A DNA stretch of 64,000 bases from a virus, in IMG/VR virus record IMGVR_UViG_3300050821_002136, positions 32,001 to 96,000 of that record. The stretch is one strand, 5' to 3'. Of the stretch, positions 1 through 64,000 are shown in pieces (positions within the stretch are counted from its first letter, which is position 1; the number at the start of each line of letters is the position of its first letter). The notes under the pieces were generated by a model that did not search any database, was not told the origin of the DNA, and was given only the letters and a program-made list of their open reading frames with translations. A program made the translations under genes and the position numbers.

Positions 1-2
1 AA

Positions 3-164
3 AGCAAGGCATTCGGCACGGCAGGCGAGGACTTTGACTGGTTTCAATCAGTGCAAGACTTCGCATGTTCTCTGATGCCAAAGCGTCTAGACCCTTCGCA
101 GATGAGGAAGCTGGCAAAGCAAGTTCTCGCAGACAACAAATACTTTGACACGGAGGCAGTATGA
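3..164 (+). CDS. Partial hypothetical protein (5' end outside window)
   Basis: Open frame from window start (SKAFGTAGEDFDWFQ...) to TGA, overlapping the next ATG (ATGA). Confidence 0.55.
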   Translation, partial: SKAFGTAGEDFDWFQSVQDFACSLMPKRLDPSQMRKLAKQVLADNKYFDTEAV

Positions 165-298
165 ACAAAGCCACATCGAAGAGCGGACGCCGCGCTGCAC
201 GCAAGCTGTTCCCCAAAGCCAAGCAGTCAACGCGACCATTCACCAGTGCGGATTACACAGCACTGCCGAGCATTCCCAACCGACCACCAACGAAGTAA
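161..298 (+). CDS. Small basic hypothetical protein (45 aa, MNKATSKSGRRAARKLF...)
   Basis: GGAGG at 152-156 before the ATG; below the ORF-track length cutoff. Confidence 0.55.
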   Translation: MNKATSKSGRRAARKLFPKAKQSTRPFTSADYTALPSIPNRPPTK

Positions 299-454
299 AG
301 CAACGTGGGTGTAAACATCACATCAAAGGTGGATGAAGCCCACGATCCCCTCTCTCAGGTAGGCTGAGGCAGCACATAGCAGCACATCATACGGAGGCAG
401 AGACCATATGCAATCGAGCTGAGGCAAGCTCAGCAACGCAGGGAAAGTGTCCTG

Positions 455-522
455 CGTGATACTACAACGCACGCGCAACTGCTTGCTAGAGATTCGCTAG
501 GGCAGCGCCTTGTAGTGTCACG
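455..522 (+). promoter_or_regulatory. Long RNA hairpin immediately 5' of an RBS (possible processing or translational control site)
   Basis: CGTGATACTACAA (455-467) pairs with TTGTAGTGTCACG (510-522), with an inner CTGCTTGCTAG/CTAGGGCAG stem; GGAGG at 522-526. Confidence 0.5.
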
Positions 523-531
523 GAGGGCATC

Positions 532-717
532 ATGAATACTGTGGAGATTCGCAATCTGACTGACTTGGAGATTCGTACACTTAGGACTGCTCTGGAGACC
601 TTGAGTGTCACTAGTCCAAGCAAGAGTACTGACCGCTGGGCCAGTGACGTTATGCTCGAAGACGATGCCAAGTTTATCAAGCAGCTTCTATGGATCGAGA
701 AAGGAAACATCTCATGA
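532..717 (+). CDS. Hypothetical protein
   Basis: GGAGG RBS; ATGA coupling to the next gene. Confidence 0.7.
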   Translation: MNTVEIRNLTDLEIRTLRTALETLSVTSPSKSTDRWASDVMLEDDAKFIKQLLWIEKGNIS

Positions 718-932
718 TCAAACTGGAAATTACGGACAGCCAATTCGATACCATCTTGGCAGCACTGTGGAACGCCAAGGCGCAAGCTTCCAACACTGGT
801 ACGCACGTAAACGACATGTACATCGGTTCCCCCATTGTTGTGGAACTGACTAACCTCATGGCAAAGATCGGCAACCAACGCGACTCACAAATTCGAGCGG
901 AGGCACTCCTTGATTACCAACTTAACGGATGA
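714..932 (+). CDS. Hypothetical protein
   Basis: AAGGA RBS; start at MIKLEITD. Confidence 0.7.
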   Translation: MIKLEITDSQFDTILAALWNAKAQASNTGTHVNDMYIGSPIVVELTNLMAKIGNQRDSQIRAEALLDYQLNG

Positions 933-1212
933 TGAACAGCATCGACATCCAAACGGCCTTGGCTGGGTTGCCAATACAGCCAAGGTTGACCCCAGCGTTT
1001 ATGTAGGTCCGCATGCGCTTGTCTATGGCCAAGCCGAGCTGACAGACAAAGTACGCATCCTAGATGTAGCTCAGGTGTCTGGGCATGCCAAGCTAAGCGG
1101 GGACGTAGTTGTCTCACGGCATGCTTGGGTGGACGGGAACACCAAAGCAACCACTGGGCACTTCTACAAGAACGAACGGGCGCAGGCCACTAAACAGGAG
1201 CGTATCAGATGA
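910..1212 (+). CDS. Left-handed beta-helix (hexapeptide repeat) protein
   Basis: HRHPNGLGWVANTAKVDPSVYVGPHALVYGQA followed by hexapeptide periodicity; TTG start with GGAGG. Confidence 0.7.
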   Translation: MITNLTDDEQHRHPNGLGWVANTAKVDPSVYVGPHALVYGQAELTDKVRILDVAQVSGHAKLSGDVVVSRHAWVDGNTKATTGHFYKNERAQATKQERIR

Positions 1213-1282
1213 ATGAAGAAAAAGAAGAGGCAAGAGCAGAAAAACTGCATCAAGCTATTGAGGAAGTTCTCACAGAGGTGCA

Positions 1283-1603
1283 ATGATGATCAAGGGCTAC
1301 AAGCTGTTTCGCTTACGCAAGGACGGCACACTTGGGCCTTTGTTTATCGGCGCGAGACTGCGCGTGCCTGTAGGACTGTGGCAGGAAGCTCAGGGCATAT
1401 ACGTCAAGGGCTTTGCCTATCGTCCCGGTTGGCACGCGTGCTCTAGGCCGGAAGCTCCGCACCTATCGAAGCGCGGCAGAGTGTGGTGCGAGGTATCGCT
1501 CAGTGGCGTGCAGGAGCACCGCAGGCCTGAGACTCAGGGTGGGCTCTGGTACGTTTGCCAATGGCTACGGGTAGATCGTATAATGGTGGAGGGTGGAAAA
1601 TGA
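1283..1603 (+). CDS. Phage hypothetical protein
   Basis: GAGG RBS; GYKLFRLRKDGTLGPLFI...RPGWHAC...PHL...RVWCEV. Confidence 0.7.
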   Translation: MMIKGYKLFRLRKDGTLGPLFIGARLRVPVGLWQEAQGIYVKGFAYRPGWHACSRPEAPHLSKRGRVWCEVSLSGVQEHRRPETQGGLWYVCQWLRVDRIMVEGGK

Positions 1604-1812
1604 AGACTCGCAACGAAGAGCGCGTTTATAAAAGTTTGTGGCACCTGCTCATTGCAGGCATGGGAGTGTATGAGCTACGCAACCACAAGACAAAGCTGTC
1701 CAAGGTGCTTGCAGTGGGCCTGATCGCGTTCCACGTAGATGCCGCACTCTGTGACGCTATGGATATTCCCACAACAATGCAACGGTGGTTGAGAAAGCTG
1801 AGGCCGGAATGA
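1600..1812 (+). CDS. Small membrane-associated hypothetical protein
   Basis: Coupled start; two hydrophobic segments. Confidence 0.65.
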   Translation: MKTRNEERVYKSLWHLLIAGMGVYELRNHKTKLSKVLAVGLIAFHVDAALCDAMDIPTTMQRWLRKLRPE

Positions 1813-2168
1813 GTGGCATCATGGGTAGATGTGAAAAGTGTGGCCATGTGTTCGATGTGCTACTTGGCTTCAACTGTCCTGCATGCGTGGCTTGGAGAAC
1901 AGAGCGTGTACGTGAAGCCTTCGCGCCTATTGATCCACTACGCACAGCGCTGGGGATACATGGCTTGCGCGAGGATGCCGAGCTGGATGGGGTATGGCAC
2001 TGGCACGGTGACCCGGGAGAATTTTACCGGAAGATGCAGCATAGGGAAGAATACCCGGGGCGGCTATGTGCGCCCAACGAAAATCAAGCAGAGGTACCCC
2101 GAGGGTGCAAGATGCCGACATCTGAAGAAGCTCAGGTGTACGAACTCAAACGAAGATTCAGACTGTAA
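1809..2168 (+). CDS. Hypothetical protein with N-terminal Zn ribbon
   Basis: CEKC...CPAC; ATGA coupling. Confidence 0.6.
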   Translation: MSGIMGRCEKCGHVFDVLLGFNCPACVAWRTERVREAFAPIDPLRTALGIHGLREDAELDGVWHWHGDPGEFYRKMQHREEYPGRLCAPNENQAEVPRGCKMPTSEEAQVYELKRRFRL

Positions 2169-2182
2169 CAACGGAGGATACA

Positions 2183-2353
2183 ATGGTTTACTTTGACAAA
2201 GTTTTCGAAACGCACGAACAAGCCGACAAGTTCATTGAGGAATACTACGCTGCATACCACCCCGCTGGGTATGGTACGTGGTGTCGTAAAGAAGACTTGC
2301 CGAACGATGGTGGGGTGAAAGTCAAAGTCAGTCGCGGATCGTCTTGCGACTAA
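2183..2353 (+). CDS. Small phage hypothetical protein (56 aa)
   Basis: GGAGG RBS; MVYFDKVF...YHPAGYGT...RGSSCD; not in the ORF track. Confidence 0.7.
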   Translation: MVYFDKVFETHEQADKFIEEYYAAYHPAGYGTWCRKEDLPNDGGVKVKVSRGSSCD

Positions 2354-2363
2354 AGGAGAAAAC

Positions 2364-2504
2364 ATGAGAGGTTTCGTAGCTCTGGCTCTGCTCGTACTGG
2401 TACCGCTAGCCTTAGGCTTTCCCGCGCTTTGGCTAGTGGTGGTCCCCATGGTGCTGTGGCTGCTGGGGAGTGACAAGGTACGCTTAGGAGATGATGACCT
2501 ATGA
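2364..2504 (+). CDS. Small membrane protein (46 aa)
   Basis: AAGGAG RBS; hydrophobic hairpin MRGFVALALLVLVPLALGFPALWLVVVPMVLWLLG. Confidence 0.65.
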   Translation: MRGFVALALLVLVPLALGFPALWLVVVPMVLWLLGSDKVRLGDDDL

Positions 2505-2587
2505 TCGCAGAGATGCTGAAGTTTTTCGCTGGTCAGTTTGTAATCTGGGTAGTTGTAGCGTCCACACTCAAGGCGGCAGGTTTATAA
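2501..2587 (+). CDS. Tiny single-TM peptide (28 aa)
   Basis: AGGAG upstream; ATGA coupling; hydrophobic. Confidence 0.45.
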   Translation: MIAEMLKFFAGQFVIWVVVASTLKAAGL

Positions 2588-2606
2588 TAATAAGAAGGGA
2601 GACAAC

Positions 2607-4430
2607 ATGCTACGTTCCTATCAGCAAGAGCAACTCGATTCCGCTTTGACCGAATACGTTAGTGGCGTCAATCAGCAACTGTTCGTTGCCGCGACAGGCA
2701 CAGGGAAGACTGTGATGTTTTCCAATCTGCCGGACAAGTTCAAGCATGTTCTCCCCGGCAAGATGCTTGTGACTGTGCATCGTGAAGAGCTGGTCAACCA
2801 AGCCATCTCTGCTATTCGCCACTGGAACCCAAGCCTAAAAGTAGGCAAGGAGATGGCCGAGCACTTCGCGGATACTGACTGCGATGTGATCGTGTCGTGC
2901 ATTGCCAGCATCGGACGCGAAGGTGCAACGCGCATGGAGCGCTTTGGATGGGACAATATCGACAAGTTCGTCATCGACGAAGCTCATCACGCCATCGCTT
3001 CAACGTACATGAACGTGCTGCAAGCCGGAGGATTCTTACAGCCGGGAACCAAGAAGCTGCTCATCGGAGTGACAGCTACGCCCAAGCGCAAGAACCTGAC
3101 GCGCACTGAGAAGAAGCAGCTCACCACACTGGACGACGAGGAGATCGTCTCGCTCAAGAGTGTGTTCAAGAAGATCGTACACAAGTACACCATACGTCAG
3201 GCTATTCGTGACGGCTGGTTAGTTCCATTGCGCGGACTCAAGCTGAAGACTGAGACCGACCTGAGCAACGTCAAGAGCACTGCTGGGGACTACCAACAGG
3301 ACCAACTGTCTGAGGCAGTCAACACAGCAACACGCAACCAGCAGATCGTGAAGTTCTGGCTGGACCATGCTGAGCAGCGCCATACCATAGCTTTCACTGT
3401 GGACATTGCACACGCTAAAGACTTGGCCCAAACGTTTGCAAGTACAGGCGTGAAGGCTGAGGCCATCTGGGGAGTTGATCCAGACCGAGCTGAGAAGCTG
3501 GCAAGGTTCAAGGCTGGGGACATCACAGTCCTATGCAATTGCGCTTTGCTGACCGAGGGCTTCGACGCGTGGCAGGTACAGTGCATCATCCTCGCGGCAC
3601 CTACCAAGAGCAGCTCCAAGTTCACGCAAGAGGTAGGGCGAGGCACACGTCTGGAAGAAGGCACTGGCAATCTTCTGGAAGCACTCAAGGCAGGCAAGTT
3701 TCTGCGCAAGAAAGACTGTCTCATTCTGGATGTGGTGGACAACAACAAGCGTTGCTCACTGGTGACATTCCCTAGTCTGTTGGGATTGAATCCAGACTTC
3801 GACCTGCAAGGTAAGTCTGTTACAGCAGCCATCGAAGAGATCGAAGTGTTACAAGAGAAGAACCCCGGCATCGACTTCGCACACCTCACTGACTTGAGCA
3901 AGGTGAAGATATATGTCGAATCGCTGGACATGTTCTCAGAGCCCTACACCCAAGAGGTGAAAGAATTCTCTGAGCTGACATGGATGCAGACTCAGGACGG
4001 TGCGTACGTCCTCTCTGTGCCTGAAGCCCGGGAAGTGAAGGAAGCCAAACAGTACTGGAACTTCCAACACGAGAAGCTCCACATCACGCCCAACGAACTG
4101 GACGAGTACGAGCTGAGCATTACAACGGTGAACACCGACCGTAAGCTTGGCACGTACAACACGCTCCAAGAGGCATTCACAACAGCTGATGAAGTCGTGC
4201 GTAGATGCCGTGCGGATCGTGTGCGTTTGCTCAAGCGTGAGGAGTCGTGGCACGCTGGGCCTGCAAGCGATGCAGCTAAGAAGTACCTGAGGACACTGAC
4301 CAAGGGCAAGCCATTCCTCTATTGCCTGTGCGCGGGTTCAGTAGGCACAGTCTGTGGAGCATGCATGAAGCAGAAAGGCATTACCGCAGGACAGGCCGCA
4401 CTGGCCATCAACAAACTCAAAGTCAAATAA
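2607..4430 (+). CDS. SF2 DExH-box helicase (ResIII/Helicase_C type)
   Basis: Q motif LRSYQ, Walker A ATGTGKT, DEAHH, TATP, LTEGFD, QEVGRGTR. Confidence 0.93.
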   Translation: MLRSYQQEQLDSALTEYVSGVNQQLFVAATGTGKTVMFSNLPDKFKHVLPGKMLVTVHREELVNQAISAIRHWNPSLKVGKEMAEHFADTDCDVIVSCIASIGREGATRMERFGWDNIDKFVIDEAHHAIASTYMNVLQAGGFLQPGTKKLLIGVTATPKRKNLTRTEKKQLTTLDDEEIVSLKSVFKKIVHKYTIRQAIRDGWLVPLRGLKLKTETDLSNVKSTAGDYQQDQLSEAVNTATRNQQIVKFWLDHAEQRHTIAFTVDIAHAKDLAQTFASTGVKAEAIWGVDPDRAEKLARFKAGDITVLCNCALLTEGFDAWQVQCIILAAPTKSSSKFTQEVGRGTRLEEGTGNLLEALKAGKFLRKKDCLILDVVDNNKRCSLVTFPSLLGLNPDFDLQGKSVTAAIEEIEVLQEKNPGIDFAHLTDLSKVKIYVESLDMFSEPYTQEVKEFSELTWMQTQDGAYVLSVPEAREVKEAKQYWNFQHEKLHITPNELDEYELSITTVNTDRKLGTYNTLQEAFTTADEVVRRCRADRVRLLKREESWHAGPASDAAKKYLRTLTKGKPFLYCLCAGSVGTVCGACMKQKGITAGQAALAINKLKVK

Positions 4431-4441
4431 GGAGAACAGTT

Positions 4442-4747
4442 ATGAACAGCAGAGAACTCGCAGTAGAACTTCGCAACGTCGCAAACTTCTTGGACACACG
4501 CCCTGAATTCGAGTTGCCTTCGTACTACAAAGCGAAGCAGTACATCACGTTCTGGGATAAGCAGGAGTTCATAGAGGCTGCGAAAAGTTTGGGAGACGCG
4601 ACCAAAGACTATACAGACTACGACTTCCAACTGACATCCAAGCATGCCCCGGTGGTTTTCAGCATTGCGCGGGACAAGGTCTGCAAGAAGACGGTGACCT
4701 TCGATTGCGAACCATTGTTCAGCATAGCAGAAGTGGAGGCGTTTTAG
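4442..4747 (+). CDS. Hypothetical protein
   Basis: AAGGAG RBS; start at MNSRELAV. Confidence 0.75.
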   Translation: MNSRELAVELRNVANFLDTRPEFELPSYYKAKQYITFWDKQEFIEAAKSLGDATKDYTDYDFQLTSKHAPVVFSIARDKVCKKTVTFDCEPLFSIAEVEAF

Positions 4748-4905
4748 TGGCTTGTGAGAAATGTTGGACAGATGCGTACTTCCGACATCGGTACCTTGAT
4801 CCCAACAAAAGCCAGTCGGATCACTACCATGAAATATTGGCCGAACGAGTGCTGAAGCCCTGCTCCGAAAAAGAGCAGGCAGGGGAAATAGGAGAAAAAG
4901 AATGA
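4747..4905 (+). CDS. Small Cys-containing hypothetical protein
   Basis: GGAGG RBS with GTG start; CEKCW. Confidence 0.55.
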   Translation: MACEKCWTDAYFRHRYLDPNKSQSDHYHEILAERVLKPCSEKEQAGEIGEKE

Positions 4906-5156
4906 AAAAAGTAATTGTAATTGCTCTGGTGTTTCTGGCAACACTTCTCGTCGCGGAAGAGAAGTACCGCATAGAGCGCTTGTCCGGCCAGCAACTAGGA
5001 AACGGTTTGCAGGTAGTTGCTTATCACGATACAGAGAGCGGTATAGAAATTTTGTGTTTCTATGACAACTCCGACGCTACTAACGGCATGCACTTGAATA
5101 CGGCGATTCCACAAGGCATTAGCTGCGTGACTACGGGAAGGCGGTGGACGAAATGA
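4902..5156 (+). CDS. Secreted small protein
   Basis: Signal peptide MKKVIVIALVFLATLLVA; a Cys pair (D.ESGIEILC...GISC). Confidence 0.7.
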   Translation: MKKVIVIALVFLATLLVAEEKYRIERLSGQQLGNGLQVVAYHDTESGIEILCFYDNSDATNGMHLNTAIPQGISCVTTGRRWTK

Positions 5157-5344
5157 CGTACATGACACAAGACATGTTGCCGGATACGTACATCTTGCTG
5201 TTCACGTTCTTTGGGCTTGGACTAGTGGGCCTGGGAGGCTTAGTCTTCCTAGGCTATGTCGTAGTCAAGCGCATCACTACACGGAAACCACAGACCAAAT
5301 GGAAACGCGACTGGGCAAAGATTGAGGAGGACCTAAGCCGATGA
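5153..5344 (+). CDS. Single-TM membrane protein
   Basis: Hydrophobic run followed by a basic tail. Confidence 0.6.
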   Translation: MTYMTQDMLPDTYILLFTFFGLGLVGLGGLVFLGYVVVKRITTRKPQTKWKRDWAKIEEDLSR

Positions 5345-5655
5345 AGCTAACCGAGAGGGCAAGCACATACCTACGCGAGCATGGCATCACTCTGCTTCGC
5401 ATAGGTGTGCAGGGTGGTGGATGCAGCGGCTTTCAATACCTCATAGAAGAGCCCGGGCCGGAAGACCAGTCTCCTCTGCCTGCTGACAAGGTCTTCACGT
5501 TCGATGGCGTCACTGTCTACGTGGACCCCATGTCCTACATGTACCTGTCTGAGTGCGAAGTAGACTATGTCTCGTCTCTGGAGATGTCCGGCTTCGTCTT
5601 CAACAATGCAGCGGCCAAGAGTACCTGTGGCTGCGGAAAGAGCTTCAACTCATGA
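5341..5655 (+). CDS. iscA: A-type Fe-S carrier (HesB/IscA/ErpA family)
   Basis: LRIGVQGGGCSGFQY, VYVDPMSYMYL, VDY and C-terminal TCGCGKSF; all three Cys present. Confidence 0.93.
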   Translation: MKLTERASTYLREHGITLLRIGVQGGGCSGFQYLIEEPGPEDQSPLPADKVFTFDGVTVYVDPMSYMYLSECEVDYVSSLEMSGFVFNNAAAKSTCGCGKSFNS

Positions 5656-5780
5656 CGCAAAAAGTAGTTGATAAAGAACTACTAAAGCTGACCAAGCGTC
5701 CCCCGAAAACAAAGGCTGAGAAGAACTTTCACGAGTGGCTGCTGTACTGCAAAACAGTACTAGAGAAAGGAAAATCATGA
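5652..5780 (+). CDS. Hypothetical protein
   Basis: ATGA-coupled on both sides. Confidence 0.5.
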   Translation: MTQKVVDKELLKLTKRPPKTKAEKNFHEWLLYCKTVLEKGKS

Positions 5781-5965
5781 CTCCATCACTTTTAGCAATC
5801 CTCGCTCGCTTCGATGGTGATCCCAAGCAGGCCCGGGATTACTGTGCAATCATGGCCTTGACCTACCCAGCTCTGGCCGAGGAGTACCAAGGGTATGCTT
5901 ACGCTCTGGAGGAGGAGTTCGTATATGAACCACTACGTGATCATCGACGGGCAGCTACAGCGTAG
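5777..5965 (+). CDS. Hypothetical protein
   Basis: AAGGA RBS; start at MTPSLLAIL. Confidence 0.6.
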   Translation: MTPSLLAILARFDGDPKQARDYCAIMALTYPALAEEYQGYAYALEEEFVYEPLRDHRRAATA

Positions 5966-6113
5966 TTCTCCCGAGACCAAGCGCTGGTCACGTAGGGCTG
6001 CTAAGGAGGTTCCTAAGAGTGCCCCGGAGGACATGCACGAGAATGTGCAATATCCAAAAATTGCACAAAACACAGATTGGGAGATCATTGAATCTCTGGA
6101 GGAACACGAATGA
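5925..6113 (+). CDS. Hypothetical protein
   Basis: GGAGGAG RBS; start at MNHYVIID. Confidence 0.6.
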   Translation: MNHYVIIDGQLQRSSPETKRWSRRAAKEVPKSAPEDMHENVQYPKIAQNTDWEIIESLEEHE

Positions 6114-6250
6114 ACGGAAAGAAAATGCTAACGTGCCCAAAGTGTGGTCGCTCAATTTGCATATACGAAAGGTGTGTGACCTACAGACCCGCAAGCTCTC
6201 CGCATCCTATTTTCTACAAACACCGATGCGCGGACAAGTTGACAAAGTGA
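6110..6250 (+). CDS. Small Zn-finger-like protein (46 aa)
   Basis: GGAGG RBS; MNGKKMLTCPKCGR...HRC. Confidence 0.55.
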   Translation: MNGKKMLTCPKCGRSICIYERCVTYRPASSPHPIFYKHRCADKLTK

Positions 6251-6267
6251 CCAAAGTTTGGTATAAT
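6239..6267 (+). promoter_or_regulatory. Consensus sigma70 promoter
   Basis: TTGACA (6239-6244), 17-nt spacer ending in TGG (extended -10), TATAAT (6262-6267). Confidence 0.88.
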
Positions 6268-6296
6268 CATTACACTGGTCAATACGAAGGAGTCAC

Positions 6297-6515
6297 ATGA
6301 AGGGTGCGTTCATCGAAGCAACTCTGCCGGAACTTAAGGGCGGGAAGATGTATCAATCAGGGCGAGGCGAGGGAGCCAATGCCAAAGCCGCCATCAGCCG
6401 AGCAATGGGTGACATGCTCAAGAAGATCAAGGGAAAGCGCATCAGCATCATCCAAGCACGCATCACATTGACAACCAAAGTCGAACAGGAGGTCGCTCAT
6501 GAAACTGAAGTTTAA
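6297..6515 (+). CDS. Hypothetical protein
   Basis: AAGGAG RBS; first gene after the promoter. Confidence 0.7.
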   Translation: MKGAFIEATLPELKGGKMYQSGRGEGANAKAAISRAMGDMLKKIKGKRISIIQARITLTTKVEQEVAHETEV

Positions 6516-7746
6516 AGATATCCTCAGCAATCCCTACCGCGACCTGAAGAGCAATCCTCTGCTCAAAGATAAGATTGTCGAGCTGGTCGCTTCCATCAAC
6601 ACGACGGGCTTCTGGGACAACGTCGTGGTACGCAAGAACAAAGCCGGGAAGTACGAGATCGCTTGCGGTGGGCATCACCGCATTGCCGCCGCCAAGGAAG
6701 CAGGGCTCACCGAGGCTGACTTCATAGTCAAGGAGTTCACAGACGCGCAGATGATTCAGGTAATGGACGCCGAAAATCGGGAAGTCTATGCCTCAAGTCC
6801 TGCGTCTGTGATCGAGTCGGTCAAGGCTGTAGTGGCTGCACTGACTGATGGGACCATTCCCGCATTCGAGGTGGACCCCAAAACAAACGCGCAGCACATA
6901 CGCTACGCACCCTCATACGTCGCTGGAAAGGAACCCGTTGCAGGTGCGCGAGCATACCCATATACCTCTACATTGATTGCCAAGTTCCTAGGTAGGGTAT
7001 ACCTAAATGGCCGAGCGGACACAGCGGTTGAAGCTGCTTTAAATTTCTTGCACCTGAAAGAGATGGGAGCTATCACTAACGCCATACTCGTGAAGGACAA
7101 GCAACCCATCACCGCTAGAAAGCTATTTGACATCACTGCGGACATCAAGAAGCGCACCGAGACCATAACGGAGCGCCGAGGAAAAACCCAAGAAGAACTG
7201 AACAAACTCCGCGAACAACAGCTAGCCGCACAGGCCAAAGCCAAAGCCGATGCCAAGCAAGCCGAAGACGAGCACAAGGCCCTCCTGAAGAAGGAAGCTG
7301 ACGCAAGGCGCGAGGAGAACAACCGCAAGGCTGACGCACTGGCCAAGCAGATCAAGGAGAAAGACGAACGCGCAAAGGCCAAGGAAGTTCTGAACCAACT
7401 AGCGATGGCTGACTTAGAAGCGAAAGTCGCTCAGAAGAAAGTCTGGGAAGCGGAGCAGCGCGTGCAGGATGTGTACCTTCCAATCCGACGAGATGTAGAA
7501 GTCATGCTTGGTAAGTTCGAGACCATGGTGTCTGAGCGCAATCCTCTGCGTGAAGACGTGAAGGCTCTGGCAAAGCTCAAGGCATTACGGCCGGAAGATC
7601 GCAAGCGCTTACGCACTGCCGCCGTAGCCGTGGCAGATTGGTTTTCCTCATGGGTAGCAGCACAGTTCGCACCGTTGCCCACTGCGAAAGCCGAGCTGAA
7701 AGAAATGGCTAAGAAAGAAAAATCGAAACGGTCAAAGGAGACCTAA
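6499..7746 (+). CDS. ParB/Sulfiredoxin N-terminal domain protein with coiled-coil C-terminus
   Basis: NPYRD...IVELVASINTTG...VVVRK...YEIACGGHHRIAAAKEAG...AEN. Confidence 0.8.
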   Translation: MKLKFKDILSNPYRDLKSNPLLKDKIVELVASINTTGFWDNVVVRKNKAGKYEIACGGHHRIAAAKEAGLTEADFIVKEFTDAQMIQVMDAENREVYASSPASVIESVKAVVAALTDGTIPAFEVDPKTNAQHIRYAPSYVAGKEPVAGARAYPYTSTLIAKFLGRVYLNGRADTAVEAALNFLHLKEMGAITNAILVKDKQPITARKLFDITADIKKRTETITERRGKTQEELNKLREQQLAAQAKAKADAKQAEDEHKALLKKEADARREENNRKADALAKQIKEKDERAKAKEVLNQLAMADLEAKVAQKKVWEAEQRVQDVYLPIRRDVEVMLGKFETMVSERNPLREDVKALAKLKALRPEDRKRLRTAAVAVADWFSSWVAAQFAPLPTAKAELKEMAKKEKSKRSKET

Positions 7747-7913
7747 TGGAAACCAAGAAGTACATTGTGCAAGCGCATTTTGACTGGGGCTGGAAGCGGT
7801 CTGGAAACACAGGAGCTGATGGCAAGTACACCAAAGAGAGCGCACAGAGACGCGCTCGCTATCAGGAAAAGAACGGAATGGGACTCAAGTACCGCATCAA
7901 GGAGATCAAATGA
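7746..7913 (+). CDS. Small basic protein, tandem paralog A (55 aa)
   Basis: AAGGAG RBS; METKKYIVQ...SGNTGADGKYT...SAQRRARYQ...YRIKE. Confidence 0.75.
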   Translation: METKKYIVQAHFDWGWKRSGNTGADGKYTKESAQRRARYQEKNGMGLKYRIKEIK

Positions 7914-8080
7914 AAACTAAGAAATACATCGTGCAGTTTATGTTGCCAGCCAGCCGTCGTTGGGTGCAGTCTGGTAATACGGGGTCTGATGGCAAGTACA
8001 CCGAAGGAAGCGCACAGAGACGAGCCCGTTACCAAGCACGAAAAAATGAACTTGAATACCGCATCAAGGAGAGCAAATGA
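7910..8080 (+). CDS. Small basic protein, tandem paralog B (56 aa)
   Basis: AAGGAG RBS; MKTKKYIVQ...SGNTGSDGKYT...SAQRRARYQ...YRIKE. Confidence 0.75.
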   Translation: MKTKKYIVQFMLPASRRWVQSGNTGSDGKYTEGSAQRRARYQARKNELEYRIKESK

Positions 8081-8334
8081 GAAAGCTGATTGAAGTGAAG
8101 GAGAGTCACATCAAGAACGGCAAGCCACGAAGTTATTCCTCTTGCCCCATTGCCTTGTCTCTAAAAGAGTATGGATACAAAGCAGTAGGAGTGGATGACG
8201 ACTGTGCAGAAGTTGATGGGTATTCTGTAGAGCTACCTACAAGGGCTACACGTTTCATACACAAGTTTGATAACAACAGGCCTGTGAAGGCTTTTAAGTT
8301 TTGGCTTAACGACCTGATAACGGAGGCTCAGTGA
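8077..8334 (+). CDS. Phage hypothetical protein
   Basis: AAGGAG RBS; HI..G......CPIAL...FI..FD pattern. Confidence 0.7.
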   Translation: MRKLIEVKESHIKNGKPRSYSSCPIALSLKEYGYKAVGVDDDCAEVDGYSVELPTRATRFIHKFDNNRPVKAFKFWLNDLITEAQ

Positions 8335-8720
8335 GAACGGACACCCAAGTAATCCATAGCGATGACATAGGTGAGGTCGTGGGCAGCTTCTATGGTGTCC
8401 CTATCAACTCCTTGAATCCCATTGCCTCAGAACTGAGGGAACTGGACGATGCTCAAGTTCGTGCTAGGGCTGGCCTAGGTACTGAACCAAGCCTTGCTGA
8501 GGTTCTTCCTGGGGAAGTTGCCAAGGACAACCTCATTCGACGCGAGACGACCGCTGAAGTCGTAGGTGAGACATTCTACGCCGAGGATATTCCTAAGGGA
8601 CGACAAGTGCCCATCTCAGAAGTCCCTGATGGAGTCTTAGTAACTTGGCGTCCGAACAACCTTGAATTTGCCGTCATCCACGAGGAGGTGACCGATGAAA
8701 TTTCCACACAAGGACGATAA
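8331..8720 (+). CDS. Hypothetical protein
   Basis: GGAGG with GTG start. Confidence 0.65.
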   Translation: MRTDTQVIHSDDIGEVVGSFYGVPINSLNPIASELRELDDAQVRARAGLGTEPSLAEVLPGEVAKDNLIRRETTAEVVGETFYAEDIPKGRQVPISEVPDGVLVTWRPNNLEFAVIHEEVTDEISTQGR

Positions 8721-8910
8721 GGACATGGCAGCTCTAGCGCGTCTGCCAAGCACAGCGTACGCTCACGACGACAGGCCTTACTTGTCTACCCAACGCTATA
8801 GCCTGAGCCCTGACTTCGAAGCCAGTGACGTGGTTGCTAAAGCCCGAGTGGACATGCAGTCTGCTCAGGAAAACCAATGGTGGATGAACCAGTGGAAGGA
8901 GAGCACATAA
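8695..8910 (+). CDS. Hypothetical protein
   Basis: GGAGGTG RBS. Confidence 0.65.
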   Translation: MKFPHKDDKDMAALARLPSTAYAHDDRPYLSTQRYSLSPDFEASDVVAKARVDMQSAQENQWWMNQWKEST

Positions 8911-9062
8911 TGGAACTGAATGACTTTATTTTGTTGGCCGCTGCATCCATTAGAGCAACTACCCTGAATGTTAAAAGGTATGAATATCTTCTCCGAAAAG
9001 AAGCTGTGGAAGAGGCCAAGCTTTTGTGGGAAGAAGTCCTCAGACAGGACCGAGAGCGATAA
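8910..9062 (+). CDS. Hypothetical protein
   Basis: AAGGAG RBS; TAATG coupling. Confidence 0.55.
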   Translation: MELNDFILLAAASIRATTLNVKRYEYLLRKEAVEEAKLLWEEVLRQDRER

Positions 9063-10507
9063 TGGGAAGTGCAGAAAACTTTCTGAGCAGGTTCGGTGGA
9101 GGCGCAGAAGCCGTGCCTGAGACCAACCTGCTCAGCGCCGGAGCGCCAAACGCTCTGGCTTCCTTCATGGACACATTCACAACGTCCATGGAGATTCTGT
9201 GGTTTTACAATCACACAGAAGAGGTTCGTTACAACAAAGAAGATCACGTTTATTTTCGTGTGGACCCGGACCTCGGCAACCTGATAGAATTGTACGGAGT
9301 CACCAATGTCCTGAAGAAAGCTATTGATCGCTCAGTCATGCTCGTACCGTGGGCAGCTAAGATGGCGATTGAGAAGCTGCTGAGGACAATCCCAGTTGTA
9401 CAGGACACCTCGGGAGTTTCTTGGATCGCTCCAATGACTCTCACAGACTTCACCAAGCTCGCCTTGGAAGCCAAAGGTGCACACAAAGAAAAGCTGGAAG
9501 AGGCTGGGGACATCGGGCACATTGCGCACCTGTGTCTATCTGATTCCATTCAGCACGCGATTGATCACACGAACAGCACAGTACTTGAACTGCGCAACAT
9601 TCCGACTGACGAGAAAGCCAAGGCGTGCGCTGAGGCTGGCTTAGCATGGATGCGGCTACACAATGTGCGCTGGATAAAAACTGAACAGAAGATCTATTCC
9701 CGTGAGTACGGTTACGCCGGGACCATGGACGGGCTCGCCACAGTGGACTCCTGTGGTGACCCGTCGTGCTGCACTGAGCAATTCAAGGATCGTCTATCGC
9801 TCATCGACTTCAAGAGCAGCAATGCTTTGCATATCGAGTATCTTTTTCAAACAGCGAGCTACCAACACGCGGAGCAAGAAGAGCAGGGCCTTGACATCAA
9901 GGATCGCTGGATACTTCGCCTCGGCAAGAACGAAGAAGAAGCTGGAAAGTTTGAACCATGGCACTGCACGGCTAAGGACTTCAAGGAAGACTTTGAGGGC
10001 TTCTTAACGTGCCTTGCACTCAACAAGCTTCTGGACTCCGTAAAGGAGCGCATGAGCCTGCAAAAAAAGGGCGTACGCGAAGCCAAGAAACAACTAAAGG
10101 CTATCCAGAAAGAAATAGACAAAGCTGCGGCCAAGGTCAAGAAGGAAGCCGATAAGGCACAGCTAAAGTTGGACAGAGCAGCTGAGAAAGAGAGGATCAA
10201 AGCTGATGCGAAGAAAGCCAGGGAGGAAGCCAAGCTTGCGAAGACACAAGATGCTAAAGAAAATACCTTGGTACCTGAGGACGAGGTGAAGCATGCTGAA
10301 GTGGAGCGAGTCAAAGAATCAGTATTGCCCATTGTGTCCGAGAATGCCGAACCAACCGACGTTTGCGTACACACTGTGGAACGACCCAAGCATGCAGAGG
10401 CACCTGCTATCCCACTCGTGGTTGCAGATCCTGTTTCTTCATCTCGGCCTATTGAGGAAGAAGCCCCAATAGAACGCAAGCCGTTTGTGGTACCCATGGA
10501 GGGATGA
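9062..10507 (+). CDS. PD-(D/E)XK exonuclease (lambda-Exo/Cas4-like) with a charged coiled-coil tail
   Basis: G.IAH, EQKIYSREYGYAGTMDG, LIDFKSS, Y..Q.A.Y. Confidence 0.85.
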   Translation: MGSAENFLSRFGGGAEAVPETNLLSAGAPNALASFMDTFTTSMEILWFYNHTEEVRYNKEDHVYFRVDPDLGNLIELYGVTNVLKKAIDRSVMLVPWAAKMAIEKLLRTIPVVQDTSGVSWIAPMTLTDFTKLALEAKGAHKEKLEEAGDIGHIAHLCLSDSIQHAIDHTNSTVLELRNIPTDEKAKACAEAGLAWMRLHNVRWIKTEQKIYSREYGYAGTMDGLATVDSCGDPSCCTEQFKDRLSLIDFKSSNALHIEYLFQTASYQHAEQEEQGLDIKDRWILRLGKNEEEAGKFEPWHCTAKDFKEDFEGFLTCLALNKLLDSVKERMSLQKKGVREAKKQLKAIQKEIDKAAAKVKKEADKAQLKLDRAAEKERIKADAKKAREEAKLAKTQDAKENTLVPEDEVKHAEVERVKESVLPIVSENAEPTDVCVHTVERPKHAEAPAIPLVVADPVSSSRPIEEEAPIERKPFVVPMEG

Positions 10508-10689
10508 TGACACCAGCGGACGTTATCAAGACAATAGAGGAGCTGGACCCTACGAAGGACTGCTGGTTCGTCAGACACAATGACGACCAGCTGGTGTACA
10601 TCGTAGGACATCTGCCTGATGGACAAAGAGTCTGTACAGCACTTCCCACAGCTATTCACAAAACTGAAATCAAACAGGAGAAACAATGA
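10504..10689 (+). CDS. Hypothetical protein
   Basis: GGAGG RBS; coupled on both sides. Confidence 0.6.
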   Translation: MMTPADVIKTIEELDPTKDCWFVRHNDDQLVYIVGHLPDGQRVCTALPTAIHKTEIKQEKQ

Positions 10690-11633
10690 GCGATGCACTG
10701 GTAGTACTGAACAACAACACAGCTATAATGTCTGGGGGCGTAGGTCTCGGCTCCTCGATTTTCAAAGCACGCCCTAGCTTTCTGGAACTGGTCCATAAGA
10801 GCAGCCGTCAAGAGAATGTGGTGCCCGGGGAATTCCGAGTGTTGTCAACGAATGAGCACCTGGGCAAGACCATTCGCGCAGTGCTCTTGGCCGTACCTCA
10901 GCCACGTCGTGAGTGGTACCGTGATCCCACCGTGTTCTCTAAGGACAACAAGGCATGCTTCTCGCTGGACGGCATTCGTCCACATGACCGTGCAGCTGAC
11001 CCTCAGGCCATGTACTGCGCAAAGTGCCCCAAGGGAGACATCAACTGGAACACATGGCGCAAGACGAAGGACCCCAAGGATCTCCCTCCGTGCGGTGCGT
11101 ATTGGCACTTGTTACTCGCTGATCGTGCAACACAGACGCCTTACTACCTCGACATCAAGGGCACAAGCGCTTCGCCCTTCAAGCAAGCCATGGAAACTCA
11201 GATGTCCGGCCTGCTTGCGAAGTTGATGGCCAATGTACGTGCTGAGAATAAGCAGCGCGGATATTCGCTAGTGACTCTGCAAAATCAGGAAACCGGAGAG
11301 CAGTTCCAAGAGTTCCGTACGACGCCTGGGTTTACTGTGCCAGAAACTGGGCAGCTCCCAATCTTGCCGATGCCGAACATCTTTGACATCAGCTTCGATA
11401 TCTACGCTGCAAGCAAAGATGGTGGACCGTACGTCATGGGCTTCAAGAACTTTGCTCTAATGAAGCCTGAGGACAAAGCTGAGTTTGGTCAGTTGTACCT
11501 CGACCTGATGCAGCAACGCGCAGAAGCACAGCAAGTGCAGCAGAACGACGAAGCCGAGGTAGATGCGGCAGTGGCCGAAGCCCCTGCTCAGCAAGCCAAG
11601 GGTGGTGAAGTTCTGCCGCCAATCACAATCTAA
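10686..11633 (+). CDS. Putative Zn-binding ssDNA-binding or annealing protein
   Basis: CFSLDG..P...Q...C..CP...W...C motif; acidic Gln/Ala tail; next to the exonuclease. Confidence 0.55.
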   Translation: MSDALVVLNNNTAIMSGGVGLGSSIFKARPSFLELVHKSSRQENVVPGEFRVLSTNEHLGKTIRAVLLAVPQPRREWYRDPTVFSKDNKACFSLDGIRPHDRAADPQAMYCAKCPKGDINWNTWRKTKDPKDLPPCGAYWHLLLADRATQTPYYLDIKGTSASPFKQAMETQMSGLLAKLMANVRAENKQRGYSLVTLQNQETGEQFQEFRTTPGFTVPETGQLPILPMPNIFDISFDIYAASKDGGPYVMGFKNFALMKPEDKAEFGQLYLDLMQQRAEAQQVQQNDEAEVDAAVAEAPAQQAKGGEVLPPITI

Positions 11634-11646
11634 AAAGGAGAAAATA

Positions 11647-11868
11647 ATGTTGAAAATAGAACTCAACGGGGAAAGGAACTATGAGCTTGCTAAGTTGTCA
11701 GCCAAGCTTATCGACGGAGACTTAGTGATCACTGACGAAACCGCTGGTTGGTCTCTGGTTGCTTTGCGTATCGTGGACAATAAGATCAACCTTGTGCGCT
11801 ACAACAGCATCGCTGATAAGAATTACAACACAGACAAACAGGGCAGGCTTGTAGAAGTGCCCGAGTAG
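11647..11868 (+). CDS. Hypothetical protein
   Basis: AAGGAG RBS; start at MLKIELNG. Confidence 0.7.
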   Translation: MLKIELNGERNYELAKLSAKLIDGDLVITDETAGWSLVALRIVDNKINLVRYNSIADKNYNTDKQGRLVEVPE

Positions 11869-11899
11869 GTCGTCGCGGCGACGTTAAGCCGATGGTGGA

Positions 11900-12014
11900 G
11901 GCGTGCGGTTCTACAGGGGGAGGGCTTAGCGGCCCTGGTGGAAATCTGAGCACTAAGGTGAGGCAAAGATGAAATCTCAGATATGAACTCCCTTCCCCTG
12001 TAGGGCCGTACGCC
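11900..12014 (+). ncRNA. Unassigned structured RNA element (25-bp closing stem with branched interior)
   Basis: 11900-11924 pairs fully with 11990-12014; all 4 non-Watson-Crick pairs are G.U on the + strand; inner ATCTGAG/CTCAGAT stem. Confidence 0.6.
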
Positions 12015-12025
12015 CCGTAAGTTAT

Positions 12026-12325
12026 GGATGTATGAAGCTGAGGTACGAGTTGCAAGACCCGGTTTCGATACCGGCAGGTCCACCACAACGCTTCAGGTAT
12101 AACGGCATTACCGGCGTACACCCGGAGAGCGGGTCTCGCTGAAGCGTTTTGATGGGCCTGAAAGGTTTCGATTGCGACTACGAGACAGCAGTGGACATCC
12201 CGAGATGACGTGGCCCTCGTTAAAAGGACACGTAACAACCAACCGCGACTGAAAAGCCGATGGTTATGGCAGCTGCCGCAGGGCGCTAGCCATAGGGTGG
12301 GCAGGGTCAAACCTGCCCTACCGAT
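12026..12325 (+). ncRNA. ssrA: Circularly permuted (two-piece) tmRNA: acceptor piece ~12026-12085, intervening segment 12086-12153, coding piece 12154-~12325
   Basis: 3' end GAC-CCGGT-TTCGAT-ACCGG-CAGGTCC-A-CCA precedes the 5' end GGGCCTG-AAAGGTTTCGA. The 7-bp acceptor stem has G3.U70 and discriminator A. Helix 2 pairings, PK1 and a tag ORF are present. Outer boundaries are approximate. Confidence 0.9.
12245..12289 (+). other. tmRNA tag reading frame (A)ATEKPMVMAAAAGR*
   Basis: GCG resume codon 11 nt after PK1, preceded by CAACC; ends TAG CCA TAG within helix 5 (TATGGC/GCCATA). Confidence 0.8.
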
Positions 12326-12328
12326 TTT
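12296..12328 (+). terminator. Hairpin ending the tmRNA coding piece (terminator-like)
   Basis: GGGCAGG-GTCAAA-CCTGCCC followed by a short T run. Confidence 0.55.
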
Positions 12329-12368
12329 AGATTCAGATGTACAAACCCAAACAGGAGAAACAACATCA

Positions 12369-12899
12369 ATGAAGTACCTTAGCTCCATCTTAGCAATTCT
12401 CGTTCTTTCCATTGCGGCCTTTTCTCAGGATTACCCAGTAGGCCCGAACGTAGGCAAGGCAACCACGCCGTACGCAACCACCAACTTCTCGGCCACATTC
12501 GACGGCCCAGTGACTGCAATGTTGCCAACGAGGAATGGCGAGAACACCAGCACCGATTACAAGTACGTTTCTCAGAACGGCAAAGTTGCAGAAGCAGTCA
12601 CGGTTCGCTTTATTGACCATGACATTGCTGTGGACTATACGTCCTCCGACTTCTACGCCAACGACGACCGCACGGGCGGCACGGTAGACACGGCTAACAC
12701 CAGTCATGATTCGTGGAATGGTGCGCCGTTCACTTATACGTACCGTACCTTTACGCTCGATGGTGTGATACTGACCAAGCGTACTCGTTACATCATCGTG
12801 AATGCTCGTGAGGCCATCTTCATTCAGCAAATCACGGCTGTTGGATATGAAGATCGGCCGGAATGGCTGGACTTCGAGTACTCGTTACGCATCAAGTGA
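12369..12899 (+). CDS. Secreted/periplasmic protein
   Basis: AGGAG RBS; signal peptide MKYLSSILAILVLSIAAFSQ. Confidence 0.75.
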   Translation: MKYLSSILAILVLSIAAFSQDYPVGPNVGKATTPYATTNFSATFDGPVTAMLPTRNGENTSTDYKYVSQNGKVAEAVTVRFIDHDIAVDYTSSDFYANDDRTGGTVDTANTSHDSWNGAPFTYTYRTFTLDGVILTKRTRYIIVNAREAIFIQQITAVGYEDRPEWLDFEYSLRIK

Positions 12900-12908
12900 A
12901 CGAACAAT

Positions 12909-12937
12909 GGGGAGGGTCAAACCTCCCCTCTATTTTT
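12909..12937 (+). terminator. Rho-independent terminator
   Basis: GGGGAGG-GTCAAA-CCTCCCC followed by TCTATTTTT. Confidence 0.7.
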
Positions 12938-12955
12938 CTGTTAAGGAGGAAAATA

Positions 12956-13132
12956 ATGGAAGAACATGTCAAAAACATTCTGGCTTTAGCCTGGGCCTCG
13001 TTCGATACGCCGCTCTGGCACGCTCGTAAAGAGATGCAAGAATACCTTGAGAAACATTTTGAGCTAAAGAAAGTAGCCACAGCTGCCGACGCTGCGGAAG
13101 GTTGGAACGGGCGCATGCCTAAGTACTTCTAA
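12956..13132 (+). CDS. Hypothetical protein
   Basis: AAGGAGG RBS. Confidence 0.7.
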   Translation: MEEHVKNILALAWASFDTPLWHARKEMQEYLEKHFELKKVATAADAAEGWNGRMPKYF

Positions 13133-13140
13133 GGAGAACC

Positions 13141-13971
13141 ATGGAGCCCATTGTAATCGTAGGAGAAGCCGTAGCAGGCCGAGAAGCCAAGCTAGCCGCT
13201 CTGCGTAAACGCATACGAGCCTTGGCCAATGACATAGAGATAAACACCTTCGACTTGGCTGAGGCTTTTTTTCAAGCTCAGGAATCCCATTGCTATGTTG
13301 AGTGGGGCTTCGAATCTCTCGGTGAGTACGCGTCGTTGGAGCTAGGCATCAAGCATAGGAAGGCGCAGTACCTCGCTCGAATAGTTCGTGTCTGCCGTGC
13401 CTGTGGAGTAGCTAGGAAGGACTACGAGCCTGTAGGTGTATCCAAGCTTCGCGTCATTACAGGGTTGGACCCTGAAAGCTCCTTCTTCAACACAGAGACA
13501 AAGACCAACGAGCCCATGGTTGAGCATATCGTGCGCCTTATTGCTGAAGCTCCTGAACTAACCACAGTTGAAGTAGAGGACGAAGTGCAGCGGCTGATGG
13601 GCAACGTGGGCGAGAATGCCATGGTGACTAAGAGCTACCGAGTCACCAAGAGTGCCTATGAGAACACCGTGCAACGTTGCTTCGAGTCAGTACGGAAGCG
13701 ACTAGGCAGCAAAGGCCGGGACGGCACAGGTGCAGCCGTGGAGTATACGGACGGCAATTGCTTGGAAGCTGTCTGCGCCGAGTACAATAGTGATCCAAGA
13801 AATTTCATGGAAGAGCTGGACGAAAGCAAAGAACAAATCGAAGTACCGGAGGAACCAAATGCACACATTAGAGATGTCACCGGAGCACCCGTTCATGTGG
13901 CTAGCGAGGAAGCAGCACAAGACTCACTTCCGAGAACGCACGTCCCGTTCATCGTACCTACCGAAGACTAA
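13141..13971 (+). CDS. Hypothetical protein, probably DNA-binding (helical/HTH-like)
   Basis: AAGGAG RBS; Y.EWGFESLGEYA..ELGI..RKAQYL..I pattern. Confidence 0.6.
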   Translation: MEPIVIVGEAVAGREAKLAALRKRIRALANDIEINTFDLAEAFFQAQESHCYVEWGFESLGEYASLELGIKHRKAQYLARIVRVCRACGVARKDYEPVGVSKLRVITGLDPESSFFNTETKTNEPMVEHIVRLIAEAPELTTVEVEDEVQRLMGNVGENAMVTKSYRVTKSAYENTVQRCFESVRKRLGSKGRDGTGAAVEYTDGNCLEAVCAEYNSDPRNFMEELDESKEQIEVPEEPNAHIRDVTGAPVHVASEEAAQDSLPRTHVPFIVPTED

Positions 13972-14245
13972 TACCCTGGGTCTCTATGATGGAAGCGCAG
14001 AAGCCCGGGCTATCGTGAACAACGCTATGCAAGAAGTGGAAGCAAGAGAAGTGCTTGCTGCTTGTATACTTTTGCATGTCCTGCACTATCTAAAAGGTAT
14101 GGACACTGTGGAAGGCTCTTTTACTGCTGAGTTCTTTGAGGGTACTGATCCTTTCAAAGAGGAAGAAAAGGACTTTGAAGACTCCGTGGAAAAGAACAAA
14201 GAATTACTGGAGAAACTCTCTGATGAGTCTACGTCTGGAAGTTGA
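13859..14245 (+). CDS. Hypothetical protein
   Basis: GGAGG RBS before MHTLEMSPEHPF; overlaps the upstream acidic tail. Confidence 0.55.
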   Translation: MHTLEMSPEHPFMWLARKQHKTHFRERTSRSSYLPKTNTLGLYDGSAEARAIVNNAMQEVEAREVLAACILLHVLHYLKGMDTVEGSFTAEFFEGTDPFKEEEKDFEDSVEKNKELLEKLSDESTSGS

Positions 14246-14537
14246 GGAGTACCGTGCGCTCTGGATGAGCGTCCTTGAACGTGACGGATGGAGATGCCGT
14301 AATCCCAGGTGTGGTATGAGAAATAATCTTCATGTGCACCATGTAATTTATAGAAGTGAATTAGGGCCGGACGAAAGCTGGAACCTAGTCACTCTGTGCA
14401 GCGATTGTCATGATGCTGTACACAACTACAAGCTCTTCATCGGTGTTGGTCCTGACTGCACGATAGGGGTTGGTGGTGGGGCTGACGGACGTTTGATCTT
14501 CACAGGAGGCTATCTTGCTAATTATTCTGGCACATAA
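14223..14537 (+). CDS. HNH endonuclease (McrA-like)
   Basis: VLERDGWRC...C...LHVHH...NLVTLCSDCH..VH. Confidence 0.88.
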   Translation: MSLRLEVEEYRALWMSVLERDGWRCRNPRCGMRNNLHVHHVIYRSELGPDESWNLVTLCSDCHDAVHNYKLFIGVGPDCTIGVGGGADGRLIFTGGYLANYSGT

Positions 14538-14712
14538 CACAACTGGGACCAAAGAGGACGGCACCTCAGACTACAATGTAGAAGCCAGAGTTAACGAGCG
14601 AGTGATTGCCAAGATGGTCGTCAAAGGCCACATCAGAAACGCAGGCGCGGCAGTACTGCTCAGGAAAATAGCCGACACTTGGGAGAACGGAGCAGGTTAT
14701 CGCGCTCCTTAA
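14515..14712 (+). CDS. Hypothetical protein
   Basis: AGGAGG with TTG start. Confidence 0.65.
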   Translation: MLIILAHNTTGTKEDGTSDYNVEARVNERVIAKMVVKGHIRNAGAAVLLRKIADTWENGAGYRAP

Positions 14713-14726
14713 GAAAAGAGAAAATA

Positions 14727-15500
14727 ATGAGAACACTTAATATGCTTCTGATTGCGCTGGCACTATGTTGTACACCCGCGCTCGCTAATAACTGTAAGGG
14801 CAACGACGCACGAGACCACGCCACGACCGAAGGCAAGGGAGACGACCACGGCAAGGGGGACGACAATTGCAAGACACATGAGCCCGAACGTCCCGAAAGA
14901 CCCGAGCGTCCCGAACCTCCCAAACACATACGGCCCACTCCTCCCCCAGTCAACGTAACAAGCACTAATACGAACACCAACACCGCGACATCTTCATCCA
15001 GCAGCACAGCGTCTGCTAATGGCAACGGCAACAACTCGAATAACACCACGGTAGAAGCCCCCAAGATTCCCGTGTCGTCCGCTATTACTCCTCCCATCAT
15101 GCCTACCGTGCCTTGCTTCAAGGGTTTCGGTGGCAGTGCTCAGACCATGGCCTTCGGCGCATCCTTCGGTGGTGGTAAGATCGACAAGGGCTGCAACGCT
15201 AGAGAGCTGGCACGATCCTTCTCAGGACCACAGACGGTTGCATCATGTAAGATTCTGTTGGCAACCAAGGAAGCAAAGGCCGCAGGGATCACCATGGAAG
15301 ACTGTCTTCCTCCTCTGGTACTTACTCCTGTAGCTGAACCTATCACCCCGGTAGTTGCTCCTATTCCCGTCACCGTGAACATTGTGTTGCCGAACGGTGA
15401 CTTTCTTGAAAGTAAGCGAACGGTGACACCGAGTGTTACAAAGAAGGCTGTACAACGTCACAGACACATGACACCTAGCTGCCAGAACGTCGTGCAGTAG
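14727..15500 (+). CDS. Secreted Pro/Thr/Asn-rich protein with Cys pairs
   Basis: Signal peptide; GKGDD x2 and PERPER repeats. Confidence 0.7.
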   Translation: MRTLNMLLIALALCCTPALANNCKGNDARDHATTEGKGDDHGKGDDNCKTHEPERPERPERPEPPKHIRPTPPPVNVTSTNTNTNTATSSSSSTASANGNGNNSNNTTVEAPKIPVSSAITPPIMPTVPCFKGFGGSAQTMAFGASFGGGKIDKGCNARELARSFSGPQTVASCKILLATKEAKAAGITMEDCLPPLVLTPVAEPITPVVAPIPVTVNIVLPNGDFLESKRTVTPSVTKKAVQRHRHMTPSCQNVVQ

Positions 15501-15522
15501 GTTTGCAAAGGAGAAAAATAAC

Positions 15523-15753
15523 ATGAACAGAATTTCACCGAGCACTACCAGAAAACCTAATGGTAAAGTGAAAGACCTTAAGAACGGTTCCATAGTAAGA
15601 TGGGGTGGTGGTTTTTACGTTGTCCTTCTTTACATGGCCAACGCTTCACAAATCGGAGCAGTTTCTCTGCAAGACGGTGGCTATCTGACCCCAGATACTG
15701 TCGTGGAAATTGTGCCTGCGGGAGATGTACTCACACTCACAGTCGGTGAATAG
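15523..15753 (+). CDS. Hypothetical protein
   Basis: AAGGAG RBS. Confidence 0.65.
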   Translation: MNRISPSTTRKPNGKVKDLKNGSIVRWGGGFYVVLLYMANASQIGAVSLQDGGYLTPDTVVEIVPAGDVLTLTVGE

Positions 15754-15763
15754 GAGAATTGAC

Positions 15764-16351
15764 ATGTTGAAATGGACTCTGGTACTTTGCTTAGCCTTCC
15801 TCCTTGGCATTACAGCAAGTGCCAGGGTCCGTCCGCGAGGGCACAAAAATTTTCCGGCGACACACGATTCAGTGCATTTGGAAAATGAAGTTGCGAATTC
15901 CATGGGGGCCTACAGGTATTTTACTCAGGCCCAAGTGGACACAGATGTGATTAACCGGCACCTTTCTGCCATTCATGAGTGCACAGTGTACGTAGTCGCA
16001 CCAAAGCTGTCGATTGAACGCAGATATGCACTGCCTGCCACAACTGCTTTTCTGTACGAGCTGTCCAAGGAGTACTACGAAGTATTCAAGCAGCCACTGA
16101 TGGTAGACAGTGCAATTAGACCCGCTACAGTGCAACGCGGCTTGCACATGCGCAATGCTGCCCCTGCGTACGGAGAGAACGCAAGTAGCCATGAACGCGG
16201 CACTACTGTGGATCTCTCCCGCAAGATGAGCAAGACTGAGTACAAGTGGCTGATAGTAAAACTGCTGTACTACAGAGCGATAGGGAGAATCCTGGTGATC
16301 GAAGAACGACATTGCTTTCACATTTTCGTCATAGGAGACCTGTCGCAATGA
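15764..16351 (+). CDS. Secreted DUF5715-like / peptidase M15 (Hedgehog/DD-peptidase fold) protein
   Basis: Signal peptide; PL.VDSAIR...Q..L..RNAAP...SSHERGTTVDL...EE..CFHI (H-D-H Zn triad). Confidence 0.78.
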   Translation: MLKWTLVLCLAFLLGITASARVRPRGHKNFPATHDSVHLENEVANSMGAYRYFTQAQVDTDVINRHLSAIHECTVYVVAPKLSIERRYALPATTAFLYELSKEYYEVFKQPLMVDSAIRPATVQRGLHMRNAAPAYGENASSHERGTTVDLSRKMSKTEYKWLIVKLLYYRAIGRILVIEERHCFHIFVIGDLSQ

Positions 16352-16935
16352 CAGACTTTTGGACTACAGACAAGCGTTTGCGTAAGGCCCTAGACGACAT
16401 TCATCGTCAACTGGTGTGTCACTGTGGTTGCTATAGACATCACGGACTCGATTGGATGCCAGAAGGTTCTGGTGAAGGACTAGCTGAGGCTATGGGAATT
16501 CTGCGGGACCTGTTAGACGAAGGCACAGGTACCACCTGCAAAACTACTAAGGGGTATCCTAGATGCACCTCAGGGCCTCTACGACACAAGTACATTCATC
16601 GCATCGTAGCAGCAGCTCTTATCGGCCGAGAGCTGGAACGCTCCGAGGAAGTCCACCACAAAGATGGGGACAGACGCAATTTCAACTGGGACAATCTGCT
16701 CGTGCTAGGCCAGAAAGATCATGGCTGGGTCTCAGCTAAGCAAGCATGGTACATGAAGGAAATAGACGTTAAGCTGAAGACTGAATGGGAAGACTTCATG
16801 AAGTCTGAGGAGAAGCGTTTCGACGCTGAAGTACGGGCCTGCAAAGCTGATGGCCGTGCATACGGAGTAGAAGACGGAACAATGAAAGAAAGATTCGAAG
16901 GAGGACGCCTTGGAATTCCCAGCACTAGCACGTAA
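16348..16935 (+). CDS. HNH endonuclease-domain protein (HNH_3-like)
   Basis: YIHRIVA...GR.L...EEVHHKDGDRRN...NL. Confidence 0.8.
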   Translation: MTDFWTTDKRLRKALDDIHRQLVCHCGCYRHHGLDWMPEGSGEGLAEAMGILRDLLDEGTGTTCKTTKGYPRCTSGPLRHKYIHRIVAAALIGRELERSEEVHHKDGDRRNFNWDNLLVLGQKDHGWVSAKQAWYMKEIDVKLKTEWEDFMKSEEKRFDAEVRACKADGRAYGVEDGTMKERFEGGRLGIPSTST

Positions 16936-17680
16936 TATGTACGGCATGACCAAGCAGGAAGCTCTACTCAACGGTATATGCGTAAGATGCAAACTGCCGC
17001 CAACCTTCTACAGCATGGCAGGCCGCGCAGAGTACCCGATCACCGGCCTATGTGAACCATGCTTTGACCTTGTCACAGAAGCATTTGACCTTGTCACAGA
17101 AGCAGAAGAAGAGCCCATGGAAATTAAACAGAGCATCCCTATGACGGACGCTGAATACGACTTTGAAACCATAGCCAGCAGCCAAGCATACAAAGACGCA
17201 GAGAGGCTAGGACTCGAAGTGGTTCTGCCCCAGGACAATCAGCTGCAGATCGACATTGACGACGAGGCGTCCTACCAAGTATACTTAGGAAACCTTAAGC
17301 GCTACAAGCTGCACTTCGCAGACAACCCAGTCATCGGTGAAGAGATCCATCCCTCGAAAAGCAACGTGTTTGAAAAGAAGCACATCACGGTAACCTTGGC
17401 AGAGCCTATAATTTCTAAGGGAGGATGGCATCGTGATAACGAAAAACGTATTCTTCTCCAAGTTCTGCTAGGGTCAGACCCCGTGCGTGAGATGCTGAGC
17501 TACATCAGACTGATTAACGATGACGAGCATCCTACGCTGTTCATGGAGAAACCTGCGCAGAAGCTGCTTGAGACGCCTCCTGATCACCTTATGCTAGGGC
17601 CGGGAGACTACGTAAAACCAAATAACGAAGACACCTGGATCAAAAAGCAAGCGACAGAAGAAGATGGAGCATACTTATGA
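16910..17680 (+). CDS. Hypothetical protein (N-terminal Zn finger plus second domain; possible fusion)
   Basis: AGGAGG with TTG start; CVRC...CEPC; LQIDID...H.TV...LLGSDP.RE. Confidence 0.6.
   Translation: MEFPALARNMYGMTKQEALLNGICVRCKLPPTFYSMAGRAEYPITGLCEPCFDLVTEAFDLVTEAEEEPMEIKQSIPMTDAEYDFETIASSQAYKDAERLGLEVVLPQDNQLQIDIDDEASYQVYLGNLKRYKLHFADNPVIGEEIHPSKSNVFEKKHITVTLAEPIISKGGWHRDNEKRILLQVLLGSDPVREMLSYIRLINDDEHPTLFMEKPAQKLLETPPDHLMLGPGDYVKPNNEDTWIKKQATEEDGAYL
17063..17104 (+). repeat. Perfect 21-bp tandem duplication (FDLVTEA x2)
   Basis: TTTGACCTTGTCACAGAAGCA at 17063-17083 and 17084-17104. Confidence 0.95.
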
Positions 17681-17991
17681 GCGACATTCCTAGCATCACC
17701 GAAAGCCAAGTAGCACTGATGAAGCTGGTCTGTTTTGACCCGGAGATGTCCGTGTTCTCTCAGACCTCCCCCAAGCCGTCTGACCCACTGCAAAGCGCTA
17801 TTGATATGCGACAAGCTGCGGACGACGCGGATCGCTTAGCTTCCCTAGGGTTCCTGAAGAACATCACAGCTGACCATCAGGAGCGCATAGATCAAATGGG
17901 CGCGAACACAGGACGTATGTGGAGAGTCTTTGAAATTTCGGCAATGGGACGAGCGATGTTCCAAGCTACTACGAGCACTACGGTTCACTAA
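17677..17991 (+). CDS. Hypothetical protein (winged-helix-like)
   Basis: GGAG RBS; L.SLGFL...FEISAMGR. Confidence 0.6.
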   Translation: MSDIPSITESQVALMKLVCFDPEMSVFSQTSPKPSDPLQSAIDMRQAADDADRLASLGFLKNITADHQERIDQMGANTGRMWRVFEISAMGRAMFQATTSTTVH

Positions 17992-18000
17992 GGAGAAACC

Positions 18001-18243
18001 ATGAAAACAAAAGCCATCATTGAAGGTTTACAAGTCCTTCTTCCATTCTACAACGACCAAGACGGGTTCCATAACGGAGCTGAACATGATACCTTCTATG
18101 CTTACGCTACAGACACTGAGCTGCCAGAAGCAGCGGTAAAATGGTTGATAGAATTGGGATGGTTTCAACCGGATGTTGAGTATGAAGACGACTTCTTGCC
18201 AGAACATTACGATCCCTCTGAGGGGTGGGTAGCTTACTTATAG
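18001..18243 (+). CDS. Phage hypothetical protein
   Basis: AAGGAG RBS; AEHD.FY...L.ELGW motif. Confidence 0.7.
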   Translation: MKTKAIIEGLQVLLPFYNDQDGFHNGAEHDTFYAYATDTELPEAAVKWLIELGWFQPDVEYEDDFLPEHYDPSEGWVAYL

Positions 18244-18254
18244 AAAGGGTAACC

Positions 18255-20303
18255 ATGTCGAAAGCAATTCCCGAGAACCTGCGAACCAGCAACGCTCTGA
18301 AATTCATAATCGAGCAAGGCTGGAACTGGCAGGGCGATGGCAGCGGTGGACAAATTCAAATAGAGACGTGCCCTTTCTGCAACAAAAAAGACTTCAAGCT
18401 CTATATGGCAGTCGGAGACCCAAGAGAGACCAGTAGAGATGGCCTTTGGTTCTGTCACCACGGTTCCTGCGCTAAGACTGGGAACCTCCGTACGCTGGCC
18501 GAACATGTAGGCGTACGCATAGCCGGTGTGGACTCGCGCAAGGAGTGGGCCGGGAGTGGGGACAGCAAGCCGGACACTCTGCCTGATGTTGAGCTGTGCC
18601 ATGCAACCCTACTAGGTGACGCGGAAGCTATGGATTATTTGTTGAACGTCAGAGGCTTCTCAAAGGAGATCATTGAAAAACAAAAGCTTGGACTCAAAGA
18701 GAAAGTCTGGTTCCGTGAAGCGGGGGAATCGAAAGCCCTGGTCATACCCTATCTCGTTGGCGGAAATGTTGTCTTCGCAAAATTCAGAACGCTTCCTCCG
18801 AAACCAAAAGACTTTGTCACACCTTCTGGCTGGGAAGCTCCTCTCTATAATGGAGAAATTCTCCAAGAAGGACTCAACGAAGTCATCTTCGTAGAGGGCG
18901 AAGCAGACGCCATAAGTATGATGTCTAATGGTGTAGAGAATGTTGTGGGCGTACCTGGGGCCAATGTTAAGAAGGCCGCATGGATCGACACTCTGGACAA
19001 GATCGCACCTAAGAAGATCTACATCCTCTACGACAACGACAAAGTAGGCAAGAAGGCCGCGCAGGAAATCGCATCACGCATCGGCATAGACAAGTGCCTG
19101 AAGCTGGTGCTTCCGCCATTCAGCGTAACGCTAGAAGGCGTAACCCGAGACGGCAAGGACATCAATGAGTGGTTCCGCTACGGTGGGGGAACCTTAGAGG
19201 TGTTCAACAAACTGAAGGAGTCCGCAGTCCTGTTCGATGTGACTGGTGTGACCTCTTCAGTGGATGCCTTGACGCAGCTCGAAGACGAATTGAATGGCAA
19301 GGTTGATCTGGCCCCTAAGTACGTATTCCAATGGCCGGAACTCAACAAGCTGATCGGAATGGAAGACGGTGATGTGCTCGATATCGTTGCGCCGGAGAAG
19401 GTAGGGAAGACGACCTTCGGCCTCAACATACTTGACCACATGGTCGCCGCATACGGTGAGGACGGCCTGCTTGTGTGCCTTGAGATGACTCAGGCTAGAC
19501 TGGCACGCAAGTGGGTTGCCCTCGTGACTGGCTTCGAAGACACTCTGACTGAACCTGGGACAGAGGAATCGAAGCTTAAGTTAGCTGAGCTGAAGGGGTG
19601 CGTAGTAAAGGCACGCTCGATTCAACAGAGTCGTGGCGCAGACCTGTACTTCGCATACCCTCAGCTTGTGAAGGAGCCAGAAGATGTTTACAAACTTGTC
19701 CGAGACTGCATTCGTCGTTACGGTGTCAAATGGGTCATGTTTGATAATCTGCAAAGATTGTGCGATGATACACTCAAAAACCAAGGCCACCGTACAGTGC
19801 AGCTTTCTCAAATCTCCAAAAACTTCGCAAAACTTGCCAAGGACTACCGTATCAAACTTATTCGCATCCTTCAGCCCAAACGAATAATGCCCGGGGCAAC
19901 CATCAGCACCAACGACGTAGACGGAAGCTCACAGATTGCTAAGGACTGCGATGGCATGATAACGTTGTGGCGCAGTGTAGTAGGAGAGATGAAGAAGTCT
20001 GAATGGGAGACCCAACAACAAGGCTTCGAAGAAAGCAATGAATCCTTCGAGCCTGTCATGAAGGTCACCGTGGGGCTCTCTCGCTATTCAGCTGGAGGCT
20101 CTACTAAGCTCTTCTATGATGGAGCCCGATCCCAGGTGCGTTCACTGCCTGAAAGCCAAAAGGCACAGATGAATGCGAACCGAGACTACAACAAGCTGGT
20201 AGCCAATAACATCCCCATGGAAGGTGGAGGTGTTCTGCATGTCGTACCAGAGGAAAACCAAGCCGTAGCCGTCGTTGCAACAGAGTCAGACATCACAATC
20301 TAA
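18255..20303 (+). CDS. Bifunctional DNA primase-helicase (T7 gp4/Twinkle-like)
   Basis: Zn ribbon CPFC...CHHGSC; TOPRIM EGEAD, DND and KDINE; SF4 Walker A APEKVGKTT, LEM, FDNLQ. Confidence 0.92.
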   Translation: MSKAIPENLRTSNALKFIIEQGWNWQGDGSGGQIQIETCPFCNKKDFKLYMAVGDPRETSRDGLWFCHHGSCAKTGNLRTLAEHVGVRIAGVDSRKEWAGSGDSKPDTLPDVELCHATLLGDAEAMDYLLNVRGFSKEIIEKQKLGLKEKVWFREAGESKALVIPYLVGGNVVFAKFRTLPPKPKDFVTPSGWEAPLYNGEILQEGLNEVIFVEGEADAISMMSNGVENVVGVPGANVKKAAWIDTLDKIAPKKIYILYDNDKVGKKAAQEIASRIGIDKCLKLVLPPFSVTLEGVTRDGKDINEWFRYGGGTLEVFNKLKESAVLFDVTGVTSSVDALTQLEDELNGKVDLAPKYVFQWPELNKLIGMEDGDVLDIVAPEKVGKTTFGLNILDHMVAAYGEDGLLVCLEMTQARLARKWVALVTGFEDTLTEPGTEESKLKLAELKGCVVKARSIQQSRGADLYFAYPQLVKEPEDVYKLVRDCIRRYGVKWVMFDNLQRLCDDTLKNQGHRTVQLSQISKNFAKLAKDYRIKLIRILQPKRIMPGATISTNDVDGSSQIAKDCDGMITLWRSVVGEMKKSEWETQQQGFEESNESFEPVMKVTVGLSRYSAGGSTKLFYDGARSQVRSLPESQKAQMNANRDYNKLVANNIPMEGGGVLHVVPEENQAVAVVATESDITI

Positions 20304-20311
20304 GGAGGCAT

Positions 20312-20533
20312 ATGCCATTTGTCGAAGAGGTAATTGAGGAGCAGCAACCTATGTGGGGTGAATACCTACCAACCAGCAGCGCTAAGGGACTGAAAGACAG
20401 GAGCCGCAGTTGCGTCAAGGTCAGAGACGTAGGTTGTGTCTTCATCGGTACAGCGCAGGAGTGTCAAGAGTACATCCGAAACAACGAGTGGCGGTATGAA
20501 AAGAAAGACTCACAAAAACTGATAACAGCCTAA
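20312..20533 (+). CDS. Hypothetical protein
   Basis: AAGGAGG RBS. Confidence 0.65.
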   Translation: MPFVEEVIEEQQPMWGEYLPTSSAKGLKDRSRSCVKVRDVGCVFIGTAQECQEYIRNNEWRYEKKDSQKLITA

Positions 20534-20543
20534 GGAGAAAACA

Positions 20544-20924
20544 ATGAAACCGTTCAATCTGCAAGAAGCACTCGCAGGCAAGTCCGTGATTACCAGAGAT
20601 GGTAAAGCAATAAAGCAGGTAGCTTTCTTTCCAGACGCTGAGTCATACCCTGTTCTGGCTTATTCTGAAGGTAAAGAAGTTGATACGTACACAGCAGCAG
20701 GAAGGCGTTTTTTCGGTACATCACCACTAAGCAGTGGCAAGGATCTCTTCATGGGTGCTCCCAAAGTCACGAAGTGGGTCAACCTCTACCGGAAGTCGAA
20801 ATACCTGCAAACTTCTAATGCCGACGTAGCGGTTGGTATCTCAACCTTCGATACTGAAGAGGAAGCACGTCGCTCAGGCGGCGAAAATCGTGTCGGAACA
20901 TTACAAGTAGAGTGGGAGGAATAA
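20544..20924 (+). CDS. Phage protein with MKPFNL..ALAG..V.TRDG N-terminus, paralog A
   Basis: AAGGAG RBS; shares DLFM, WVN.YR and WEE with its neighbour. Confidence 0.75.
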   Translation: MKPFNLQEALAGKSVITRDGKAIKQVAFFPDAESYPVLAYSEGKEVDTYTAAGRRFFGTSPLSSGKDLFMGAPKVTKWVNLYRKSKYLQTSNADVAVGISTFDTEEEARRSGGENRVGTLQVEWEE

Positions 20925-21301
20925 TGAAACCGTTCAATCTGCAAGAAGCACTCGCAGGCAAGCCTGTGGTCACCCGAGATGGAAGAGAAGTCACAGATGT
21001 CACTTACTTCTCTACCTTGCGTAACTCCACTTCTTTCAAACTTCGTGGCGTCCTTGAGGGTTATCTGAGGAAATTCAATGACGCCGGTATGTATTTAACC
21101 AACAAAAATTTAGATCTCTTCATGGCTTCTACCAAGAAGACTGGGTGGGTAAACATCTACCGAGAGAACATCACTACGTGGCCTGCGCTAAAATTACTCC
21201 CAGGTGGAGCTGTCATCCACCCCAGCAAAGCTATAGCCGATAAACAGCAAGAGACTGCTAAGGAACGCATCGCTGTTGTTGAACTCACTTGGGAGGAGTA
21301 G
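20924..21301 (+). CDS. Same family, paralog B
   Basis: First 39 nt identical to 20544-20582; GGAGG RBS. Confidence 0.75.
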   Translation: MKPFNLQEALAGKPVVTRDGREVTDVTYFSTLRNSTSFKLRGVLEGYLRKFNDAGMYLTNKNLDLFMASTKKTGWVNIYRENITTWPALKLLPGGAVIHPSKAIADKQQETAKERIAVVELTWEE

Positions 21302-21667
21302 ATGCCTTGGCCTATAAAGCACGGACTTGCTTTCCATCCACTCTACCGTGTATGGATGTCCGTAAAGCAAAAGTGCACTAACCCAAAAAGCCTTGTTTAT
21401 AAAGACTACGGTGGGCGCGGCATTAAAATGCACAAACCTTGGGAAAGAGACGTACGTCGGTTTGTGCACTACGTTATGGAAAACCTAGGAGAACGCCCTT
21501 CAAAACGGCACTCTTTGGATCGTAGAAATAACAATGGTCATTACGTGCCTGGAAACATAAGATGGGCAACATGGGAAGAACAAGCTAGAAATCGAAGACC
21601 CGTTCGTTGCTTGGGAAACTACTCTGATGCAGAGCTACTACAAGAAATAAAGAAACGAGGAATATGA
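21302..21667 (+). mobile_element. Free-standing HNH homing endonuclease
   Basis: LYRVW..KQKC.NP...YKDYGGRGI...SLDRRNNNGHY.PGNIRWAT..EQ..N. Confidence 0.85.
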
Positions 21668-22785
21668 AAAAGGCCAATCACCAAGCAAACGTTGTAAGGA
21701 TTGCGGAAGTATTACCACACTCTAATGCCGACAGCTTGGAAATCATACACATCGGCGCATTCCAAGTAGTGACCAAGAAGGGCAACTTCAAAACTGGGGA
21801 TCTCGGTGTCTACATTCAGCCTGACAGCGTCGTACCTCAGACTGAGCCCTTCAAGTTCATTTGGGAAACCTATGTAGGCTTGGATGGTACTGTGCCTGAG
21901 AAACGCAGGCGCATCACCGTAAAGCGTTTGCGAAAGGAGTGGAGCGAAGGATTGCTCATGCCTCTCTCTGACTTCCCTGAGCTTTCTGTGTTCAATCTAC
22001 CTGAAGGCGCAGATGTCTCAGAACTCCTGGGCATCACTCACTATGACCCAGACAAAGGCAAGGAACCTGCTGCGGACAACGAGACCTTCAAGAAGAAGCG
22101 TAGCAAGTACCCAAGGAGTCTCAAGGGATGGTGGTATCTCATCCTGCACAAGCTGGGCATTTACACCAGCGGTGGGCAGAACCATGGGTTCGACAATGAG
22201 GAGGGAACAGACATGCCCGTGTTCGACGTAGATGCGTTCAAGCACTACAAGAACGCATTCGAACGTGAGGAGCTGGTAGAGGTAACTGAGAAGATCCATG
22301 GGAGCAATGCACGCTTCGTGTTCCGAGAGGGACACATGTACGCAGGGTCACGAACTCAGTGGAAAGCTGAGAACGCCAATTGTATCTGGCGCAATGTGCT
22401 CAGGGCTCAGCCATGGATTGAAGCATGGTGCCGTACGCATGAGGGCTATGGGCTCTACGGTGAGGTCACTCCCACCCAGGGTGAGAATTTTCAATATGGA
22501 AGCGCTGAACCTCAGTTCTTCCCATTTGACATTAGGACCCCTGAGGGAACTTGGCTGGAAGAAATAGAAACCGGACCAGCACAATGGGTACCCGTGCTAT
22601 ACCAAGGTCCGTTCTACTGGGAAGAAATCAGTAAGTTGGTTGACGGACAGACCGCTGTGCCAAATGCTAAGGGCATCCGAGAAGGCATAGTGATTCGTCC
22701 AGTGAAAGAACGGCATGTACGCGGCCTCGGCCGATTAATTCTCAAATGTGTCTCAAATTCGTACCTCGAAAAGGATGGAAAATAA
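21664..22785 (+). CDS. RNA ligase (Rnl2/DRB0094-like, with N-terminal OB-type domain)
   Basis: HSNADSLE, motif I TEKIHGSN, YGEV, FDI, REGIVIRP, LKCVS..YL. Confidence 0.9.
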   Translation: MKKANHQANVVRIAEVLPHSNADSLEIIHIGAFQVVTKKGNFKTGDLGVYIQPDSVVPQTEPFKFIWETYVGLDGTVPEKRRRITVKRLRKEWSEGLLMPLSDFPELSVFNLPEGADVSELLGITHYDPDKGKEPAADNETFKKKRSKYPRSLKGWWYLILHKLGIYTSGGQNHGFDNEEGTDMPVFDVDAFKHYKNAFEREELVEVTEKIHGSNARFVFREGHMYAGSRTQWKAENANCIWRNVLRAQPWIEAWCRTHEGYGLYGEVTPTQGENFQYGSAEPQFFPFDIRTPEGTWLEEIETGPAQWVPVLYQGPFYWEEISKLVDGQTAVPNAKGIREGIVIRPVKERHVRGLGRLILKCVSNSYLEKDGK

Positions 22786-22787
22786 CC

Positions 22788-23090
22788 ATGGCAACAAATA
22801 CCATACAAACACAGCAGTTGAACCGAGTAGCAGCTACGACATCTGAGGCCATCTTGGAATTCATTCGGCAACGCTTGGCTGACACAGAAACCAAGGGAGC
22901 CTTCACAGCTGACCAGCTCCGCTTCTACGTTACCAACCATGTGAGCGGAGGAGTTTCACCATCCTCGGCTGACCGTGTACTGCGTATGCTGCGTCAAAAG
23001 GGCGCGTTGGATTACGTCGTGCTCAACCGTGGGAAGAGCCTGTACCGTGCTATGCCCATCACTGAAGTCAGGGCCACTGTGGTTTCCTAG
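22788..23090 (+). CDS. Winged-HTH-like protein
   Basis: F...LR.YV...PSSADRVLR.LRQKG..DY.VLNR. Confidence 0.6.
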   Translation: MATNTIQTQQLNRVAATTSEAILEFIRQRLADTETKGAFTADQLRFYVTNHVSGGVSPSSADRVLRMLRQKGALDYVVLNRGKSLYRAMPITEVRATVVS

Positions 23091-23092
23091 CC

Positions 23093-23722
23093 ATGGGATA
23101 TAAAGACCCAGAAAAGAGGCTCTCGGACGCCAAACGACGGAGCAAACTTAGGTACAAGGAAAAGAAGGACGAAATCTTGGCCAAAGCCAAAGAAGACTAC
23201 GCCTCAAACCCTGAGTTTAAAGAGAAGGCCAAACAAAGAGCAGCTAAGTACTACAAAGAGAATCCAGACAAAGTCAAAGAATCCGCCATGAAAAGCCATG
23301 AAAATAACCGAGAGCAAAAGAAGATTGATGCGAGACGCAATCGTCTTTGGAGATTTTTTAGGCTTACTCCAGAGGACTACGAAAGTATAAAAAAGTACCA
23401 AGAAGAGCACTTCTTGTTTAGGTGTCTTATAGGTAAAGACAAAAAAAGAAATGCCGTTGAACATCGACACAAAGACGGATTGGTACGAGGTTTAATGGCA
23501 GTAATACTGAACAGGGCTTATGGGATAATAGAAAGGCTGTATCCAAATAACACCTCAGAAGTGCTTAGAGCCCTTGCTGAATTCCATGACAACCCGCCTG
23601 CAACGTCAGCCTTGGGGTCTCCTAGGTACGGTATATTGGGAATATCAAGGTCCAAGAAAAAGATGATTTACGGCTCCCCAGATGGCCCAATCACAGCTCC
23701 GAAGAAAGTGAGAACAAAGTGA
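23093..23722 (+). CDS. Recombination endonuclease VII-like protein (Zn Cys absent)
   Basis: K/R-rich N-terminus; LTPEDY...Q...AVEHRHKDGLVRGL....N...G. Confidence 0.6.
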   Translation: MGYKDPEKRLSDAKRRSKLRYKEKKDEILAKAKEDYASNPEFKEKAKQRAAKYYKENPDKVKESAMKSHENNREQKKIDARRNRLWRFFRLTPEDYESIKKYQEEHFLFRCLIGKDKKRNAVEHRHKDGLVRGLMAVILNRAYGIIERLYPNNTSEVLRALAEFHDNPPATSALGSPRYGILGISRSKKKMIYGSPDGPITAPKKVRTK

Positions 23723-24123
23723 GCGAAAACAAAGTCGAAGCACAGCTCTACCAGGACACGTTCCTGAATGTCATGGCACTTTACACGGCACTCAAGGGCC
23801 AGCCATCCCGAGGTGTACGCCGAGCTGAACTCAAGCAAGGTGAGGTGACCCCGGAAGCAATTGACTTCCTCGCGGACGTAGAGATCAAAGCTAAGCGCAC
23901 CCTGTCATCTTACGATTACACAAGGCTCATGAATCTTGCGGGTCTAGACAGATACCAAGAAGCCCCCATAGATCTGCAGAACGAACTTGGTCAGGTTTTC
24001 TTGGAACATTCCCTCAACTATGACGGGGACTACCGAGTACTCTACTACCGTGCCAAGAACGCTCGAATGCAAGACCGAGAAGAACCACAGCAGTTTCCCG
24101 AGGAGACAGAATACAATGACTGA
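23719..24123 (+). CDS. Hypothetical protein
   Basis: GTGA coupling. Confidence 0.65.
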   Translation: MSENKVEAQLYQDTFLNVMALYTALKGQPSRGVRRAELKQGEVTPEAIDFLADVEIKAKRTLSSYDYTRLMNLAGLDRYQEAPIDLQNELGQVFLEHSLNYDGDYRVLYYRAKNARMQDREEPQQFPEETEYND

Positions 24124-24694
24124 GGAGATTAACAATGGAAACGATATTCAATCATCCGATAACGTCCGTAGTGCTTCTAGTGATAGTGCTGACGTTCATT
24201 CTGAGAGTTCTAGAGTTGATGAACAAAAGCTTCGACTAGACTCAGCTCTGCCACACCCAGCAGACGTTCCTGCGGAGGCCGTAACGAGGACTATAGAAGA
24301 CGCGGACCTGGGGGCATCTAAGCCAGTCCCTGTAGCCAAGCCAGAACCTAAGCACACTGTAGAGCACGCCATTGTCAAGGCATGCGGACACAGCATTGAC
24401 CTGAGGCATCCACCTACGCAAGCGAACTGTGAAGATTGCTGGACTGCATTCTTTACACTGGCTGTGGATACTCCGAGCATCCATAAGATCCTCGTGGAGC
24501 AAGGACGGACGGGATTGGAACGTATGGTAGGGAAGAAGTTCGTGAAACACTTTGGCAAGTTCCTCCAAAACCGACTCAATGCTTTTACTCCTGAGGAAAT
24601 AGCTAAAGTGGAACCAACCATAGAAGGCAGCATCATGAGCGTCAAGGAGGAAATAAATGCAGTATCCAATCTACAAACTTCTCAAGAACGATAA
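24116..24694 (+). CDS. Hypothetical protein with CGH...CEDC Zn site
   Basis: AGGAG RBS. Confidence 0.65.
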   Translation: MTEEINNGNDIQSSDNVRSASSDSADVHSESSRVDEQKLRLDSALPHPADVPAEAVTRTIEDADLGASKPVPVAKPEPKHTVEHAIVKACGHSIDLRHPPTQANCEDCWTAFFTLAVDTPSIHKILVEQGRTGLERMVGKKFVKHFGKFLQNRLNAFTPEEIAKVEPTIEGSIMSVKEEINAVSNLQTSQER

Positions 24695-24812
24695 CCTGAA
24701 ACTATGGGACGGTCCTTCGCTCTCTAAGGAGCAAGCGGAGACGCTGTTGAAGCAGAGACAGGCAGAGAACCCTAAGGCAAAGTTTCTCATCATCAGAATG
24801 AAGGAGAGCTAA
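24657..24812 (+). CDS. Small hypothetical protein (51 aa)
   Basis: AAGGAGG RBS; TAATG coupling to recA. Confidence 0.65.
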   Translation: MQYPIYKLLKNDNLKLWDGPSLSKEQAETLLKQRQAENPKAKFLIIRMKES

Positions 24813-25900
24813 TGGCGTTTGGAAAAAAGAAAGAGGAGCAGAAGGCTCCTAAGGTGGTGGTCACAGCTCCGACTAGCGATGTTGAGAAGTTCAAATCATT
24901 GTTTGCTGTGTCCAAAGCTCTGGATGCCAAGCATGAGACGAGCAATTCCTTGATGCGCTTGGGGGCCAAGAACATCATACGCATCCCTAGCATCAGCACC
25001 AAGTTGCCCACTGTGGATTACGACATGCTAGGCTGCGGTGGTGTACCTAGAGGCAGAGTAGTTGAGATCTTCGGACCTGAATCCTCCGGGAAAACTACAT
25101 GGTGCTTATGGCTTGCTGCACAGGCTCAGGCTCAGGGTGATGTAGTTGTTTATATTGACGCAGAACATGCACTAGACATAGGCTATGCTCAGCAGCTAGG
25201 CGTAAATGTGGACAACGTACTTATTAGCCAGCCCAACAGCGGAGAGCAAGCCTTGCAAGTTGCCGATGCAGTTGTGGAATCAAAATGTGCAGGACTAATT
25301 ATCGTGGATTCAGTAGCAGCTCTCGTACCTGAGGCTGAGTTGGCAGGAGACATTGGAGATGCGCATGTTGGCCTACAAGCCCGTATGATGTCGCAAGCTC
25401 TGCGTATACTCACAGCCAAGGCAGACGTAAACAAAGTAACGGTAGTCTTCATCAATCAAATACGCGAGAAGATCGGTGTCATGTTTGGCAACCCTGAGAC
25501 AACGACGGGAGGTAGGGCACTGAAGTTTTACTCTAGCATTCGAATTGACATACGCCGTAAGGAAGAGATCAAGCAAGGGACGGAACTGGTAGGCCACACG
25601 ATTCGCCTAAAGGCAGTCAAGAATAAAGTGGGCACACCTCTCAGGGAGACCATGATTGACCTGTACTACCCTGGCACTAGCTTTACCCCGGGCTTTGATC
25701 ACATTGGAGACCTGATCACCTTTGCTTCTAAACGGGGCCTGTTCGAGATGTCTGGATCGTGGTATAATCTCAATGGTGAGAGACTAGCCAACGGCTTAGC
25801 GAATCTTAAGGAACGCCTGCGAGAGGACGACGCAATCCTCTTACATCTACGCAAGAAAATCGAGAAGTTATCCGAGGCAGATACTGAGGTGAAAATATGA
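24812..25900 (+). CDS. recA: RecA recombinase
   Basis: GGVPRGRVVEIFGPESSGKTT, YIDAEHALD, VDSVAAL, GLQARMMSQALR, FINQIREKIGVMFGNPETTTGGRALKFY. Confidence 0.97.
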   Translation: MAFGKKKEEQKAPKVVVTAPTSDVEKFKSLFAVSKALDAKHETSNSLMRLGAKNIIRIPSISTKLPTVDYDMLGCGGVPRGRVVEIFGPESSGKTTWCLWLAAQAQAQGDVVVYIDAEHALDIGYAQQLGVNVDNVLISQPNSGEQALQVADAVVESKCAGLIIVDSVAALVPEAELAGDIGDAHVGLQARMMSQALRILTAKADVNKVTVVFINQIREKIGVMFGNPETTTGGRALKFYSSIRIDIRRKEEIKQGTELVGHTIRLKAVKNKVGTPLRETMIDLYYPGTSFTPGFDHIGDLITFASKRGLFEMSGSWYNLNGERLANGLANLKERLREDDAILLHLRKKIEKLSEADTEVKI

Positions 25901-26160
25901 AAAACATCTACGAAGGTGAGTACGAAGGGTACTCCGACAAAGCCAATGACATAGAGAATAGACTTCGTCCCATCATCGACCAAATGTTGAATGAATTATG
26001 GGACGAGGGATACTCACTGCGGCAGGCTTCTCACCTCATGCAGGAACTCATCTCCATCACAGCAGTTGAGAAGATCATACGCAGAAACACAAAAAGGAGA
26101 ACAGCGCCTTCCATCAAGAAGAATGAACATTTCTATGTTCCCGGGGAGCTAGAGTCGTGA
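25897..26160 (+). CDS. Hypothetical protein
   Basis: GAGGTG RBS. Confidence 0.65.
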   Translation: MKNIYEGEYEGYSDKANDIENRLRPIIDQMLNELWDEGYSLRQASHLMQELISITAVEKIIRRNTKRRTAPSIKKNEHFYVPGELES

Positions 26161-26690
26161 AGCCTATAGGCAGCGCCATCAGGACATACACTGGAGTGCT
26201 ATTTGACTTTGTATGTCCTGAGAAATCTCCTATCAGTATAGAAGATATTTCTCATTCATTAAGTCTTTTATGTAGATTCGCTGGGCACTGCAAGAAGTTC
26301 TACAGCGTGGCTGAGCACTCCGTACGTGTCAGTGAAATAGTCCCTCCCGAGCACGCCTTATGGGGACTGATGCACGATGCTGGAGAAGCCTACTGCGTTG
26401 ATGTACCTCGGCCGCTCAAGCACATGGCCGGTATGGAGTCATATCGTGCCCATGAAAAGCGTGTAATGGCCGCGATATGCGCATGGTTCCACATGGACCC
26501 AACTGAGCCCCCTGAGGTGAAGACTGCAGACACCATCATGCTAGTCACTGAGCAACGTGACTTGCTGAAAAACTCTCATCCAGACTTTGCCAATATCACA
26601 CCTCGGTGCGAGGTCATTGAACCGTGGACATCAAGGAAAGCTGAACAGAAGTTCCTTAACAGGTTCTACGAACTAACCGAAGAAAAATAA
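26157..26690 (+). CDS. HD-domain 5'-deoxynucleotidase (YfbR/YfdR-like)
   Basis: IEDISHSLS..CRFAGH...YSVAEHS...LMHDAGEAY..D.PRP.K...K.AD. Confidence 0.88.
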   Translation: MKPIGSAIRTYTGVLFDFVCPEKSPISIEDISHSLSLLCRFAGHCKKFYSVAEHSVRVSEIVPPEHALWGLMHDAGEAYCVDVPRPLKHMAGMESYRAHEKRVMAAICAWFHMDPTEPPEVKTADTIMLVTEQRDLLKNSHPDFANITPRCEVIEPWTSRKAEQKFLNRFYELTEEK

Positions 26691-26709
26691 ATCCAAGGAG
26701 ATCCGATGT

Positions 26710-27162
26710 ATGCCGAATACTACGCAGGAAACGCAAGTGAAGACTGGGAACTCTCAATCACCTTCTACCCCACAGAAGACTGGGCGTACACGGCCTACAT
26801 CACAGGGCTCCCGGTTTTCTACTGGGACGAAAAAAGACAAGCGTGGGAGCAGCAAGTACGCCCAGAAGTCCCGAGGGAATAAATTCGTAAATTTAGTACG
26901 AAAGCCCCAGGGTCCCGTCAACACGTACACGAGTGTGTGCTGCTCTGTACCTGCTACTAAGACTCCATGCATTGCTGTCAGCAAGAAGGACGCACTGGTA
27001 CAGGGCTTAGGGAAGTTCCGCTGCTCCGCGTGCAAGAAGAGGTGTAAGGTCACTGTGAGCAAGTTCAAGGCTCCCGAGTCATTAACGAAGGATGGCTGGA
27101 AGCCCAGTGACGAAGTAAAACCCGGAGAAGAAGTGATTGCGGAGGTCAACAGTGCTGGCTAA
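26710..27162 (+). CDS. Basic hypothetical protein with Zn finger
   Basis: AAGGAG RBS; SVCC...CSACKKRC. Confidence 0.65.
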   Translation: MPNTTQETQVKTGNSQSPSTPQKTGRTRPTSQGSRFSTGTKKDKRGSSKYAQKSRGNKFVNLVRKPQGPVNTYTSVCCSVPATKTPCIAVSKKDALVQGLGKFRCSACKKRCKVTVSKFKAPESLTKDGWKPSDEVKPGEEVIAEVNSAG

Positions 27163-27385
27163 GATCCACCTGAAAACTGCCTGCGGTTGTACTAGGGTGT
27201 TCTTCCAACCTGTAGACACTGTACCCAGGCAAGTGCATATACCGCTACGTGCCACAGATGTAACCTACCCTTTCGGTGGCCCTTTAAAATCGGTTTACGA
27301 CAAACGTGCTTTCTCTGTGGTGGAAGGACTGTGGAAATCTACTCGTCGTATTGAACTATGGTGTGAGGAGATTGTCAATGTCTAA
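27152..27385 (+). CDS. Hypothetical protein
   Basis: GGAGG with GTG start. Confidence 0.55.
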   Translation: MLAKIHLKTACGCTRVFFQPVDTVPRQVHIPLRATDVTYPFGGPLKSVYDKRAFSVVEGLWKSTRRIELWCEEIVNV

Positions 27386-27524
27386 AAATGATAAGGAATA
27401 TTGGGTAGGAGTACTGTGCATTGTCTTCTCCCTTGTGTTTGCAACGAGCAATTCTTGGCTGGCTTTAAGCTTTGCTGTTCTGGCTGTTGTAATTCTAGGA
27501 AATTTGCTGAGGAGGATTTTGTGA
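27378..27524 (+). CDS. Small two-TM membrane protein
   Basis: AGGAG RBS; two hydrophobic segments. Confidence 0.6.
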   Translation: MSKNDKEYWVGVLCIVFSLVFATSNSWLALSFAVLAVVILGNLLRRIL

Positions 27525-27916
27525 GAAGGACCGTAGAAAATCTCGTAATATGGCTCAGCATTCTCGTCCTAGCTTTATTCCTAGCAGTTGCTTTCATGGT
27601 CTCTTTAGGGCATGCCTCGACTACTAAGGCACGACCAAACTCCCTAGGGGCTCCTCAGTTTTTTGACAACCCATACACGTACCTCTTCGGACTCCCTATC
27701 GAAGGCAAGTACGTGGACGGCAACCTCAACCTCAGAGTGCAGCCCTATGCTACTGCTGAGTTGTTTGATGAGTCAGTGCTGTTTTGTGGGGACGTGTCCG
27801 TAGCGTTCGAAGGCAAGAAGGGTCCGCTCGTGATCACATACCGTACACAGGCAGGACGCATGGTCCAAGGTATTGGATGCCATGAACTCCTGAGTGTCTT
27901 CGAGGTGAAACCATGA
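27521..27916 (+). CDS. Membrane-anchored or secreted protein
   Basis: AGGAGG with GTG start; N-terminal TM; Cys pair. Confidence 0.65.
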   Translation: MRRTVENLVIWLSILVLALFLAVAFMVSLGHASTTKARPNSLGAPQFFDNPYTYLFGLPIEGKYVDGNLNLRVQPYATAELFDESVLFCGDVSVAFEGKKGPLVITYRTQAGRMVQGIGCHELLSVFEVKP

Positions 27917-27958
27917 GCCCGTCCGTGAGAAGGAAAAAAATTTTCGGAGGAGATTCAC

Positions 27959-28399
27959 ATGGCAATTGACAACATCATCGACCAACTCAAAAGAGACGAA
28001 GGCCTACGCTTAGACGTTTACATGGACACCGTGGGCAAGCGCACCATCGGCTACGGCCACAACCTTGACGCCAACCCTATACCCGCATTGGTGACTCCTA
28101 TCAACGAGACTCTAGCGAGTCAAATCCTAGGTGTAGACGTAGAGCGCATCTCTAGATTCCTCGTGTCTCAGCTGCCTTGGGTAGTAAGCCTAGACGATGC
28201 GCGTCTTGGCGTCATGCAGAATATGAGCTTCAACCTGGGAGTCCCGGGACTATTGCAGTTCCACCATGACTTGGCAGATACGCAGGCCGGTAACTACGAG
28301 CAGGCCGCTGCTGATATGAAAGCATCCAAGTGGTATACTGAAGTTGGAGACCGAGCTGTACGCTTGGTTGAACAAATGAGGAGCGGAATATGGCAGTAA
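27959..28399 (+). CDS. Endolysin, T4-lysozyme-like muramidase (GH24)
   Basis: DEGLRLDVYMDTVGKRTIGYGHNL (E-8-D-5-T triad), NMSFNLG, SKWY..VG.RA. Confidence 0.92.
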   Translation: MAIDNIIDQLKRDEGLRLDVYMDTVGKRTIGYGHNLDANPIPALVTPINETLASQILGVDVERISRFLVSQLPWVVSLDDARLGVMQNMSFNLGVPGLLQFHHDLADTQAGNYEQAAADMKASKWYTEVGDRAVRLVEQMRSGIWQ

Positions 28400-28677
28400 G
28401 CACATGGTGGAAGGTAAACAAGTATGCGGTGGAAATCACTCCCGTAGGGGTAGTAAAAGAGACAGAAAAGTTTATCACCCTTGCTCCTACAGTGTGGTTT
28501 AAAAGAGAAATGCGTGTTGCCAAGTCTAACGAGTATTTCCCTACATTTGCTGCAGCACGTACATATCTTTTGGAACACTTTTCTAGGAACATGGAAAGTG
28601 CTAGACAGCAAATAACCACTTACAAGAAGTATTGGGACAAAGTCTTCCTGATGGAACCTCCTAAGGATACAAAATGA
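28390..28677 (+). CDS. Hypothetical protein
   Basis: AGGAG RBS. Confidence 0.65.
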   Translation: MAVSTWWKVNKYAVEITPVGVVKETEKFITLAPTVWFKREMRVAKSNEYFPTFAAARTYLLEHFSRNMESARQQITTYKKYWDKVFLMEPPKDTK

Positions 28678-28820
28678 ACTGGGGGAAATTGGCAGCTATG
28701 GGAGGCCTTGGATGGGGCTTAGCAACGTCCTTGGGTTACCTTGTCTACGGAGATTGGCGCAAAGCTTTGTACTTTTTCCTAGGAGCTGCAATTACTGCGG
28801 TCGTTATATGGCTGCTGTGA
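28674..28820 (+). CDS. Small two-TM membrane protein (48 aa; holin candidate)
   Basis: AAGGA RBS; MNWGKLAAMGGLGWGLATSLGYLVYGDWRKALYFFLGAAITAVVIWLL. Confidence 0.55.
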   Translation: MNWGKLAAMGGLGWGLATSLGYLVYGDWRKALYFFLGAAITAVVIWLL

Positions 28821-28833
28821 GAAAGGAAAACCC

Positions 28834-29127
28834 ATGCTAGACGGAGAGAAGATCAATCACGCACTCAAGACGGGTACCATGGATGACATGGGCACACGCA
28901 TGGAGCACCTAACACAGCTCTATGAGCTTTGGAAGACTGGGCTGGATGTCATAGAACGCTTCGATAAGAACAGTCCTTTCTACGAAGAAAGGAAGCAAGA
29001 ACTTGAAAGTGCCTTGAAGTTGCTGGCTTATCATTTTGAGAAGGACTACTCAGAAAATTCCTACAGGCAAGCGGTAGATACCCTTCCTGCAAACGCAGAG
29101 GACTTCAAGGACCCGGAGAAATCATAA
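28834..29127 (+). CDS. Hypothetical protein
   Basis: AAGGA RBS. Confidence 0.65.
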   Translation: MLDGEKINHALKTGTMDDMGTRMEHLTQLYELWKTGLDVIERFDKNSPFYEERKQELESALKLLAYHFEKDYSENSYRQAVDTLPANAEDFKDPEKS

Positions 29128-30149
29128 TGAGCACAGCTGGAACGCAGCGCAAACTCGACATCACGCAGAGCAGCAAGCTTTATGCACAACTAGCCAAGGA
29201 CTTCTCAGCTAAGATCGTAGGCCAAGAGGAAGCTACTCAGGCCCTTCTGAATATTGTTGAGTCCCACCAAGCAGGCTTCTCGGATGCCAGCCACCCCGCT
29301 GGCGTAGCTCTGTTCCTCGGTCCAACAGGCACTGGCAAGACGCTAGTGGCTGAGACCCTGGCCGCATCCTTACTTGGTAGCAAGCTCGCCTGCCTGCGTA
29401 TTGACTGCGCTGAGTACCAGCACGGACATGAGATCGCCAAATTAGTGGGATCTCCCCCGGGATACTTGGGCCATCGTGAGACGCACCCGCTGCTGACACA
29501 GGAAGCACTTAACCAGTGGCACACGGACAAGATGAAGCTTTCCATTCTTCTCTTCGACGAGATCGAGAAGGCCAGTGATACGCTCTGGGCTTTGCTACTA
29601 GGCATCCTCGATAATGCTACGGTGACCTTAGGAGACAACCGCAAGGTTAACTTTAGCAATGTGATCATTGTCATGACAAGCAACCTCGGCGCACGTAAGA
29701 TGTCTAGTCGTGACATAGGATTCATGGACCCATCCGAAGAGACTGACAACGCTCGCATGGAGACGCAGGCCAGGAGCGCAGCAAAGAGCAAGTTCTCACC
29801 TGAGTTCATGAATCGTTTGCAGTCCATAGTGGTCTTCAAGACTTTGTCCGAGGAGCAAATTGAGAACATCCTTGAACTTGAATTGAAGGCGCTAGAGTAT
29901 CGCTTGTTCATGGTCAGCAAACCGTTCTTCACCATAGCCGTATCACCTAAAGCCAAACGTACGTTGCTGGCTGAGGGCTACGACAAGGCCTACGGTGCGC
30001 GGTATCTCAAACGCACTATCGAGAGACGCATACAGCAGCCGCTGGCAAGACTAGCAGCCAGTGGGCAAGTAGCAGAGCACGACAAAATCATCATTGATGA
30101 CCTCGGAGACAAGAGCTTCGAGTTCTACGTACAGGGGAGAAACTTATGA
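29127..30149 (+). CDS. Stand-alone ClpA/ClpB D2-type AAA+ ATPase
   Basis: IVGQEEA, GPTGTGKT, LVGSPPGYLG, LLFDEIEKA, MTSNLG, FSPEFMNRL, YGARYLKR. Confidence 0.92.
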   Translation: MSTAGTQRKLDITQSSKLYAQLAKDFSAKIVGQEEATQALLNIVESHQAGFSDASHPAGVALFLGPTGTGKTLVAETLAASLLGSKLACLRIDCAEYQHGHEIAKLVGSPPGYLGHRETHPLLTQEALNQWHTDKMKLSILLFDEIEKASDTLWALLLGILDNATVTLGDNRKVNFSNVIIVMTSNLGARKMSSRDIGFMDPSEETDNARMETQARSAAKSKFSPEFMNRLQSIVVFKTLSEEQIENILELELKALEYRLFMVSKPFFTIAVSPKAKRTLLAEGYDKAYGARYLKRTIERRIQQPLARLAASGQVAEHDKIIIDDLGDKSFEFYVQGRNL

Positions 30150-30367
30150 CCAAAAAGAAAATTCTAGGGTACATCGTGTACAGCAGGTTTGGCGTTAAGA
30201 TGCTGGGAGAGTTTAATGTTCTTTGGTTAGACGCCTCGGCTACTCTGTTTAAGAGCAGAGGGAGTGCAAAGGCCGCTATAAAGCGTTCCGAGAAGTACGC
30301 AGCATCACGGTTCTACGGCACAGATGGACCGTGGTTCAACAACGAGATCATGCCAGTCACAAACTAG
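30146..30367 (+). CDS. Hypothetical protein
   Basis: GGGAG RBS; last gene of the + arm. Confidence 0.6.
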   Translation: MTKKKILGYIVYSRFGVKMLGEFNVLWLDASATLFKSRGSAKAAIKRSEKYAASRFYGTDGPWFNNEIMPVTN

Positions 30368-30371
30368 GCAC

Positions 30372-30436
30372 AAAAAAATAGCCCCAAGCATTCACTCAGG
30401 ATCTTCTCTGGGTGGTGCTTGGGGCTATTCGTGTTT
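30372..30436. terminator. Terminator hairpin at the convergence of the two arms
   Basis: AATAGCCCCAAGCA (30377-30390) pairs with TGCTTGGGGCTATT (30416-30429). The A7 run on the left is the U-tract for the - strand. Confidence 0.85.
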
Positions 30437-30442
30437 CTGGGG

Positions 30443-31162
30443 TTAGATCTTGTGTCCTACGTACGCTCCGGCCGCAAACGCTGCGGCTGTCTTCATGCCG
30501 CCGAGGAACTTCTGCCACTTCGAACGCACGGCCAATTTCTTGAATCCGGCAATGTCGGCCTGGGCCTTTGTATTCAATAGCTTGCATTGATTTAGATCAT
30601 TAGAAAGGCTGAGATTGGTGCCGTTTAAGAGGGAAACCATGGATTTCTCATCAGCAAGATCGGCCGAGGCCTTGTCAAATCCTACCTTAGCTTCCACAGT
30701 AGCCTGTGCCTGGGGCACGCTGAGCGATACTTGTCCCCCCGGGGTAGCCGTGGCCTGCCCGAAGGCTGGGTTCTTGCTGTAGGCCGTCGTTACCGCTCTG
30801 GCAACCGTCTCAGCTGTGGCGTCTGGAAGCAATCCTGCCTGGACCTCCTTGGGAAGGGGCTCAGCATTCCTGTGGGCTATCTGAGCCTCCAAGGAAGCAA
30901 TCTGAGTGGCCTGCGCGGCACGCTCTGCGTCATGTGCGCTCAGCTGATCCATGAAGACCTTGCGGTCCTGATTGTACTGAGCATCCTTGACTTCCTGACG
31001 TGCAAGCTGAGCATCAAACGCTTTGACTCCGAGGTATCCACCGAAGCCCATGAGAACCAAGAGAAGAACTAGGGTCCCCACTAGCGCATAGGAAAAGCTA
31101 AGGTGCCTATGCGCGAGTACTGAGACCTCGCTCTGTACTGCTGTGGTAACACTGTCTGCCAT
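30443..31162 (-). CDS. TM-anchored coiled-coil protein (i-spanin-like)
   Basis: N-terminal TM, Ala/Gln coiled coil, hydrophobic C-terminus. Confidence 0.5.
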   Translation of the reverse strand: MADSVTTAVQSEVSVLAHRHLSFSYALVGTLVLLLVLMGFGGYLGVKAFDAQLARQEVKDAQYNQDRKVFMDQLSAHDAERAAQATQIASLEAQIAHRNAEPLPKEVQAGLLPDATAETVARAVTTAYSKNPAFGQATATPGGQVSLSVPQAQATVEAKVGFDKASADLADEKSMVSLLNGTNLSLSNDLNQCKLLNTKAQADIAGFKKLAVRSKWQKFLGGMKTAAAFAAGAYVGHKI

Positions 31163-31171
31163 GAGTCTCCT

Positions 31172-31864
31172 TTATTCTACAAGTTTTGGTACATACGTAC
31201 GCGCTGCATCGAGGTGCTGAGCATCGAAGTTTAGAGAAAACCCAATGGCACTTGTATCTCCGTTGTCCTCTTCAGCAGAATACGTGACCAAGCCTACAAT
31301 TTCCCCTTTGGTATTGAATATGGCTGAGCCACTATCGCCATGGTCTACTTTCAGAGAATAGCAAGCCTCTCCAGCTGCCACGTCCAATTCGCTGTAGTCG
31401 TCACACTCAAGCACTTTACCGTAACGAGGAATGGCTGGGTACTCTCCTCGGATGTCTCCATAGATGGTGACGGTCTCTCCAACCATTGCGGCTTTGGTCT
31501 TCACTGTTTCGATGTGAGTGAACGGAGACCCGTAAAACAAGTAGATCACATGATCTCGGTTGTCAGTTGCGGAAGCTATGAGGATGTGCTTCTCTGTAGA
31601 GAGATCAAAGGATACCAACGTTCCTTCTCCAGATTCGTTACAATGTTCGGCCGTAAGAAAAGCGTTCGGCCCAATTGCTGTGCTTGTACAATCTCCTAGT
31701 TTCTTTCCCTTCTCATCAAAGAAGGTTACCATGTGGGAAGTACGTTGCTCTGTTGTGGGGGCTGAGTGTTTGTGAGTCTTGAAGTGAGGAACCTCGTGAG
31801 GTCCAAGGAGGAACAACGAGAGAAGTCCCACGGAAAGAAAATAGTAGAAGTCTAAGCGAGTCAT
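31172..31864 (-). CDS. Membrane-anchored trypsin-like serine protease
   Basis: CT...FLTAEHC, D, GDSGSAIFN..GEIVGL; N-terminal TM. Confidence 0.88.
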   Translation of the reverse strand: MTRLDFYYFLSVGLLSLFLLGPHEVPHFKTHKHSAPTTEQRTSHMVTFFDEKGKKLGDCTSTAIGPNAFLTAEHCNESGEGTLVSFDLSTEKHILIASATDNRDHVIYLFYGSPFTHIETVKTKAAMVGETVTIYGDIRGEYPAIPRYGKVLECDDYSELDVAAGEACYSLKVDHGDSGSAIFNTKGEIVGLVTYSAEEDNGDTSAIGFSLNFDAQHLDAARTYVPKLVE

Positions 31865-31944
31865 TTATTGGTGCTCCGAGTGAAATTTTACCGCCGAGGA
31901 GTTCCCAGCACTACTCCAGGAATACTACAGCGGCTGTCTTAGGA

Positions 31945-32646
31945 TTAAGCCAAAGCTGGGCGCTGCGTCGGAACCATTGAGAGCACCATGTCAAAGACAA
32001 AGAGCACCTCGTTCCGAAAGTCTTCAAGACTGCCAGTGTTTTTGATCACTGCTACCCACTGGTCGTCTGGTACATTTGCTAAGGCCTCCTCAGAAATATG
32101 TGCATTAGGAGACTTAATACTGGGCCTATCGACGCGGACTGCTTCGCCAAATTTCTGAGCCCACCTAAGCTCATTAGGAAAACGACAGTCTGAAATAAGC
32201 GCAACGGTCGGCTGATCCTTAGCAATCTGAGCTTCTACTTTTTTCACCCAGTAGTCCTCGTCCTCTTGACGCCTGAAGACACCCCAAAACTGCAAAAAAG
32301 TCCTCGACTTGCCAAGGGAACAATCGGGATCTTCTACGGTTTCATCTACGTCCCACTGCACCCACTCGGGGAGGGCCACGATAGTTCCATCAGTGTGAGC
32401 AAAGCCTGCATCAGGATAACGCAGACCGTCTGAGAACAAATTTCTCATTCCCCCGGACTTCAAAGCAAGTTCGGTTACCTCGGCCTTGAGGGCTTTGGCA
32501 AAACTATAGTGCTTGATGTCGTAGAGGACTGAGGGGTCATCAGCCATGATGGGGGTACCATGGCGATGCTTAATGATTGTTTGGCAAGCTTCATCCTTAC
32601 CTGACCTTGCGCGATGTCCAAAGGCCAACACTATCGCTGGCATCAA
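31945..32646 (-). CDS. Deoxynucleoside monophosphate kinase
   Basis: GHRARSGKD, SFAKALK, RTFLQFWG, YWV, ISDCRFPNE, HISE, I.N.GSL. Confidence 0.88.
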   Translation of the reverse strand: MMPAIVLAFGHRARSGKDEACQTIIKHRHGTPIMADDPSVLYDIKHYSFAKALKAEVTELALKSGGMRNLFSDGLRYPDAGFAHTDGTIVALPEWVQWDVDETVEDPDCSLGKSRTFLQFWGVFRRQEDEDYWVKKVEAQIAKDQPTVALISDCRFPNELRWAQKFGEAVRVDRPSIKSPNAHISEEALANVPDDQWVAVIKNTGSLEDFRNEVLFVFDMVLSMVPTQRPALA

Positions 32647-32816
32647 TGAGCCTTCTTTGGTGTCGTGGCCTTGCTTAGTTTGGCCTGAGCCTCTTCCAGG
32701 GACAGATCATAATTCCCGTCGCGGAATAAAGTTACACCAGGAATAACAACTTCACCCAGGCCATAGCTATAAGCCCTATCGCTCTGGGTACGGATTACAT
32801 ACTGAGTCGGTTCCAT
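32643..32816 (-). CDS. Small hypothetical protein (57 aa, MEPTQYVIRT...)
   Basis: Fills the gap between neighbours; GGAG RBS; not in the ORF track. Confidence 0.55.
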   Translation of the reverse strand: MEPTQYVIRTQSDRAYSYGLGEVVIPGVTLFRDGNYDLSLEEAQAKLSKATTPKKAH

Positions 32817-32819
32817 TTC

Positions 32820-34427
32820 TTAGGCTCTCCATTTTGATGCGTAGATTGTAATTATTGATCTCATACCGTTCGGGTACGTGACCGTATGACTGTGCGACCA
32901 ACTCGAAGGTCCGGCGTTGTACGACCAGCGCAATTGTGTGCTGGTACCACAGACGTAAAGGCCGTTCCAAATGCCTGCCGAATGTGTGTGTGCCGTGTTT
33001 GCCCTGCGTCCGATCTTGTTCAAGTTCTGTGGTGTGCCGCGTGCTCCGTTGGGGCCAAGGTGTCCGTGGATTCCACATTCTATCTTTTTGTTACAGATGG
33101 TATACGACTCATCGGTCCTCAAGAACTGGATCTCCTTAGACAGGCCATACTTCTGCAAAGACCACTCTAGCAAGTGAAAGCGTTCATTGCCTTCCACCAT
33201 ACCTTTGTAAACGGCCAATTGAGCCTCTAAGAAAAACATAGCGTTCTGTGGGTCATTGCGATAGTCGTGTTCTCTCAGCCAGCGCATGATCCAATTGTCA
33301 TGGTTGGAATCCACAACAATGGTTTTGCACCATGGACGACTATAAGCTTTCACTTTATCCATAGTTTGATGAAGTTCTTCTTCAACTTTGCTCAGGCCTC
33401 TGAGGTACACTTTGAACTTCTCATGTGCATCTCCCGCCGTATGGTGGTTCGTGCTGGCCCCTTCCATCACATCGTGCAGGAACTGTGTCTTAGGCTTTAG
33501 GTAATCCAACATCTCCTGAGAGAGCTTCTCTACCACAGGGTCAATGATCGTTGCGTGGAGATCTCCCCAGGTCACCGATTCAACTTTGTTGCCCGTAGTG
33601 ATCTTGCCATTCTCAGCGATGACATCCAGGTCCTGCAGCTGACAAGCAGTGCCTGCCGCGCCGACTTGACGTACCCACCAGTTGCCGTCTGCATTGACTT
33701 CCACAACCAAGCAGGAATAACTGTGATGATGCTCAGCTTTCAGTCCGGCTTTCTTTTGAATATAGTTCTGAAGCGTGACAGCTCCCGTCGTGTAGTTCAG
33801 TTTGGTGCCTTCCCCTTGCATAGTCGCAATGGAGCGCATGGCCAACTTGGCGTGAGGGAAGATAGAGGACTTCCTGTGCGTGTACGTTTCCAGACCCGAG
33901 AGAGGATCGTCAGCCGTGGGCAGCACATTCATTTCTCCACACCAGACTAAGCCTTCCCCAAGTTCTACTCGGGTGTCGCAAATGTAGGGCTCTACGGCCG
34001 GATCAAACCACAGTTCTTTCTCACGGATCTTCTTCGTCCCTCGCTTTACTGCCAGTTCACCGAAGGCGTTCTGATTGTAAGAAAAAGTCCCCACGAGTAT
34101 TTCAGCTTCGTAGTGCTTAGCCAGGGCCAGGAGGTTATTCCAGAACGCCTTATTGACAAATGTATTGTTCTGAGCCGAGGTGAGGATGTAGCGTTTGATT
34201 TTGTGCTTCGTCGGGAGTTTGGCTGGGGCTTCTACAATACCCTTCACAGACCCAGAGGCTATGGGCTTCTTAATGCCACCCATCTTTTCAATGTGATCAT
34301 GCACAGTGCCACGCGCTAGTCCCATCTCCCGGGCAATAGCCGTGACACTCCCGCCAGTTTGCTTATAGAGTTCCGCGATTCGTTCTCTCTGCAGTTCTCC
34401 GTGCTGTTTGCGTGCTTGAGTTTCCAT
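32820..34427 (-). CDS. HTH plus calcineurin-like metallophosphoesterase/nuclease (T5 A1-like)
   Basis: N-terminal HTH; YILTSAQNNT; GDLH, HD, SNHD, HGH and HTH metal motifs. The A1 assignment is from recall of the family. Confidence 0.72.
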   Translation of the reverse strand: METQARKQHGELQRERIAELYKQTGGSVTAIAREMGLARGTVHDHIEKMGGIKKPIASGSVKGIVEAPAKLPTKHKIKRYILTSAQNNTFVNKAFWNNLLALAKHYEAEILVGTFSYNQNAFGELAVKRGTKKIREKELWFDPAVEPYICDTRVELGEGLVWCGEMNVLPTADDPLSGLETYTHRKSSIFPHAKLAMRSIATMQGEGTKLNYTTGAVTLQNYIQKKAGLKAEHHHSYSCLVVEVNADGNWWVRQVGAAGTACQLQDLDVIAENGKITTGNKVESVTWGDLHATIIDPVVEKLSQEMLDYLKPKTQFLHDVMEGASTNHHTAGDAHEKFKVYLRGLSKVEEELHQTMDKVKAYSRPWCKTIVVDSNHDNWIMRWLREHDYRNDPQNAMFFLEAQLAVYKGMVEGNERFHLLEWSLQKYGLSKEIQFLRTDESYTICNKKIECGIHGHLGPNGARGTPQNLNKIGRRANTAHTHSAGIWNGLYVCGTSTQLRWSYNAGPSSWSHSHTVTYPNGMRSIITIYASKWRA

Positions 34428-35110
34428 TAGCTCCTCTCCTTGGAACGTTTCAATTGTTCACGCAAAGTGGCCGCTGTACATAATCTTAGCCTAGTCTCTT
34501 CGGATATGCGTGGCCGGTTTTTAGCAGCTTCCCTAAGACTTCGTTTGTGTTTGTCTGATAGAGGCTTACCTATTTTGGCTTCTCTCATTTTCTTTAAAGT
34601 CTCTTCTGCAAAACCGTGTCCCATATTGGATGCGCTGATCTTTTTACGTGTGATCTTTGAAACCTTATGCCCCTTAAGAGAAATGCTCAGCTTACGACAA
34701 GCCTCTTCGGACTTCTTTTTACCTAAATGGGCCTCTGAGTTTTTGCGTTTAGCTTCCTCAGAATGCTTTTTTCCTAGCATTCCATGGACGCGTCCTAAAG
34801 CAAAAGAAGCTCTTGTAGAGTCACTCATCTTCTTTCTGGTATTTTCAGAGAAACCCGCTGGACCTTCTCCTCCGTCAGTGAGGTTCCTCAAACATCCTGT
34901 GCCCAGGTCTTTTCTTCCGTAAAAAGCAATCCACCACTTTTCCATTTCAAACGCTTTTTCTTCAGACTCCCAATTCTGTACTAAAATCCTCGCTCTGTCT
35001 TTTGGTCTGTGTACTCCATGACCTTCGCTGATAAATGCCCGATCTCCTTTGCCTTTTCCTACGTAATAGGGTAGGGCATTTTCCCTGAACCATAAATAAG
35101 TATAAAACAT
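34427..35110 (-). mobile_element. GIY-YIG-like / NUMOD3 free-standing homing endonuclease
   Basis: FYTY...PYYVGKG...E...I..YGRKDLGTG.L.NLTDGGEG plus HSEEAKRK-type repeats. Confidence 0.85.
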
Positions 35111-35132
35111 AGAGTTTTAGCTCCTGTATAAA

Positions 35133-35161
35133 ATGCTACCACAGTTCAAAGGATAAGGCAA
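35133..35161 (-). promoter_or_regulatory. Sigma70-like promoter for the endonuclease-A1-dNMP kinase block
   Basis: On the - strand: TTGCCT, 17 nt ending in TGG, TAGCAT; AGGAG follows. Confidence 0.6.
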
Positions 35162-35164
35162 GGT

Positions 35165-35500
35165 CTATTTTCTAGAACGAGATCGAGGTTGTGGCAGAGA
35201 AGCAGCTCTTAAATACCCAGTCTGCTCTCGCAAATCAAGGCGCACTCCCTCTAAAGTCTCACATACTTTTCCTAACAGATCCACTTGGGTTTTACTATGG
35301 TCTTCAATGTGCACTAGATGGTTTTCGCGTTGCATTACGAGTTCTGCCTGGGTAGAATTGATGGCTTCCTTGAGAGAGGCCCATTCTTTCTTTGCTTTCT
35401 TAAATGGCCACACAATCAATCCTCCTAGCCCAGTGAGGGCCAAGCCGATAAGGGCCTTGGATACGAAGTGCCACAACACTGGTACGTCTTGTGCTTGCAT
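35165..35500 (-). CDS. Single-TM protein with coiled-coil tail (holin-like)
   Basis: N-terminal TM, basic C-terminus; sits at the end of the fibre genes. Confidence 0.45.
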   Translation of the reverse strand: MQAQDVPVLWHFVSKALIGLALTGLGGLIVWPFKKAKKEWASLKEAINSTQAELVMQRENHLVHIEDHSKTQVDLLGKVCETLEGVRLDLREQTGYLRAASLPQPRSRSRK

Positions 35501-35509
35501 TGGTTCTCC

Positions 35510-36154
35510 TTAGTTTGCGTAGTATGGTACTTTTACTTGCGTGCCTGCAACATTGACGATTAGGTAGCCAGCAACCGTGGCGGGAGGTGTTATGCCACCG
35601 ACAGAAGCCGTGGCGCTGACCGTGCCACCAAAGCCCACTTGAGCAGCTGCTACGGTGGGTGCGGCAACGGTCAGTACGATGTCCCCCAAAGTCAATTTGG
35701 CCGAGGCATTATTTCCTACTCCATTGCCCATTGTAAAAGACGCTGCACCTATGCTCGATATGTTGCCGTCTACTGGGGAACCAAATTGTATAGGTGCTCG
35801 TTGGACTGATTGAAGTCCTCCCCCACCAATACGCCATTGGGAACCACTACTGATATCGAAGACAAGAAAATTACCACCCGAAGGAATAACCGTAGCGGTG
35901 GCAACTGTCCCATCTCCAAGAGTAGAGTCGTTAGTTCCTTTCATCGCAAATAGATTTGTGAGACTTGAACCGTTGATGGTCAATGCGCCAGTCGTAGGAT
36001 TCCCTACAACATTTCCTAGTGGCCCAGCACCGATAGCTGCATCTAAGATCTCAAAGTTGTTGCCTGAGGTAAGGCTCATGTTGTTGAGCGCTAGTTTGAG
36101 GTTAGGAGTGACAGGTTGGTCACCTCCTGGGTAGAGCGTGATTGGGTTTGCCAT
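35510..36154 (-). CDS. Short fibre/spike protein
   Basis: N-terminus YP.GD..VTPNL.L...NF..LD.A shared with 36780-38771; Gly/Thr-rich; C-terminal GYL.VNV.G...VPYY. Confidence 0.6.
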   Translation of the reverse strand: MANPITLYPGGDQPVTPNLKLALNNMSLTSGNNFEILDAAIGAGPLGNVVGNPTTGALTINGSSLTNLFAMKGTNDSTLGDGTVATATVIPSGGNFLVFDISSGSQWRIGGGGLQSVQRAPIQFGSPVDGNISSIGAASFTMGNGVGNNASAKLTLGDIVLTVAAPTVAAAQVGFGGTVSATASVGGITPPATVAGYLIVNVAGTQVKVPYYAN

Positions 36155-36158
36155 ATTT

Positions 36159-36209
36159 TTACCTATTTCCTACGACGATGTCTGCTGCGGTGGTAAGTGT
36201 GCTTGACAT
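36159..36209 (-). pseudogene. 16-codon mini-ORF MSSTLTTAADIVVGNR (fibre-gene remnant or coupling peptide)
   Basis: AGGAG RBS; C-terminus resembles the YVVIGNR end of 36780-38771. Confidence 0.4.
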
Positions 36210-36223
36210 ATTGCTCCTAGTTC

Positions 36224-36772
36224 CTAACAAGCATCTCTTCGTGCTTGGCTCCAAGGTTTCCCCTTATTTGCCACACGTAGTCTACGTCTTGTTTCTTCAG
36301 AAACTTTGCGGCCTAAATTTGCTTCACTTAATCTACGTCGGACTTCCGCTGAAACTTTGTGACCCAGAGCAGAAGTATTACCCATCTTAGCTGCACTCTG
36401 CTTGCGATGATAATCTTCGGTGGGGACCCAATTTTTTCTGGTGCTGGGTTTTCCTAGTTTTGCAGCACTCATCTTTTGTCGAGTAGACGCAGAGAATACT
36501 TGCCCAGCAGGGCCATCACCGCCTTCTGTTAGGTTGCGAAGTATGCCCGTGCCCAAATCTTTGCGGCCATAGTACCAAATCAACGCAGTCTCTGTCTCAA
36601 ACGCATCTGTTTCAGATTCTGCTAAGTAAATCACTATGCGCTCTTTAACAGGTGCTGAGTGCTTCCTTGTCCCAGTCCAGTGAGTTCTAAAGGCCCTTCT
36701 TCCAAGTCCCTTGCCGACGTAGTAAGGGGTTCCGTCTTCTCTCAGCCACATGTATGTGTAAAAAGTAGGCAT
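36224..36772 (-). mobile_element. GIY-YIG-like / NUMOD3 homing endonuclease (paralog of 34427-35110)
   Basis: FYTYMWLREDGTPYYVGKG...YGRKDLGTGILRNLTEGG; AAGGAG RBS. Confidence 0.85.
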
Positions 36773-36779
36773 AAGCTCC

Positions 36780-38771
36780 TTAACGGTTTCCGATAACCAC
36801 ATAATTAAATGTTACGTCCCCTGCTAGGGCCGTCTGGATGTTTACTGTCCAGCCTGTCCACGCCCCAGCACCTCCCGAGTACGTTACCCAGTACCCCACA
36901 GGAACACCGAGAGCAAGGGGATCACTCGTAGGTGTGATGACAATAACGGGTTGACCTGTGCCTGTATAATTAGCTGCAAAGGTCACCGCTTTGGTAGTGC
37001 CTCCAGCAGTAACCGTAGCCTGTCCTGCAAAGTCTGCACCTGATAGGCTGACACGGTTAAAGCTTAGGTTACCTGTGGTGTTCCCAGCAGTCCCGTTGCC
37101 TAACGCCAAGGAACCAGCGCCTAGCCGAGAGAACGCAATGTCTGTATTAGACACAACGTTGAGTGCGAAGCCGAGAACGACGGAATTACTTATTATCTGT
37201 AAGCCGAACCCAGGTGCACCGGAAATGGCTTGCCAGATAGCTGTACCACCCGTAGCGCATAGTACGCCATTGTTGCCTCCAGCACCGTAGAATCCACTAT
37301 TAATCGCGTTGCCCACGGCAAACGTACAATTACTGGCACTACCTGTGATAGTGGCCTTGAATCCCGGAGAAGACATGTAAGCAAGCCCGGTACTGCCGGT
37401 GTGCACAAACGCCAGCGTGCTTGCACCGTTCGCACCTGCAGTAAGTGACGAACCGATGGTCCAAGTATCCTGAGCTGATGCCGCACCCGTCCAATAGTTA
37501 GCGGCAAATTGATGCGTAGGACTTGCGTTCGTTGTAAGAGCAGTCGCAATGGTCGTGTTGGCCCAAAGCCAAGCAATTGCCGAGGTCTGATTGAACGTAG
37601 ATGTGAACCCAGCATTGGCTAATGTTAGGTTTCCCGAGGCATTGCCGATCTGATTCCAAAGCACGGTACCTGTTGGAATGTCGGCCGTTACTAAGGCTCT
37701 AAACGTGGGAGCCGTGGCCCCACCTGAGGTTGGCCCAGCAAATACAGTGTTAGCTGTTTGGGTACTCAAAGAGAACGTTAGTGCTGGGGTAGTCGTAACT
37801 GTCGCTACCGATGTCGTGAATAGTGGGCTAAGGTTCCCTGCGCTGAAGGACGTGACTGTGCCTGCCTGCGGCGTGATCCATGCAACCTGCGTACCCGTGG
37901 AACTGAGCACCATCCCGCTAGTCCCTAGAGATCCTGTGTGATCTTGTATTCCCGCAAGGGGAAGATTTAGGTTACCTGTGGCATCAATGCTAACGGCAAG
38001 CACACTGCCGTTCGTATACCATCGTGAAAGATCACCCGTGTTAGACCCAACAATAGTCAAGGCTATTCCACTAGTAGAACCGTTGTAGGCTCCACTGGCA
38101 GGCTGCATGAATATGCTGGACCCTAAGAATGTAGAGGTGTTGCCTTTAATCTGGACGGAGCCAGTAATGTTCCTTACAAACAATCCGTTGTTTACAGAAA
38201 GATCTGCTAGGTTCGCGCCCGAACTTAGCTGCAACCCATCGGAGGCTCCTGAGTCTAAAGTAGCAGTATTCCCAGACGAGTCCACCATCGACAACTGCAC
38301 TCCGATGGCATCACCGTACGGCACTGCTGACATACCCCAGCTTGAGCCGGATTGTCCGTTCACATACCAGTTCTGAATGTTGCTGCTAGAAGAGTCCCCA
38401 GTTACACTAAGGGCTACGCCAAATCCAACTGTAGCCAGAGCCAGCAGACCATTGGTAAAATCTATGACACTACCAGGGAGACCACCGAATACTCCCGCAT
38501 TGTTCCCTTGAACGTTTCCAGAAGAACCTCCAGGAGTACTTGTAGCAGCTGTTAAAGAAATGTTGCTTCCTACTACAGAAAGTGTAACAGACGCACTGTT
38601 GACAAAGTTGGGATTGTTGACGACTGAGCCATTGACCATGAGGATACCGACACTACCAAAGGCTGTGTCGAGCAAAATAAAGTTCTCGTCAACAACTTCG
38701 TTAGTGCCCCACAATCCGAGTCCTAGATTGGGCGTGACTTGGTGGTCCCCGCTTGGATAAATTAGAGCCAT
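36780..38771 (-). CDS. Tail fibre / receptor-binding protein
   Basis: G/S/T/N-rich beta sequence; GTVTS, ANTVFAGPTSG and PTFRALVTADIP fibre motifs. Confidence 0.7.
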   Translation of the reverse strand: MALIYPSGDHQVTPNLGLGLWGTNEVVDENFILLDTAFGSVGILMVNGSVVNNPNFVNSASVTLSVVGSNISLTAATSTPGGSSGNVQGNNAGVFGGLPGSVIDFTNGLLALATVGFGVALSVTGDSSSSNIQNWYVNGQSGSSWGMSAVPYGDAIGVQLSMVDSSGNTATLDSGASDGLQLSSGANLADLSVNNGLFVRNITGSVQIKGNTSTFLGSSIFMQPASGAYNGSTSGIALTIVGSNTGDLSRWYTNGSVLAVSIDATGNLNLPLAGIQDHTGSLGTSGMVLSSTGTQVAWITPQAGTVTSFSAGNLSPLFTTSVATVTTTPALTFSLSTQTANTVFAGPTSGGATAPTFRALVTADIPTGTVLWNQIGNASGNLTLANAGFTSTFNQTSAIAWLWANTTIATALTTNASPTHQFAANYWTGAASAQDTWTIGSSLTAGANGASTLAFVHTGSTGLAYMSSPGFKATITGSASNCTFAVGNAINSGFYGAGGNNGVLCATGGTAIWQAISGAPGFGLQIISNSVVLGFALNVVSNTDIAFSRLGAGSLALGNGTAGNTTGNLSFNRVSLSGADFAGQATVTAGGTTKAVTFAANYTGTGQPVIVITPTSDPLALGVPVGYWVTYSGGAGAWTGWTVNIQTALAGDVTFNYVVIGNR

Positions 38772-38779
38772 GGTCCCTC

Positions 38780-39316
38780 CTAGGAACGCTGTGCTTGCCG
38801 CAATATTTGGCGAAGATGACTTGACATTGTAGAGAAGCTCTCTGCTCCACCTGTTTCTGCTACAGCTTCTCCCTTATTATCTGGGGCTACAGGATGCTCG
38901 ACATTTATGTCTTCAACCAGAGCAGATGCTTCCATAACCCGATTGAATGAGGACTCCTTCTGATGTTGTTCCTCAGAAAATTCTGCATCTGAAATGGCTT
39001 TCTCTAGCCATTCCAATTTTTCTCTCTGGAGTCGCAGAGTCTCATCTAAGGCGTGCTGCTTCTGTTCCGCAGAAACTCGCTCGGCTACGTCGCGTATACG
39101 CTGTGCTTCTGCCTCGTCCTTCTCAGCTTTTTTCTTGCGCTCATGCTCAGCAACTTTGGCTGTGTATTCATCAGTTCTTGCTTTTCTTTCCATCTCTACT
39201 TCAAGCAGCATTTCTTCGCGTTCTTTGGCATGCTTAGCAGCGTTCGCACGACGTTCCTCATCGAGTTTGGCAATTTTAGCCGCCAACTGGGCTTGCAGTT
39301 CTTCAATGCTTGGCAT
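38780..39316 (-). CDS. Coiled-coil hypothetical protein
   Basis: E/K/R/A-rich; AGGAG RBS. Confidence 0.7.
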   Translation of the reverse strand: MPSIEELQAQLAAKIAKLDEERRANAAKHAKEREEMLLEVEMERKARTDEYTAKVAEHERKKKAEKDEAEAQRIRDVAERVSAEQKQHALDETLRLQREKLEWLEKAISDAEFSEEQHQKESSFNRVMEASALVEDINVEHPVAPDNKGEAVAETGGAESFSTMSSHLRQILRQAQRS

Positions 39317-39373
39317 ATTCTGAGATCTCCTGAGTCAAATGTGTAGGGCTCTTGGGAGAGCCCATGGGTATTA

Positions 39374-39976
39374 CTAAGCGTACGACGCGATGTTGTTCTG
39401 CGCCATGACATACCACGCACCTTGCCAAGCCATGAGTTCGATGCTCGAACCCCGGAAAGAGGCAAAGTTGACTGTGGTGACCGCAGCTGTTCCGGGGCGA
39501 AGAGTTCCGCCCGTGAATGTGATCGTGTGGGCCGCGTTGGTATTGGTCGTGACCTTGATTACGATTCCATCATCTGTGGTGACGGTCGGAGCGGCTATTG
39601 TCATAGCATCGACACCAGCAGTCGTGACCATGTATGTTCCCGGTGTGTGTGCAGGGATGGCATCTGCTCCACCCGAGAGCAGAACAATTGGAGCGAGTTT
39701 AAGAGAGGTAGCTGTGATCACTCCGGTCCCAGTAGCTGAAAGCACGCCACCCGTTCCGATAGTTAGAGCCGAGGTGTTAGTGCCCGAGGTGATCGCACCG
39801 AAAGCAGGCGCACCTCCTCCTAAGAGATCCACTCCAGCACTGTCAATTACGTGGAAAGTGTCATTGTCAGAACGGTAGAACATACGCGCCTGATTTGCTG
39901 GAGGGTTAGCAGGCGTTGCTGGCTGACCGAAAAAGTCGGTGACAGAGGTCTTACTAAACACTGATACTTGTGACAT
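39374..39976 (-). CDS. Virion structural protein (fibre or decoration-like)
   Basis: T/G/A-rich; AAGGAG RBS. Confidence 0.6.
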   Translation of the reverse strand: MSQVSVFSKTSVTDFFGQPATPANPPANQARMFYRSDNDTFHVIDSAGVDLLGGGAPAFGAITSGTNTSALTIGTGGVLSATGTGVITATSLKLAPIVLLSGGADAIPAHTPGTYMVTTAGVDAMTIAAPTVTTDDGIVIKVTTNTNAAHTITFTGGTLRPGTAAVTTVNFASFRGSSIELMAWQGAWYVMAQNNIASYA

Positions 39977-39997
39977 CGTGTTAACTCCTTAAACTAC

Positions 39998-40699
39998 TTA
40001 TGCTGCCAATTTTGCTACGATTGTTCCTGCTCCGGTTACGCCGGTTGTGTTGAACCTATAAAAGCGTGCGTCTAGTGTCCCTATGCTTACTTGTCCACCC
40101 GTCACCACGCCTCCGGTCACGCTGACAACTGTAGCTACGTCTGCGTATTCGCTGTCTAGATCAATGTTAGCAGATTGCAAAGTGACCACAGCCGTAGTAG
40201 GAATGGTTGGGAAACTAACAACTGCACTTAGAGTTTTGCCTTGGTTTAGAGTTGCAGTGTTGAATGAAACAGCTACAGGTACTGAAGCACTTGCGACCAA
40301 TACCTCGGCAACTTCAGGTTGAGGTACAGCAAATTGTCCACCATCGGCAGCTGCAGCGCTGTTTCCAGCGCCCAGGAAACTAAACGTATAAATCCCACTG
40401 TCAGGATTCATAGCGGCGGAAACTGCGGTGAGAGCAGCGTTAGTAACGTTGTAAGCTCCGGCAGCATTAGCGCTTCCGACTATGGTGATCAGAGGTTTGG
40501 ATAGCGCACTCACAATGGGCACATTGCCGGATAGAATTTGAACCGTGACATTTGAAGTTGTGCCGTTACCTGAGTCTGACAAAACATTTCCTAGGGTCGG
40601 TGAAGTTTTGTCGTTGAATTTTCCCCACAGATACGTCAAGTAACCGCTCATGAGTACAGAGGGCATAGGTTTAAACGGCGTCTTTAAATATGCTGACAT
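39998..40699 (-). CDS. Virion structural protein (beta-sandwich)
   Basis: Beta-rich; V.LQ.A...RFYR C-terminus. Confidence 0.6.
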   Translation of the reverse strand: MSAYLKTPFKPMPSVLMSGYLTYLWGKFNDKTSPTLGNVLSDSGNGTTSNVTVQILSGNVPIVSALSKPLITIVGSANAAGAYNVTNAALTAVSAAMNPDSGIYTFSFLGAGNSAAAADGGQFAVPQPEVAEVLVASASVPVAVSFNTATLNQGKTLSAVVSFPTIPTTAVVTLQSANIDLDSEYADVATVVSVTGGVVTGGQVSIGTLDARFYRFNTTGVTGAGTIVAKLAA

Positions 40700-40768
40700 T
40701 TTTAATTCCTTCCGATGCTTTTAGCATCTCCTTCAGGTTGGCGAGGGCCGTGATCAGTGGCCCTTGGT

Positions 40769-43700
40769 TTATCTTGCTTTACCTAGCGGTGTTATTTTGA
40801 TCTTGTACCGCTTACTGGCATTGTCCCAGGTAGCATCCCCGTCGCGCACCAACGATTGCCATACGTTCTCGGCTTTGATGGACACTTGGTTATCGGAATA
40901 GAGTGTTCGTACACCCTTGCTTCTGGCGTAGTCTATAGCCTGCTTGTACATTTCTGTACCATGGCCTTTGCTACGGAATGCGGGGTTGAGTTGAGAGGTA
41001 CTGATCTCCATCGCATCCTTGCCTAGTTCAGGCACAGGCGTCATGGACATCTGCCCAGCTTTCTCCCCGTCCACCTTAACTGACAAGATGGTTTTCTGAG
41101 GACGTTCGCTGAGCGGTGTGACCTTTACGCTGGGAGACTCTTCAGTCTGTGTCCTGAATTGGTCTGGGTTGAATTCAGTGGTCTCATCTTCTGCTGGCTC
41201 GACTCCGCTGAAGAGGTTGCCTGTTTTTGCGGCTGGGATGGTGCCTTTGCCGCGTGCTGCTTCGACACGTTTAAAAGCCCTCCGAGCACTGTCTTCAGAA
41301 GTAGGGCTAGCTCCGCTGGTGTCTTTTGGTTTTGGCTTTGGCTCGACTTCTTTTGCGAGTCGTTCGACAAGTTTTCCATGGTCTATTCCCATATCCTTTA
41401 GAAGATTTATTGTGTCAGGGTCGTGCTGTATGATGTCCGAGAAATCCTCAGAGTACCTGCGCATTTCGTACGGGTCCTCAGAAGCTTCTACACCCTTTTC
41501 GGTGAGCGTCTTGATGAACGCCCAGACTGCGGCTTGCGCTTCGGCCGGTTCCCATCCAAGCTCCTCAGCCGCTGCCCTAGTCATTACTGAGATAGGGTGG
41601 TAGCTGTGTGCGCTCTGAATATCCCCAGCTTTCATGTCAGAAAAGAGGGCCATCCATCCATCGTTGGTCACTCGATTAAGAACGCCTTTGAGGTTGTCAG
41701 CAAAGCTTGGCACTTTGAAAGCGCTGTTCTTGCTGATGTCCGGCCACATGGGCTCTCCTGCGAGAGCTTTCATAGCGTTGGGTACCTTGGCACCGGGAAG
41801 AGTGAATCCTCCCTTGTCCGAAGGTTGCCTTAGCAATTTCTCCAGAGCTGCGCCTTCAGGGCGTCCCTTGTCTACGTAGTTGGTCCAGACTCTCAAGGCC
41901 TCACGCATGTTCATAGCGACTGATTGCTGGGGTGAGCCAGAAGCCAGAAGCCCTACGAACTTGTCCCTGTCTCCTGGCTGATCAAAGTACTCAGGAGATT
42001 CCTTAGCCATTGCATCGAATGCTTGGCCGCTGCGTTGGTACCACTTGCGTTCTCCTGCGCCCTTCTTAGCTGCATCTACGAACTCTTGGACTTCTGGGAT
42101 CTTCTCCATGTTGTCCATGAATCTTTTAGTGCTAGCTTCGGACTTAGTGACGCCTTCGCGCTCCTCGGGAGTGAGGTGCTTCTCAGCAGTCTCCCCCAGG
42201 TTTACTTCCTTAGCAGGAGCTGCAGCAGTCGCTGGAGCCCCACCAGAAACAGTGGGGTTGCCGAACTCATCCGTAGGTGAGCCCTTAGCGTTCTTGATAG
42301 GTGCGATGTCACGAATGGCTTTCTCAAGGGCTTCAGGAGTGGCATTACCGTACGCGATGTTGCGCACCTGATCCATGCTCTTTGGGTCAGCTACTTCTAC
42401 GTAGACTTGACCAGTCCTCATCTGTGGAGACATCTTTTGCAAGTGCTCCAGCTGCTCAGTAGTTATACCATCCTTCGGTATAGACATGTTGAACGAACGA
42501 TCCCCATACGCTCCATAGGAACGCATGCGGATAGCGCCTTGCTCATTAATAAAGCGCTCACGAGGTGGGTTCGCATCCGTAGTTTTACCTCCAAGCATTT
42601 GATCATGGATGTTGCCGCCTGTTTGTGCAACTCCACGACCGTCTGCAAGAATGAACGCAGTGTGAGCGGGATCTCCGTCCGACTCTCCGTACTTCTTGAT
42701 CAGCTCGTCGCCTGTAGGCAACTTAGTGGCCCTACCTGGGGCTCCTCCACCTTGGCCTTTCTTAGCAAGTTCCTCTTGTACCTTGGCACGTTCTTCTGCG
42801 TCCATGGTTTTTTGGTTTCCTGTAAGGTCGGTCTTCTCAGGAACATCAGCGCCACGACGGGCCATCTCTACGTCGGACTCAGGTTCTCCTGGGGTATACA
42901 CTCCTTCAGGTTGAGTTTCTTTGAAAGGCACTGCGAAAGGTTCTCCATCGACAATGGAATAATAGGGCTGTTCCTTAGCCTTGTCTCCTGTGATCAATCC
43001 TTTATTGTCCGAGGGATCAATCTTGCCGCTTTCTAAGTGATGCAAACCCTCCTGCGTTAGAATAGACTCTTGGCCGTGCTTCTTGCCAAGTTCGGCAGCG
43101 TCTTCGGGTGTTATGTCTGGGACGAAGTAAGAGTGTTCGGTTTTACCCTCAACATCTTTATTCACTCCACCGACTGCTTTAGGATTATAGCCTTTGTCTT
43201 TTAAGTCCTGTAGCAGCTCGTGATTTCTCTGTATGTTCTCAGCGTCTGATAGACGTTCATTGCCGGGATTCTCAGCCGTCAATACAGCGAAGGGTTTTTT
43301 ATCACCTTTGATGTGATCAAAGACTTCCTTGGGCTTCACTGCGTCTCGTTCCATTGCGAAGTCAGGAAGTACTCCGGCTTTTTGGTCTGCAAATTGTCCA
43401 GCAGTCTTGCCGCCACGTACACCTTCGTTGTTAAAGAACCAAGAAGTCTGCCCACGAGTTTCTGTGGTCATAGCAGGGCGAGCTACTGGGTCCATCATTT
43501 GCATGTGGGCGTTCCAAGCGCTCTCTTCTCCAGACTCGCTAAAGTCATGGCCTTGAGCAACGTGTCCAAACAAATCATGTATGGCTCTAAACATTGTATT
43601 GTAGGTTTCTCCAGTTTTTGGATCAACCTCAGCCAACGGGTGTCCTTCTTGCAGAGGATTTCCTCCTCGGAACACACCCAGATGCTTGTTGTTTTTCACG

Positions 43701-46321
43701 TCGTCAAAGAGCTGCTTCTCAGCAGGCTTATCGCCTTTAGTGAAGCCATACGGATCTTCATCTGTAGGTTCAATCTTGATTCCCAATGTCTTGGTGGCGT
43801 AATCCCACTGCTTATTGATGTCCTTCTTCAGTGCATCATAGCTTGCTTTGACCGCAGGATCGTTAGGATCGTGTTTCATTTTGTCAAATGCATCAGCTAT
43901 GTCTGCCGCTCGTTTGTCTGTGCCTTTTATTTTCTCTGGCTGTACAGGATGAAGACTTTCGGCCTTGTTGTAATCGTCTGCAGCCTTAGCCATATCCACA
44001 GGCTTCTTAGCTGCCTCCTTGAGACGCTGAGCTTCCAGAACCTGCTCAGAAAGTGTGCCTTCAGGCTTGTTGGCCTTAGCTTGCGCCATGAAGTCCGTGT
44101 CTTTCTCAGCGCCTTCTTTGGTGCCCACGGTCTCTGCCTCAGATGTTCCTCCGGCTACGCTCTTAGGCCCACCTTCGTGCTCCTGCATAATTGCACGGGA
44201 GCGCTGAGCTTTAGACAGAGCATTACGCTCAGCTTCAGACCAGATAGTAGTGTCCTTCTTCCTGAACTCATCAGACAGCCTAGAAATGTTGTCAATGTCT
44301 TCCTTAGGCATCTTTGAAAGCACATCATTCACGAAGTCATCACGCTCAACACGGTGACGATTGTCGTCGCGCTTTGCAAAGTCATATTCTGATTCGTCTA
44401 CGCCATACTTCTTGCCCAGACGAGCCAGTTCTTGGTCCGTGTGATCCTTGAGAACTTCTTCTACCTTGGATACATCCTCAGGAGATCCTTCTACATCTTC
44501 ATGCTTTGGAAGTGCTTCCTCGAACTTCTTAGGGACAACCTTAGCTTCTTCAGGTGTGTAGACCTTCTCACGCGTGCCAGCACCCTTTAGATCCAGATCT
44601 TCTGGAGCAATAAGCGGTGCCTCTTGAATATTGGTAGTAGCTTTGCCAAGCGGTGCCTTTTCTGCAGGTCCAGGTGGTTTCAATGCAACGGGCTTCGCTT
44701 TGCCCTGTAATCCTTCTTCAATCTTCTGCTGCAGATCGGATTCGGTGTCAACAATCTTTCCACCCTCAGCCTTGAGTGCACTTATTCTTCCAGGCTTAGC
44801 AGGCTTCACAGGGGGCAGGATATCGCCCTTAGGAGCAGCTGGAGCGGCTGGGACCTCCGGCGCACCTTCGGTTAACTGGTAACGCTCAGGAAGGGCTGGG
44901 AGCTGCGGAGTAACGCCTTGACGCACTGTGCCCCCAGGCATCTGCATCCTGGTGTTCATTGGAGGAACCTCAGGCCTTGCTGTGGGTTCCTGCGGGAATG
45001 TCTCGGGCTGTACTTGGCCGGGAGTCTTAACGTTCTGCTCTACAGGCTTAGGCTGCTCTATGCCTACTTTGCCTTCTAGGTCAGACATCAGCTTCTCTTG
45101 ACGAGTTTTCAACTCGGCGTCCGTAGGAGGAACAGCAGGTGCTTCCGGCGCGGGTGCAGGCGCAGCTTGCGCTGGGGCCTTTACTTTGGCCCTAATGGCT
45201 TCCTGAGCAGCGTCACGATGAAAGTGTGCTTCAGCTTGTGCTGCCTGCGCTTTGTCAAACGCTTTGATTGTGGCTTCTGGGGCTGGTACTCCCTGCTCTT
45301 CTGATCTTGCGTACACAGCACGGGCCTTGCGTGCGGCTTCAAATGCTTTGTCTGCTTTCTTGGTCTCACCTTCTAATTTTTCAAGGTTAATTGCATCTTC
45401 TTCCATACCAGCAAAGCGTATTGGGTCAACAGTCGAGCTATCAATGCCAAGCTTTTCCAATACACGACCGATTTTAGAGGCCACGTAAATAGAGTTCATG
45501 CCGTGACCTGCAGCAGCTCCGATTAGAGTGCCAGTCACTTCTGGGTTGTCTAAAGCTTTGGCTGCGATTTTCCCAGCTCCACGTAGGCCTGCATTTACAA
45601 CTGCACTTGTTGCGGGAAAAGGCTTCGCGCCTGCCTCAGCAGCTCCGGGGAGTGATCCTCCCGGCATAGCTTCCTCAGCAATTGGGCCTGCAAGACCATA
45701 GCCTGCGGCCTCTGTCAGGGCTCCAGAGTAGTCGCCTTTACCGAAGCGCTCTCCAAGTCCTACGGCCAGGGGTCCAACAAAAGGAACACTGGAAACAACA
45801 TTCCCAAGAGATTCGTAATTTCTATTTCTACGGAGTTGGTCGTCAACGCTTTCTGTTCCGAACTTATCCGTTTTTGGACCGGCAGCACGTATTTTTGCTT
45901 CATTGGCGCGTGCCTCATCACTGATGTGTTGAGAAGCGGCCGTACTTGGATCAACCAGAAGTCTCTTGGTTGCTAAGTCTACTCGTCCTAGCAATCCTGA
46001 CTCTGATTTCTTCTCTTCATCGGTTTTTGGCTCATCTGCAAAGGCGTGATAAGTCTGCTTTGCTATGTTTGGTAGAGCTACTCCTAGACGGCCTAAAGCA
46101 CTGCCCACTCCCGGCCCTTCATAGGCTTTATTTGCTACATCCAGAGCACCTTCTGTTTCTCCTCCAGTGGGTTGTTTAGTAACATGAGCCAAGTATGCCG
46201 CCTGATCATCTGGATGCGCGGCCTTGAAGTCAGGGTCAGTGGATGAAAGGTAATGGATCTGATCAGCTGGTGTAGCTGAAAGAAATCCCTGATCCGACTG
46301 CAGTTCTTCTGATGTAGGCAT
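40769..46321 (-). CDS. Large multi-domain (polyvalent) internal virion / ejection protein
   Basis: Third gene after the nozzle and GNAT-like genes. Contains hydrophobic Gly/Ala N-terminal helices, an HDxxGH domain, DUF3293-like, HhH-like and C-terminal GNAT domains. Confidence 0.72.
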   Translation of the reverse strand: MPTSEELQSDQGFLSATPADQIHYLSSTDPDFKAAHPDDQAAYLAHVTKQPTGGETEGALDVANKAYEGPGVGSALGRLGVALPNIAKQTYHAFADEPKTDEEKKSESGLLGRVDLATKRLLVDPSTAASQHISDEARANEAKIRAAGPKTDKFGTESVDDQLRRNRNYESLGNVVSSVPFVGPLAVGLGERFGKGDYSGALTEAAGYGLAGPIAEEAMPGGSLPGAAEAGAKPFPATSAVVNAGLRGAGKIAAKALDNPEVTGTLIGAAAGHGMNSIYVASKIGRVLEKLGIDSSTVDPIRFAGMEEDAINLEKLEGETKKADKAFEAARKARAVYARSEEQGVPAPEATIKAFDKAQAAQAEAHFHRDAAQEAIRAKVKAPAQAAPAPAPEAPAVPPTDAELKTRQEKLMSDLEGKVGIEQPKPVEQNVKTPGQVQPETFPQEPTARPEVPPMNTRMQMPGGTVRQGVTPQLPALPERYQLTEGAPEVPAAPAAPKGDILPPVKPAKPGRISALKAEGGKIVDTESDLQQKIEEGLQGKAKPVALKPPGPAEKAPLGKATTNIQEAPLIAPEDLDLKGAGTREKVYTPEEAKVVPKKFEEALPKHEDVEGSPEDVSKVEEVLKDHTDQELARLGKKYGVDESEYDFAKRDDNRHRVERDDFVNDVLSKMPKEDIDNISRLSDEFRKKDTTIWSEAERNALSKAQRSRAIMQEHEGGPKSVAGGTSEAETVGTKEGAEKDTDFMAQAKANKPEGTLSEQVLEAQRLKEAAKKPVDMAKAADDYNKAESLHPVQPEKIKGTDKRAADIADAFDKMKHDPNDPAVKASYDALKKDINKQWDYATKTLGIKIEPTDEDPYGFTKGDKPAEKQLFDDVKNNKHLGVFRGGNPLQEGHPLAEVDPKTGETYNTMFRAIHDLFGHVAQGHDFSESGEESAWNAHMQMMDPVARPAMTTETRGQTSWFFNNEGVRGGKTAGQFADQKAGVLPDFAMERDAVKPKEVFDHIKGDKKPFAVLTAENPGNERLSDAENIQRNHELLQDLKDKGYNPKAVGGVNKDVEGKTEHSYFVPDITPEDAAELGKKHGQESILTQEGLHHLESGKIDPSDNKGLITGDKAKEQPYYSIVDGEPFAVPFKETQPEGVYTPGEPESDVEMARRGADVPEKTDLTGNQKTMDAEERAKVQEELAKKGQGGGAPGRATKLPTGDELIKKYGESDGDPAHTAFILADGRGVAQTGGNIHDQMLGGKTTDANPPRERFINEQGAIRMRSYGAYGDRSFNMSIPKDGITTEQLEHLQKMSPQMRTGQVYVEVADPKSMDQVRNIAYGNATPEALEKAIRDIAPIKNAKGSPTDEFGNPTVSGGAPATAAAPAKEVNLGETAEKHLTPEEREGVTKSEASTKRFMDNMEKIPEVQEFVDAAKKGAGERKWYQRSGQAFDAMAKESPEYFDQPGDRDKFVGLLASGSPQQSVAMNMREALRVWTNYVDKGRPEGAALEKLLRQPSDKGGFTLPGAKVPNAMKALAGEPMWPDISKNSAFKVPSFADNLKGVLNRVTNDGWMALFSDMKAGDIQSAHSYHPISVMTRAAAEELGWEPAEAQAAVWAFIKTLTEKGVEASEDPYEMRRYSEDFSDIIQHDPDTINLLKDMGIDHGKLVERLAKEVEPKPKPKDTSGASPTSEDSARRAFKRVEAARGKGTIPAAKTGNLFSGVEPAEDETTEFNPDQFRTQTEESPSVKVTPLSERPQKTILSVKVDGEKAGQMSMTPVPELGKDAMEISTSQLNPAFRSKGHGTEMYKQAIDYARSKGVRTLYSDNQVSIKAENVWQSLVRDGDATWDNASKRYKIKITPLGKAR

Positions 46322-46335
46322 TCTTGGCTCCTATG

Positions 46336-49056
46336 TTATCTTAGTTTGGTCTCTTGTTTCTTTTTCCAGTCCGCAAACCCACTTGTTGTAGCTGCTGGGG
46401 CAGTTGCGGCAGGTGTTTGTGGTTTAGACGGTTCTGGCTTTGGTGAGGCACCACCACCTTCAGGCTTCTGTACAGGTTGCTGTGCCCCTTGACGTACAGT
46501 GTCATCAATGCTCTTAGTGTTAGAGGTATGCTCAGCATTAAAGGACTTCCCTAGTTTGTCTAGGAACTTGCCAACCTCTTCTTTGTACTCGGTCGGAATC
46601 TCACCGGCCATCCACTTGTCGGCGTGAGCAGACGCCCAGCGACCAAGACTTCCCTCGGCAGGCAAGAATCTATCCAGCTCCTGCTTATTGATACGCTTCA
46701 CACCTTCCGCAGATGTAGTAGTCAAAGTCGTAATGACCGGAACAACGTTGGCTGCAAACTGAGATGTGTCTGAATCTGCCAGAGCATCTTTGGCCAGTTG
46801 TATCTGGTTAATGACCTTATCGTAGCGAGCGTTCTCTGTGTTTTGAAGTTCGTCCGCTTTGAGACCTCTCTGATTTGCATCAGCATTCTGCTGCACCAAC
46901 AAAGCTCGTGTGGTGGCAAGGTCGCTACCAAACTTAGTCTTCTGTTCAGCGTATGGCAATGCTGCTATAGCCTTAGCGTTGGTGTCTGCTGTCTCAAGAG
47001 CAATCCTTGCTGTTTCACGGTTTGCTGGTGTATCTTCCATGTTGTGCGCGTGGACATAGTCAGCAACCCGTTTCTGGCGCTCATTCATTTTAGCATTCGA
47101 CGCATCAAAACTGGCTTTAGCAAAGGCTTCCTCAGGGTTATACTTCTTTCCTGTGTCTGGGTTGATTTGCTTCTGCAACTCATTCATGGCCTGTTGAAGC
47201 GGGGCCTTACCTGCGCCCGTAGAAAGTTGAAGAGCTTCCGCATCTGTGTAAGGTTTCTGTGTGTCTGGGTTGATCTGCGGTCCTCCATCAGGTCCACCAC
47301 GCATAGCGTGCATATACACCTGTTCGGACGGGGTCTTAGCACCTGCTACTCGTGTTTGTGCTTTCTCCAACTCTTCTTTGGTAGCTTCTCCTATCTGAGT
47401 ACGAGCACGGTCTTCTTGCGCTCGCTTGTTCAGTTCGGTGCCGGGGATAAGGGACATAGTAGCAGGAGCTACGATGTTTCCTGCAATGTTTCCTGCCTTA
47501 GCCAGTCCGTGCTCTATTTTCCCCAATACGCCGGGATGATTGGCTTCAGAACCATAAGGATTCATCTTGTCAAAATGCTGTGCAGCAAGTGTCAAACTAG
47601 CGGCCTCCTCACGTCCTTCAGGGGTACCTTTATCGAGTGCAGCCTGTATACGCGTCTGGTAGTCTTGACGTTTCGACAACAGTTCTTGATGCGCCGTATC
47701 TGCTGTAGGTGCGAGCGGTGTTGGTAGAGCAGGCTCTTCTCCTTGTCCTGCCTTGAGCATACGTTCATTGATCTTCGACATGCCCAAGCCAACAAGGTCA
47801 CCCTTTCTCATGGCTTCTTCTTGGTCTTTCTTAACTACGGCCATTTTAGCATCTTCGGCATTACCGACAGGATAGCCTGCGGCTGGATCACCCGCGTTTA
47901 CAATTTTGTTACCTGACTGCGGTGCATTAGGGTGATCCGTAGTTCCACTATCCACTGGGGTTTCTATGGAGGGCAGAGGTTTCATCTTTGAAGAAAAAGG
48001 AGAAGCTGTACCAAGAGGCGCTTTGGTAGATGCTAGGGATATCACAGGGCTGGCTTGGCCATCCTCAGATGGACGCATAGGACCACCACCGTTAAACTTT
48101 ATTTCTGGTTCTGGTTCTGCGTCAGCGTTGCTTATGTCCGTGTGCTGTTTACCCAACGGAGCATTCTCTATGCTCATCTTTGCTCCCTGTAATTTGTAAT
48201 CAGGGGGAGCATGCTCAGTGTCCAGCATTGGTTTGATGTTTTTAGGGTTAGAAATAACTCGTCCACCGAAATCTACAGGTGCCCCGTGTTCTTGGTTTGC
48301 CTCAGCTTCGGCTTGACGATATGCTTCAGCTTTTTCTGGGTCGAGAACATGTTCTCCTTTGTCAAGGTTTGCTACTTGGTCCTCCGGCACAGTGCCTCCC
48401 TCTTGGTAGGACGGTAACCTGCCGAGGGCTGTAGGTACTGGCATCTTAGGTCCGACTGCCCCTACTCCTTCAGGTGTGCTTGGATTAATTTCGTTACCCT
48501 GAGGGTCTAGTCTCTTTTCTCCTGGACGGTTTCCGTATTCACCATAAGGGTGCAGCTTATCTACACCAGCAGGAGAGAATGGTCTCATTTGTGTTGCTGG
48601 GTCTCGCGGATTTTCTCCTTGGGCTTTCAGGTCGTCAACAAGTTGCATCTTATTGCCAATGGCCTGCACTTCTTCATTGGGAGATGTCGTAGGAAACTTA
48701 GTTCCTTCGTTGTAGATCTCATGTGCACGATCAGCTATACGTCCTAATGCTGTAGGAGGAGCATTGCCTAGTGCTGCCGACTTATATGCGTGGGTCTCTT
48801 CGGGATTTAGTACGCGTTCTCCCTGGTCAACCTTAGCAACTTGGTCCTTAGGAACATCCCCACCTTCGGCATAGGAGGGCATGGCCCCTAGGTTTGAGCC
48901 TCCAATTACCTTAGGAGATGCTTGTCCCAATAGGGACGCTGGGTGAGAAACATCCAACATGGGGTCGTCTTGTTGGTTCAGAGTTTGAAAAGGCAGAGGT
49001 TTAACCTGAGGCTTCTCCTTCTTTACGTCTTCTAGTTGTGAACCGATTCCTGGCAT
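46336..49056 (-). CDS. Internal virion / ejection protein
   Basis: Position; disordered Pro-rich N half with two Y.EGG.VP.DQVA..D.GE.VL.PE repeats; helical C half. Confidence 0.62.
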   Translation of the reverse strand: MPGIGSQLEDVKKEKPQVKPLPFQTLNQQDDPMLDVSHPASLLGQASPKVIGGSNLGAMPSYAEGGDVPKDQVAKVDQGERVLNPEETHAYKSAALGNAPPTALGRIADRAHEIYNEGTKFPTTSPNEEVQAIGNKMQLVDDLKAQGENPRDPATQMRPFSPAGVDKLHPYGEYGNRPGEKRLDPQGNEINPSTPEGVGAVGPKMPVPTALGRLPSYQEGGTVPEDQVANLDKGEHVLDPEKAEAYRQAEAEANQEHGAPVDFGGRVISNPKNIKPMLDTEHAPPDYKLQGAKMSIENAPLGKQHTDISNADAEPEPEIKFNGGGPMRPSEDGQASPVISLASTKAPLGTASPFSSKMKPLPSIETPVDSGTTDHPNAPQSGNKIVNAGDPAAGYPVGNAEDAKMAVVKKDQEEAMRKGDLVGLGMSKINERMLKAGQGEEPALPTPLAPTADTAHQELLSKRQDYQTRIQAALDKGTPEGREEAASLTLAAQHFDKMNPYGSEANHPGVLGKIEHGLAKAGNIAGNIVAPATMSLIPGTELNKRAQEDRARTQIGEATKEELEKAQTRVAGAKTPSEQVYMHAMRGGPDGGPQINPDTQKPYTDAEALQLSTGAGKAPLQQAMNELQKQINPDTGKKYNPEEAFAKASFDASNAKMNERQKRVADYVHAHNMEDTPANRETARIALETADTNAKAIAALPYAEQKTKFGSDLATTRALLVQQNADANQRGLKADELQNTENARYDKVINQIQLAKDALADSDTSQFAANVVPVITTLTTTSAEGVKRINKQELDRFLPAEGSLGRWASAHADKWMAGEIPTEYKEEVGKFLDKLGKSFNAEHTSNTKSIDDTVRQGAQQPVQKPEGGGASPKPEPSKPQTPAATAPAATTSGFADWKKKQETKLR

Positions 49057-49066
49057 GTTTTCTCCT

Positions 49067-49681
49067 TTATGACGACTTAAAGCCTTTATAGGCAGTTGCT
49101 ATGTCTGCTCCAGTTTTAGCTAGTCCTTCTGCGTTCTGAAGCCAGCCGGACTTGCTTGCATTGGTAGCTGCATTGATGTCGCCTGAGACTTGTCCCATGG
49201 CATCGAGCTGGCCTTTGAGATTCTCTCCGTACAGACCGGCTTCTCCTGCTAGTCCTTGCTGGTTCAATTGCTTTGCGCCCATCACATCCTGAGCAGCTAC
49301 GCCTTCAGATACTCCGGCTCCAGCCTTCATACGATCCCTGGCCATTTGCTGTTCTGACTTAACTATGCCTGCAGCGTTGCCTGTGGAAGCAGCTGTGCGC
49401 TCTAGGTCGCCCTGGGCAGCGCCTTCTCCAGCTCCTATGCCTGCTCCAGCGCTTGTGAGTAGCTCGTTGATGTTTGTTGGATCATAGAGATGCTCAGCAG
49501 TCGCCTCTCTTCGGTATGTGGGATCTAAGAACGAGCGCTCACTGGTCGCAGCCGTTCCAAGGCCTGCACCTACGTTAGCTGCCGTGCCTGCGGCTGTTTT
49601 GGCTGCACCTTCTTCGGCACGCAGGAACATTCCAAGTGCTGGTTGAATAAATACCTTGAACATTAAGCTATAAATCGTCAT
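49067..49681 (-). CDS. Small ejection/pilot protein (P22 gp7 / T7 gp14-like position)
   Basis: A/G/Q-rich; AGGAG RBS; ATGA coupling. Confidence 0.6.
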   Translation of the reverse strand: MTIYSLMFKVFIQPALGMFLRAEEGAAKTAAGTAANVGAGLGTAATSERSFLDPTYRREATAEHLYDPTNINELLTSAGAGIGAGEGAAQGDLERTAASTGNAAGIVKSEQQMARDRMKAGAGVSEGVAAQDVMGAKQLNQQGLAGEAGLYGENLKGQLDAMGQVSGDINAATNASKSGWLQNAEGLAKTGADIATAYKGFKSS

Positions 49682-50085
49682 TGCTTGTCTCCTGCGTGCT
49701 TTGTGTACACTGCCCAATCTGGGCGGATCTTGGTAAACTGTAAATCTTTGAGTCGTCTTCCGAATCTCTCATAGCCAGGAGGCACGCAGCAAAGCACGCT
49801 GTCGTATCCGAGACTGGCTGCTGCTTCGTTGGCTTCTTTGTCAAGAGCCTTGATGGTTAACCATTTGGACTCTGCATCGGCCCAAGAAGTCTTGTCCATC
49901 CAAAGATGACACTCCAGAGCGTGTTGCATTCCATATGCCGCCCTGACGCTCCCATCTACTTCCAGGACCTTGGTCACCGGGAATCTCCCAAGGTTGGGCA
50001 GACGATAGTCTATGCCGTTTGCTTCGTGAATTCTTTGTATTGCCAAGAGGTCACTTGGGAGGTAGCTACGAATTTCTGCGCCCAT
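49678..50085 (-). CDS. GNAT-fold-like assembly protein (T7 gp13 / P22 gp14-like position)
   Basis: IRSY..SDL..I...LGY....C......F.R.L..L.F pattern; synteny. Confidence 0.55.
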   Translation of the reverse strand: MGAEIRSYLPSDLLAIQRIHEANGIDYRLPNLGRFPVTKVLEVDGSVRAAYGMQHALECHLWMDKTSWADAESKWLTIKALDKEANEAAASLGYDSVLCCVPPGYERFGRRLKDLQFTKIRPDWAVYTKHAGDKQ

Positions 50086-50705
50086 TACGCTAGACTCCGT
50101 TTCGGCCCCGGGGCAGGACGATTGAGCACAGTCCCTAGACCGCGCCCTCCCTGCTGAGGAGACGCTGTGCCGGAACCTGTGGAGGTAAGCAAAGAAGCAG
50201 CTGTGGTCCCAGTCAGGACGATCTGTGTCGGGTTTGCTAATCCTCCCAGCACGGTAGGTTTCTGGGGGTCACTACCATGGTACTGAGGGTACGCTCTGTG
50301 GTAATAGATTTGAGGTGTCACACCATCACTTTGTATTGATGGAAGGTGCAAGAATAACGAGCGACTACTCCCCGCGTCCACAACGTGAGGGTTTGAAAAA
50401 TTGGGATCTGTACTGATCTCGTGTATGTATTGCACACCTTTTTGCAATTCTGAGTTGTGTGTCAGAGTAAGGTGTAGGAGTTCGTTGGACACTTTTATAA
50501 CGTTGCCGGTTTGCGTGCCAGCTACCTGAATAGAGTCTATAGGGGCTGGAGGAGGAAGTTTTCCTACCGCAGATGCGCCTACGTTCAGTGCAAGACTGTT
50601 TACAGCGTCTATGATGCGTTTTAGGAGGGAGCCATGATTGAAATCTTTCTGCGCTATGGTAGAGAGTTCTTGTCCACCTTCTAGCACTGCGTTTTTACTC
50701 TGCAT
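50085..50705 (-). CDS. Virion structural protein
   Basis: GGGAG RBS before MQSKNAV; Fn3-like Y..E.S.D.NF pattern. Confidence 0.55.
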   Translation of the reverse strand: MQSKNAVLEGGQELSTIAQKDFNHGSLLKRIIDAVNSLALNVGASAVGKLPPPAPIDSIQVAGTQTGNVIKVSNELLHLTLTHNSELQKGVQYIHEISTDPNFSNPHVVDAGSSRSLFLHLPSIQSDGVTPQIYYHRAYPQYHGSDPQKPTVLGGLANPTQIVLTGTTAASLLTSTGSGTASPQQGGRGLGTVLNRPAPGPKRSLA

Positions 50706-50759
50706 TAAGAAGCTCCCTTCTAAAGTTTGAGGAGGTGTGCTTAGCACCTCCCCTGGGTT

Positions 50760-53700
50760 TTACACTATGCCAGCGTTGCCGCCGCCAGTCGGAGAAATAG
50801 AAGACCAAGCGTCTTGCTTTCCCGTGAGCAGTATTTTATGCAGTTCGAACCATGAACCCACCGCATTAGTACTGACTTCAATGAATGCTCGGTTTCCTTT
50901 CACATTAATGCTCCGCATGTAGTCGTCTTGAACTGGGTTGTTCAAGTTGATTCCAATGGGCACAGTATAGGGATACCGCGCATCCAAGGTGTTGGGGTAC
51001 ATCTTTGTGAGCAATGCCCCATTGCCTTCGGCCGTCAATTGCAGCACTGTGTAGCGCTTTTGGTGCATGCCAAAGATCGGCATTGTGACAGACTTGGCTG
51101 CGTTCACAAATCCGTACGTAGTGTACAGACTGTAGATTGCAACTCCGTCATCGCTTCTTTGCATAGGATCGAGTTGGTAGATCTTGGAACTATCTATCCC
51201 ATTGCAAATGAAAAGAGGGACATCATTCAAGTTCTGCCTTGTAACGAAGCCCATATACGGTGTTGGAATCTGCCAAATAGACCACTTCCTACGCATGTCG
51301 GGACTGGCTAACGTGCCGAACATCGTGGCGTGTACTTGTATTGCGCTCATCAACTCCTCGAAGGACCCTAGAGCCTCATAGTTCAACATTAGGATTACGT
51401 TGGGAGTAGTAGGCTTTGGGTTGAACGGTGCGTGGGGCAACCATTGTACTGTCTTAGTAGCTTGACCAGTGACTGGGTCGGTGCCAGTGGGCAATGGAAC
51501 AGCGCAGAGAATCCTGCGATTTATGATGTCATTTCTCAGAACGATGGTATTCCCAGCGTCCCAGTTTATGGCATTGTATAGCTGTTCGATTTCCAAACTA
51601 AAGAGCTTAGGCTGGCCTCCGTCCGTCGCCCAGATGCCATTACGGCAAGCCATGATGGCCCACTCCTCACCTGTGTCATAGGAAGCGATGCCTATGGCTC
51701 CTACACGATTGCTGACCTCATTTATGGACCAGCCTCCAGGTTCAGAGTTTGGATTGTCCTTAGTTATGTACAGACTGCTTGTTTTAGTCAAGTAGAGACT
51801 GTCTCGTAAAATGAAAGCCCCTGTGCATGTCTGTGCGTTTTGAATGGATGTGTCTAGGATTCCTCCGTCACCAGATGTGTCAATGGACTCTGGCTTGCCT
51901 ATGTAGGACCCGTAGACCTGTGCTCTAATAAACGGAAACTTTGTGGGAAATACTTCTATTCTGTCTACTAGAACGTCTGCGCCTATGCCCATGTTTATCA
52001 CACGGAGACGCAATACCAATGTAGCTGGCAAAGACTTCAGGTTTGCGAACGGAGCTATCAGTAGGGTTCCGCTGAACACTGAACTAATCGTAGTCATACT
52101 AGTCAAGGGGACTGAGAATGATCCGTATGTGTTCCCGAAAATGCCGCCGCTCAAGTCCACAAGGTCAATCACCAGTGTTCCTAATCTAATGCCCGAAAGG
52201 CACGCGCACGCTACACGTACAGAGTAAAGCGTATTAGGCCTGATGATTTGGACTTTATATGGGTCTTGAAAAGCGGTCTGAGTGATTGTTCCCATGACTG
52301 GCTGAATGCTGCCGGTCGTGTTGGAAATGTACAACGCTTGTCCCGTTACAGGGCTAGTAAGCAGTGTAATTTCATTGTTCGTAGCATGGATTCCCCAACC
52401 AAGCGGGAGAATTGTGCCAGTAGGGTTCGGTAGGTACCCACCATCAAAGCTAAGGTTGTTAAAGTTGTCTACCTTATTCAACATCATGCCATAGAACATG
52501 CGGCTTGAGTACGCAACTGACCAAGCGGGACTTCCTAGCTCTATAAGATTGAACAAGTTTCTTCCTTGAATGTCAATCTCTGTAGAATTCAAAAGTACTG
52601 CGTCGGTAAAGCTAAAAGCTGCTGTAGTGTCTATGTTGTTTCTGATGATGGTAGACGTGTATGTGGTAGTTACCGTTCCAATCGTAATGACGACGGGATT
52701 CTCTATCACATAAAAGTTCGCTCCAGGCACTCCATTTTGTCCTGCCTCAGTAATCGCTATGCCTCGCGCAACTACATCAGGTGGGCCTATGGGAATGCTA
52801 GAAACGTTAAGCAGGTTTGCGTTCGATGAGACAGTGAACGTGATAGGAGGGGAAGCTGGTGTCCAATTACCGCTCTCTGTAATGAAGAAAACGATAGCCT
52901 GACGAGTGCCTGCTCCGATAGGTACAATGGAGCTGCCTTGGGAGCCTCCAATTATAGCGACGTTCCCACCGCTGCCATTTCCGAAAATTACGTTCGTAGT
53001 CGTCCCTTGGAATTTTTCCCCAGGATCAAACGTAAACTCCGTTCCAAACTCTGTAGCTTGTCCTTGGGTCTCCACCGTTTGCCCAGGTAAAATTCCTGGA
53101 GGTGCAGCAATGCCCGTAACTGTGAAAAACGAGCCTGAAACTGTAGCAATCACGAACGTGCCATTAAACACTGCATTATTCGTGCAGTTAATGATTGTCA
53201 CAATGTTGCCAACAGTAGGAGGTGTGGTAGTAGTGCCTGCAAAATTCCAGCCGTACGTAGCTGTGTTCGTGGAATAGTTAAAGCCTGTGCTGGTGATGTT
53301 ATAAGCTCCACCGTTCAAGGCTTCGACAATCGTCCATGTATTGTTCCACCCTGAAGGTGTCACTCCCGTGATCGTTATGGGAGAACCAGCAGTTAAGCCG
53401 GGGATAGGTGTGCTAGTTGTCAGTGTGGCTAAAGTTTGTCGGTACTGAGATCCCACAATGCCAACACCAGGATAGTGCCCAGTAGTGGTAAATGTGAACG
53501 TGAAGAATGCTAGGGTCTCTGAGGTACCAGGGTAAAACCCTTGCCCCATACTAGTAACTTGCCAAATTCCGTTGAAATTAAATCCGCCTTGCACAGCTCC
53601 AGTGATTTCTACAAATACCGCATTGCCTGAGGCCATAGCTGCCGCAAGGTTGGCATCCGTAGGATTGGGGTCTGAGTGTACGCTGTAGTACACGGTGACG

Positions 53701-55733
53701 TTATTTCCAGGAGTTTGGCTTCCCGGTGCAGAGCTTAGCAAAAATCCTAAACCTGCAGGAGTTGGGTGAGTAGACGAATACGGAGGAAATTGCGTTATAG
53801 ATACGATCCCATAGCTGAAGGAAGGAGTAGCTGTTCCTGTTATGGGTGTGCTGACCACGTCTGGGTGTTGGAATGCTGCTTCGAATTGCGTAGGGGTCAA
53901 ACCAGAACTCAACACGATAACCGCTTGTCCGTTCAAATACGCTATGCTCGGAATGTTGAGTACATAAACAGCGTCTGCGGAAGGTTGAGGGCCTGTGTAT
54001 TGGAAGGTGATCACGTTGCTGGTGATAGCAAAGCTAGTCAGCTGTATGATTCCTCCTACCGAGCCTATTGCAGCTTGGAAGGCCGGAGGTGCTCCAGGAC
54101 CTACTTGGGTTACAGGGTAGAAGTTTCCATCTGTGTCCAAAAGCCTGGGGCGATCTGTGCCGATAGTCAAATCAGAGAACATCAAGAATTCCTTGTTGTT
54201 CATTGTTTCACCGTGGGCAAAGGTGTCAGGAAGAAGTCCCGTCAACGCTAAAGACAACACCCCAGGAGTATTGGTTACGTCTTCTTTCCACAAGTTTCCG
54301 TTTTCATCCAAAGCCAGGGTCTGAAGGAACAGATTATTCTGCTCATAGCTTCCTATGTAGTTGAAGTTTGCCAAGGCTGGAGTGATATACGTAATCACAT
54401 CTAGGTCACCAATGAAAGTTGTACCTGTACCTAGAGCTTCTATTTGCACCCCAAACAACGTGCTGTTGACGTTGGCCGCAGACCACAGACTTCCCCAGAG
54501 ATCCATAGGACCACCGAGAGAATACACAGTTCCAGGGGTAGTAGTAAGTTGCACTATTTTAGGAGTGCCTACTGGGACTCCTGCCTGAAGGAGCTGTAGT
54601 GATGCCGAGGTAGTTGTGCTGGAATACGCTAAGAAGCTGACCCCAAAGCCTGAGATTCCCGAAGTCAATGCTAAGGAAAATGAGAAAGCTTGGTCAAGCA
54701 ATACTCCGCTTGTGGTAGAAGTAGCGTAGTATACAGTGACCACCAACGAATTGGCTGAAAATGTACCATTGGCACCTGAGCCAACAGCTCCCGCAGTTAC
54801 TGTTACTCCAAAATTTGGTCCGTTCACTAATGCGGGAGTTAAGACAGTTCCCCATTGGTACGTGGAACTTCCCTTAATGTACGTGGTCATAGTGCTGGTG
54901 ACTGGAAAGGACAACGTCGTGCTTATAGGAGACCCGCTACTCGTTAGTCCTAAGATCACATTGCCAGTGCCTGAGCCAGAATACTGGGCTGCTAAGGAAA
55001 TAGAGATGCCCTTTACTATGACATTCGAAGGAATGTTGAGGTTAATAGCGCTGGTCTGAATATTGTCGGGATGAGGAGCATTAAAGAACGAACTTGAAAA
55101 AACCGTAGCTACTGATGCTCCCGTTGCTGTGATGTTCCCAGGAGTAGTCCAAGGAGTTCCTGTTCCAGAATTAACAGCAGATCCAGGTATTACTGAGACA
55201 ACACTAGGTACTCCCGTAGCTACTGAGGCATACCCCGTGCTGCTGAAGATGTTGTTGGGAGAATTCCAAGACGGACCTGTGGCAAGGCTTCCTATGTTTG
55301 GTCCTACAAAGATTCCAGAGAGGGACACGGCATTTCCAAAGATCCCTGAGACGATTGTTATGTCTGAGCCTATGACATTGGCCGTGAATGTCGTCGGAGT
55401 AACACTCAGTACAAACACTGTTTGTCCGTTCAGGAAGCTGAGGCCGTCTGTAAACCCACTGAGTATAAATTCCTCATTAACCGTGGGAGTGATCCCAGTG
55501 TAAGTAAACACTGCTAGTCCGTAATGCAAAGAAAAGCCTGTGATGATCAGGGTAGAGGTAAAGGAGTACACACTTGTTAAACCGGGTCTCGTAAAAACTG
55601 CTCCTACGGCATAGTCTACGTCCCAATTCCGTGGACTCGCACCTTCTGGTAAGTCCTTAGGGTCTGCAAACGTAATAAGCCCACCCATGTTGGATAGGTC
55701 TGCGCTGCCCAAAGCTTGTAGATTGTGACCCAA
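50760..55733 (-). CDS. Tail nozzle / DNA-stabilisation protein (P22 gp10 / T7 gp12-like) with inserted beta-sandwich domains
   Basis: GGL...P..LP.GASP N-terminus; propeller-like RMFYG, SLY.TK.SSLY, VGAIG and GIW.TDG motifs; size and synteny. Confidence 0.65.
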   Translation of the reverse strand: MGHNLQALGSADLSNMGGLITFADPKDLPEGASPRNWDVDYAVGAVFTRPGLTSVYSFTSTLIITGFSLHYGLAVFTYTGITPTVNEEFILSGFTDGLSFLNGQTVFVLSVTPTTFTANVIGSDITIVSGIFGNAVSLSGIFVGPNIGSLATGPSWNSPNNIFSSTGYASVATGVPSVVSVIPGSAVNSGTGTPWTTPGNITATGASVATVFSSSFFNAPHPDNIQTSAINLNIPSNVIVKGISISLAAQYSGSGTGNVILGLTSSGSPISTTLSFPVTSTMTTYIKGSSTYQWGTVLTPALVNGPNFGVTVTAGAVGSGANGTFSANSLVVTVYYATSTTSGVLLDQAFSFSLALTSGISGFGVSFLAYSSTTTSASLQLLQAGVPVGTPKIVQLTTTPGTVYSLGGPMDLWGSLWSAANVNSTLFGVQIEALGTGTTFIGDLDVITYITPALANFNYIGSYEQNNLFLQTLALDENGNLWKEDVTNTPGVLSLALTGLLPDTFAHGETMNNKEFLMFSDLTIGTDRPRLLDTDGNFYPVTQVGPGAPPAFQAAIGSVGGIIQLTSFAITSNVITFQYTGPQPSADAVYVLNIPSIAYLNGQAVIVLSSGLTPTQFEAAFQHPDVVSTPITGTATPSFSYGIVSITQFPPYSSTHPTPAGLGFLLSSAPGSQTPGNNVTVYYSVHSDPNPTDANLAAAMASGNAVFVEITGAVQGGFNFNGIWQVTSMGQGFYPGTSETLAFFTFTFTTTGHYPGVGIVGSQYRQTLATLTTSTPIPGLTAGSPITITGVTPSGWNNTWTIVEALNGGAYNITSTGFNYSTNTATYGWNFAGTTTTPPTVGNIVTIINCTNNAVFNGTFVIATVSGSFFTVTGIAAPPGILPGQTVETQGQATEFGTEFTFDPGEKFQGTTTNVIFGNGSGGNVAIIGGSQGSSIVPIGAGTRQAIVFFITESGNWTPASPPITFTVSSNANLLNVSSIPIGPPDVVARGIAITEAGQNGVPGANFYVIENPVVITIGTVTTTYTSTIIRNNIDTTAAFSFTDAVLLNSTEIDIQGRNLFNLIELGSPAWSVAYSSRMFYGMMLNKVDNFNNLSFDGGYLPNPTGTILPLGWGIHATNNEITLLTSPVTGQALYISNTTGSIQPVMGTITQTAFQDPYKVQIIRPNTLYSVRVACACLSGIRLGTLVIDLVDLSGGIFGNTYGSFSVPLTSMTTISSVFSGTLLIAPFANLKSLPATLVLRLRVINMGIGADVLVDRIEVFPTKFPFIRAQVYGSYIGKPESIDTSGDGGILDTSIQNAQTCTGAFILRDSLYLTKTSSLYITKDNPNSEPGGWSINEVSNRVGAIGIASYDTGEEWAIMACRNGIWATDGGQPKLFSLEIEQLYNAINWDAGNTIVLRNDIINRRILCAVPLPTGTDPVTGQATKTVQWLPHAPFNPKPTTPNVILMLNYEALGSFEELMSAIQVHATMFGTLASPDMRRKWSIWQIPTPYMGFVTRQNLNDVPLFICNGIDSSKIYQLDPMQRSDDGVAIYSLYTTYGFVNAAKSVTMPIFGMHQKRYTVLQLTAEGNGALLTKMYPNTLDARYPYTVPIGINLNNPVQDDYMRSINVKGNRAFIEVSTNAVGSWFELHKILLTGKQDAWSSISPTGGGNAGIV

Positions 55734-55761
55734 AGTTGTACCCTCTCATTCTTCTTAGCTT

Positions 55762-56142
55762 TTACCCGTGTGAATCTACGCTGCCCGAGCTGACTACTAT
55801 TGATGTGCCTGAGAAATCCGTGAGCACCGTTAGTTGTCCTGTGATGCCCCACGGGCCGTTAACAATTCCAGTAACGACGCCATCAATCACGGCTTCGTCC
55901 ACTGCTTGGTAGGCTTTGCCTGCGTCTGTAGTACGGCCGTAGTACGGTGGGATAGGTTGATGGTCCCTGGTACGAAGGTCTCCAGACTGCACAGTGACAA
56001 CGTCTCCCAAAGGTGTAGTGAAGGTTACTGTTTCCTTCACGCTAGGAGATGTACCGGAGATTGATGTGCACGATCCGTGCACAGTAACTTGGTCATACAA
56101 CTGTACTAGACCGCCGTTCATATTTACTGCTGCGTTGCTCAT
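55762..56142 (-). CDS. Small structural protein with an internal two-fold repeat
   Basis: AGGAG RBS; D.V.V.G..T.I...TV.T..G..V.V.SG occurs twice. Confidence 0.6.
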   Translation of the reverse strand: MSNAAVNMNGGLVQLYDQVTVHGSCTSISGTSPSVKETVTFTTPLGDVVTVQSGDLRTRDHQPIPPYYGRTTDAGKAYQAVDEAVIDGVVTGIVNGPWGITGQLTVLTDFSGTSIVVSSGSVDSHG

Positions 56143-56164
56143 TGTTTTCTCCTAGGTGTCCGTG

Positions 56165-58141
56165 TTATTTCTCGTAGCCACCAAAATTAGCGACCCACTG
56201 CGTAGACGTAACAGCATCAGGGGTGCATACCACTCTGATTACGGTCCCTGCTGCGATTGGAATAGGCTCGGGGAACGTGATCGTGTCGTGCTCAACCTGC
56301 GGTCCCACGTAGTTCATGGTTATGAGCTTGGTTCCAGCAGGTGACTCAAGGCTTACGAAGCCAATATTTATTGGGTTAGTTGCAGTGCCTCCTGTTGGTG
56401 CGGCCGTCAGCCGAGGCGTGATGTTCAGGTACTCAACGTAAAACGTCTTCGCTGCGGTTACCGTGTAGGTCAATACTACCTGATCCGCAGTGACGGCAGT
56501 CGAAGTCAGAGTGCTTGTCTTCATGACGTTCGTCTTGCCTGTGGATTGACCCAGGGAGACTGATCCTATGGTCGAGGAAGACGCTGCGGCTGCTGGGTCA
56601 TTGATTACGTGCCCGATGACGTTGGTACCTGCAGGCAGAGCATTTGTGATTGCTGTGACCGCAGTTAATGTTCCGCTGTCCACTACTGTGTGGAGATTCG
56701 TGCCTGTTGGTTGTACGACTGTGACGTTGCCTGTGATCGTCGTTGAAGCAAGCGACACAACCCATGGTGACGTTCCTTGATTGACAGTGCCTATAACCTT
56801 CGTAGTCTCAGCTGACAATGTAGCATTAGTGACTGAGGTAGCATCGGTGATGACATGGCCAATGACTGCGGCCGAGGCGTCGTTTATGACATGTTGAGGA
56901 GCAGTGAAGCTGATTGCTCCGCTAATGGGCTGGGTAACTCCTGATCCGTCCACTCTCAATGCACCCGCGAGGGTAAGTGAAAAAGGAGAAGTCTGAGCAG
57001 TCGTGTATGCAGGAGCGGCCGTAGTGACCGCACCCATTACCAGCCCTCCCTTTTCACCAGACGTGGTAGAACCTTGTGCAACCTGTAACGAGGATACAGT
57101 GGCATCCAAAGCTAGGCCGTTTGTGGTTCCTATGTTCGCTGTGACTGTGCCTGAGACAACCCAAGGTGAAGTGGACTGAGTGACAGCCACTGTTCCCGTA
57201 ATGGTCGTTGAAGACAATGAAACAACCCAAGGGGAAGTTCCCTGATTAGCAGTGACAGTGCCACTGACAGGCTGAACGGCCTGGAAAAAAGTACCAGTGA
57301 CAGCTACCGAACCAGTGACAACAGTTGTTGAGCCGGAATCGGTTATAACATGTCCAATTACGTTGCTTCCTGCGTTAAGGCCGACGTTCCATGTGCCACT
57401 CTGGGCTGCGGAGACTGCTCCTACTATGACCCAAGGAGAAGTTGATTGGGTGACTGCCACAGTGCCTGTGATAGTTGTAGATGCTAGCGTGACAGGTACA
57501 GTATTGGTTATGAATGCGTTGACACCGATGACTGTAACTGCACCTGGGGAAGTTCCGTAATTCGACGGAGACCCGAGGGTCACCCCAGCCCATTCCGTGA
57601 TGTCATTAGACGCAACTACCGATCCCACATTGACACGCAATGCGCCTGTCAAGTCTGTAGACAGGAAAACCTGATTACCTTCGATGAGAGTTGGGGCTAC
57701 TGCTGATGCGACAGCAGGAAGCACACCTATGTTGTTTCCAAGCGGTGCTGCACTGTTTGTGAACAGACTTCCCGTAACAGGAACGGTTCCGCTAGCTTCA
57801 GGGAATACGATACGAACAGGTTGCGCTAATTGCAGAGGAGAAGTAGAGACCGCATCTCCGCTGTCATATACCAAGACTAGGTCAAACCTCTGTGGTATTC
57901 CTGGTTCTGGTGGGTTGTCAAATGTTATGGTGACATTTCCATTAGCATCAACTGTTGCCGTAATGATAGCACCTAGGGTGTTAGCTATAAAAGCCGACGA
58001 AGGAATGACGCCTAGAGGCAAAAATGGAATAGAACCGCTGTCTCCTATTTGGTACACGCTGGAAAGGGAAAGAACAAAGACGGTAGAAGATCCATCACCC
58101 TGCAAGTTGATAACAATAGGAACTAATTGTTGTAGAGCCAT
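56165..58141 (-). CDS. Repetitive fibre protein
   Basis: Repeats of TTITGTVAVTQSTSPWV, NQGTSPWVVSL and VIGHVI[TN]D; GGAGG RBS before MALQQ. Confidence 0.68.
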   Translation of the reverse strand: MALQQLVPIVINLQGDGSSTVFVLSLSSVYQIGDSGSIPFLPLGVIPSSAFIANTLGAIITATVDANGNVTITFDNPPEPGIPQRFDLVLVYDSGDAVSTSPLQLAQPVRIVFPEASGTVPVTGSLFTNSAAPLGNNIGVLPAVASAVAPTLIEGNQVFLSTDLTGALRVNVGSVVASNDITEWAGVTLGSPSNYGTSPGAVTVIGVNAFITNTVPVTLASTTITGTVAVTQSTSPWVIVGAVSAAQSGTWNVGLNAGSNVIGHVITDSGSTTVVTGSVAVTGTFFQAVQPVSGTVTANQGTSPWVVSLSSTTITGTVAVTQSTSPWVVSGTVTANIGTTNGLALDATVSSLQVAQGSTTSGEKGGLVMGAVTTAAPAYTTAQTSPFSLTLAGALRVDGSGVTQPISGAISFTAPQHVINDASAAVIGHVITDATSVTNATLSAETTKVIGTVNQGTSPWVVSLASTTITGNVTVVQPTGTNLHTVVDSGTLTAVTAITNALPAGTNVIGHVINDPAAAASSSTIGSVSLGQSTGKTNVMKTSTLTSTAVTADQVVLTYTVTAAKTFYVEYLNITPRLTAAPTGGTATNPINIGFVSLESPAGTKLITMNYVGPQVEHDTITFPEPIPIAAGTVIRVVCTPDAVTSTQWVANFGGYEK

Positions 58142-58142
58142 T

Positions 58143-60383
58143 TTATCTGACCTCCGACCAAGAGAGAACACCGAGAGATGGGGCCGTACCACCTACACCA
58201 GTGACACACAAAGTCCACGTATCTTCGGCCGCGTTACCAGCAAAGTTCAATGTGAACGCTTTTTCCGGTGCAATATTAATACCTCCTGTACCAGATTTAG
58301 AGGAACCTGCCCCGCCGCCAGCGTATCCCGAGGCTATGACTATGCCTCCTGTGCACCCCGTAGCTGCTATATCAAAGTTTACTCCAGAGTTGGCATCCAC
58401 TGAATTGAACGAGGGTGATCCTGTAAGGGTGCCGTTATAAACAAGCTCCCAATACACAGGATTAGCCCCTGTGACGAAAACTTCTGTGGTCTCCAACTGG
58501 ATAAAGGTGCGATTAGTGATGGAATTGAAAGTGACCTTAGGTTGAAGAGAAACCAGAGGCGTGCGCGTCCCCGAAGCAGCCGTTATAGAAGTACCCTTGT
58601 TTCCTGTAGTAAATTTGTACGGAAAGGGAAATTCCACGCTACCTTCTGACATGATAGACATGCAGATTTGCTTCATTGTTGTAGTGGTAGCAGCGATGCC
58701 TGTGTTGGTAATTTCCGCACGACATGGTAGATTGGCAGTGTTCGTGTAGGGAGAAGTAGAATTGTTGGAGTTCACTATTTCGTGCACAACAACAAGAGAG
58801 TCATCCACGAACAGAGACCAACGTACTCTTCCTACTCCGAGCCACTGCATATCCATGGCGAAAATCTGGGTCTTTGACCAGTCGATGGTGATGCCGGAAG
58901 GACCCGTGCCATTCATGGGGTCTTTATTCCAGTTTGCTTGCAATATGGAAGTTGTGACGGGACTGCCAGAGGCTGAAGAGCGTTGATTTACGCTCACCCC
59001 AAGCGTACCATCCATCTCGAAGTAGACACCATCGTTAGCATCAAAGTAGCCAATACGACTGCGGACATTCGTCTTCTGCGCTCCCAAAAACCCTGTCATG
59101 ATGATGAGTGCCGATTTGCCAGGACAATATCTGAAGTAGGACTTTGTCTGGTTGATTGCCGACGCACCAGAGGCTGTTCCTCCCGTAGAAAGAGTAATCG
59201 AGGATTCATTAGCCGTTTTAGTGACAGTACCAGTACCAACTAAAGACGTATTGAACAGCAACGGTTGGGTGTCGTATTGAAACTGAGCTGCAAATGCCGT
59301 GAACGGTTGAGAGGTACGGGCGCGATTAAATGCATCGCTCGCTTCTCCACCGAAACCTACCTGCAGATTTCCAAATGCATCGGTTGCTATGTCCGTATAG
59401 AGGGACGGATTGATGAAACTCTTTCCCGTAAGCACAGCTCGGGTAATGCCAGCGGCATCCGTAGTTGCAACCACGGTGTCCAAAGACTTCGTTGTCTGAA
59501 CAGCGGGGAGAGAAGACAGGAGCGTCTGCAAACGGAAAATCCCTTGGTTCCCGGTTCCGTTCGTGTACACAAGGCGGAAGAATCGGGCATGGACACCAGC
59601 CACGACCACCACGGGCAGGCTGGCTAGAAGAATAGCCCTGATAACATAGTCCCAACTTGTGCCGTCAGTGCTGAACTGAAGTTGCAATCCGTTAGGAGCG
59701 CTGCCCTGATCAGAGAATGCCTCAACCGAAATCTTAGTAACGGCAGTGGCAGTCAGGTCTACAGCTGTTCCCGTAAAAACTGCGTTTGCAGACAAAAGGG
59801 ATGTCGTAGAATTTGCACTATTAACCACGTCAGCTTGTCCTATGACTGTGGTAGTTCCTCCGACAAGTAGATGGCCAGTGTTATCTACCGCGATATCATA
59901 CTGATTGCCGTCCAGACCTTTACCAGATACGAGTACAGGATTAAGACCAGTTGCAGTGTGCCCCTCAGGAAACAGTCCTTGTACCAAGGGGTCCCCAGGG
60001 ACATATTCGTTCAACACGGAGTCGTAAATAAGCAGTTCCCCGTTGTGGCCGGGAGGTGCAGCTGCAACAGGTATGCCTTGTATAGACGTGGCGTTAGAAG
60101 ACCCACCAGCTGCCACAGTAATATCTACAATTCCTCCAGGCTCAGCAGTTATGGCTATGGAACCGTCGGTAGATACGAGGCCTGTGTTTGGAGAAAAACT
60201 TTGACCGCTTGCTGAGGATGGTATAGGATCAAAGGGCCTACGAAGAGGTTCCTCTTGTTGGTTATTAAGAAACCAGTAGACATCAGAATACGACAGGCCC
60301 AAACGGTTAGCTATATCAATTGGTCCAGAGCCTACCTTGAATGCTGCAAGGATTTCGGCTTGTTGCGTTGGAGTTAAGGCCAT
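58143..60383 (-). CDS. Virion fibre / structural protein with an HTH-like N-terminal segment
   Basis: ARFFRLVYTNG..Q..FRLQT domain; DAFNR.R.S.P C-terminal beta domain. Confidence 0.62.
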   Translation of the reverse strand: MALTPTQQAEILAAFKVGSGPIDIANRLGLSYSDVYWFLNNQQEEPLRRPFDPIPSSASGQSFSPNTGLVSTDGSIAITAEPGGIVDITVAAGGSSNATSIQGIPVAAAPPGHNGELLIYDSVLNEYVPGDPLVQGLFPEGHTATGLNPVLVSGKGLDGNQYDIAVDNTGHLLVGGTTTVIGQADVVNSANSTTSLLSANAVFTGTAVDLTATAVTKISVEAFSDQGSAPNGLQLQFSTDGTSWDYVIRAILLASLPVVVVAGVHARFFRLVYTNGTGNQGIFRLQTLLSSLPAVQTTKSLDTVVATTDAAGITRAVLTGKSFINPSLYTDIATDAFGNLQVGFGGEASDAFNRARTSQPFTAFAAQFQYDTQPLLFNTSLVGTGTVTKTANESSITLSTGGTASGASAINQTKSYFRYCPGKSALIIMTGFLGAQKTNVRSRIGYFDANDGVYFEMDGTLGVSVNQRSSASGSPVTTSILQANWNKDPMNGTGPSGITIDWSKTQIFAMDMQWLGVGRVRWSLFVDDSLVVVHEIVNSNNSTSPYTNTANLPCRAEITNTGIAATTTTMKQICMSIMSEGSVEFPFPYKFTTGNKGTSITAASGTRTPLVSLQPKVTFNSITNRTFIQLETTEVFVTGANPVYWELVYNGTLTGSPSFNSVDANSGVNFDIAATGCTGGIVIASGYAGGGAGSSKSGTGGINIAPEKAFTLNFAGNAAEDTWTLCVTGVGGTAPSLGVLSWSEVR

Positions 60384-60450
60384 TTGGGGCTCCTTAAAAT
60401 GTGTGGGCCAATTTCCATGGCCCTTCCTATCGGCAGGATAGGTACTTATC

Positions 60451-60717
60451 TTAGCCTTGCTCTGTACTGCCTGCGGCCCTGCACTGCACAGGGCTTACTT
60501 GGAAGATCGGACCCGGGGAAACCTCCCCAGCATTGCCGTTAACTTCCACTTGGCAGGTTACGAGATCACCTGACCCACCAAAGTATGTAGACGCAGTGTT
60601 ATACCCCGGAGGTGCTGGGGCAATAGCAATGACTTTACATTTCACATTAACAAATGTACCTACGGTAAAGTCCTTGCTGAAGATGTCTTTCTCAATTGTA
60701 TTAACTGCTACTGACAT
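60451..60717 (-). CDS. Small structural protein
   Basis: AAGGAG RBS; resembles the repeat unit of 55762-56142. Confidence 0.6.
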   Translation of the reverse strand: MSVAVNTIEKDIFSKDFTVGTFVNVKCKVIAIAPAPPGYNTASTYFGGSGDLVTCQVEVNGNAGEVSPGPIFQVSPVQCRAAGSTEQG

Positions 60718-60726
60718 GGGTTCTCC

Positions 60727-61776
60727 TTAGCCTAGCACAGTCGTTCTATTCCAAGTTGCCTCGAACAGCACAAGGTCAGAAAGTACCTGTACAGGCATGA
60801 TCTGACTAGCTGTCAGCTCCACTCCTGCTGGAGTGAAGATCTGCAGCGCGTCATTAACTGGACTATAGTGGTACTGGTACCCACCGACAAGTAGAGGAAC
60901 AACAACGTCTTCTCCGAAGACCTCACAACGCAAGAAGCCGTTGAAATCTACCGTACGCTGGTCTGCAAACAACATCAGTCCCATAGGAATACCTCCTACA
61001 GTGTAACCACCGGGGGAGAAGGTAACGATTCCCCAAGCTTTGATAGTTTTCCCCGTGATATCCGGGAAACACAATTCAGACAGGGTAATCGTAGAGGCTG
61101 TCGAGGATGTTGTGGCAGCTGCTGCGGGTGAAGTGGCAGTGTTGCCAGTTGTTCCCGAGAAAGTGACCGCTCCATTCAAAGCGAGCAAGCGTCCTGTAAC
61201 GTTCGCATTGTCATTTACCGTGATAGAGGTATTAGCGATAGTGTCGCCCTTCACTACAGCAGTGGTACCATACGTAGACGAAGAGCCAACCAGCCAAATG
61301 ACGTTTCTCGCCAGTGCTCCACCTGTAAGAAGAACAGTAGATCCGTTGTTAAGGGTCAATGTGCTTCCAATTTGGAAGATAAACTGAGCATTAGGATTGC
61401 CCTGAGCGTTCAAGGTTACCGTTCCTCCCACTGACAAGTCCAAAGAAGTAGCAGCTTTGTAAACTCCGGGAGTAAATGTCTGTCCAGCAAGGTTTCCTAC
61501 GATGGGAACACCACCGGGGAGAGCTTGGTAGAAGTTATAAGCAGCAGTGGCGTCAGTCTGTGCTTGCTGTGATGCACTGTCAGGTCCGTGGATTGTAAAC
61601 GGCGCTGCCACTGTGGATGGCGGAAAGTTGGTAACAGCGGACACGGCTGTTGGGTAAATACCAACGTTTCCACCGACAACTGATGTTCCAGTTCCGGCTT
61701 GTCCTGTTACTGCGGTTGCGGCTAAGACTTCAAAATTTGCCGCTGTTGCTAGTTCTTGATCAATGGGTATTGCCAT
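60727..61776 (-). CDS. DUF3494 ice-binding-like beta-solenoid fused to a C-terminal structural domain
   Basis: L.TAANF.VLA...GNVG.YP...AQTDA.AAY...LAGQTFTPGVY...LNAQGNPNAQFIFQIGSTL...NVIW.VGSS...GRLLALNGAVT. Confidence 0.88.
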   Translation of the reverse strand: MAIPIDQELATAANFEVLAATAVTGQAGTGTSVVGGNVGIYPTAVSAVTNFPPSTVAAPFTIHGPDSASQQAQTDATAAYNFYQALPGGVPIVGNLAGQTFTPGVYKAATSLDLSVGGTVTLNAQGNPNAQFIFQIGSTLTLNNGSTVLLTGGALARNVIWLVGSSSTYGTTAVVKGDTIANTSITVNDNANVTGRLLALNGAVTFSGTTGNTATSPAAAATTSSTASTITLSELCFPDITGKTIKAWGIVTFSPGGYTVGGIPMGLMLFADQRTVDFNGFLRCEVFGEDVVVPLLVGGYQYHYSPVNDALQIFTPAGVELTASQIMPVQVLSDLVLFEATWNRTTVLG

Positions 61777-61820
61777 AAAAATTTCTCATTTCCCCGTCAA
61801 AACGGATACAATTAGTTTTG

Positions 61821-62108
61821 CTACAATGCCGACACTAAGGTGCCGTCAAACTTTTTAAACTTCCTACGAGTGTTCGCCTTAAAGCCCATGCTGAGCCTTT
61901 CTCGTTCGGCAGCAGTCGTTACTCGTATCTGCCCTGCTTGTCCAACTCTGCGTTTCTTGAACTCTGCTGCATTTATATTGCTCAGAGTTTCTCGGTATAT
62001 GTTGCGAAATGACAACACCTGATAATTGCTTCGCAAGTAGTGCCATTGAGCAAACACAAGTTTTTGTTGGCGTTTGTTTAGTAGTTTTTTCTCCTCTTCC
62101 TGAGTCAT
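61821..62108 (-). CDS. Basic hypothetical protein
   Basis: Start at MTQEEEKK, coupled to the upstream stop. Confidence 0.6.
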   Translation of the reverse strand: MTQEEEKKLLNKRQQKLVFAQWHYLRSNYQVLSFRNIYRETLSNINAAEFKKRRVGQAGQIRVTTAAERERLSMGFKANTRRKFKKFDGTLVSAL

Positions 62109-62830
62109 TACAAACCTTCCTTGAATACTTTGTGAAATTCTCTCAGAATCACGTCTGTACCCGTGGCGTGGAAGCCTGACCAATTAAGATAGATGCACGC
62201 TGCAAAGTAGTTTTCTACAGGTCTCCTTACGGGTGGTGAGGGCCTGATCGGTGCCCTTAAGGGACGCCTTGGAGGAGGTGGTTTTTCTCCCAGATGCAGA
62301 AAGTACCTAGGATCACTAGTCAAAAATATGTTTTGATAGTGAAGCACACTAGATACCCATGCCTCATCGTTACCGTGCTCATGACTGTGCAGGGCTCCTG
62401 CTCGTCCTGGTAAAGGCGCGTTTATGATCAACTCCATAGCACGCCTGCTGAGTACGTAAAAGAATCCCCAAGGTGTTTTTATTTCGCCAACTTTACAGCC
62501 GGGGTCTTGCCAGCCCGAAAAGTCTGCTCGATGGAATCCTGCGTACCACTGACTGGGCTTGCAAATGACATCGTCGTCTACTTTTGCGGCATAGTCATAG
62601 CCGTTTTCATACGCCCACCTCATTACTGCTTGAACCTTCTCGGGCAACTCTAGATAAGCGTCTCCGCAATCCAAGAACACTTCATCTGGTAAGGGGTCAC
62701 GGGTGGCACCTCTTCCTCGGAAGAACCTTAAGTCTACCTCAGCAGGAACCAAAGGTGCCCATGTGCTACGTATGGCGTCTGAAAACTCTTCCCGGCTGTG
62801 GCAATTGATAACTGCTAATAGCACTTTCAC
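62108..62830 (-). CDS. GT-A glycosyltransferase (GT31 galactosyltransferase/Fringe-like)
   Basis: AIRSTW, D.Y..LP.K, YDYAAKVDDD, G.FYVLSR.AM, DEAWV. Confidence 0.8.
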   Translation of the reverse strand: MKVLLAVINCHSREEFSDAIRSTWAPLVPAEVDLRFFRGRGATRDPLPDEVFLDCGDAYLELPEKVQAVMRWAYENGYDYAAKVDDDVICKPSQWYAGFHRADFSGWQDPGCKVGEIKTPWGFFYVLSRRAMELIINAPLPGRAGALHSHEHGNDEAWVSSVLHYQNIFLTSDPRYFLHLGEKPPPPRRPLRAPIRPSPPVRRPVENYFAACIYLNWSGFHATGTDVILREFHKVFKEGL

Positions 62831-63920
62831 GTCCTGGTCTCCTGAGGGCTCTGCGTTCTACGGGTAGATTCTTGGCCATTTCCTCGTTGTATTTTTTGTA
62901 CTCCTCCAAGAGGTTTGCATCCTCCTTTAAGATTGTACGGTATTTAAATTCAAACAAAGACTTAATGTCCCAATCACGATCATATCCATGCACGATTGAG
63001 AACACTTTGCCCTTAGGTTTGTCTACACACTCTATTCCTTGTAGAGGGTGGGATAGAGACTCTATCCTTAGACGACGGTTCTTCCCCCAAATAGGGTTGA
63101 ACACAATCATGGAGTTGGTTATCTCTGGCACAGTACCTGCATGCAGTGTGCATGTGTTTATGTCCAACACAGGATGAGTGTCTCTCATGTAAGGCCAACA
63201 CGGTACACGCCAGGGGCTCCAACAAGGGTGCAAACAAGCTGCAAAGCCTTCAGACCACCTAGGAATGCGCAATACATCTTTTAGCATACTGTGCATCACA
63301 TAGTTAATCCAAATTTGACAGGGAGGGTGTCCCCCTGTGTACGTTTTACAACCGAGGTGGACTTGGTGAAAAACCTCAGTCATAGACTCTGCTTCTCCTG
63401 CCCAGGTACCTCCATTGATTACTTCACAGTCCTTTATTTCTTGATACTTCTTTGCTCCCAAAATGCTAATAGCCCACAATTGGTTAGTTTCTTCTTGCTC
63501 TATGGTAACGCACTCGGTTGATCCTATGAGCTTAGCATTACCTATACTATTCTCCATCCAATCGCTGGGGTTACTTTGTAGAATCAAGTCCTTAACGTCA
63601 AGCCAAAATATGTACCTGAATTCTTTGTAGTGATCCCTTAGGTATTCCCAACACACCCTCATGCGAGCGTGAAAAAAAGGCTCTTTAGGAGTAGGCAAAT
63701 CTATTAGTTCAAAACCGTGTAAAAGAAGTGCAGACCTAGTTGTTGGATGAATACCCCACACTAGCATAACTTTCCTGCCGGTAAATCCAGCACGCTTTAT
63801 GCTCTCTAGGTAAGATTCTACGCCTCCCGGTCGGCTGCGTTCCCACTGACTTCCTAAAACACCTAAAACCAAATCATGCGTCTTGTCCACTGAGTCTTCT
63901 TTCTGGCAATAAAGAGTCAT
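62766..63920 (-). CDS. Putative GT-A glycosyltransferase
   Basis: YL.S.KRAGF.G, WLDVKDLILQSNP, INGGTWAG, Q.WINY, IVHGYDR. Confidence 0.7.
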   Translation of the reverse strand: MTLYCQKEDSVDKTHDLVLGVLGSQWERSRPGGVESYLESIKRAGFTGRKVMLVWGIHPTTRSALLLHGFELIDLPTPKEPFFHARMRVCWEYLRDHYKEFRYIFWLDVKDLILQSNPSDWMENSIGNAKLIGSTECVTIEQEETNQLWAISILGAKKYQEIKDCEVINGGTWAGEAESMTEVFHQVHLGCKTYTGGHPPCQIWINYVMHSMLKDVLRIPRWSEGFAACLHPCWSPWRVPCWPYMRDTHPVLDINTCTLHAGTVPEITNSMIVFNPIWGKNRRLRIESLSHPLQGIECVDKPKGKVFSIVHGYDRDWDIKSLFEFKYRTILKEDANLLEEYKKYNEEMAKNLPVERRALRRPGRESAISSYQLPQPGRVFRRHT

Positions 63921-64000
63921 ACAGCTTCCAGCCCTCGTACTGCGGTGTAAAGCTCAACTCTTTCAACTTTGTCACATCCATGTAAAACGAAGCTACAGGC
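63917..64000 (-). CDS. Partial ORF (3' end only)
   Basis: Open frame ...FYMDVTKLKRVELYTAVRGLEAV* with ATGA overlap. Confidence 0.45.
   Translation of the reverse strand, partial: ACSFVLHGCDKVERVELYTAVRGLEAV

Follow-up and report, generated by a model that had tools for sequence, protein, structure and literature searches.

A two-piece permuted tmRNA gene with a Gly-Arg tag end in a soil phage related to the Tunturiibacter phages

Introduction

The window studied here is a stretch of 64,000 nucleotides, bases 32001–96000 of a 108,277-bp virus record of IMG/VR with a CheckV completeness of 98%, and it contains a circularly permuted tmRNA gene. With a probability of roughly 85% this gene is a functional two-piece ssrA, vertically inherited as a core gene of the ~100-kb soil phages related to the Tunturiibacter phages Tunturi 3 and Tunturi 4. 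The tag peptide encoded by it ends in Gly-Arg, which is the new point of this gene, and its interest rests mainly on this end and on the cultured relatives.

The permuted form in a phage is in itself not new, since two-piece phage tmRNAs have already been published. The phage tmRNA survey of 2014 contained one-piece forms only, and an earlier sequence-only reading of the window also regarded the known phage tmRNAs as one-piece. This view is outdated, because in Buchholz et al. 2022 study (PMC9004378) the two-piece ssrA of phage Melnitz was described and 53 two-piece forms (50 aquatic) were counted among 133 unique phage tmRNAs, and at least 32 further permuted genes were obtained here by an IMG/VR pattern scan with the acceptor stem of the window (27 confirmed by ARAGORN among the matches listed). 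The permuted family model RF04321 originates from a 2025 database paper, which holds 79 phage tmRNAs. The present results indicate that the permuted tmRNA is a conserved core gene in a soil phage group and not only in marine phages.

Identification and Architecture of the Gene

When the whole window was searched with Rfam 15, a single family exceeded its cut-off, tmRNA_permuted (RF04321), whose match at 12026–12283 scores 66.6 bits (gathering score 47; E 1.2e-10 over the 64 kb searched). This supports the proposal of the sequence-only reading that a circularly permuted tmRNA gene is present in the phage, and the permuted-model search which it had suggested as a check is passed over the full model (1–213); on inspection of the sequence each pairing and element listed by it was also found in its place. 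The gene order is permuted: the T arm, the acceptor 3' strand, and CCA (12083–12085) precede G1 (12154), with a 68-nt spacer in between (Table 1).

Table 1: Elements of the permuted tmRNA gene and their positions in the window.
Feature	Position	Strand	Description
Acceptor piece	12026..12085	+	60 nt; RF04321 alignment, sequence, covariation over 10 orthologues, cofolding
Helix 2, 3' strands	12026-12030, 12037-12040, 12048-12055	+	In acceptor piece; followed by linker GAC
T arm	12059-12074	+	CCGGT 12059-12063, loop TTCGAT 12064-12069, ACCGG 12070-12074
Acceptor 3' strand	12075-12081	+	CAGGTCC; then discriminator A 12082 and encoded CCA 12083-12085
Intervening segment	12086..12153	+	68 nt; 10-bp closing stem AACGCTTCAG/CTGAAGCGTT, two inner hairpins; fold -28.5 kcal/mol, z -4.0
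Coding piece	12154..12325	+	~172 nt
Acceptor 5' strand	12154-12160	+	GGGCCTG, with G3; sequence
D-loop analogue	12161-12171	+	AAAGGTTTCGA; in coding piece
Helix 2, 5' strands	12172-12179, 12186-12192, 12196-12200	+	In coding piece; helix 2a: TTGCGACT 12172-12179 with AGTTGCAA 12048-12055, 8 bp including one G.U; helix 2b: CAGC 12186-12189 with GCTG 12037-12040 (CAGU register at 12189-12192 equally possible); closing helix: CATCC 12196-12200 with GGATG 12026-12030
PK1	12201..12233	+	4 + 5 bp, just upstream of resume codon; S1 CGAG 12201-12204/CTCG 12216-12219; S2 ACGTG 12208-12212/CACGT 12229-12233
Tag reading frame	12245..12289	+	Resume codon GCG 12245 (position set by RF04321 alignment), 14 codons, TAG 12287-12289; ATEKPMVMAAAAGR
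Helix 5	12265..12294	+	Hairpin holding end of tag frame and stop codon; MFE fold
Terminal hairpin	12296..12322	+	GGTGGGCAGG/CCTGCCC(T)ACC, then GATTTTAG; fold; likely 3' end or terminator of coding piece

The acceptor stem is fully paired (7/7), contains the G3.U70 alanine identity pair, and leads into the A + CCA end, and the T arm combines a 5-bp stem with a loop of 6 nt versus the canonical 7 nt. The molecule is compact and possesses PK1 only, just as had been described from the sequence. RNAcofold of the two proposed pieces recovered the acceptor stem, P2a (8 bp), P2b (4 bp), and the closing helix as intermolecular pairs, with a ddG of -17.4 kcal/mol versus -7.0 +/- 3.2 for shuffled acceptor pieces, and folding of the spacer, helix 5, and terminal hairpin is much more stable than that of shuffled sequences (z about -4). 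The hairpins at 12300–12317 and 12910–12927 agree in loop and flanking bases, GG..GGGTCAAACC..CC (chance expectation 0.03); the latter of the two follows the next gene, carries a T run, and looks like an intrinsic terminator, so that the terminal hairpin of the tmRNA may double as a phage terminator.

Among the other models, standard tmRNA (RF00023) gave no match on the native record, no match of the window to alpha_tmRNA (RF01849, cut-off 50 bits) was reported in an E-value search, and beta_tmRNA (RF01850), the best lineage-specific model, reached 35 bits against a cut-off of 84 and was not passed. ARAGORN, also named as a check by the sequence-only reading, called nothing in the window, either in the native or in the manually de-permuted sequence. 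When applied to nine relatives, it called five as permuted (L027, L022, L020, L021, and L030) with tags identical to the by-eye readings, and the miss in the window is thus a matter of tool sensitivity and not of gene absence. In the opposite direction, one locus of an Acidobacteriaceae genome (L198; G085:C3:125804-126054) was matched by RF04321 with 48.9 bits, where it overlaps the 5' part of a standard one-piece tmRNA (ARAGORN tag ANTELALAA), and represents a false "permuted" call; scores near 47 are therefore unsafe, while 66.6 bits is well clear of them. The practical lesson is that half of the soil-phage tmRNA family escapes ARAGORN, and that RF04321 cross-matches standard tmRNA genes just over its cut-off. 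It is concluded that the window gene is a real, selected tmRNA gene.

Genomic Setting

The gene lies mid-genome in an intergenic region between two genes (11869–12368), where no credible open reading frame was found, and is surrounded by phage replication genes, which encode a helicase, ParB-like protein, exonuclease, primase/helicase, RNA ligase, UvsX-like recombinase, and Clp-type ATPase; a structural arm occupies the opposite strand. Across the whole 108-kb record no SmpB, tyrosine integrase, ArfB-like gene, or standard tmRNA was found. The earlier remark that no smpB is visible thus holds beyond the window, and host SmpB would be required. The comparison of positions 11000–14000 of the window with 50,697 phage records by blastn gave zero matches, and the relatives were recovered at the protein level only.

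Between the upstream stop codon and the tmRNA there is a long near-perfect hairpin of 150 nt (11869–12020; MFE -73.8 kcal/mol, z -4.9), which is single-copy in the phage genome and has a short form in L025 (GGAGGCGCAC...GTGCGCCCC). It was rejected as a tmRNA component, being missing from the orthologous loci L021, L022, and L027 and single-copy, and may be a candidate processing or termination element. Another gene of the window (29127–30149) encodes a stand-alone 340-aa AAA+ protein that matches only the D2 half of ClpB/ClpA (AAA_2 + ClpB_D2-small), with 249 bits for ClpB and 241 bits for ClpA, both far under the full-length cut-offs; in Tunturi 3 an "ATPase" is annotated at the corresponding place. 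Any connection between this Clp-D2-like ATPase and the unusual tag would be pure speculation.

Orthologues, Synteny, and Covariation

Relatives were retrieved from IMG/VR with the neighbouring protein (10686–11633) and the primase/helicase (18225–20303). RF04321 matched all four related records with completeness of at least 90% and 8 of 16 records overall, the remaining ones being short fragments. A homologue of 10686–11633 precedes the tmRNA in six IMG/VR relatives, and a homologue of 13141–13971 follows it in three of these six and in Tunturi 4. The tmRNA is an orthologous, syntenic core gene of the phage group, found in the same place in the four near-complete IMG/VR relatives and Tunturi 4.

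Compensatory changes, a check also named by the sequence-only reading, were found in the acceptor stem, T stem, and helix 2 of 10 orthologues and in PK1. The acceptor stem is paired 7/7 in each orthologue, with invariant G3.U70 and covarying positions 4–6, and the T stem is paired 5/5 in each; variable positions show two to four kinds of pair. The terminal hairpin, too, has compensatory stems in orthologues, GGGAGCC/GGCTCCC (L021), GGGCCGG/CCGGCCC (L025), and GGGGC/GCCCC (L020). For P2a (8/8 in the window) 84% pairing was obtained within sequences versus 53% with the strands swapped between sequences, and the closing helix, located 41–45 nt from the coding 5' end, is paired 5/5 in all 10 orthologues with up to four pair types per position. 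PK1 of L024 has the geometry of the window (S1 offsets 0–18, S2 7–32; by script) with other letters, AACGG/CCGTT and GTATGT/ACATAT; in L030 (Tunturi 4) a by-eye reading, from which the top call of the script differs, gives a similar geometry (CGAGT/ACTCG, offsets 0–16; TGTGA/TCACA, 5–29), and in L022, L023, and L027 PK1 is less clear. The spacer varies from 25 to 154 nt among the 10 orthologues and its sequence is unconserved, as is expected for a spacer.

The T loop differs within the orthologous family (TTCGAT, TTCGATT, TGCGAAT, TAGCATAT, or TCGTA; 5 to 8 nt), and L023 has a 6-nt loop like that of the window on a fully compensated stem (TCGGC/GCCGA versus CCGGT/ACCGG). The gene of L025 (1501–1706), with the 5-nt loop TCGTA and the tag ATDKPKAMAAHA, is without encoded CCA (ACAG follows the acceptor strand) and would therefore need CCA addition. 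Just downstream of the tmRNA of L023 the complete Rfam tRNA model is matched across 166 nt (1893–2058), which points to a tRNA gene interrupted by ~90 additional nt that may be an intron.

Tag Peptide Ending in Gly-Arg

The window tag ATEKPMVMAAAAGR has its resume codon GCG and stop codon TAG and ends in ...AAAAGR, not in Ala-Ala. Among the relatives, L023 and L027 end in ...KAMGAAAGR, L022 in ...AMGAAAGV, and L025 in ...AAHA, while L020, L021, L024, Tunturi 3, and Tunturi 4 have Ala-Ala ends. At least seven further distinct tmRNAs from phages or metagenomes, with differing backbones, share the AAAGR end. A metagenome scan with the AMGAAAGR coding pattern gave 10 matches, six of which are contigs with a permuted tmRNA (among them the contig of L027 and two with an identical tmRNA) with three acceptor stems and four T-loop types; the other four were rejected as tmRNA, being ordinary protein-coding matches. 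In the conserved tag end the glycine codons vary at the third position (GGG/GGC/GGT, then CGC), which points to selection on the peptide. Among the IMG/VR permuted-gene matches listed, 26 of the 27 other tags read end in Ala-Ala.

Recognition by ClpXP depends mainly on the terminal Ala-Ala-COO- (PMC7652416), and the tmRNA database retains tmRNAs with other tag ends or without any coding sequence; the Ala-Ala end defines the degron, not the RNA family. With Gly-Arg in place of Ala-Ala at its end, the tag probably does not send the rescued products to ClpXP by the usual route, and ribosomes would most likely be rescued without this targeting. A more far-reaching and only tentative proposal is that the AAAGR/AAAGV end was selected so that rescue deliberately proceeds without ClpXP marking, or for another reader (e.g., the phage Clp-D2-like ATPase), overriding the one-piece tmRNA of the host; as a bolder corollary, since one orthologous phage family combines alpha-like with beta-like tmRNA features, phages may carry the permuted form of the gene from one bacterial lineage to another. 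In nature the recurrent Gly-Arg tag corresponds to the degron-dead ssrA variants made in the laboratory and could separate ribosome rescue from proteolysis in infection.

Cultured Relatives and Probable Host

The nearest cultured phages are Tunturi 3 and Tunturi 4 of Tunturiibacter (Acidobacteriota), with primases 51% and 44% identical, respectively, which have seven or eight replication genes in common with the window at 30–51% identity and are matched by RF04321 with 63.3 and 79.2 bits, respectively. They offer a culturable system for asking what a phage gains from its own tmRNA. The Tunturi 4 gene (L030; PP885687.1, 43532–43941, minus strand) is an unannotated permuted tmRNA with the tag ANTVTSTIRNVASVRTGFFRSAEPITNRYAVAA, no tmRNA annotation being present among the displayed features around it. 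It lies directly downstream of a gene annotated as "RF-1 domain peptide chain release factor" (ArfB-like), and so two ribosome-rescue functions stand side by side. The Tunturi 3 gene (L031; PP885686.1, 88172–88396, minus strand), also an unannotated permuted tmRNA, has a tag ending in MLAA, adjoins two tRNA genes, and is distant from the replication module. In the paper on the Tunturi phages tmRNA is not mentioned, and "unknown" tRNAs are listed instead.

For 2144 Acidobacteriota genomes the tmRNA database gives 1589 standard, 0 alpha-permuted, and 5 beta-permuted tmRNAs. In the host sample examined here, 141 genomes from the family of an Acidobacteriaceae MAG, RF04321 matched in 36 genomes, but these matches were rejected as permuted genes: the ten best, including the sole one above the cut-off, are on or beside a standard tmRNA called by ARAGORN, with standard tags such as ANNNLALAA and ANTELALAA, and another match (in G017) overlaps the standard tmRNA of that genome. 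Because the best matches are standard tmRNA, the lower-scoring remainder is read as cross-matches too. The sampled Acidobacteriaceae thus appear to have one-piece tmRNA only, and the architecture and tag of the phage gene would be foreign to the host if this is an acidobacterium, which is likely from the kinship with the Tunturi phages (30–51% protein identity). As the likely hosts use one-piece tmRNA, the foreign architecture brought in by the phage would still have to function with SmpB, AlaRS, and RNase P of the host.

Comparison with Known Systems

Phage Melnitz (a Methylophilales phage) and the pelagimyophages (PMC9004378) likewise carry a complete permuted ssrA in the early/replication region of a lytic phage without integrase, and in Melnitz the architecture is also foreign to the host, an alpha-type gene being present in a phage of a gammaproteobacterial host (PMC9004378). 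In contrast to these marine T4-like myophages, the window phage belongs to a soil group related to Acidobacteriota phages, has the 6-nt T loop and the AAAGR tag end, and no glutamine riboswitch match was found in the window. The Buchholz et al. 2022 survey was ARAGORN-based, whereas the window gene escapes ARAGORN.

With the alphaproteobacterial two-piece tmRNA (RF01849; Caulobacter, Keiler et al. 2000, as cited in PMC9004378) the window gene shares the gene order, inter-piece helices, few pseudoknots, and the hairpin at the end of the coding piece, but it is under the cut-off, its T loop is TTCGAT and not GGC-type, its 3' loop is reduced to GTCAAA, and it has no Ala-Ala end. Resemblances to the betaproteobacterial form (RF01850; Sharkady and Williams 2004, as cited in PMC9004378) are the TTCGA-type T loop and the D-loop analogue GGTTTCGA, and IMG/VR permuted genes whose tags are beta-like, for example, ANDEQFALAA and ANDERFALAA, have the acceptor stem of the window (among the matches listed); however, the 35 bits of the window are far under 84, and no orthologue passes this cut-off (25.4 to 55.3 bits). 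The one-piece phage tmRNAs (mycobacteriophages Bxz1, Cali, and others; Bacillus phage G) and the DS6A RNA (PMC4131195) are, as here, phage-borne ssrA without phage SmpB, but those are of standard order or without tag frame, whereas the window gene is permuted with a full tag frame.

Proposed Expression and Alternative Explanations

No sigma-70-like promoter was found between the upstream gene and the RNA, and in L021, L022, and L027 the acceptor piece begins within ~10–25 nt of the upstream stop codon, for which cotranscription with the upstream genes and subsequent nucleolytic release would be the simplest reading. Having no promoter of its own, the RNA would be transcribed together with the upstream early/replication genes, and its tRNA-like domain would fold within the precursor. 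Host RNase P would then cut before G12154 and host nucleases would trim back to CCA 12085, the 68-nt spacer being discarded and the acceptor and coding pieces staying joined through three helix-2 segments as well as the acceptor stem. The RNA would presumably be charged via G3.U70 by host AlaRS, and with host SmpB and EF-Tu the charged RNA would enter stalled ribosomes, where translation would resume at GCG 12245 and append (A)ATEKPMVMAAAAGR.

A decaying pseudogene, or an attP/attB remnant of host ssrA in a virus contig, is very improbable: the gene is missed by ARAGORN, its T loop is one base short, and its Rfam score is below that of relatives (66.6 versus up to 102.6 bits), yet all helices are intact, CCA and G3.U70 are present, L023 has a 6-nt T loop as well on its compensated stem, and the locus is conserved in relatives and stands mid-genome, where replication genes surround it, in a record with a completeness of 98%. 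Since no tyrosine integrase was found in the record, the attP or host-flank reading was rejected; with SmpB, standard tmRNA, and ArfB-like gene also lacking, the locus is neither an attachment-site remnant nor a host flank. A non-tagging decoy, which would titrate host SmpB or compete with host tmRNA and so block host trans-translation, as proposed for the DS6A RNA, is less improbable but still unlikely. It would agree with a phage without SmpB, an architecture foreign to the likely host, a noncanonical tag end, and the precedent of mycobacteriophage DS6A, whose RNA consists of the tRNA-like domain only (PMC4131195, PMC11915505). For a decoy, however, PK1, the A-rich resume context, and an in-frame tag with its stop inside helix 5 are all superfluous, and so is the peptide-level conservation of ...AMGAAAGR across differing backbones.

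The functional two-piece ssrA remains the preferred reading. The sequence-only reading had suggested that the permutation may have arisen independently in a phage, for which a captured one-piece ssrA of the host would be a conceivable source; this is slightly more probable than the decoy, and nevertheless improbable. In its favour, none of the lineage-specific Rfam models is passed by the window, one-piece tmRNA is the only form in the likely host family, the T loop of the window is TTCG-type, and a search of 185,579 species genomes gave permuted genes with the acceptor stem of the window in Cupriavidus and a single Rickettsiales MAG only. Against it, two syntenic orthologues of this core gene, L020 and L024, pass alpha_tmRNA RF01849 (60.0 and 59.9 bits versus 50), and the alpha-type 3' hairpin loop (ACCT.G.AACAGAAC) is kept in L024 and Tunturi 3 and progressively reduced in L020, L021, L025, and the window. 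The full-length RF04321 match places the break at the topological place of the known lineages, and the phage tags (ANDN...) are unlike the Acidobacteriaceae tags. The T-loop type, which had been taken as a lineage mark, varies inside one orthologous family and loses this meaning. One orthologous phage gene therefore spans alpha-like and beta-like traits, with the window copy as a trimmed member of the series, and an independent permutation event is not needed.

In the scan of species genomes with the acceptor-stem pattern, spacers of 55–85 gave 0 matches and spacers of 20–50 gave 42 matches across many phyla. A patchy, mobile distribution based on these 42 matches was rejected, since a T arm or ARAGORN call is present only in six Cupriavidus loci and one Rickettsiales locus, the rest being chance matches. 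The Cupriavidus loci (L161, L172–L174, L176, and L187), some of them on small contigs, are permuted tmRNA genes with the acceptor stem of the window, and five of them have the tag ANDEKFALAA, while in L187 ARAGORN reads another frame.

Follow-up and report, generated by a model that had tools for sequence, protein, structure and literature searches.

The 64-kb window analysed here comes from an IMG/VR virus record of 108,277 bp with a rated completeness of 98%, of which it covers bases 32001-96000. Judged by sequence and predicted structure, positions 12026-12330 (+) of this window are an intact two-piece (permuted) tmRNA gene of the phage (Table 1). A phage tmRNA had been proposed here in a sequence-only reading of the window, and this identity is now backed by a covariance model, by structure and by synteny. 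The Rfam family RF04321 (tmRNA_permuted) matches at 12026-12283 (+) with 66.6 bits (cut-off 47, E 1.2e-10) and over the full model (1-213); it is the sole Rfam family above its cut-off within the whole window, and this is its single match across the 108-kb phage record. Our own detector, which seeks a 7-bp acceptor stem with G3:U70 followed by A, plus a TCGA motif after the 5' strand, found exactly one site in the 64-kb window, coinciding with the RF04321 gene. ARAGORN called no tmRNA in the window; the likely reason is a T-loop of 6 nt where 7 are usual.

Table 1. Window coordinates of the tmRNA parts and of one candidate partner gene
Feature	Position	Strand	Basis or remark
Acceptor piece: helix-2 3' strand, T arm, acceptor 3' strand, A and CCA	12026..12085	+	RF04321 alignment, direct reading
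T arm (in acceptor piece), 6-nt loop TTCGAT	stem 12059-12063/12070-12074	+	RF04321 alignment, direct reading
Acceptor 3' strand, CAGGTCC	12075-12081	+	direct reading
Discriminator A and encoded CCA	12082-12085	+	direct reading
Intervening sequence, 68 nt	12086..12153	+	insert region of the Rfam model
Coding piece: acceptor 5' strand, helix-2 5' strand, PK1, tag frame, helix 5, terminal hairpin	12154..12330	+	
Acceptor 5' strand, GGGCCTG; G3 pairs with U70	12154-12160	+	
Pseudoknot PK1	12201..12233	+	direct reading; just upstream of the resume codon
PK1 stem 1, CGAG/CTCG	12201-12204/12216-12219	+	
PK1 stem 2, ACGTG/CACGT	12208-12212/12229-12233	+	
Tag frame: resume codon GCG, 14 sense codons ending GGG CGC (Gly-Arg), stop TAG	12245..12289	+	
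Helix-5-like hairpin, loop GCAG	12265..12294	+	fold of 12236-12332
Terminal G+C-rich hairpin (12296-12322), then ACCGATTTT	12296..12330	+	fold
Clp/Hsp100 D2-type AAA+ unfoldase, single-ring, 340 aa	29127..30149	+	candidate partner only

The tmRNA gene lies among replication genes, namely those for a helicase, a ParB-like protein, an exonuclease, a primase-helicase, an RNA ligase (9 kb downstream of the tmRNA) and RecA, and five phage tRNAs are located elsewhere in the genome. Searches of the phage for genes of SmpB, ClpP and an S41 (Tsp-like) peptidase found none of them, and blastn of the tmRNA locus against 50,697 phage records gave no match. We considered whether prophage integration could have altered the 3' end of a host ssrA gene and discarded the idea, as the genome is near-complete and of lytic type and the gene is syntenic in relatives.

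Directly upstream of the tmRNA, window positions 11900-12015 form a hairpin whose stem is about 25 bp long (-66 kcal/mol, z -5.7); at the same site, two relatives (L193 and L206) have a hairpin of equal length and other sequence. The conserved motifs TGGTGGAGGC and GCCCCGTAAGTTA flank this hairpin, and GCCCCGTAAGTTA occurs only here in the window. The upstream motif CCCGTAAGTTA has a single occurrence in the window and is therefore not a general phage promoter. Directly after the tmRNA, at 12369-12899, lies the gene of a 176-aa protein. The protein matches nothing in Pfam or PHROG and has a hydrophobic, signal-like segment at its N-terminus; the gene in this position varies between relatives.

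Structure of the RNA and the tag frame

The order of the gene is permuted, as the acceptor 3' strand with its CCA (12075-12085) lies upstream of the 5' strand. The elements of alanine identity are present: the two strands form a 7-bp stem with G3:U70, followed by A73 and then CCA. Among relatives, the bases of this stem change while the pairing is kept, in a comparison in which our detector itself required such pairing. The T stem has 5 bp, but the T-loop is one base short of the canonical 7. In related phage tmRNAs, the T-loops have 5 to 8 nt (e.g., TAGCATAT, GGCGGTA, TCGTA) and are often far from the tRNA consensus (e.g., L193, L200, L004, and L019), while the T-stems covary. The intervening sequence, which is expected to be removed by tRNA-end processing, is very variable in length among relatives, from about 10 to 150 nt.

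Within the coding piece, both stems of PK1 show compensatory changes in relatives (ATGTG/CACAT, TTGTG/CACAA, TGCAT/ATGCA, and CGTG/CACG), and an A/C-rich linker separates the pseudoknot from the tag frame. The fold of 12236-12332 (-43.3 kcal/mol, z -3.9) places the Gly, Arg and stop codons of the window in the 3' strand of the helix-5-like hairpin. The hairpin that follows, together with ACCGATTTT, probably forms the 3' end or the terminator of this piece; a hairpin plus an ACCGA motif is seen again in relatives. A scan around the gene for consensus promoters and terminators called nothing, the terminal hairpin of the window included.

The letters given for 12245-12295 in the sequence-only reading (GCG ACT GAA ... 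GGG CGC TAG CCA TAG) are identical in the window, and its claim that the tag ends in Gly-Arg agrees with our direct reading, the frame being backed by homologous tmRNAs. The frame encodes ATEKPMVMAAAAGR (end ...AAAAGR) before its stop, and a second in-frame TAG follows at 12293-12295; the remaining two frames stop at once (CGC GAC TGA). A canonical ssrA degron consists of a free C-terminal hydrophobic residue and Ala-Ala, and in the phage tag this place is taken by Gly-Arg.

Tag ends among related phages

A primase-helicase search brought up 16 related viral contigs; where the flanking DNA was long enough, most of them have a permuted tmRNA in the corresponding position. Metagenome contigs were further scanned by means of the conserved gene just downstream, which gave 80 loci; in 39 of these, our detector found one tmRNA each in the same syntenic place. 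On 10 positive controls (the 64-kb window included), the detector reported exactly one site each, at the expected place. Tags were then read from 48 phage and metagenome loci, which amount to 35 distinct tag ORFs and about 30 peptides. The Gly-Arg end is not a one-off of the window: among the tags read, 11 distinct peptides have it. The other ends, counted likewise in distinct peptides, are GK (1), GC (2), GV (1), GA (3; e.g., L216/L217), HA (6), and AA (6). The last residue after the penultimate Gly is thus R, K, C, V or A; a basic residue is commonest and is not obligatory.

In 18 scored distinct ORFs of the G-X type, the penultimate Gly is invariant although it is written with all four codons (GGG 7, GGC 4, GGA 2, and GGT 5), and the three positions before it are nearly always Ala, again with all synonymous codons in use. 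The Arg codons at GR ends are CGC (9), CGA (1) and CGG (1). Over the six codons before the last, pN/pS is 0.21, and at the last codon it is about 1.2. In the HA class, the last five codons have a pN of 0 and a pS of 0.6, and the His is invariant. Since the Gly is invariant with four codons, and since the GR codons move within helix 5, from the 3' strand (window) to the loop (L015) or the 5' strand (L011), these data indicate that the Gly-Arg end is kept across related phages by selection on the peptide. RNA pairing was also considered as a reason for the GR codons, which would then be complementary to Ala codons in helix 5, and the positions in L015 and L011 exclude it.

The tag had been described as a normal one (...MVMAA) extended by AAGR. 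The residues are as described, but an extension is not simply what happened, as close relatives join the same N-terminal half to another tail. Four relatives have the first eight tag residues of the window and the G-R end, with synonymous differences between them (GTT/GTG/GTC for Val, GGG/GGA for Gly, and CGC/CGA for Arg), and in L193 and L204 the same N-terminal half carries the tail ...MAAHA. The tails have therefore been exchanged or remodelled among close lineages. When viral contigs were searched for the DNA pattern of the peptide end, only three chance matches in G+C-rich coding DNA turned up beyond the known relatives.

The primase-helicase gene used for finding relatives is itself interrupted in several of them (loci L308-L315). 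In G002 (C1:21613-24516), an in-frame, intein-like insertion of ~1 kb lies within an open frame of 1005 aa, and in G001, G182, and G183 the gene is broken near residue 305, two of the three having a stop codon there.

Tags of the likely host family and known systems

By primase-helicase, the nearest cultured phages are the Tunturiibacter phages Tunturi_3 (51% identity) and Tunturi_4 (44%). These relatives link the phages to Acidobacteriaceae hosts, and we infer an Acidobacteriaceae-type host for the window phage from primase-helicases that are only 51% and 44% identical. Tunturi_3 has an unannotated permuted tmRNA (63 bits) at L022 1501-1725 (-), that is, PP885686.1 88172-88396, away from the primase region, and its tag ends in ...LAA. 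The paper on Tunturi_3 never mentions a tmRNA and reports tRNAs, one of them of unknown type (PMC11924767). The unannotated gene of this cultured phage offers an experimental entry point.

Acidobacteriaceae genomes were reached via a 16S signature. A standard one-piece tmRNA is present in 92 of 101 genomes of the Granulicella mallensis family, a tally that includes the unpublished G010 and G033, from neither of which a tag was read; the one-piece tags that were read all end in A[LY]AA (33/33). Four Acidobacteriaceae genomes have a chromosomal permuted tmRNA of 79-84 bits (L271 in G035, L272 in G113, L273 in G056, and L281 in G149), with 30-residue tags that end in ...AFAAAA. Two of the four showed no standard gene, and the permuted gene apparently replaces it in a small Acidobacteriaceae lineage. 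The form is rare: the 2025 tmRNA database has only 5 permuted genes for 2144 Acidobacteriota genomes (PMC11915505).

On sequence grounds, the phage gene is related to this rare host form. Both are arranged in the same order, with a short intervening sequence, their PK1/resume regions are similar (CCACGTTA.GG.AG...CAAA), and the host permuted tags begin with ANT... and have ...KAFAAAA-like ends, as do some phage relatives. Unlike the phage tags, the host permuted ones are 30 residues long with four terminal Ala, and a G-X or HA end occurs in none of them. The standard Acidobacteriaceae tmRNA (RF00023) has the same function as the phage RNA and host factors in common with it, but it is made in one piece of about 350-390 nt and has tags of 9-15 residues with A[LY]AA ends.

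Two-piece tmRNAs of phages are already known. There are 53 among 18,146 phage genomes (PMC9004378), and the 2025 tmRNA database holds 79 phage sequences of this kind (PMC11915505). The window gene resembles those of the OM43 phage Melnitz and the pelagimyophages in that a permuted ssrA with a tRNA-like domain and a tag frame sits in a lytic-type phage that has no SmpB (PMC9004378); in one phage of that type, the form of the tmRNA differs from that of the host (PMC9004378). Unlike them, the window phage belongs to a soil and peat group with Acidobacteria-type hosts and has no sequence match in the phage collection. A charged tag end is discussed neither in PMC9004378 nor in PMC11915505, and we found no discussion in the literature of phage tmRNA tags with masked ends. 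Among about 710 tags, a charged last residue is recorded only in Carsonella, whose tag ends in lysine (PMC4131195). The end is thus charged as in the phage tag, but the Carsonella ruddii gene is that of a degenerate endosymbiont under relaxed selection, whereas the phage tags are under purifying selection.

Possible fates of the tagged peptides

In textbooks, tmRNA tags are signals for degradation, and nearly all of them end in Ala-Ala. ClpX recognises ssrA by its last residues and its free carboxylate, and an Asp-Asp variant of ssrA supports ribosome rescue without ClpXP degradation. The engineered E. coli Asp-Asp variants are like the phage tag in having an altered, charged C-terminus on an ssrA-like tag; they are laboratory constructs, however, and the Gly-Arg change of the phage is natural and conserved. 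We know of no study of ClpX specificity in Acidobacteria.

The reading that we put forward, tentatively yet as a realistic prospect, is that of a working phage two-piece tmRNA whose tag escapes the host ClpXP route. The RNA, if expressed, would be charged with alanine by the host AlaRS and delivered by host EF-Tu and SmpB, the latter because the phage lacks a gene for it, and it would free ribosomes stalled on broken mRNAs during infection. The tag keeps its Ala-rich stretch, and the Gly-Arg end removes the free Ala-Ala terminus that ClpX reads, so that rescue would be uncoupled from the host hand-off from ssrA to ClpXP. A benefit against host defences that cleave mRNA or tRNA, as suggested from the sequence, is speculative, and its sole context is the RNA ligase gene 9 kb downstream. 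The G-X and HA tails, two independent designs, each break up the terminal Ala pair at its penultimate residue, a pattern that favours such an escape. Several observations weigh against it. The last residue is free at a pN/pS of about 1.2, so a positive charge is common and not required; six related phage tags keep the AA end, so masking is not needed by all; and the T-loop, one base short, counts against a working tmRNA in the first place. In addition, the strict M-x-A-A-A-G conservation and the invariant Gly suggest that the peptide is read by something, and such strictness would be unexpected if mere avoidance of a degron were at stake.

Other explanations differ in how much they ask of the tag. 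If the host tag ended in the same way, nothing would be masked; this has next to no probability, as the 37 tags read from the family to which the hosts of the nearest isolates belong (33 one-piece and 4 phage-like permuted) all end in Ala-Ala. It is also highly improbable that the RNA is a decoy which titrates host SmpB or alanyl charging and whose tag is seldom translated. The TLD-only RNA of mycobacteriophage DS6A is a precedent for a decoy (PMC4131195), and both the lack of a phage SmpB and the non-canonical T-loop, with 5- to 8-nt loops in relatives, would suit one; yet conservation extends to PK1, the resume region, the stop codon and the coding signature of the tag, none of which a decoy would need. 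The competition for SmpB that had been suggested from the sequence finds no specific support here either, in a phage without SmpB and with a tag under clear coding selection, which argues for translation. The end of the tag might otherwise be of little consequence, with only extra rescue capacity needed and the fragments either still cleared or their fate irrelevant in a short lytic cycle; the Gly-Arg end would then stem from lineage history or from constraints on translation termination. The variation of tail type (AA, HA, and G-X) among close relatives and the free last residue agree with this, as does the established fact that lambda-immP22 in E. coli depends on ribosome rescue and not on proteolysis. 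We nevertheless consider it unlikely, for drift would not be expected to yield a Gly that is invariant across four codons, a His that is invariant within the HA class, and pN/pS values of 0.21 and 0.

Recognition of the tag by another machine is an alternative of more weight, though we still hold it to be doubtful: the ...AAAG-(R/K/...) end would be a private degron read not by host ClpX but by the phage's D2-only unfoldase with host ClpP, or by host ClpA/ClpC, Lon or FtsH, and the phage would choose the protease that clears the rescued fragments. The last seven to eight residues are under strong purifying selection and show synonymous turnover, as would be expected of a recognised motif. A candidate reader, which a search of the phage genome for Clp-type ATPases brought up, is encoded 17 kb from the tmRNA, a distance that counts against this reading. 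Its 340-aa product has Pfam matches to AAA_2 (130 bits) and ClpB_D2-small (66 bits), resembles the D2 ring of ClpB, ClpA and ClpC, and contains Walker A (GPTGTGKT), Walker B (DEIEKA) and pore-loop (GYLG) motifs; it has no N-domain and no D1 ring, with about 20 residues before the D2 module. Its IGF aligns with the AGF/LGF tripeptide by which ClpC/ClpC1 dock to ClpP, in a loop that is absent from ClpB. Homologues have YGF, FGF and YGF at this position, but in two the tripeptide is not conserved (LGQ and EGG). A complex prediction of the unfoldase with two ClpP copies (from G035) scored 0.08 against a mark of 0.32, which is no verdict on binding in either direction. In related genomes with a completeness of at least 66%, the unfoldase is found in 6/6 with G-X tags versus 1/6 with AA-ended tags. 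We set this co-occurrence aside as proof of a link, since the helicase tree separates no independent G-X lineages and these genomes may be one clade; moreover, the unfoldase also stands alongside an ...AAA tag in G002. The more specific proposal that host ClpX ignores the tag while the phage unfoldase, seated on host ClpP, reads it would make a complete private system for writing and reading, and we rate it as quite unlikely. If it were true, the phage and not the host would control which rescued fragments are destroyed, and the tail classes G-X, HA and AA would result from an arms race over who holds it.

Rescue uncoupled from host ClpXP remains our preferred reading. A soil-phage clade appears to keep, under selection, a tag end that breaks the Ala-Ala rule, and this departure bears on the reason why phages carry tmRNAs. 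If escape or re-aiming is true, it would offer a natural example of ribosome rescue that is split from the host ssrA-ClpXP route or sent to another reader.

The unfoldase has homologues in G001, G002, G182, G183, G186, and G190; G184, G189, and Tunturi_3 have none. In G190 (C1:79457-80530; L299/L300), the match comes in two pieces within one open frame of 410 aa, which suggests a short insertion near residue 270.
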